From assembly GCF_032062105.1 (NCBI RefSeq), contig NW_026933134.1, positions 248,001 to 312,000 of the forward strand: a stretch of 64,000 bases of DNA, in the 5' to 3' direction. This document shows positions 1-64,000 of the stretch, in pieces; positions within the stretch are counted from its first letter, which is position 1, and each line of letters starts with the position of its first letter. A program made the translations under genes and the position numbers. Under the pieces are notes generated by a model. The model did no database searches. It worked only from the letters and a program-made list of their open reading frames with translations, and was not told the origin of the DNA. The DNA is from Saccostrea cucullata. Its lineage: Eukaryota.

Positions 1-11252: not shown

Positions 11253-14200
11253 ATGGTGTGTCAAGGGCTAGCATTTCTCCCCTTGATAACAGTCATTGTG
11301 CCTATTGTAGCTTTCATTACAGCTTATGTGTTTGCTGTTCTTCGAAAAGATGTCAATCCTTACTTTCCATATATAAGGTAGTGTTCTTCAACTTAACAGT
11401 ATTGTGAACCTGCAATATTTATCATGTTAATTTATACAGGATGTAAACGTGGGATGTCCTGCTTATTGCAAATTTAAACCTTCTTTATTTCAGTGACACG
11501 GGAACAAGAATCCCTGAAAGTTGTGTATTTGGTCAACTTTTGAATATATCATCCGCTATAGGTAAAATGCAACAAAAAGCATTAATTTTATGTTCGTGTA
11601 TGTTTTTAAGGTGTTTGGCTTCTGACATTAAAAATAATTGAAAATGATTTTCTTCTTTTTTAATTGTAAGAATAAACATAATAAATTATTTTAAGCCAGA
11701 AAAATGCATATGAATATGATTTAATTTTCAAGCTATAGGTGTTCCTGACAAAGGGAGGTAATTCTCTCATTTTAGTAAAGAAAAAGACCAAATTTGTGTC
11801 CAACATATTTAATATTTATTTTAAACTATGAAATGTTTTCAAATCATTCCAACCTTTTGCTATCTTTTAAAAGTAGTCATAGGGAATATAAATATTGATA
11901 AAATAATAATGATAATTGATAGAAGATAAAATTTAATTCTTATCAAAAAGCACACACCCTCATACAAAAAAATGCCTTTTTTCCCTTTCACAGGGCTTAT
12001 AAAATGAGCTTGGAAAATAAATTAGAAATAATTAACAAGTATTTTTTTTTCTATATATTTGTTACTTAGATGAAGTGCTTTCAAATGGTGTAAAAAATTG
12101 TATATCAATATGAGTTACTTTTAAAGATATTTTAACTTGAATTTCCTCTGACCCATTTTTCTCAAATTTTGACCAGAGGAAATTCGGATTGATTCTGTTT
12201 GCCTCTTCCATGATTTTGGGGGATTTTCTATTTGCCTAAATGAATAAGTGTATTGAAACTCAATCTTTTTCTTTAAAAGAAAAGGGACATTTCATTTTTT
12301 GGGGGACTATTTAAGACTTAGGGGAAAGAGGGGAGGGTGGGTGGGGGGGTGGGGGTTAATATCTATTTTCATGCCCACTCACATTACCTGAGGATAATTC
12401 TTTAATAGTTTGACTAATCATGGCTTTGCCTGTTCTGAGTTGAGAGAATTTTACAGACATTTCAAATATTTTTCTATGCATACTTTGCTCCACTTGTGGC
12501 CCATCCTTCCCCCAGGAATTATTGAATATAGGGTATGTAATGAAGCTAAATTTCACGTAAATGTCATCTTTTCTTCAGTGGTTCTTCAGAAGATTTTTGA
12601 ATAATGCCACCAAAATTCTTAATTACCCCCCACTTCAAGAGGGCGAGACACTTCCTATGAACAAAGTTAAATCCCCTTAATTGAAATTGGGCCAGTTGGT
12701 CTTTCAAAGAAATAAAATATATCAAACTTTACACACCCCAGACAAAAGACCGATTGCCAGACAATCTTTGATCAGAAAAGCTCACTCGGGCTTCCGTGTC
12801 AGGTGAGCTAAAAACCACCACATAGTAATCATTTCACTATAAACGTTTCACAGCAAAATTCCAGTTATTGAAAATGAAGGGAATAAAAAAAAAAGACTAA
12901 ATGAATGTTTTGAACTACTAGTTGTACCAATAACAGCTAGTTTAATTTGCGTCATGCAATGTAAATCTCTCTTGATTTCATTGTATCAAACAAAATGTTC
13001 TTTATTCAAGATGAAAAATGATCAACTATTTAACTTTATTCAGATCCATGTTTCCTTGTGATAGAGATCTATCAAATTGTTACCTTTACAAGTAACATAA
13101 AACATTTTTATATACTGCAAACATTAGATTTTTTGTGCCTTTGACAGAAAACTGCTGTTGCTATTTCAAGAACATCGCTAACTTTATGACCTGCGTATTT
13201 ATAAGTACACAATAAAAATTTTGCTAGAAATCAAACCTAGCCCGATTGTTGAAAAATAGATTACTGCCAAGTATAGGTCATACACAATATTAAACATTTA
13301 CAGAATGTCTTTTCATATTCATTTGTGCATGTTTCAATTTAATATGCACATAGTCTTCTTCAATAAATATCAATGAACACCTTTTAATTTTTCATGTATG
13401 CTCAAAATATGGGTAATGAAAATAAATTGTTGTCAATTTCTAAATAAGGATTTATTTTGAATGGAAAGAAAATGTTTTGTTCAACTACAAACTACCTATA
13501 ACAATAAACATTGAAAAAAACAATAGTTCATGGCATAATTATACCCCTGCTCTGAAGCACAGGGTTTATACTGTTTTTCTTTCTACACTTGTGTGTCTTT
13601 CTGTCAGTAACAAATTTTTGTCCAATTTTTCTCAGCAATCACTCATCATGCTCAATTGCTCATCACAGATGCTTTAAGTTTTAGCACACTCTTTCTTTAG
13701 CCATGCCGTATGTTGGAATTGGTTTTAGACGAATCTGATGTCAACTTCCTGATTATCTGTGCATTTGTCTGTACCACAAATAGTAAATTTTTGTCACAGT
13801 TTTCTCCAAAACTACTCATCACATTTGGAATTGGTTTTAGACGAATCTGATGTCAAATTCCTGATTATCTGTGCATCTGTCTGTACCACAAATAGTAAAT
13901 TTTTGTCACAGTTTTCTCCACAACTACTCATCACAGTTGGAATTGGTTTTAGACGAATCTGATGTCAACTTCCTGTTTATCTGTGCATCTGTCTGTACCA
14001 CAAATAATAAATTTTTGTCACAGTTTTCTCCACAACTACTCATCACAGTTGGAATTGGTTTTAGACGAATCTGATGTCAACTTCCTGTTTATCTGTGCAT
14101 CTGTCTGTACCACAAATAACAAATTTTTGTCACAGTTTTCTCCACAACTACTCATCACAGTTGGAATTGGTTTTAGACGAATCTGATGTCAACTTCCTGT

Positions 14201-17200
14201 TTATCTGTGCATCTGTCTGTACCACAAATAATAAATTTTTGTCACAGTTTTCTCCACAACTACTCATCACCGTTGGAATTGGTTTTAGACGAATCTGATG
14301 TCAACTTCCTGTTTATCTGTGCATCTGTCTGTACCACAAATAACAAATTTTTGTCACAGTTTTCTCCACAACTACTCATCACAGTTGGAATTGGTTTTAG
14401 ACGAATCTGATGTCAACTTCCTGTTTATCTGTGCATCTGTCTGTACCACAAATAATAAATTTTTGTCACAGTTTTCTCCACAACTACTCATCACCGTTGG
14501 AATTGGTTTTAGACGAATCTGATGTCAACTTCCTGTTTATCTGTGCATCTGTCTGTACCACAAATAACAAATTTTTGTCACAGTTTTCTCCACAACTACT
14601 CATCACCGTTGGAATTGGTTTTAGACGAATCTGATGTCAACTTCCTGTTTATCTGTGCATCTGTCTGTACCACAAATAATAAATTTTTGTCACAGTTTTC
14701 TCCACAACTACTCATCACAGATGCTTGAAATTTTTTAGACATGAAATATGGTTGGATTCATTTTTGTACGAATCCATTGTCAATTAACTTTGTTTATTCC
14801 TGTCTGTCCATATTCACATCAGAGTGAGGGTATTACTAGTGAGCACTGGCTCACAGAAATCAAACAAACAAACAAACAAACAACCAAACAAACAATAACA
14901 TAGTTACATACAAAGAACATCATACAACTGCGTTACTGCTCAGATCTGAGAAAATCTGCAACAGAATCAATGATTTTTCTAGATTTTGTCACACGCACAC
15001 TGTTATCTGTTATCTCTGTCAGCACATCCTGTACTCCCTCCCTACCATTTCTGCGATAAGCCAGTTGTAAGTGTGATAAGGAGAGTCCACTGCTGGCAAT
15101 CTTATTTCCCATTCCATTCGAAATCACCTTTTGGTCCAATAAAGGCTTTAGTGTGCTCATTAGACTTTTTGTTGTGCTCTTGTGATGGAATATGGCAAAG
15201 GCAGAGTTTGAAGTGAAAGATGCAGCAAGTTTGACTTCAGGGGAAGGTCCTGTATGGTCCAACAATCTCTTCAAGGCTAAGACATCCTGTAATGAGTCAT
15301 GCGCACTGTATTTGTCTTGTAGAATTTCTTCGAAGAGGTGTAACTGTGAGTATGATGAAAGGTTTGGATGCGAAATTTTGAAAAGAGGTAAGGTATCAAT
15401 GAAACCAATGACTGCAGATGAGAATGCCTCCAAAATGTTTAATTTACTCAAAATGTTGAACAGCACAGGAAGGTCAAACACTTTGGAGTTGTGTCCAACT
15501 AGAACAGCATCTGACTCCGATTTCTTCATGAAGTCGATAAACTGGATCAGTGCATCCTTAATGCTGACTGTCTCAACTTCCTCATCATTGTGGTACATTT
15601 TATTGTTGACTACTTTTATTCCAGTAATTTCTGTAGCTTTTGAGGACATTGGTTTTTCTGGAATGATGTATTTGTTGAAAACCTCATCATTTCTAACTGC
15701 AGACAACTGCACAATATGAGAATCCCTTGCTAAAAATAAAAAACAAATAATTTAATTTTGATTGTAACGCATCATTTGATTGGATAAAAAATTAATCTAA
15801 ATTGTATAATCTGGTTTGCTTACGTCACAATGACTTACATCAAATTGTATCAATCCGCTTGACGTTACGTTTAAAATATGAACTATTTGAAGGCGTTATA
15901 AAGAGAAAATTTGTCTTGTTTTATATTCTTGATGATTGAAAATTAAATCATAAGGAGTGAATTAAATGGCAACCCAAATTATACTGCTACAACCTGGGTT
16001 GGAGCAGTTTACGCTTTTTTATAAACCACTTTGAGGTTTAGAAAGCGTAAACTGCCCCAACCCAGGTAATACAGTATAATTTGGGTTGCTATTTAATTCA
16101 TTCCTTAAGTAAATTCAAGTTTTTAAAATTAAAAGCATTAAAAAAAATACATACAAAAATTGATATATTGTAAATGTATTATATTTAGCATGTATGATAT
16201 TTGGCAGAAATTGACTTTTGAATAAGTAAGCGTAGATTTGATTTAGCGCATTTCTTCATTTTCTTCTTTATGTGTATATGTGCAAGACATTTAGCGTTGT
16301 ACTTGATTTAGCGGTTGCTGCGTTTCGCCAAATCCGCTATTAGAATACACAGCCAAATGTAATCCGTTTACAGTATGCATGATTTAAAAAATTTTGAAAC
16401 ATTATAATAATAGTAACCCTCTTCCCCAAGACTTAACTCCTTCAAAGATGCTTGAATTCTTTCAGAATATGCAATTTCTTTTTAATCAGTGTCCTCAGAA
16501 GGAAGGGTAAAGTTTTGAAAGATATAAAACATGCTCAACTACTTGTACCAATACCGGAATTATGCAAGAGTCTCCATTTCTATTCGTTTTCTATGATAAC
16601 TTTAGTATTATTCCTTCAAAATGCATACAAAAGAAATACCGGAAGAGGGCCATAACCATCAGCATTGACTTAACATTTAAATCTAGGTTCTTACCGAGTC
16701 CAGTAGTTTCCAAATCAAAATAGATCTCTTCAGCATTTAACAGCTGACTTGAAGGGAGATGATCATACTTTGGAATTGTTTTTGGAGCTGGAATTTCAAC
16801 GATGTCAGAGGCCTGCTGGAGATCACATCCTGTTAAATAACTGATGCCTTCCCTTGTTTCTTTTGTAGAAATACTTTGAATTCTGTAAAGAAGATGTATA
16901 CTGTAAAACAAATGATTCTAAACTGAGGTCTTACAAAAGGCCTAGCAAAATAAACAATCACCTAATGTACAGCTAATAAATTAGGAGTTGTAAATAAATG
17001 AAAATCCTGAGCACATCGGCAAGGAAAGAGCACAAAGTAGACCAGAATAGAAAAGTTATGGTACATGTAATTTACTGAAGGGGGGGCTTAAATTTTATCA
17101 CTACTTAAGAATGCCTCCATATCAATACAGCATATAACTTTTTTAACATTTTGTTCGTATATATTACTTAGTAATAATTTGAATTTGATTCCCCACTGTT

Positions 17201-17294
17201 TCCCTCCCTACCACAAAGGATCAGGATTTAAACAAATTTAAATCTTCAATACATGAGGATGTTTACATTTCCATATGACTAAACATAGCTTCTC

Positions 17295-17327
<33 letters not shown>

Positions 17328-20300
17328 ATTTTTTCCCTTTATTTTCCTATGTAAAACTTTGATCCACCATGTATGATTTGAAAAAAAAAATTAATTCTAC
17401 TTTACCTGAGGATGCTTCCATATTAATATCACCAATCATAGCTTTGCTATTCTTGAGAATTTTTTAAAAAATATATTGTACTGTAAAATGCAATTGTGGC
17501 CCCACCCTATCCCTGGGGGTCATGATTTAAACAATCTAGAATCTACACTACCTGAGGATGATTTCATTTCAATATCACTTATCATGGCTTTGCAGTCCTT
17601 GAGAAGATTTTTAAAGATTTCAAATTCTCTATATATTCCTGTGTAAAACTTTGATTGGCTATGTGGTCCCACCCTATCCCCCAGGGTCAAGATTTGAACA
17701 AATTTGAATCTACACTACCTGAAGATGATTCCATATGAGTTTCATCTTACCTGGCCCAGTGGATACTAACTTTGTAGCAAGTTTGGTTGAAATTGGCCTA
17801 GTTGTTCTTGAGAGGAAGATGGAAATGTGAAAAGTTAATGACAACAGATACATTTTTATCAGTAAAGCTCACTTGAGCTTTCCGCTAAGGTGAGCTAAAA
17901 AACTGGGTATGTAGGTAGGTAAAATTTTTATTTTAAGATTGCAGCAAAGCAATATGCCCTCCCTTCTTTGAAAAAAATATTTATCAAACCATGCTATTTA
18001 TAACAAGCATACCGTAAATCTTTGGTGATTCAGAAAACAAATCTTAGTAACATGCAAGATATTAATTCCCACTTAAATTCATACTTATCATCATTCACTT
18101 GTTCTTGGTTTATTTTCATTTTTGAGGTTGACAAAAGGTTTTTTACACCTGACAAATGACAATCAAAGTATACTAGTACGTACTTCCTGGCTTTCAATTC
18201 TCTCCTTCTCCTTTTAAATTTCTGTGTCACTGAAATGGCCTTCTGTCGCTTTCTTTGCAAATCCCTCAGAATGCACTGTCGTCGAGTATAGTAGCCAGGA
18301 GAGAGGCCCAATTTCTTGTTAACCTTTAATAAGGATAAAAGAATCTATTATGTACAACTACAATGTACATACATATACAATACAATCTGCTTTTGATTAA
18401 AATTTGCAGAATTTTCAAATGTAAGAGATAACTTGAGTGGTTCAACTCAGATATGACACAATAAGCATGAAAAAATAAAAATTTACAAACCTTTACAAGA
18501 TATCTGTGTCCAACATTTTTCTGGGCTACACATGCAGCAACTCTATATCTGAGGCTTGAAGAAGAGCTGTAATGATGGGTCTTTGGGGCTTTTGCAGACA
18601 CCATTCTGTGAAAACTCTCATTGGACTGTGTGCTTCCTAAGCATGAAAGACGATCAGAATGACTTGCATATGAACTGAAGACTTCTTTCAGATCATCCTG
18701 AAGGAACCTATCTTTCAGGGGTTTTCCATGTGGAAGTGACTTGTACCTCAGGTTAGGGTTGTTAATGAAGTTGCACCACCTTGAGGAGCAGTGTTGGTGA
18801 TCTCCAAATATGTGTAATGGAATTGATGAAAGGTCTTCTTTGATTTGAGAAGCATTTCCTTTTCCCTGTGCTATGGAGTAACTGAAGCATTTCTGAATGT
18901 ACTTTATCACAGACAAAGTTAGAGATGAATGTTTTTTCTTCAAGGTAAACAAAGAGTTTGTAAACAGTTTCTTTAGATGATTTTTATCAGACAACTTCTT
19001 AATATCAGCATTGACATTAGCTTTCAGTCTTGCAATAGTGGTAGAGTCCTCATCTCCAATGATTCCATCAATGGTTATTCCTTTACTTTTCTGTAGATCT
19101 TGGACCATCTCAATAACCATATCTGCCTCCATGGCCTTTGAACTACCCTCCCAATTCTTTGAGCACTCATGGGCTGCTGGATTCTTGTTGGTTGATTCAG
19201 CTACACTGCATACTCTGCAATTCTTAGACCTCAGAGAGTATGACAATACTTTGTCGGAGAGAGGACCAACCATGGAACAATGACCTGAAAAATTACAAAT
19301 TAGAAAAACTGTATAACTTATAGATGTATTCGTTGTTTTTATTAAAGCATTTTTCATGCATTTCTTAACTTAATAAAATGTATGTCTTAATACTTTGGCA
19401 AGGAAAATCAAATTCGATCACTGATGTTACATGTATGCATTTGGTAATAACCTTTAACCCCTTTAGTCAGCAATGAACCTGTGCGTCCAGTGCACTATAG
19501 CATAATTAGGTCAAATATTTATTTTTCATGAGGGGTGCTGTATAATTAATGCAAATCGTTCAACTTTAAAAAAGTAAACAGTTGCTATAAAACGTGTTTG
19601 CAGGATGCAATAGGGACCAAATTCCTACTTCTTTGAAGTTAGTGTTCTAAGTATTGACAATGCTTTGGTAAATAATGTTTCTAATAAGTGTCGTTAAAAA
19701 TTGGTTGCGTGCCATAGAGCGATTAGCGAATACGCTAACTGTGTAAAATCACCTAATATTTTAATATTTTGATTTGACTCATTATGACTCTTAATGATTT
19801 TTCTCGTGTAAACATTATATCCTTTTTTGGCTCCATCATCCCACCTTGGGTCCATATTTCGAACAAAACTGAATATGCTTTACCTGCATGAGCAACATAA
19901 CTATTCATGGCTGTTCTTTAGAAGAATATTTTACAATTTATATGGACAGTTGAACTTTGAGATATGTGTCTTTCTAAATTTATTGCATCTGTTTCGTGGG
20001 CATAAAATTTTGTTGTTTTGACATCAAAAATAATCTCGTCGTTGTTTTAAAACTAACCCTAGGTCTAAAAAAAATATGTTTGTTTCCTGTAACCCGACCG
20101 ACCCATTCAAATTACCCCCCGGGTGAATTTTTTTTCTGACAAATGGCAAAACTTCGTTTGATCAATCAGCTGATTCCATTTATTAAAAAAAGAAAATTAG
20201 CTTGTAGCTTAACTTGAGACATAAAATATGTCAACCTAGTTTACATTTAAGTTTGATTAGTTATAAAGAGTAATCATTATTATAACAACAATTTCCCCCT

Positions 20301-23300
20301 ACAACTTTCTGAAGATCGTTTTCCGCCGCTAGGCAGCCATTTTGGATGCCATGTTGGGTGTCCACTGTAAATATGACACCTGGTATATTGAGTCCAGGGA
20401 TGTTTGACAATGTTTGACAATTCATAAGAAAAAAAAAATCCCGACCTACCGACCCTTAATTTTTTTGGAATGTTACAGGAAACAAACATATTTTTTTTAA
20501 AGCCCTATTCAATATATAGTCATATAAAATTTCGTGTGGGATTTAATTTTGTTGGAATTTTGTTAACGGAATAAACAAAATTTGTGCTTTTACAGTATTT
20601 TTACCTGATAAACTATCATATGTCTTTCCGCTACCCCGTTTTTGCCATCCAGCATCTACAGCAACAACTAGTCCATTTTCGTTCATCTCTCTGAAAAATA
20701 GTTAAATAACAGACATCAGTTATTAACTGTGAACCTGTCTCCTTTAGAACACCCCCTAATGTGCATAACATTCTGCATATTTATCAACACAAATTATACT
20801 GTACATGACTAAACCTTATATTTATCAGTATATCAGATTCTATTAACTTGATCACTATCAATTATTATTAGGTATTCCCTATGATTTTCATTTGGGGATC
20901 AAAACTAAAACACGAGGCTCTTGGGGCTTGGGCCACAATACTCTAGGAAGTCACTGTCTCTGTCCAATCTAATTAAAATTATTTGTTAGATCCACTTGCA
21001 TACTCGCTACACAAACATCTAACAACATCTCATTGAGGGTCACGTCAGAGGTCAAATTCTAATCAACCAATCAAATTGTCTCTTGCAAAATCATTGTTTA
21101 TTTGTTGACGCAATTGAAGAAAATAAGTCTAGGGTTGTTCCGAATTTGAACTCTGAGTGACCCTCTATAGGATGTTGTTAGATGCTAGTGTAGCAATTAT
21201 GCGAGCAGATCTAACATCTAATTTTGATTAGACTGTGTCTCTGTCACTCTTCAATTTTTTTTCTTCAATCAAATTTTCCTTTTTTAATTCATTCTAGGAA
21301 TGAATTTAATAGCTACCCAAGTTATACTGTATATCCTGGGTTGTGCCAGTTTTGGCTTTCTATACAGCGAGGCTTTCATTTCAAAGCAGGTTACACTATT
21401 ATAACTTGGATAACTATGAAGTTAATTCCTTATAATTTAATTCTCCATCAATAAGTAAAGAAAATAAGACAATTTTTCCTTCAAAGATGCATGCAATTAG
21501 TACATACATGTATCTTATATGTAAAATTAAATGGGTTGTTATGTTTGTGACATACATGTTAGTAATTGTGACTTAACCAACACAGGTTATACCATATGAC
21601 CACTACACATGTATGCTAGACACCCATTGATCTGATCAGAAAAGCTCTATTGCGCCTTTGGCTCATTTGAGCTAAATAGTGAGATTTAAACTGAATTTAT
21701 ATTGTTTACACACTCATTCATCATTTCCAGTTCCTTCTGCAAAGCATCAGACATAGACTCTGCAGCAATATCTTCAACAGCTCTGCCTATCTCTTTCTGT
21801 CTTTTGTCCAGCATGGCATGGCTTACAGGTGGTATATTCAGCTCAGAAAGGAGACTGTTGACTTGTGTTGCACCAATACCAACATGTACAATTGCTGTAA
21901 ATACAAATTCATAAATGTAAAAAAGAAATCAATCTAATCACTTTAAACAAGAAGCTTGTGAAATACAACACTCATCTTAGTCTCCTTTATTTTCTCTCTT
22001 TATTACCAGAAATTAAAAATAGAACCCATACTTTTAACAAACTAAACCCCTAGGGGTAATGGCAACAAAACTTGAAATGATCTACATTAGGATGATTCAA
22101 TATCAATATGATTAATACAGTAATAAGGCTTTGCTGTTCTACAGAGAATTTTTTCCATCTGAATAGTCAAATGGTTTAGAGAACAAATCAAAAAAAGTCC
22201 CATTCTAACTTGTTATACCCTTTCTATGATGTGAATATAGGTTCTTTTGTGAATATACAGGCAGACACATGGATAAATAGGAAGCAGACATTGGATTTCT
22301 ATAAAAGTGAATTCCATCATATGGCATATTGCCAAAACAAGGTGTGACTGTGTGGTAAAACACAAGAGTAAAACAGTATACCAGTACCCACTTCCCTCTC
22401 CTTTAAAGCATATTTTGAAAAGTTGACAGACAGATAAATGGAAAAAGATCAGAAAGCTGAAATGAGCCTCTGGCTTCAATAAGTTAAAAATAGCTTGCCT
22501 TCTCATCAAGTTTTTATTCTGAATTAAACATTATCAGGGGCGGATCCAGGAATTGAAGTTAGACGGGCAGGGTTCGACATTAACGTTAGTCCGTTAGTCT
22601 CAGACTAATAAGTCTCAGACTAATACATTTTCATTTGGACTAATAAAAGTTGTGGCGTATTAGTCCGAATGGACTAATAAAGTTTTCTGGGGGAAAAAAT
22701 TACCGAAGTTCTCGACAACTTTCACTGGAAAACCCGTATGTATTTTTAGCTTTCTTGCATCTTGGCGGAAAGTTATGTAATTCTGAGTCAATTCGGCACT
22801 TAATTTTAGGACTCATTGGAATGAAATTAAACATTTTAGGGATTATGATTTATCATGACTCATAAAGAAAGATGTCGGGCATTTGGATGTCGTAATCATT
22901 TATAGAGAATAATGAGATTGGGAACACGATCCTAGTTCCTGATCAGGCAATTTCAACAAATATTGGTATAAAACATTTCATGTAAACGCATGCTTTGTTT
23001 ATTACAAAAAAAGTATAAAAAGTACCTTGAAATGTAAATTCTATTGTTTAATTATATTTTTGACGGACTCATAAAATTGCCTGTGGACTAATAAAATTAA
23101 AGATACACTAGTCCGGCTAGACCAACGCCGAAAAATGTTAGTGTCGAACCCTGGCGGGTTGGGCGCCAGATTCAGGCAGGGGGTCTGGGGGCCGCCTTGA
23201 GGCAAAGCCCTGGTGGGGGCCAAGGGGGCGAAGCCCCCCGAAGCTCTTGGAGTCTAGAGGTTTTGTAGGGTAAAAATGAGGTCTACCAAGTAGACATCAG

Positions 23301-26300
23301 AAACATTTCCTCGACAAAACTATGTTTTATGCTAACTTTGACAATTTCAGGGGGGGTGCGCGCCGGGTGTGCCCCCCCTTAAATCCGCCACTGATTATAT
23401 CAATTTATAGATACATATACCTATTTACTGGCTATGAGGACAAAAGCAAGTTTATTGTCCCCCAAGACAGCAACAATTTCTCAAGGTGCGTCCAAGTTGC
23501 TGTTGAGGGGGACAACAAACTTGCTTATATTGGAATAGACAGGTAAAACTCAATCAGGCTCTTGTGACTTGACAATAATAAATATACATGTAACTGATGT
23601 AGGGGATGTGTACGTTAAACTTCTTACCTGCTGATAGCTTTGTATTTACATCCCACACTCTTCCATGTTTTTTCCCCGATTTTACATGGTTAATATGATT
23701 ACACTTTGTATTGCTGCAACAGACCTGAAATGTTAATGTAAAATCAATGAATCCCTAATTACAGGTCACTGTTCTAAATTCATTCACCATTAATGAAATC
23801 AAATGCTTGGGAAAAAAGAATTTAAATATGCATTACTTCAAATTACTTCAAAGAAAAAAATGTAACATCTTTCAAAACTAAAAATATGGATATATGGAAT
23901 ACTGCCTGTTTTATATGGAGAAAAATTCAAGGAAAAACCTTTCAAGGTTGTTTTTATACAAACTGTGCAAAAATTGGTGAGTTCATACCTTTAACAAAGA
24001 AGCTAAACCATATGTCAACACAGAAATAGTGTGTGAAAGTTGCAATGGTAAGCCACATTTACAACATCCCCGCAAGCCCTCAGCTAACACTCCAAGTTCT
24101 ACTACTCTCCTCCCCTCCTTCCAATCCTCAGATGTAGTCACTTCTTCCCCATCCACCACCTCCTCTCTTTCCAGTATATTCAAATTTGGCAATTCTATGA
24201 ATAATGAATAAAAATTATCACCATTACACATTCTTTATTATCTACTGTAACACATCCTGACTAGTTGACTGTTTAGATACACTTACTAAATTCCAAGAAC
24301 CAGTTTTCAAAATAATTCATAGTGCCGATATACAACATATTTTTCCATATACCGATATTTCTCAAGATATTCTGAAATCAATCTAAAATATGATCTACTT
24401 TCTTTTACTCGACATTTGCTTGGGCCCCTGGTCATTCACATGTAAACAGACGGTGTATGAGGTGCAGCGAAGAGTTGCATAGCATTTGCAAGATCTTTCA
24501 ACATTTTAAAGTTGATTTCTTACTCCAGATTGTAAGGTTAAGTAGTCTGTATTAATAAGTTAAAATCTGCATCAACAACTACACCGCCATTTTGATTATG
24601 AATGTAAAAGAAGCTATATGGTTGAACAATTTTTTCCCGTAATGCATTATCATGATTATATACATTTCTATTTTCAAAACAATTAGACCGCTAACATTTT
24701 GTTTGTGACTTAGTAAGATCATATGATCCAATTAAAGAAAAATCATGTAAATCTCAAATTCAAATGAGCAAATATTCATTGAGTTTAGAATAGACTTTGG
24801 AGAAAATTTGTCCTGTCGTTCCCGTGTAACAATTAGTGTTGGGCCCATTGGCAAGCTGATGTCAATTAAAAAAATTTAGGTCAATTTCGGAATTGATTTC
24901 ATAATATCTTAAGAAGTATAAGGAATTACGGAATGAAATTTGAAGGAATGAAGATTGTTTATATATGGATAGATATGGGTAAAAAGTAAATTTGTAAAGC
25001 ATTCAATTTAAAAGAATTTTATTGGTGAAAGTAGGTACCCTATGAAAAGAGTTCCATACCTTTATTTTTTTTTTAACACCTCAATTTTTTTTCTAAGTGA
25101 TCTAAAGGCCTGTGGGTCAAATGAGTATATCTTTCATCACGTGCAGTGTATTAAAATAAAATACAGTAATTATCTTTGATTAGTATTGTCATGTAAGGTA
25201 AGACATCTGATTCAGCAAATGTAATTTTTTTTTTGTAACAGCTAGGCCTAGTATATATATATTTTATTGAAATCCACATATAACATCATGTATAGTTAAA
25301 TTTATTATTATCAAGTATGATTCAAATTTCCATGTTGCACTTTGATTACAATAGGCCATGTGGTTTTCAATAAAATACCCCCCCCCCCCCAAAAAAAATT
25401 ATATTTTTAAAACTTTGTTGTCAATCAGCATGATCAGATGAAAACTTGTTTTTATCAAAATATATCTTTGAAAATTCAATTATATACTTGATAAAAACAA
25501 GTTTTCAATGTCTTAGTTATGTCATGTTGTTTTTCAATGAAATATTGAGAAAAATTCAATATCTTCTCTTTTGGTGCACATCTTTAACTATTATAATTTT
25601 TTTTTAAATAGCTACACGTAGTCATAGTTCAAAAAGTCTTTAGATTAGACCTGGTATATAAAATGAACATCAACAAATTCATGTACCTCCCTTTAATATT
25701 TCTAATATTTTTAATAGACCTATGTGTAATCATGGTAATTTAGATGCAGATATGAAAACGAGTCTTTTAGATTACGTATTTTACATGTACAAACCGTGAT
25801 CGTGATCAACGCTGACAGGGGTTGCACTGGCGGAGTAATTGTGGTCTGTAAGGATAGCTCCCCTAATCCATCGAGTCAATTGCCCTGCAGATACTTTATC
25901 ATATCTCTCCTTCTGCTTTTTCGAGACGAACCCATGGCGTCTGTACTTTGGTTTCACCATCTCAACCAAAGTTACCGCGCAGACCTTGACTTCTCGTCTG
26001 CTTTTTGTTTACATTATCGTAATCCGGTTCACATCCGCGAAATGTAAAATGCTTATTATATGTTTGTTTTCTGGCATAAAAAATCGTTATTATGTTACTT
26101 TCTATGGATGATGATTATAATTATTTGTAGAAACTATTAATTCTCTGCCGTATTGAATTCTTTATTATAACGACATTCAGACCAATTTCCGGCAGTTCGA
26201 GTTGCGCGGTGAATTCAATTTCGTCAGAAGCGAAACACCTTAAATTATTTTGAACTTGAAACAGTGTATTCTTGAATGTTTTTAAATGTATTTTTAAGAA

Positions 26301-29300
26301 AATAATTTGTTGCAGTATTTAATCAATTGATTGTTGAAAATTTTTAATGAAAAAGTAAACGCATGGACAGTCTTCTCCAAATCTCTTTTTCAGTACATGC
26401 CCTTTGGGCACCTGTAACTAATTTCACTAGCCCGTACAAATAGAAATGCCTAGAATTTTACCAAGATTTTTTTTTTTTTTTTGCCTTTTTATGCCAAGGA
26501 AATGATCCGAAATCCATTTCTATCAATCTATTGTCTTGCCCTTAACATTTTTTTCAATCTGTACATTTTTTGTGGCTCCTTGCAAAAGTTCCTTTTGAAT
26601 TGAGGTAGAATAAACTGTCGCTAAAATTTTCTTTTGCCCTTCTTTTAAAATGAAAAATCAGATACTTTAAAGTATATTTAATGTTATTAGTATTCTTAAA
26701 CTTGATTCTGCCACAGAATTTACATGCTCTTTGGGCTTGTAAGTGTGCAATTTTCACATGCCCACTTTCAACTTTACCAGTTCAAGGCTTTGGACTCCCA
26801 GGATTTGGTCAAGTCTGCATGGATTAAATAAATGTTTTAATGGTAATCATGCTAATAGATATCATAACTTTCATGAACAGAATGTCAATATTTTGATTTA
26901 CACATTCCATGATTTTTTTTTTCTTTAGCCATCTGCACTATATATGTACGGTACAAGCTTGTTCAAAGCATGGTTCAACTTGGAGATGCCTCCATTATGA
27001 GCTACAATAAACACACCATTGTATGGGGATCATTGGCTGTTCTAGGACTAAGTTTGGTAGCAAATTTCCAGGTACGGATTAATTTTAATTTTGAATTATT
27101 TTTGATAAATATTGGACTTTTTCCCACCTACCATTTTTCTTGGCTTCAGTGTTAAAAAAAAAAAGATAAAGGGGCTGAGGGGCCATCACATTGTAAACTC
27201 AAAAACTTAATATGTTTATTTTCCATATACTGATTTTATTAATTCTGAATCCACTAATAAAGATACAGATTTCTTGACTTTGTTTTACAATTTGCATAAA
27301 AAAATATACTTTCAGAAATTTAGGAAAACAATGTGTTTAACTTAAGATATAATTTTTGTATTATTTCAGGAAACCTCAGTGGAGGTTGTTCATGTTATAG
27401 GAGCGACATTTGTGTTAGGTTTTGGAGTGGTTTATGAGTTTCTCCAAACATCAATATCATATAAAATGTATCCAGTCTGCAACGGTCTACGTATCTGTAG
27501 AATTCGCCTTGTGATTAGCATAATATCACTCATCGGTTTCATAATGAGTAAGACATTTTTATTTTCTATAATTCAAATTTTATTTATAACGAAATGCAAG
27601 CTTCCTTATGGGGTTTTAATATGATTCAAATCATGTCACAAGGAATCAAGAACATTTTAAAAGTATCTAAAAGAAGTCGGTTCACTTTATGCATAAAATG
27701 GCCCTGTAGATACACCAATTAATTGATCAACACTTGATTTTCTATTTGAAGCATTAAAATAAAATAGACACTTGGTGCTTTCATATCCTATTAAAAATAT
27801 TCCCCTAAAAGTCCAAGTCTTGGAGAACTGGCTTTTTGAAATTGCAATATTCTTGAATTTTTAGGTAAACAGGTATAATTGAGTACTTTCAGTGAAGAAA
27901 AATTATATGAGCGCACTCTCTGATCTAAAAAATGAAACTTGTGACGTCATAATGCATTGACTAGCCAGAAAATGACGTCATTTTTGATAGATACGCAGTC
28001 ACCAAAGATCTAAGTGATATTTAATGCATTGTTAACTAAAACTTTGCAGTTTCAGTTTTTCAGAAATTCACAGGGCCAAATAAGGCAAAAGTGAACCTTG
28101 TTCTTTGCACATGCTTACATTTATAAATTTCTACAGTTCATAGTCCATTCTATCTTGACCTCACTATTGTTATTTTTATGAAGTATACAGGAACTAATAT
28201 CTTTAACTTTACAATGTATATAGGGAGTTTCTATTTTAAACATATATGTTTAAACATTTATGTGGAATGCACATAACTCTCAACATGGCCCATTGTGAGG
28301 GGGAAATTTTTTTTGACTGTGTCCTAACAACTCCATGGTTCGGATCTTGGTCCACATGAATATCATAATCTATATCTTTGAGTCAACATTGTTACATTTT
28401 TGTAAAGGGTATAGGCAAACCTAATACCGCAGACAGTCAGAGAGGCAAACAAAATATTAAAGGAACCCATATTTTTTTTTTGTTCTCAGATACAATGAAA
28501 CCTCATTATCTTGAGCTTAAAAAACTTACAGATATCCAAGGATTCAAGATATCCAGTGTAAAATGTTTTTTAAAAGAATAATGGGTTGGGACTTCCAAAT
28601 CACTTTGACATAGCCATGGTATTCAAGATATCAGTGTTTAAGATATCAAAGTTCAACTGCATATCTTGTATTTTTCCATATATCAGGGGCCTGAGTCTAC
28701 TTCGGCCCTAGACAGACTTCATTTACATTCATTCTGGGAAATTACTTGTTTTTTTTTTTTACCTTACCTAATGACCAATCACATCACTATAGGTGGGCTC
28801 AGTTTCTACTTATAAAATCCTGTGTTTGTTTGTCATCCCCTTGCAATGGAGATGGAGGGGATACAGTAACCCAGATCTGTATAAGTTTGTGAGTGGGTGA
28901 GTTACATGTAGTGCTGAACGAAACAGAAGTGAGGTAATTTGCATTGGTATCAATGATTTCTACTCTTTGTGACAGGATGCTCCGCTTTGCACTACCCTTT
29001 TTGTTGGTATGTTTGTTTTATGCCGGTTGATGGCAGCAAATTTATAACTATTTACAGCCTAAGAGGTATTTTCTATGCAGATCCAACTGTAACACAGGAC
29101 CTCTGTTTATATGGTCTCATCCGAAGGGTGGATTTCCATGTCCCACAAAAGGAGTCAAATCCGTGGCATAAGGATCATGACCTTGCTCTGCAATTGTTTA
29201 ACAAATGCGCTAAACACTGCGTTAAAAGACTCCTATAAGATATATGACTCCCTTAAAAATGACCTGGAGTGAAAGGTCAGGTGAAGACCTTTGATGTTTG

Positions 29301-32055
29301 ACCTTGAGTCAAGGTCATGAGATACCTTCAGGTCATGGAACAACAAAAAAAGCGAGAATCTATTCCATATTTCAAGCGTTTCAGTAAAGACACGTTGTAG
29401 ACTTACAGAAAATAAACAACTTTCCAAACCTGATACGCTTTTCATTGGGGAAGACGTATTTTTTCCTCAAGTTCGTGTGCCCTTTGCTAAGGAAGGGAAA
29501 ATTTTCACTGCATAAACACCATCAAATATAAGCATTAATACCAGTTTATATTGTATGAGAAAAAAAAATAGAAAATAAGTCTAAAGAAATAATTATTATT
29601 AGAAGTTCGGATAATATTACACGCTCTAATTCTGCTGAAAGGGAAGAACTCACTATGCATCTGGTTCCGCATAATGATATATGAGCACTTTACACAAAAA
29701 CCAAAAAATGAAAGGTAAAAGTGCATCTCACCCTAATTACGACAGAGTGGCTACAGAGAGAGAAATGTCCTCCAGCGTGGATCACTGTCGGCGAGATATA
29801 TCTCATTTTCTGTTTCTGTGGGAAATTCCTTTTATCGTTGTATAGTTTGCCTCTGTTTGACAAGTCTACATAATAATTGCACAGAAAATGATTTAAATAT
29901 ATCTAGTACTTCTATTTATGTCACAAATCAAGACTACTACCTTTATTTTTATGGAACTGAAAGGGAAAACCAGAGACCTAAAGGACAAGATAGGCTAAGG
30001 CCCCTTTTTGGCCACTTGTTTGGTTGTCATTTATAAGGATGCAACAGTTTTACTTTATCAACTGAAAACCACTTGTCACACTGTCACAATCTAATTAAAA
30101 TTAGATGTTAGATCCGCTGAATACTCGCAACACTAACATGCATAATAAATGCTTTTAAAATGTTCAGCAGACCTCTTGAAGACAATTAATTTTTATTTGA
30201 AACAACTTATGAAATAAAAAAAAATACCTTTACATGTTCTTTTCTTACTTATGTTTTTTTTTTCCGCGGAATCTCAATTTCTGTTCAATTCGCTGGTAGA
30301 AAATAACGCGGATATCTTAAGACTCTCCTTATATGCCTTATATTTATATTAAGTTCAATGGAACAAATTTCCGCGCAAAATTTATGACCGCGTACATAGC
30401 GTAAATTAATACCAAGGGGAAACAAGATGTGTTTGTGAAACTCAATGCGCCCGGCGGCAACAGAGTTAAAAAAAACACATTTATAGCATATAGGTCAAGT
30501 CAAGGTCACAAGGTTATTGATCTTGATGTCATTTGAAAGAACTTGATTAGTGAAGTCTGCATACCAAACATGAAGTCTCCATCTCTCATGGTTCAAGAGT
30601 TATTATGAAGGTTCAAAAAAGCTATTTTTAGCACAAAGGACACAGTCAAGGTCACAAGGTCATTGACCTTGATGTCATGTGAAAAGGCCTAATTAGTGAA
30701 GTATGCCTGCCAAATATTAAGTCTCTATCTTTCTTCGTTCAAAAGTTATGGCAAAGGTCAAAGTTTTCCAACAAAAAAGCTATCTCTATTGTATAGGTCA
30801 CAGTCAAGGTCACAAGGTTATTGATCATTTTTAAAGAGCTTAATCAGTGGTGTATGCATACCAAATATGAAGTCTCTATCTTTCATGATTCAATAGTTAT
30901 GGCGAAGGTTAAAGTTTGCAGAAAAAAAATATTTTTAGCATATAGGCCACAGTTAAGGCCACAAGATCATTGACCTTGGTGTCATTTGAAAGAGCTTAAT
31001 TAGTGGAATAGGCATATCAAATATGAAGTCTCTATCATTCATGGTTCAAAAGTTATGACGAAGGTTAAAGTTTGCAGACAAACAGATAAACAGACAGACA
31101 GACAGGACAAAAATAATATACGCCTCGGATCTTTCGATCCGAGCGCATAAAAACTATACTTCTACAGTATTAGTAATATAATTCTAAAGTATATCCAAAT
31201 TGTAAACCCATGTTCTTTAGAAAAATACGTTTGTACTTTATGAGGATACACCCCTTTTCTCGTTTCAGGCTTAGTCTTTGCTGCTATTTCCAGGTACCAA
31301 GGTCATCCCAAGGACAGGCTTCATTGGAAACCCTCGGACGGTGTAAGTTTAAGTCGTTTAAATTCTAATGACATAAAATAACGAAGCAACATAAAACATA
31401 GCTGCAGGACTGTGGCGTTATGGTTTTATATATTTTGTTATGGTCAAAAACAAAAATATATAATACATGTACCATAACGCTACAGTCCTGCAGCTGTACA
31501 TTAAACAAGAATTTTGATGCAAATTGCGTCACTTCCGTTGCGCACAGAAGGACACACCCCTCACACACACTATATCCCCTCCATCTCATTTGCAAGGGAC
31601 TAAAAAGCATGGTACATTGTCCAAATTTTCTCTGTTTGATTTTAATCAACTTTTACGTTGTGATCAGGGTTTACTAAAGATAAAGTTTCTTTGAAATTCA
31701 GAAAACATTATGAGATTTCCTATATAAAACTAAAATTAAAGTCTTTCAACTCAATGCACAACGTTTCTTTTTCACTATCCGAAACCAGTAAGGCAGTTGA
31801 GCTACAATCTTAACAGAGACTCACGAGAGCCGTTTGCATTAGTCAAGCATACATGTTCTTTTCCAGGGATATACCACTCATATAATAAGTTCAGTATCCG
31901 AATGGATCACGGCTATTGCTTTCCTCTTTTTCTTCACTACGTACGTCAAGGATTTCAGCAAGATGAAGTTAGATGTCGTGGCCCGGGTACGGGTTCAACA
32001 CCTCGATGAACCCGTGTACGACGACTTAAGCGAGGACTCCCGACTTATTACATAG
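11253..32055 (+). CDS. DRAM: DRAM (DNA damage-regulated autophagy modulator; Frag1/DRAM/Sfk1 family), 258 aa, 6 exons
   Basis: Exons 11253-11377, 11494-11561, 26929-27071, 27370-27547, 31269-31342, 31867-32055. All introns are GT-AG and phases are consistent (777 nt total). Translation MVCQGLAFLPLITV...PYISDTGTRIPESCVFGQLLNI...CTIYVRYK...LGLSLVANFQETSVEVVHVIGA...LHWKPSDGGYTTHIISSVSEW...FFFTTYVKDF matches DRAM1/2 motifs (PYISDTG, IYVRY, VANFQ, HW.P...GY..H..S...EW). Confidence 0.93.
13539..14856 (+). mobile_element. DINE/HINE-like non-autonomous element nested in the 3' region of the transposon
   Basis: 5' TTATACCCC with hairpin, 3' GGGGTATT followed by hairpin GTGAGCACTGGCTCAC. Encloses the 112-bp array. 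Confidence 0.65.
13712..14719. repeat. Tandem array, 9 x 112 bp, near-identical units
   Basis: TTGGAATTGGTTTTAGACGAATCTGATGTC recurs at 13713, 13825, 13937, 14049, 14161, 14273, 14385, 14497, 14609. Confidence 0.97.
14933..25960 (-). CDS. Transposase (Mutator-like/Kolobok-type DDE with Zn motifs) fused to a DEDDh 3'-5' exonuclease and PML-C-like domain, 884 aa, 9 exons
   Basis: Exons (minus strand): 25960-25795, 24194-23989, 23724-23628, 21894-21714, 20690-20605, 19284-18491, 18323-18184, 16882-16695, 15729-14933. All are GT-AG, totalling 2655 nt in one open frame. Transposase motifs: GRRVVELG, CxxC..C..C, WDVNTK, AVDAGWQKRGSG..YDSLSGH, CRVC..HECSKNWEGSSKAME, IGDEDSTT, DKNH, H..GDH.HC...WC, GSTQSNESFH..V..KAPK. 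Exonuclease motifs: FDLETTGL (ExoI), GHNSKVFD (ExoII), FIDTL, AHDSLQD (ExoIII). Exon 1 is the least certain. Confidence 0.88.
15951..16107. mobile_element. Palindromic foldback MITE in transposase intron 8; decayed relative at about 21295-21432
   Basis: TAAGGAGTGAATTAAATGGCAACCCAAATTATACTG...CAGTATAATTTGGGTTGCTATTTAATTCATTCCTTA, with about 65-bp arms. Confidence 0.75.
17200..17902 (-). mobile_element. HINE/Helitron-like non-autonomous element with TACCTGAGGATG-type internal repeats; related fragments at about 12380-12813, 21600-21675 and 22400-22490
   Basis: Repeated acactacctgaggatg units. Terminal hairpin AGCTCACTTGAGC...GGTGAGCTAAAAA is shared with 12779-12813. Confidence 0.6.
20060..20507. 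mobile_element. MITE with about 30-bp TIRs; related element at about 61073-61313
   Basis: AAAAAAATATGTTTGTTTCCTGTAAC ... GTTACAGGAAACAAACATATTTTTTT, with internal CCGACC motifs. Confidence 0.75.
20965..21235. mobile_element. Foldback MITE; partial copy at about 30087-30141
   Basis: CAATCTAATTAAAATTA..GTTAGATC ... GATCTAACATCTAATTTTGATTAGACTG, long imperfect inverted arms. Confidence 0.65.
22535..23393. mobile_element. MITE (CAGGGGCGGAT...ATCCGCCACTG) with 5-bp TSD ATTAT, carrying a second nested MITE at 22568-23153
   Basis: TSD ATTAT at 22530-22534 and 23394-23398. Inner TIRs CAGGGTTCGACATTAAC / GTTAGTGTCGAACCCTG (16/17 match), flanked by ACGGG/GCGGG. Confidence 0.8.
27670..28106. mobile_element. 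Non-autonomous DNA element with imperfect TIRs of about 37 bp, in DRAM intron 4
   Basis: AAAGAAGTCGGTTCACTTTATGCATAAAATGGCCCTGT ... ACAGGGCCAAATAAGGCAAAAGTGAACCTTGTTCTTT. Confidence 0.55.
30421..31152 (-). mobile_element. HINE/Helitron-like element with about 4 units of about 150 bp (AAGGTCA-rich), in DRAM intron 4
   Basis: Reverse of the architecture at 8341-9833: AACAAG terminus, tandem GAAGTCTCTATC units, GACA microsatellite at 31077-31103, terminal hairpin CTCGGATC..GATCCGAG and GCATAAAAA. Confidence 0.75.
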
Positions 32056-35000
32056 AACGACTAGAACAGGGGTCGGATGAAGAGTATTAGATTTGCTTAC
32101 GCATATTCAAAGGATGTGAATCTACATGCGGCTTGTTTTTAAGATTTACATATTCTTGTCTGGACCTTTATAAGAATAATGCAGACATTTTTGTTTTATC
32201 ATCGATTTGTTTTATTTTGAATTTCATTTTTTTAAGGAATCTCACTTTAAACTGGTGGATTGTATTTAATACTTTTTAATGCTTGTAGAATTTTTATTAC
32301 TGATTAAAATGTATAGCACTTGAATTTATTTGACTGATTTGCCCTGTAAAGTTTTTTTTTCACAATTATCGATACAATTTTTTTCTCGTAACCAATGATG
32401 TTTTGATTATTGTCTGGCTTTTTGTCAGAGGCAACTTTTACTTACTTTGGACATTCATGTACATGTAGATCTGGTGGGGAAAATTTACACTATGTATTCC
32501 TTTTTTCCAACAACATATACTTTAATTTATATAAGCCATTAAATAAATGCATTGCATTGAAACAGCGCAAGCATTAGTATCATCATTTGACAAACAGTGT
32601 GAGCACAAGCCAAAACATGGTTGTAACAATGCATTGCTGTAAAAATATTTTTGTGTCTTTCATATTTTATTTTGAAATGGTTAATTAAAGGCATTACATG
32701 TAAACGGTATTAAAAATTATTTAATTAGTATTTTAATATACTTTATATGTGAAAAAAAAAATAAAAGGGGGAACCATTTTATAAAGGAAAATGGAAAGCT
32801 GAACAGAATGGAACGATGAAACCAATGCAAGTGTATAACTAAATGTCTAAGTATATTTGGTACTGTTTTCTGAATTATTTTGTTCCCTTTTTTATTGGTT
32901 CAAATGCACGTATGTGCGCGATTTATTTTGTTTTCATTACTTTATATATCGAAAAGTGAAAATAAAACTGGTTTTATCCCAATATGTGTTCATTGCTGTG
33001 AATTTTTTAATACAATTTTACATGTATTCTATAAAGTTGTGGTACATTTATCTGAATATTAGTGAAAATTTTTCGCCAAAAAAAATCTGAAAAAATAAAC
33101 AAACAAACGTAAATACCCCTTTTCTACATTTATTAAAAACTTATATCATTCAATCATTTCAAATCCAAAGAATTTTTGTGCGGTATAGATCACATCATGA
33201 ATTTACAATATTAAGGGTTTGATAATTAAATTCATTTCATGGTAGATAGTTTTTATATGACATATTTTCTCTCCGAGTTATTTCCCTTGGCCGCCATCTT
33301 AGGTGGTCAACCTTGTAATTTTTTCTCTAACCAGGGTGTAGCGGAAATATTTTGGGATAAATCTTTATGAAAAAAAAAATATAATAGGACCTAACATTTT
33401 TCAGAAAAAAATGCTTCATACCACCACAAATAACAGTATAAAAAGTTAAAGTTGTTTGAATAATGGAATATGAGCATGTTGACTCCTGATATGGCGGCCA
33501 ACAAGAAATTTACAAAAAATTGAATCTAATATCCAACATATAAAGCGCAACAATAAATCTATATTTTGTTAGAAATGCATACACAAAAAATAAATATTTT
33601 GAAGAATCTCTATTATTTTGGACGTCCGAAGTTAAAATGAATATAGGGATTATGTATCTTTTTTTTTCTTTTAAAGGAACTTACGTGAAGTACAAAACTT
33701 TTTACATTCTGCGTAATACACCATGAAATATAATTTTACTTGCGTAATAATAAGGAACTATGGCAGAAGAAGACACATTGTTTATCTCCCTTAGTTAGGT
33801 CTCAAATACATTTCGACTAGTGGACTTTTTCGAGAAGCTCTGACTTTTTACGGTTTACGAATTACTCTTAGATGATCTACAGGTTTAAATAATATCCAAG
33901 TAAACAGTCAACTGTAAAAGTCAGTGCTTCTCGTAAAAGTCAAGTTTTAACTTTGTGGATAAGATTTTGGGTTCACTTTAATAAGCAGCAAACTTTGACT
34001 TATTCAGCATCACACGATATTGTTGGGTTTTTTTCTTTGTAAGTTGTGAATTAGTTTAAGAGAACCAGTAATTTGAAGAAAAAAATGTTACCAATCCTTG
34101 CAATTTTTAGAAATCGAATCTGCAAAAATCAAATTGTAACGCAGTTTATTTTTACCCTTTTTCAGCAGAACTGTAGTGCTGAATTTTGCGATTGAGGCAA
34201 TTACATAATTATCAAAAAATCTATGTGTCAAGTATTTTCTTTATCTATTTAAATATACTTTTGGATATCAGAAATTGAAGTTAAATAATATATATTCGTT
34301 TCAATTATTTTGCTGTCAATGTCCGAATTTATAAATTTATTTACATCATGGTAACGTTTGTCCCGAGTCTCTGAACTCTATAAATTTCGTAAATAATTCG
34401 GTCATCTCATAAAAAGAAATAAAAGGAATTATGATATATTCCTCAAAGTTTATAACCATCTAAATCCCATTAGAATGTCTGCATGTATATATATAAAACA
34501 CATTCCTGAATCTAAAACCCATAAAATGCAACATGTTAGAAAATGTGTTATTCTGTGATCTTTTCATTTATCGATTCGCTCAAGTACGGAAAACCCAGCA
34601 AAGAGCACTCACACCTTGCGTTATAATCGCTCCACATTAGAAGTTAGTTCAGAGAATTAATGTTCATTTACAATTATTAAAAAAGAAAGTTGATATGATG
34701 TGGCGGTATTATTGCGTTTCATAAGCGAATCCGATGTAATGTGCACATAACATGTTCGTCAGATTATGCAGTACCCTTTCACGCCGCGCGCGCTCTGCAA
34801 GAGCCAGTCAAAATTACTCCGCTGCGACGCAGGAGAGTTTTGATAAAAATGAAAATGCATATTAGATGTTGATTAAATTCAATTACTTTCTCAGCTGGGT
34901 TTCTGAGTATAAGATTTGATACGGAATAGCTAGACCGTGTTTACTCCTTGCGTTAGGCCATGTGGTTTGTCGTCTCTAGCACTTTTGTTATTTTCTTTCT

Positions 35001-64000: not shown

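What the first reader, a model, noticed from the sequence alone, without database searches (positions are those of the whole stretch)
11606..26243. Complete 14.6-kb Kolobok-like transposon encoding a transposase-DEDDh exonuclease fusion, inside a DRAM intron
Seen in sequence: 17-bp TIRs (16/17 match), TTAA duplicated on both sides, and a 9-exon minus-strand gene that splices into one 884-codon ORF with no stop or frameshift. The N-terminal two thirds keep the DDE triad candidates (AVDAGW, IGDEDS, QSNESF), the DxxH motif and Cys/His clusters. The C-terminal third is a DnaQ/DEDDh exonuclease with all catalytic residues (DLE, FD, H..D). Established: TTAA TSDs with purine-purine termini characterise Kolobok elements, and some Kolobok lineages carry accessory nucleases. 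Inference: an autonomous, possibly still mobile cut-and-paste system with its own 3'-5' exonuclease, perhaps for end processing or donor-site repair. I cannot tell whether this family is already catalogued.
Basis: partly seen in the sequence, partly recalled or inferred. Interest (0 to 1): 0.92.

Follow-up and report, generated by a model that had tools for sequence, protein, structure and literature searches.

The report
Oyster KolobokD transposon with Plex9-like exonuclease
This is a real, intact and recently multiplied cut-and-paste jumping gene of an already described group (KolobokD) sitting in an oyster gene's intron; the one unreported point is that its built-in DNA-chewing enzyme is the closest relative found of fish Plex9 and the tail of vertebrate PML and shares an intron position with them, so those host defence genes may descend from such a transposon.

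Summary
Observation confirmed in every detail: 14,630-bp element, TTAA on both sides, 17-bp TIRs (16/17), 9 GT-AG exons giving an open 884-codon frame, 733-nt DRAM intron without it. At least 24 full-length copies lie in the genome (probably the oyster Saccostrea cucullata); ten copies differ by 0.7% on average, 6 of 10 have an open frame, and coding changes are under purifying selection. Paralogous empty sites show that insertion duplicates exactly TTAA. One RNA contig splices transposase exon 6 to exonuclease exon 9, so the fusion is real. The architecture is not new: it is KolobokD (Kojima and Bao 2022, PMC9587614). Verdict: new family of a known lineage. Side lead: the exonuclease + SAM-like part is closest to fish Plex9 and PML exon 9 (PDB E 2e-35, Z 24, rmsd 1.3) and shares one intron position with three fish plex9 genes and, by published residue numbers, with the PML exon 8a/9 boundary. 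Domestication of KolobokD into PML/Plex9 is plausible, but my tree does not resolve direction (AU p 0.47). The scan noted both points before on other pieces of this genome.

The parts
11606..11609 (.). Left TTAA target-site duplication
   Evidence: TTAA flanks all sibling ends read
11610..11626 (+). Left 17-bp terminal inverted repeat (3' end of the element relative to its gene), begins GG
13712..14720 (.). Internal tandem array, 9 x 112 bp, 97% alike, downstream of the stop codon; unit number differs among copies
14933..15729 (-). Exon 9 (aa 620-884): DEDDh exonuclease body (D705, H763, D768) and SAM-like PML_C subdomain (about aa 811-882)
16695..16882 (-). Exon 8 (aa 557-619): linker and exonuclease motif I (D613, E615); phase-1 intron follows six residues after D613
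18184..18323 (-). Exon 7 (aa 511-556): basic helical end of the transposase
18491..19284 (-). Exon 6 (aa 246-510): transposase core with CCHC finger, D323, DxxH, second Cys/His cluster, E468
20605..20690 (-). Exon 5 (aa 217-245): first catalytic Asp, D229
21714..21894 (-). Exon 4 (aa 157-216), Mutator-like Pfam match
23628..23724 (-). Exon 3 (aa 125-156)
   Evidence: splice sites kept in all copies read; no RNA test
23989..24194 (-). Exon 2 (aa 56-124), with a CxxC
   Evidence: matches RefSeq model of a sibling copy from its residue 57
25795..25960 (-). Exon 1 coding part (aa 1-55); least supported exon
   Evidence: sibling RefSeq model has the same number of residues before exon 2
26223..26239 (-). 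Right 17-bp terminal inverted repeat (5' end relative to the gene)
26240..26243 (.). Right TTAA target-site duplication
11495..11562 (+). Host DRAM/Frag1-family exon upstream of the insertion
26929..27072 (+). Host DRAM/Frag1-family exon downstream of the insertion
   Evidence: next exon 27370-27548 hits Frag1

Best explanation
An intact, autonomous member of a young KolobokD DNA transposon family. One spliced mRNA, antisense to the host DRAM gene, encodes an 884-aa protein: a Kolobok DDD/E transposase followed by a DEDDh 3'-5' exonuclease and a SAM-like nucleic-acid-binding subdomain. The transposase binds the 17-bp TIRs, excises the element and inserts it at TTAA, duplicating those four bases (precise duplication shown; catalysis inferred from the family). 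The fused exonuclease is catalytically intact and kept by selection (shown); most likely it is a Plex9/TREX-like DNA exonuclease that acts in cis on 3' ends left by excision, i.e. donor-site flanks or flank remnants and by-products, rather than on the target junction (inferred, about 50%).
For: Ends, TSD, gene. At least 24 contigs carry both ends 12-21 kb apart at 96-100% identity; 56 TTAA+TIR ends vs 0 control. Empty sites of the repeat hit by sibling C12821 carry one TTAA, 18 exact and 243 within 2 mismatches. Mean pairwise divergence 0.68%, exons 0.27% vs non-exons 0.79%; 15 synonymous vs 10 non-synonymous variants on 576 vs 2,076 sites, ratio about 0.19. 6 of 10 copies have an open frame. 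RNA contig joins exons 6-7-8-9. 26 of 34 long homologues of exon 9 also carry the transposase; another family in this genome has both domains in one 690-codon open frame. H699, D705, H763, D768 invariant in 38 of 38 transposase-fused homologues. KolobokD definition: PMC9587614. Closest solved structure Plex9.1, a shown ss/dsDNA exonuclease.
Against: No empty allele of this site in the assembly and no test in other individuals. No transposition or nuclease assay exists for KolobokD in the papers searched. Expression in two oligo-dT libraries is very low (depth 0-3), and RNA may come from sibling copies. An unrestrained 3'-5' exonuclease would destroy the 3'-OH ends that strand transfer needs, so its substrate is uncertain.
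Confidence: 0.9

Rival explanations
1. Same element, but the exonuclease is not part of the cut-and-paste chemistry: it clears cytoplasmic or extrachromosomal DNA, damping innate DNA sensing or restricting competing retroelements, as Plex9, gar PML and TREX1 do for their hosts.
For: Closest relatives with known function restrict LINE-1 and clear DNA (PMC10123124). Most Kolobok lineages transpose without this domain. Insertions are precise with no sign of trimming. Related exonuclease-SAM proteins without a transposase exist (P0120, P0127).
Against: The domain is fused in frame to the transposase in most long homologues, which ties it to the transpososome; fish Plex9 has lost the SAM-like part and is cytoplasmic/ER-bound, unlike this protein's layout.
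Confidence: 0.3
2. The family is recently extinct: this copy is intact only because it is young.
For: 4 of 10 copies are already broken; no two copies read are identical (closest 13 substitutions in 13.4 kb); no insertion polymorphism was shown.
Against: Spliced transcripts in separate studies; open frames in 6 of 10; purifying selection and several sub-lineages with shared indels point to repeated rounds from working copies.
Confidence: 0.2
3. Two neighbouring genes (a transposase and a captured host exonuclease) wrongly joined by the reader, or a host gene between chance repeats.
For: Several database models hold only one of the two domains.
Against: One RNA contig spans exons 6-9; intronless single-ORF fusions exist (P0128; 690-codon frame); the whole unit moves between TIRs.
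Confidence: 0.02

Closest known systems
KolobokD lineage of Kolobok DNA transposons (Kojima and Bao 2022, PMC9587614)
   Same: TTAA TSD, RR..YY ends, DDD/E transposase with DxxH and both zinc-finger motifs, DEDDh (DnaQ) exonuclease, mollusc host.
   Different: The paper gives one paragraph, likens the nuclease to exuperantia, TREX and ERI1, does not mention PML/Plex9 (0 occurrences of PML) or the SAM-like subdomain, and its text does not say whether the nuclease is fused.
Kolobok-1_CGi, Kolobok-7_CGi, Kolobok-9_CGi, Kolobok-1_ADi (rows of Data S5 of PMC9587614)
   Same: By eye, the same motif strings around the three catalytic residues and both zinc fingers.
   Different: Compared by eye only (no reference to those sequences); the supplement does not label which rows are KolobokD.
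Fish Plex9 and the C-terminal DEDDh domain (exon 9, PXL) of vertebrate PML (PMC10123124, PMC13659232)
   Same: Best PDB sequence hits (E 2e-35 to 1e-23 vs 3e-4 for Exu/TREX), best fold match (Z 24.2, rmsd 1.3), Pfam PML_C, and a shared intron six residues after the first catalytic Asp.
   Different: Single-locus host genes without transposase or TIRs; teleost Plex9 hits cover only the exonuclease part; human PXL is catalytically dead.
Exuperantia (EXO-SAM pseudo-nuclease)
   Same: Exonuclease fold followed by a SAM-like bundle (5L80, Z 20.5).
   Different: 17-19% identity, catalytically inactive RNA binder, host gene.
KolobokE, KolobokP, KolobokH, Kolobok0; piggyBac
   Same: Kolobok transposase with an accessory protein; piggyBac shares the TTAA target.
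   Different: Accessory is lambda-type nuclease, His-Me nuclease, RecQ or KolX; KolobokP has long direct repeats; piggyBac has YY..RR ends and another transposase.

Membership tests
Kolobok superfamily | [quoted passage not shown] | tested here: met
   empty paralogous sites with one TTAA.
Kolobok superfamily | Termini 5'-RR ... YY-3' with TIRs | tested here: met
   GG...CC, 17-bp TIR; definition.
Kolobok superfamily | DDD/E transposase with C/DxxH between second D and E | tested here: met
   D229, D323, D345xxH348, E468; Pfam Mutator-like.
KolobokD | DEDDh (DnaQ) exonuclease as accessory domain | tested here: met
   D613, E615, D705, H763, D768; Pfam RNase_T; fold match.
KolobokD | CCHC zinc finger downstream of the first catalytic D (shared with KolobokP, E, 5) | tested here: met
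   C268-x2-C271 ... H284-x-C286.
KolobokD | Zinc-finger motif between DxxH and the catalytic E | tested here: met
   H408, C411, C416 cluster in exon 6, matching the H..C..W.C columns of Data S5 by eye.
KolobokD | Placement in the KolobokD clade of the transposase tree | not testable with these tools
   Reference sequences exist only as paper text, unlabelled by lineage; not typed in.
KolobokP | Long terminal direct repeats and His-Me finger nuclease | tested here: not met
   No long direct repeat at the ends; accessory domain is DEDDh.
piggyBac | YY..RR (CC..GG) ends and piggyBac transposase | tested here: not met
   Ends are GG..CC; Pfam gives Mutator-like only.
Plex9 / PML-CDE exonucleases | Closer to Plex9/PML than to TREX or Exu in sequence and fold | tested here: met
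Plex9 / PML-CDE exonucleases | Plex9 nested inside transposon-borne exonucleases (needed for a transposon origin) | tested here: inconclusive
   Nested in the best tree, but a tree holding all transposase-fused rows together is not rejected, AU p 0.47.
Plex9 / PML-CDE exonucleases | Metal-dependent 3'-5' exonuclease activity on DNA | not testable with these tools
   Needs an assay; catalytic residues are intact.

The most novel reading that the evidence does not exclude
The exonuclease-SAM module of vertebrate PML (exon 9) and fish Plex9 was domesticated from the last exons of a KolobokD transposon in early jawed vertebrates, so that a DNA transposon's own nuclease became a host weapon against retrotransposons and part of a tumour suppressor; the oyster element is a living, catalytically intact model of that ancestor.
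Probability: 0.45. Interest if true: 0.72.

Novelty: new member of a known kind. Interest (0 to 1): 0.42.

Why it matters
As an element it is an ordinary member of a described but untested lineage; its value is practical: an intact, transcribed, young copy with RNA-supported exons makes the open question of what the KolobokD exonuclease does directly testable (wild type versus exonuclease-dead). The side lead matters more if true: the origin of PML's exonuclease domain and of Plex9 is unexplained in the papers that describe them, and the shared intron plus closest-relative status point to KolobokD, a parallel to the KolX to P2X7 capture proposed in the same Kolobok paper.

Tried and rejected
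Empty allele of the DRAM site in the assembly: none, both flanks are single-copy or repeat only. Joined-flank patterns for three sibling copies: no match; the fourth worked. Second gene in the 3' part of the element: four short ORFs gave no Pfam match. KolobokD family names or this TIR in the paper's supplements: not found. Papers linking Kolobok with PML/Plex9: none found (the one co-occurrence, PMC9319628, holds each word once and was not read). Full-length gar or shark PML through a length-matched search: not retrieved. Exuperantia-like control for the intron: no DNA served for the Anabrus genes. N-terminal parts of P0120/P0127: no Atlas hit, no transposase motif. TIR search around relatives' loci L051, L055, L056: nothing that encloses the gene. 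Careful (bootstrap) trees did not finish; quick trees were used. The spliced 884-aa protein was not used as a query in any search; all searches were exon by exon, and exons were joined only inside a script to check frame and stops.
Full report
Observation. TTAA lies at 11606-11609 and 26240-26243, enclosing 14,630 bp that begin GG and end CC with 17-bp inverted repeats matching at 16 positions. Nine minus-strand exons with GT-AG introns give 2,655 nt, 884 codons and a stop. Exons 4 and 6 match Pfam Mutator-like transposase, and exon 9 matches RNase_T, Exu_RNase_H_like and PML_C. The flanking + strand exons are DRAM/Frag1-like and the intron is 733 nt once the element and one TTAA are removed. 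I searched exon by exon and left out any search with the joined protein; exons were joined only inside a script to check frame and stops.

It is a mobile family. The first and last 300 bases each find 29 near-complete matches at 96-100% identity, and 24 contigs carry both ends facing each other 12-21 kb apart. TTAA plus TIR occurs 56 times against 0 for the control. Every end read has TTAA and the flanks differ. Sibling C12821 sits in a repeat whose other copies carry a single TTAA at that point (18 exact, 243 within two mismatches), so insertion duplicates exactly TTAA and leaves the flanks untrimmed. No empty allele of the DRAM site itself is in the assembly. Ten full copies differ by 0.68% on average, 0.27% in exons and 0.79% elsewhere; coding variants are 15 synonymous to 10 non-synonymous on 576 and 2,076 sites, a ratio near 0.19. 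Six of ten have an open frame; the others carry a frameshift, a nonsense codon or an insertion. Shared indels define sub-lineages. This is the picture of recent, repeated amplification from working copies; present-day activity is inferred.

The fusion is real. One 1,927-nt contig of run X7 lies on exons 6, 7, 8 and 9 and skips 167, 1,301 and 965 bases at the predicted GT-AG sites; X9 and two reads of X22 support the exon 6-7 joint. These transcripts may come from sibling copies, X7 is only guessed to be RNA (its contig is spliced), and depth in two oligo-dT libraries is 0-3. Independently, 26 of 34 long homologues of exon 9 also match exon 6, intronless fusions exist, and a second family in this genome has both domains in one 690-codon open frame. 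A RefSeq model 98% identical to our exons is from Saccostrea cucullata, the likely host. Relatives are named from mussels, scallops, oysters and krill.

What is known. Kojima and Bao (PMC9587614) define Kolobok by TTAA duplications and RR..YY ends, and KolobokD as the lineage with a DEDDh exonuclease in molluscs, arthropods and cnidarians; they suggest it degrades DNA intermediates from the 3' end. All testable features are met, including both zinc-finger motifs. Tree placement against their references could not be run. The element is therefore a new family of a known lineage.

Mechanism. Shown: ends, target duplication, one spliced gene, intact catalytic residues, selection on them (H699, D705, H763, D768 invariant in 38 of 38 fused homologues). 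Inferred from the DDE superfamilies: TIR binding, excision and strand transfer at TTAA. For the exonuclease I favour action in cis on 3' ends left at excision (about 50%), because it is fused and insertions are precise; clearing of free DNA or restriction of retroelements is the main rival (about 30%); trimming of the transposon's own ends is least likely because strand transfer needs their 3'-OH (own knowledge).

The PML/Plex9 lead. Exon 9 finds as best solved relatives 9L8B, 9L85, 9MRD and 9MRC (E 2e-35 to 1e-23), far ahead of Exu and TREX (3e-4); 9MRC is zebrafish Plex9.1. The model (pLDDT 96.8) overlays Plex9.1 at Z 24.2, rmsd 1.3, and Exu at Z 20.5. Our intron 8 is phase 1, six residues after the first catalytic Asp. 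The same position and phase occur in plex9-type genes of electric eel, American eel and Cottoperca and in elements of a scallop and another oyster. In human PML-I the retained catalytic-site Asp is D614 (PMC13659232) and exon 9 covers aa 621-882 (PMC11602975): again six residues, and an exon of 262 aa against our 265. That last match rests on published residue numbers; no human sequence was fetched or compared. PML and Plex9 are reported only from jawed vertebrates, and their papers do not mention a transposon origin. Common ancestry of the exon is thus well supported. Direction is not: fish sequences form one clade (99) inside the transposase-fused set when rooted on Exu-like cricket proteins, but holding the fused set together is not rejected (AU p 0.47), full-length PML was not sampled, five unlabelled or long rows and the rows without transposase were left out of that tree, and the intron could be older than both, since exu could not be checked. 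I put domestication from KolobokD at 0.45.

Earlier notes of this scan reached the same two conclusions on other pieces of this genome. I had written my reading before looking and treat them as repeats, not as support.

Verdict. Real, intact, young, transcribed KolobokD element; new member of a known kind; interest 0.42, carried mostly by the testable PML/Plex9 link.

Noticed in passing
L054 (P0256, Procambarus clarkii): A RefSeq eEF1gamma isoform splices its GST-like exons onto one last exon encoding the same exonuclease + PML_C module: a possible independent exon capture of the kind proposed for PML, or read-through into an intronic element.
   Followed up: partly
L048:8001-10448, L049:8001-10316 (P0120, P0127, P0255): Intronless 770-840-aa proteins with a low-complexity N-terminus and intact exonuclease + PML_C but no transposase, on Mb-size contigs; possibly domesticated or retrocopied.
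   Followed up: partly
G000 C828:143925-145811 and at least 9 more contigs: A second multi-copy KolobokD-like family with transposase and exonuclease in one 690-codon open frame; many further diverged families in the genome.
   Followed up: no
G000 C22611:35949-51123: Two left-type ends face each other around a decayed, 57-59% identical coding region: an older relative or a chimera with a new end.
   Followed up: no
L016, L017, L018: Three contigs share the same right flank, so one insertion was duplicated with its surroundings or assembled three times; copy counts may be slightly inflated.
   Followed up: no
G000 C4084, C20616, C11174, C10860, C8521, C6369, C6306: 63-66-base matches at 81-83% to the right end: a related family or short derivatives.
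   Followed up: no
window 12380-25600: The element's introns and 3' region hold pieces of high-copy oyster repeats (heavy read pile-ups at 16200-16500 and 17400-18030) and differ among copies by 100-2,100-base insertions while exons stay intact.
   Followed up: partly
L053: Cottoperca gobio has at least nine tandem plex9-type exonuclease units, each with the same intron after motif I.
   Followed up: partly
window 3009-5399 (-): Single 796-codon ORF that reads like an SLC26/prestin-type anion transporter (identification from own knowledge).
   Followed up: no
window 37847-38233 (+): Exon with a paired-like homeodomain, Alx/aristaless-like by eye.
   Followed up: no
window 53791-54508 and 57695-59066: Two MITE-like units with long inverted arms built of 10-base repeats.
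   Followed up: no
window 8440-9700 and 30469-31082: Degenerate arrays of about 147-base units, in opposite orientation to each other, typical of oyster satellite-like repeats.
   Followed up: no

What the first reader, a model, noticed from the sequence alone, without database searches (positions are those of the whole stretch)
14933..16882. Transposon-borne exonuclease resembles the PML/Plex9/exuperantia-like DEDDh clade
Seen: after the DEDDh core comes ISNGMGNKIASSGLSLSHLQLAYRRNGREGVQDVL...RVTKSRKII, which I recognise as the helical module that follows the exonuclease in PML-like proteins. Established: vertebrate PML isoform I carries a C-terminal DEDDh-like domain, and fish PML-like exonucleases have been reported to act TREX1-like against retroelements. 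Inference: elements like this could be the mobile reservoir from which PML-type exonucleases were domesticated. Alternatively the transposon may use the nuclease against competing retroelements, or to remove immunostimulatory DNA by-products.
Basis: partly seen in the sequence, partly recalled or inferred. Interest (0 to 1): 0.75.

Follow-up and report, generated by a model that had tools for sequence, protein, structure and literature searches.

The report
Oyster transposon with PML-like exonuclease
A recently active oyster jumping gene of an already described type (KolobokD) makes a transposase fused to a DNA-trimming exonuclease whose nearest known relatives are the fish Plex9/PML-type nucleases, which hints, without proving, that vertebrates took this module from such transposons.

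Summary
Window 14933-16882 (minus strand) is the last two exons of one spliced gene. They encode a DEDDh 3'-5' exonuclease followed by a helical domain that matches Pfam PML_C (E 7.7e-25).

The gene lies in a 14,630-bp element (11610-26239). It has 17-bp inverted ends, GG..CC termini and TTAA duplications in 11 of 11 copies checked. That makes it a Kolobok element, not a Mutator element as the Pfam name suggests. RNA-run contigs join the transposase exons to the exonuclease exons through GT..AG introns, in one frame.

This architecture was published in 2022 as the KolobokD lineage (PMC9587614), so the element is a new member of a known kind.

The closest solved relative is fish Plex9.1 (VIA Z 24.1), ahead of Exuperantia, TREX1 and ERI1. 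No paper I could search links KolobokD to PML or Plex9, although RefSeq already names mussel copies 'protein PML-like'.

In my trees the fish Plex9 clade sits inside the transposon nucleases. The alternative is not rejected (p-AU 0.23), so domestication remains a hypothesis.

The scan found this family before, on other copies in the same genome.

The parts
11606..11609 (.). Left target-site duplication, TTAA
   Evidence: TTAA is on both sides in 11 of 11 copies checked, with unrelated flanks.
11610..26239 (-). Whole KolobokD-type DNA transposon, 14,630 bp; the gene is on the minus strand
   Evidence: Inverted repeat I13. In the genome the left 300 bp has 38 matches and the right 300 bp has 36. 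Termini are GG..CC.
11610..11626 (+). Left terminal inverted repeat, GGTGTTTGGCTTCTGAC
   Evidence: 16 of 17 bases are complementary to the right end.
26223..26239 (+). Right terminal inverted repeat, GTCAGAAGCGAAACACC
26240..26243 (.). Right target-site duplication, TTAA
25790..25960 (-). Exon 1, with the start codon (MVKPKYRR...); the 3' boundary is approximate
   Evidence: tblastn of database protein P0001 (RefSeq model of a Saccostrea cucullata protein), 98% identity.
24061..24195 (-). Exon 2 region (transposase N-terminal part); boundaries approximate
   Evidence: tblastn of P0001. The open frame runs 23983-24231.
21704..21895 (-). Exon 3 region; boundaries approximate
   Evidence: tblastn of P0001.
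20605..20689 (-). Exon 4, carrying the first catalytic-type D (VDAGW, 20645-20659)
   Evidence: tblastn. The 3' boundary comes from the RNA-contig joint 19282>20603, cut +2. Motif located.
18491..19284 (-). Exon 5, the transposase core: C-x2-C-x13-H-x-C finger 19163-19219, GDED 19046-19057, DHQH (DxxH) 18791-18802, QSNES 18614-18628
   Evidence: Pfam PF20700 at E 5.8e-53. Joints, frame, motifs.
18184..18323 (-). Exon 6, a basic linker (..RKRQKA..KFKRRRRELKAR)
   Evidence: Joints 18320>18488 (cut +3) and 16882>18184. Open frame shown.
16695..16882 (-). Exon 7, linker plus the ExoI motif FDLETTG (16699-16719)
   Evidence: Joints. An exon-7 contig is present in RNA run X3. Motif located.
15730..16694 (-). 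Intron 7 (965 nt, GTAAG..TTTTAG), splitting the exonuclease just after ExoI
   Evidence: Joint 15729>16695 in the X1 contig. Splice-site letters.
14933..15729 (-). Exon 8, the rest of the DEDDh exonuclease (ExoII 15473-15493, ExoIII 15284-15301), the PML_C domain and the stop codon
   Evidence: AlphaFold2 pLDDT 97.3.
14942..15157 (-). PML_C (SAM-like) helical domain, including the RVTK hairpin at 14984-14995
   Evidence: Pfam PF25244 at E 7.7e-25. Folded alone, pLDDT is 93.6 and the best matches are SAM domains at Z 6.4-5.0, including Exu SAM-like at Z 5.4.
13712..14720 (.). Tandem repeat of 112 bp, 9 copies, inside the element downstream of the stop codon

Best explanation
This is one copy of a young, multi-copy KolobokD DNA transposon in an oyster-type bivalve genome.

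Shown:
- Its single eight-exon gene is spliced into one reading frame.
- That frame encodes a Kolobok DDE transposase, a basic linker, a DEDDh 3'-5' exonuclease with all catalytic motifs, and a SAM-like PML_C domain.
- The EXO-SAM module is therefore part of the transposase polypeptide.

Inferred mechanism: the exonuclease acts in cis at the transposition complex. It would trim 3' ends of DNA intermediates, such as non-transferred strands, flaps or TTAA-gap ends, during cut-and-paste excision and integration. The SAM-like domain would help hold nucleic acid or subunits.

The same EXO fold, with or without the tail, occurs in host genes as fish Plex9 and, by the Pfam family, in the PML C-terminus.
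For: Element:
- TTAA duplications and GG..CC ends are present in 11 of 11 copies examined: the window plus 10 of about 25 full-length candidates.
- The left end has 38 matches and the right end 36.
- 25 exon-8 copies are 96-100% identical, and 23 of the 25 have no stop.

Fusion:
- A 1,927-nt contig in run X1 joins 20603+ | 19282-18488 | 18320-18184 | 16882-16695 | 15729-14984. All four skipped parts are CT..AC on the plus strand, that is GT..AG on the minus strand.
- RNA run X3 shows two of these joints and an exon-7 contig.
- Exon phases agree.
- A RefSeq model of a related oyster, P0001, has the same fusion.

The linkage is old:
- 12 of 14 diverged EXO loci in this genome have the transposase upstream on the same strand.
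- 26 of 33 database relatives of 430 aa or more carry it.
- Atlas clusters with PF20700, RNase_T and PML_C occur in Mollusca and Cnidaria. One fusion protein is from krill.

Catalysis is conserved:
- Across 102 sequences H79 is invariant.
- N80, D85, H143 and D148 are at 90% or more.

Published view: Kojima and Bao propose that the KolobokD nuclease degrades DNA intermediates from the 3' end (PMC9587614, passage seen).
Against: - No biochemistry exists for any Kolobok transposase or for this nuclease. The step 'acts on transposition intermediates' is inference.
- The closest characterised relatives (Plex9, TREX1) are not transposition factors. They degrade cytosolic DNA and restrict retroelements (PMC10123124, abstract).
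- Expression is low in oligo-dT raw reads, with depth about 1-3 on exons.
- Run X1 is RNA only by guess.
- Intact frames in near-identical young copies say nothing about selection.
Confidence: 0.6

Rival explanations
1. TREX1/Plex9-like clean-up or competition role. The fused nuclease does not serve the transposition chemistry. It would degrade excised or extrachromosomal transposon DNA, or cDNA of competing retroelements. That would lower innate DNA sensing or rival load.
For: Nearest solved relatives are Plex9.1 (Foldseek E 3.2e-11, TM 0.83 by target, rmsd 1.3; VIA Z 24.1) and then TREX1/2. Plex9 and gar PML suppress L1 and can complement TREX1 loss (PMC10123124, abstract seen).
Against: The nuclease is covalently fused to the transposase and a basic linker in one frame. 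This linkage persists across families of 30-48% identity and across phyla. A free cytosolic scavenger would not need that. No data on localisation.
Confidence: 0.2
2. Nucleic-acid-binding adaptor like Exuperantia or the human PML PXL domain. The EXO-SAM module would mainly bind structured RNA or DNA, for example to localise or regulate the element's own transcript. Hydrolysis would be secondary.
For: The EXO plus SAM-like arrangement is shared with Exu (VIA Z 20.2, 248 residues aligned over model residues 1-264; Foldseek 292 columns). The tail alone matches SAM domains. PXL and Exu bind UG-rich RNA (PMC13659232, passages).
Against: Exu and human PXL lack the catalytic residues (PMC13659232). 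Here all DEDDh motifs are present and are kept in 90% or more of 102 relatives. The Pfam SAM_Exu match is only E 0.13.
Confidence: 0.07
3. Passenger. A host exonuclease gene was captured by, or lies next to, a transposon and does nothing for it.
For: DNA transposons do capture host fragments (general knowledge). 7 of 33 long database relatives show no transposase part.
Against: The module lies inside the inverted repeats and moves with the element in every copy. It is spliced in frame to the transposase. The same fusion is found in diverged families and in other phyla.
Confidence: 0.03

Closest known systems
KolobokD lineage of Kolobok DNA transposons (Kojima and Bao 2022, Mob DNA, PMC9587614)
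   Same: TTAA duplication, RR..YY termini and a DDE transposase with DxxH. It has a CCHC finger after the first D and a DEDDh nuclease downstream of the transposase. The host range includes molluscs. The paper notes similarity to Exu, TREX and ERI1.
   Different: This is a new family of about 14.4 kb, with eight exons and large introns holding nested repeats. The main text of the paper does not mention the SAM-like PML_C tail, Plex9 or PML (0 occurrences). I could not compare with its consensus sequences because supplements are closed.
Teleost Plex9 (also named 'protein PML-like', 'three prime repair exonuclease 4' or 'exodeoxyribonuclease III'); PDB 9MRC/9MRD, and by sequence 9L85 and 9L8B
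   Same: The EXO domain is the nearest solved relative: phmmer 2.1e-34 to 1.5e-22, profile 9e-70 to 4e-60, Z 24.1 at rmsd 1.2 over 169 residues. It has the same DEDDh motifs and 34-37% identity. That is the same range as between KolobokD families (33-42%).
   Different: Plex9 proteins are small host proteins of about 240 aa. They have no transposase and no PML_C domain (0 of 120 listed).
PML isoform 1 C-terminal PXL domain (EXO-like plus SAM-like; PMC13659232)
   Same: Two-domain EXO plus helical-bundle layout. A long connector helix runs into a five-helix bundle (model helices 173-192, 194-198, 204-212, 217-236 and 250-263). The tail matches the Pfam family named after PML.
   Different: Human PXL has lost the catalytic residues and, per the paper, the beta-hairpin insertion. 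Here both are present. No direct sequence or structure comparison with PML was possible with these libraries.
Drosophila Exuperantia (PDB 5L80)
   Same: EXO-like plus SAM-like arrangement; second-best structural match (Z 20.2).
   Different: Exu is a pseudonuclease and an RNA-localisation factor. Sequence similarity is weak (phmmer E 4.8e-3; SAM_Exu E 0.13).
TREX1/TREX2
   Same: DEDDh fold (Z about 17); 3'-5' DNA exonucleases.
   Different: Much weaker sequence match (3.7e-4 to 0.7 with the single sequence). No SAM-like tail.

Membership tests
Kolobok superfamily | 4-bp TTAA target-site duplication | tested here: met
   11 of 11 copies have TTAA on both sides with unrelated flanks. Definition taken from PMC9587614.
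Kolobok superfamily | Termini 5'-RR ... YY-3' with terminal inverted repeats | tested here: met
   GG...CC in 11 of 11 copies. The 17-bp inverted repeat is 16/17 complementary.
Kolobok superfamily | [quoted passage not shown] | tested here: met
   VDAGW, GDED, DHQH and QSNES occur in that order on exons 4-5. Pfam PF20700 at E 5.8e-53. Which residues are catalytic is read from the paper's description, not assayed.
KolobokD lineage | DEDDh (DnaQ-type) exonuclease encoded with the transposase | tested here: met
   It is spliced in frame downstream of the transposase. DEDDh motifs located.
KolobokD lineage | Second (CCHC) zinc finger downstream of the first catalytic D | tested here: met
   CRVCSVAESTNKNPAAHEC at 19163-19219. 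Feature described in PMC9587614.
KolobokD lineage | Transposase groups with Repbase KolobokD families in a tree | not testable with these tools
   Repbase and the paper's supplementary alignments were not available.
Mutator/MuDR superfamily (the name of Pfam PF20700) | Target-site duplication of about 8-10 bp (recalled, not from a call) | tested here: not met
   The duplication is TTAA, 4 bp, in 11 of 11 copies.
DEDDh 3'-5' exonucleases | ExoI D-x-E, ExoII D and ExoIII H-x4-D motifs on an RNase H-like fold | tested here: met
   FDLETTG, HNSKVFD and HDSLQD. They align with E. coli DnaQ, RNase T and ExoX motifs. VIA Z is 15.0 to DnaQ. Enzyme activity was not tested.
Plex9 / PML-CDE clade | Closer to Plex9 than to TREX, ERI1, Exu or DnaQ in sequence and structure | tested here: met
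   (values given under Closest known systems).
Plex9 / PML-CDE clade | Detectable similarity of the EXO part to PML itself | tested here: inconclusive
   No PML chain is among the 60 listed of 73 profile matches. None appears in Foldseek or VIA, whose libraries may predate the PXL entry. The only link is the Pfam PML_C tail.
Plex9 / PML-CDE clade | Single host gene at the pml locus, not mobile | tested here: not met
   It lies inside a TIR-bounded element with about 25-38 copies. It is a homologue, not an orthologue.
Exuperantia | Pseudonuclease (catalytic residues lost) with the SAM_Exu domain | tested here: not met
   Catalytic motifs are intact. SAM_Exu scores E 0.13, 13 bits against a cut-off of 28.9.

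The most novel reading that the evidence does not exclude
The C-terminal EXO-SAM module of vertebrate PML (exon 9, PXL) and the teleost Plex9 nucleases descend from the accessory nuclease of a KolobokD-type transposon. It would have been captured at or before the origin of jawed vertebrates. This would parallel the Kolobok KolX to P2X7 C-terminus capture proposed in PMC9587614. A famous antiviral and genome-stability factor would then carry a domesticated transposon nuclease. The 'ancient EXO-SAM module' that PMC13659232 asks about would have a mobile, catalytically active reservoir of thousands of copies in invertebrates.
Probability: 0.4. Interest if true: 0.75.

Novelty: new member of a known kind. 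Interest (0 to 1): 0.5.

Why it matters
As an element it is ordinary: a new family of the published KolobokD lineage.

Its value lies in the link it makes testable. Two PML papers describe the PML, Plex9 and Exu EXO(-SAM) module without any mention of transposons. The later one explicitly calls for evolutionary analysis of EXO-SAM proteins. The one transposon paper does not mention PML, Plex9 or the SAM-like tail.

Here the two meet. A catalytically intact EXO-SAM module is fused to a transposase. It is abundant, with 2,267 clusters at 50% identity at E 1e-3 or better. It is as close to fish Plex9 as KolobokD families are to one another.

If direction can be shown, this would explain where PML exon 9 came from. 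It would also add a second case of a Kolobok accessory protein becoming the C-terminus of a vertebrate gene.

Tried and rejected
Mutator (MULE) classification, suggested by the Pfam name: rejected because the duplication is TTAA and the ends are RR..YY.

Host gene next to a transposon: rejected.

Getting PML proper into the comparison failed in several ways:
- The search for homologous proteins with the EXO-PML_C region of the 820-aa fusion P0064 found only itself, 1 of 1,420 candidates.
- The PDB profile search listed no PML chain.
- The tail alone found only a chance flavodoxin hit at E 0.57.
- The Foldseek and VIA libraries show no PXL entry.

So no tree contains PML.

Outgroups:
- The genome search with PF00929 named control genomes but gave no handles.
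- I therefore took E. coli K-12 DnaQ, RNase T and ExoX from NC_000913.3.
- Their branches are very long (about 3-4 changes per column), so the root is unsure.

Nestedness of Plex9:
- It appears in the careful tree and in a second, quick tree with a second fish paralogue type. The careful search of that second set did not finish and I stopped it.

- Not testable here. The Plex9 paper has 0 occurrences of intron or exons.
- One weak hint exists. Both EXO copies in the Scleropages gene model P0249 start a few residues after the position of the exon 7/8 junction and lack ExoI.

Host context:
- I saw a Frag1/DRAM-type exon at 27346-27621 (E 1.2e-5, below the cut-off).
- I did not verify that the element sits in a DRAM intron.

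Rows left out of counts and trees:
- For the trees I chose 24 of the 34 transposase-linked representatives, 18 short ones, 5 long ones without a transposase part, and 13 (later 14 plus 2) fish rows.
- P0001 was left out because its database model skips part of the nuclease.
- P0007 and P0037 (repeat arrays) were left out.

Supplements of PMC9587614 (KolobokD consensus sequences and alignments) and of PMC10123124 (tree data sets) were closed. They may bear on family assignment and on whether invertebrate sequences were ever included.
Full report
OBSERVATION

The window is AT-rich eukaryotic DNA (GC about 0.27-0.39) from a 1.17-Gb assembly.

- Pfam scores it as PML_C (PF25244) at E 7.7e-25, over residues 186-257 and profile positions 3-74 of 75.
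- It also scores RNase_T at 4e-10 and Exu_RNase_H_like at 5.8e-8.
- The ExoI motif FDLETTG sits on a separate upstream piece, ORF 16591-16911.

THE ELEMENT

An inverted repeat joins 11605-11626 with 26223-26244. Read at base level, the element is 11610-26239, or 14,630 bp.
- Its ends are GGTGTTTGGCTTCTGAC and GTCAGAAGCGAAACACC, 16 of 17 complementary.
- TTAA flanks both sides.
- The first 300 bp has 38 matches in the genome and the last 300 bp has 36. Paired ends lie 12.7-21 kb apart.
- I fetched both junctions of 10 of the roughly 25 full-length candidates. Counting the window, 11 of 11 have GG..CC ends and TTAA on both sides, in unrelated flanks.
- Exon 8 has 25 copies at 96-100% protein identity, and 23 of the 25 have no stop.

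So this is a young, mobile family.

A TTAA duplication with RR..YY ends defines Kolobok (PMC9587614, passage seen). It excludes the Mutator assignment that the Pfam name PF20700 suggests.

THE GENE

Database protein P0001 is a 728-aa RefSeq model from Saccostrea cucullata, 98% identical. It maps by tblastn to eight pieces from 25960 down to 14936.

Read laying on 14800-20750 gave these results:
- Run X1 (RNA by guess) holds a 1,927-nt contig laid as 14984-15729, 16695-16882, 18184-18320 and 18488-19282, then on to 20603.
- The four skipped parts are 965, 1,301, 167 and 1,320 nt. All are CT..AC on the plus strand, which is GT..AG on the gene's strand.
- Run X3 (RNA on record) shows the joints 18320>18488 and 19282>20603, and a contig that covers exon 7.
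- One raw oligo-dT read of X22 shows 18320>18488.
- Raw-read depth on exons is low, about 1-3.

The splice letters and per-exon frames fit one continuous frame through exons 5 to 8.

All searches and folds were done exon by exon or with stored database proteins.

Exons 4-5 carry, in order: VDAGW, a C-x2-C-x13-H-x-C finger, GDED, DHQH and QSNES. This matches the Kolobok signature and the second CCHC finger that the paper ascribes to KolobokD and a few other lineages. Pfam PF20700 scores E 5.8e-53.

The protein is therefore transposase, basic linker, DEDDh exonuclease and PML_C.

ALREADY KNOWN

Kojima and Bao (2022, PMC9587614; passages seen) named KolobokD.
- They describe Kolobok families in molluscs, arthropods and cnidarians that encode a DEDDh nuclease.
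- They found it similar to exuperantia, TREX and ERI1.
- They proposed that it degrades DNA intermediates from the 3' end.

The element is thus a new member of a known kind.

Their main text has 0 occurrences of PML, Plex9, SAM or sterile. It is the only paper in the library with the word KolobokD.

WHAT THE NUCLEASE RESEMBLES

phmmer of exon 8 against PDB sequences:
- 9L8B 2.1e-34, 9L85 2.1e-26, 9MRD 2.9e-23, 9MRC 1.5e-22.
- TREX2 3.7e-4, TREX1 3.6e-3, Exu 4.8e-3.
- 9MRC is zebrafish Plex9.1 according to PMC13659232 and the PDB title.

A profile of 102 relatives gives 9.3e-70 to 4.3e-60 for the same four chains. It gives Exu 1.7e-18, PolC exonuclease 6.1e-17, TREX2 9e-13 and TREX1 1.9e-11. 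No PML chain is among the 60 listed of 73 matches.

AlphaFold2 of exon 8 (264 aa, 102-row alignment) has pLDDT 97.3 and pTM 0.88.
- Foldseek: Plex9.1 at E 3.2e-11, TM 0.83 by target, rmsd 1.3 over 169 columns; Exu EXO plus SAM at E 1.1e-7 over 292 columns; TREX2 and TREX1 at 1e-5 to 1e-4.
- VIA-align over 48,161 chains: Plex9.1 Z 24.1 (rmsd 1.2, 169 aligned); Exu Z 20.2 (248 aligned over residues 1-264, rmsd 11.3, so a different domain orientation); TREX1 17.2; DinG 15.4; ERI1 3'hExo 15.2; DnaQ 15.0.

The tail folded alone (pLDDT 93.6) matches SAM domains.
- Tankyrase SAM scores Z 6.4 and Exu SAM-like Z 5.4, with the highest identity among the top rows, 18%.
- These Z values are modest. They support no more than a SAM-like bundle.

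The model's long helix 173-192 followed by four helices fits the connector plus five-helix bundle described for PXL (PMC13659232, section 19 read in full). The hairpin at residues 37-51 fits the insertion which that paper says Plex9.1 and Exu have and PXL lacks.

Catalytic residues are kept. In the 102-row alignment H79 is invariant, and N80, D85, H143 and D148 are at 90% or more.

HOW WIDE AND HOW LINKED

The exhaustive representative search found 2,267 clusters at E 1e-3 or better, 1,144 at 1e-10 and 201 at 1e-30.
- Of the best 150, 34 carry a Kolobok transposase part. So do 26 of the 33 that are 430 aa or longer.
- Of 10 long proteins scanned with Pfam, 5 have PF20700 plus PML_C and 8 have PML_C.
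- In this genome 147 of 475 candidates were scored, down to 30% identity.
- Of 14 diverged loci fetched with their upstream side, 12 have the transposase on the same strand. L033 and L051 gave no hit.

Named sources are Mytilus species, Mizuhopecten, Saccostrea, the krill Meganyctiphanes and the hemichordate Saccoglossus. Atlas clusters with PF20700, RNase_T and PML_C are commonest in Mollusca and Cnidaria.

RefSeq already names mussel proteins 'protein PML-like', and UniRef has 'PML C-terminal domain-containing protein'. The resemblance therefore sits in databases, though not in the papers I could search.

FISH SIDE

A profile of three pipefish hits found 427 proteins at E 1e-5 or better among 8,000 scored candidates.
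- The 120 listed are teleost proteins of about 240 aa.
- They are named 'protein PML-like', 'three prime repair exonuclease 4' or 'exodeoxyribonuclease III'.
- None of the 120 has PF25244 or PF20700.
- P0165 matches 9MRD at 1.7e-45, so these are the Plex9 family.
- Some gene models merge two tandem paralogue types. By eye, the middle copy in P0256 is nearly the sequence aligned for 9L8B.

Over the EXO columns the window is 34-37% identical to fish rows. It is 33-42% identical to other KolobokD families and 47-51% to its nearest family.

DIRECTION

I built a tree of 66 rows and 182 columns, rooted with E. coli DnaQ, RNase T and ExoX.
- The careful tree has teleost Plex9 as one clade (100/99).
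- That clade lies inside a polytomy of transposon-type nucleases, with the Saccoglossus protein as sister (81/79).
- Two transposase-linked oyster and scallop rows branch earlier (92/68 and 92/91).
- A second set with the other fish paralogue type gave the same picture in a quick tree, with the fish clade at 99.

Three limits apply. The outgroup branches are very long. The tree with all transposon-type rows held together is only 11.3 log-likelihood units worse (p-AU 0.231). PML itself is absent.

Breadth and depth of the transposon lineage across three or more phyla, set against a gnathostome-only PML (PMC10123124, passage), favour transfer from transposon to host. So does the KolX to P2X7 precedent proposed in PMC9587614. 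Even so, this remains an inference.

LITERATURE CHECK FOR NOVELTY OF THE LINK

- PMC10123124 has 0 occurrences of transposase, DNA transposon, Mutator, invertebrate or domesticat.
- PMC13659232 has 0 of transposase, transposon, Mutator, invertebrate or domesticat. It says that among structural homologues only Exu shares the EXO/SAM arrangement, and it calls for evolutionary analysis of EXO-SAM proteins.
- The words PML and Kolobok co-occur in one review, seen as a listing only.
- No listed paper combining transposase, exonuclease and domesticated holds 'PML-like'.
- Supplements were closed.

MECHANISM

Shown:
- The module is part of the transposase polypeptide.
- It is conserved with its catalytic residues.
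- It moves with an active element.

Inferred: it trims 3' ends of transposition intermediates in cis.

Rivals are a TREX1-like clean-up or anti-retroelement role, an Exu/PXL-like binding role, and a passenger.

EARLIER NOTES OF THE SCAN

Notes on this window gave the element bounds and the Kolobok reading (s1-725289), which I tested and confirm, and nested insertions in introns (s1-725412). Three follow-up reports on other copies in the same genome reached the same KolobokD and Plex9/PML reading. One adds a shared intron with fish genes, which I could not test.

VERDICT

The element type is already described. The PML/Plex9 kinship is real at the level of Plex9 and of the PML_C family. Domestication is plausible but unproven.

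Noticed in passing
window 13712-14720: A 112-bp tandem repeat of 9.0 copies at 97% match lies inside the element, between the stop codon and the left end. It also reads as overlapping short ORFs on both strands.
   Followed up: partly
window 17387-17983, also 16193-16391 and 20372-20570: Stretches inside introns 6, 7 and 4 have very high depth in all four runs, with raw reads up to about 70 and contig word depth up to 258,000. Raw RNA reads show a back-joint 17762>17602 with 9 letters between (186 reads in X21, 165 in X22). These look like nested, highly repeated or transcribed short elements, possibly in tandem elsewhere. Unexplained.
   Followed up: no
window 3012-5429 (minus strand): An uninterrupted 806-aa open frame with Sulfate_transp (E 1.7e-98) and STAS (2.7e-15), i.e. 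an SLC26-type transporter without introns.
   Followed up: partly
window 27346-27621 (+) and 37823-38230 (+): A Frag1/DRAM/Sfk1-type exon (E 1.2e-5, below the Pfam cut-off) just right of the element, and a homeodomain exon (E 4e-17) further on. Whether the element lies in a DRAM intron was not verified.
   Followed up: partly
database proteins P0007 (1333 aa) and P0037 (871 aa): Close relatives of the nuclease (E 9e-59 and 9e-43) made of three or four tandem Exu-like domains. P0007's repeats lack the ExoI D-x-E motif. Neither has a transposase part or a PML_C domain. Possibly arrays of dead nucleases; source organism not named.
   Followed up: no
G000:C20521:21048-23000 (L046) and about 10 like it: A diverged family (33-34% identity) in which the transposase core and the nuclease lie in one 690-aa open frame without the introns seen here.
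   Followed up: partly
database proteins P0256, P0176, P0249, P0172 (teleosts): Fish gene models merge two or three tandem Plex9-type copies of two paralogue types. In P0249 both copies begin just after the position of this element's exon 7/8 junction and lack ExoI. This hints at an intron at a similar place.
   Followed up: partly
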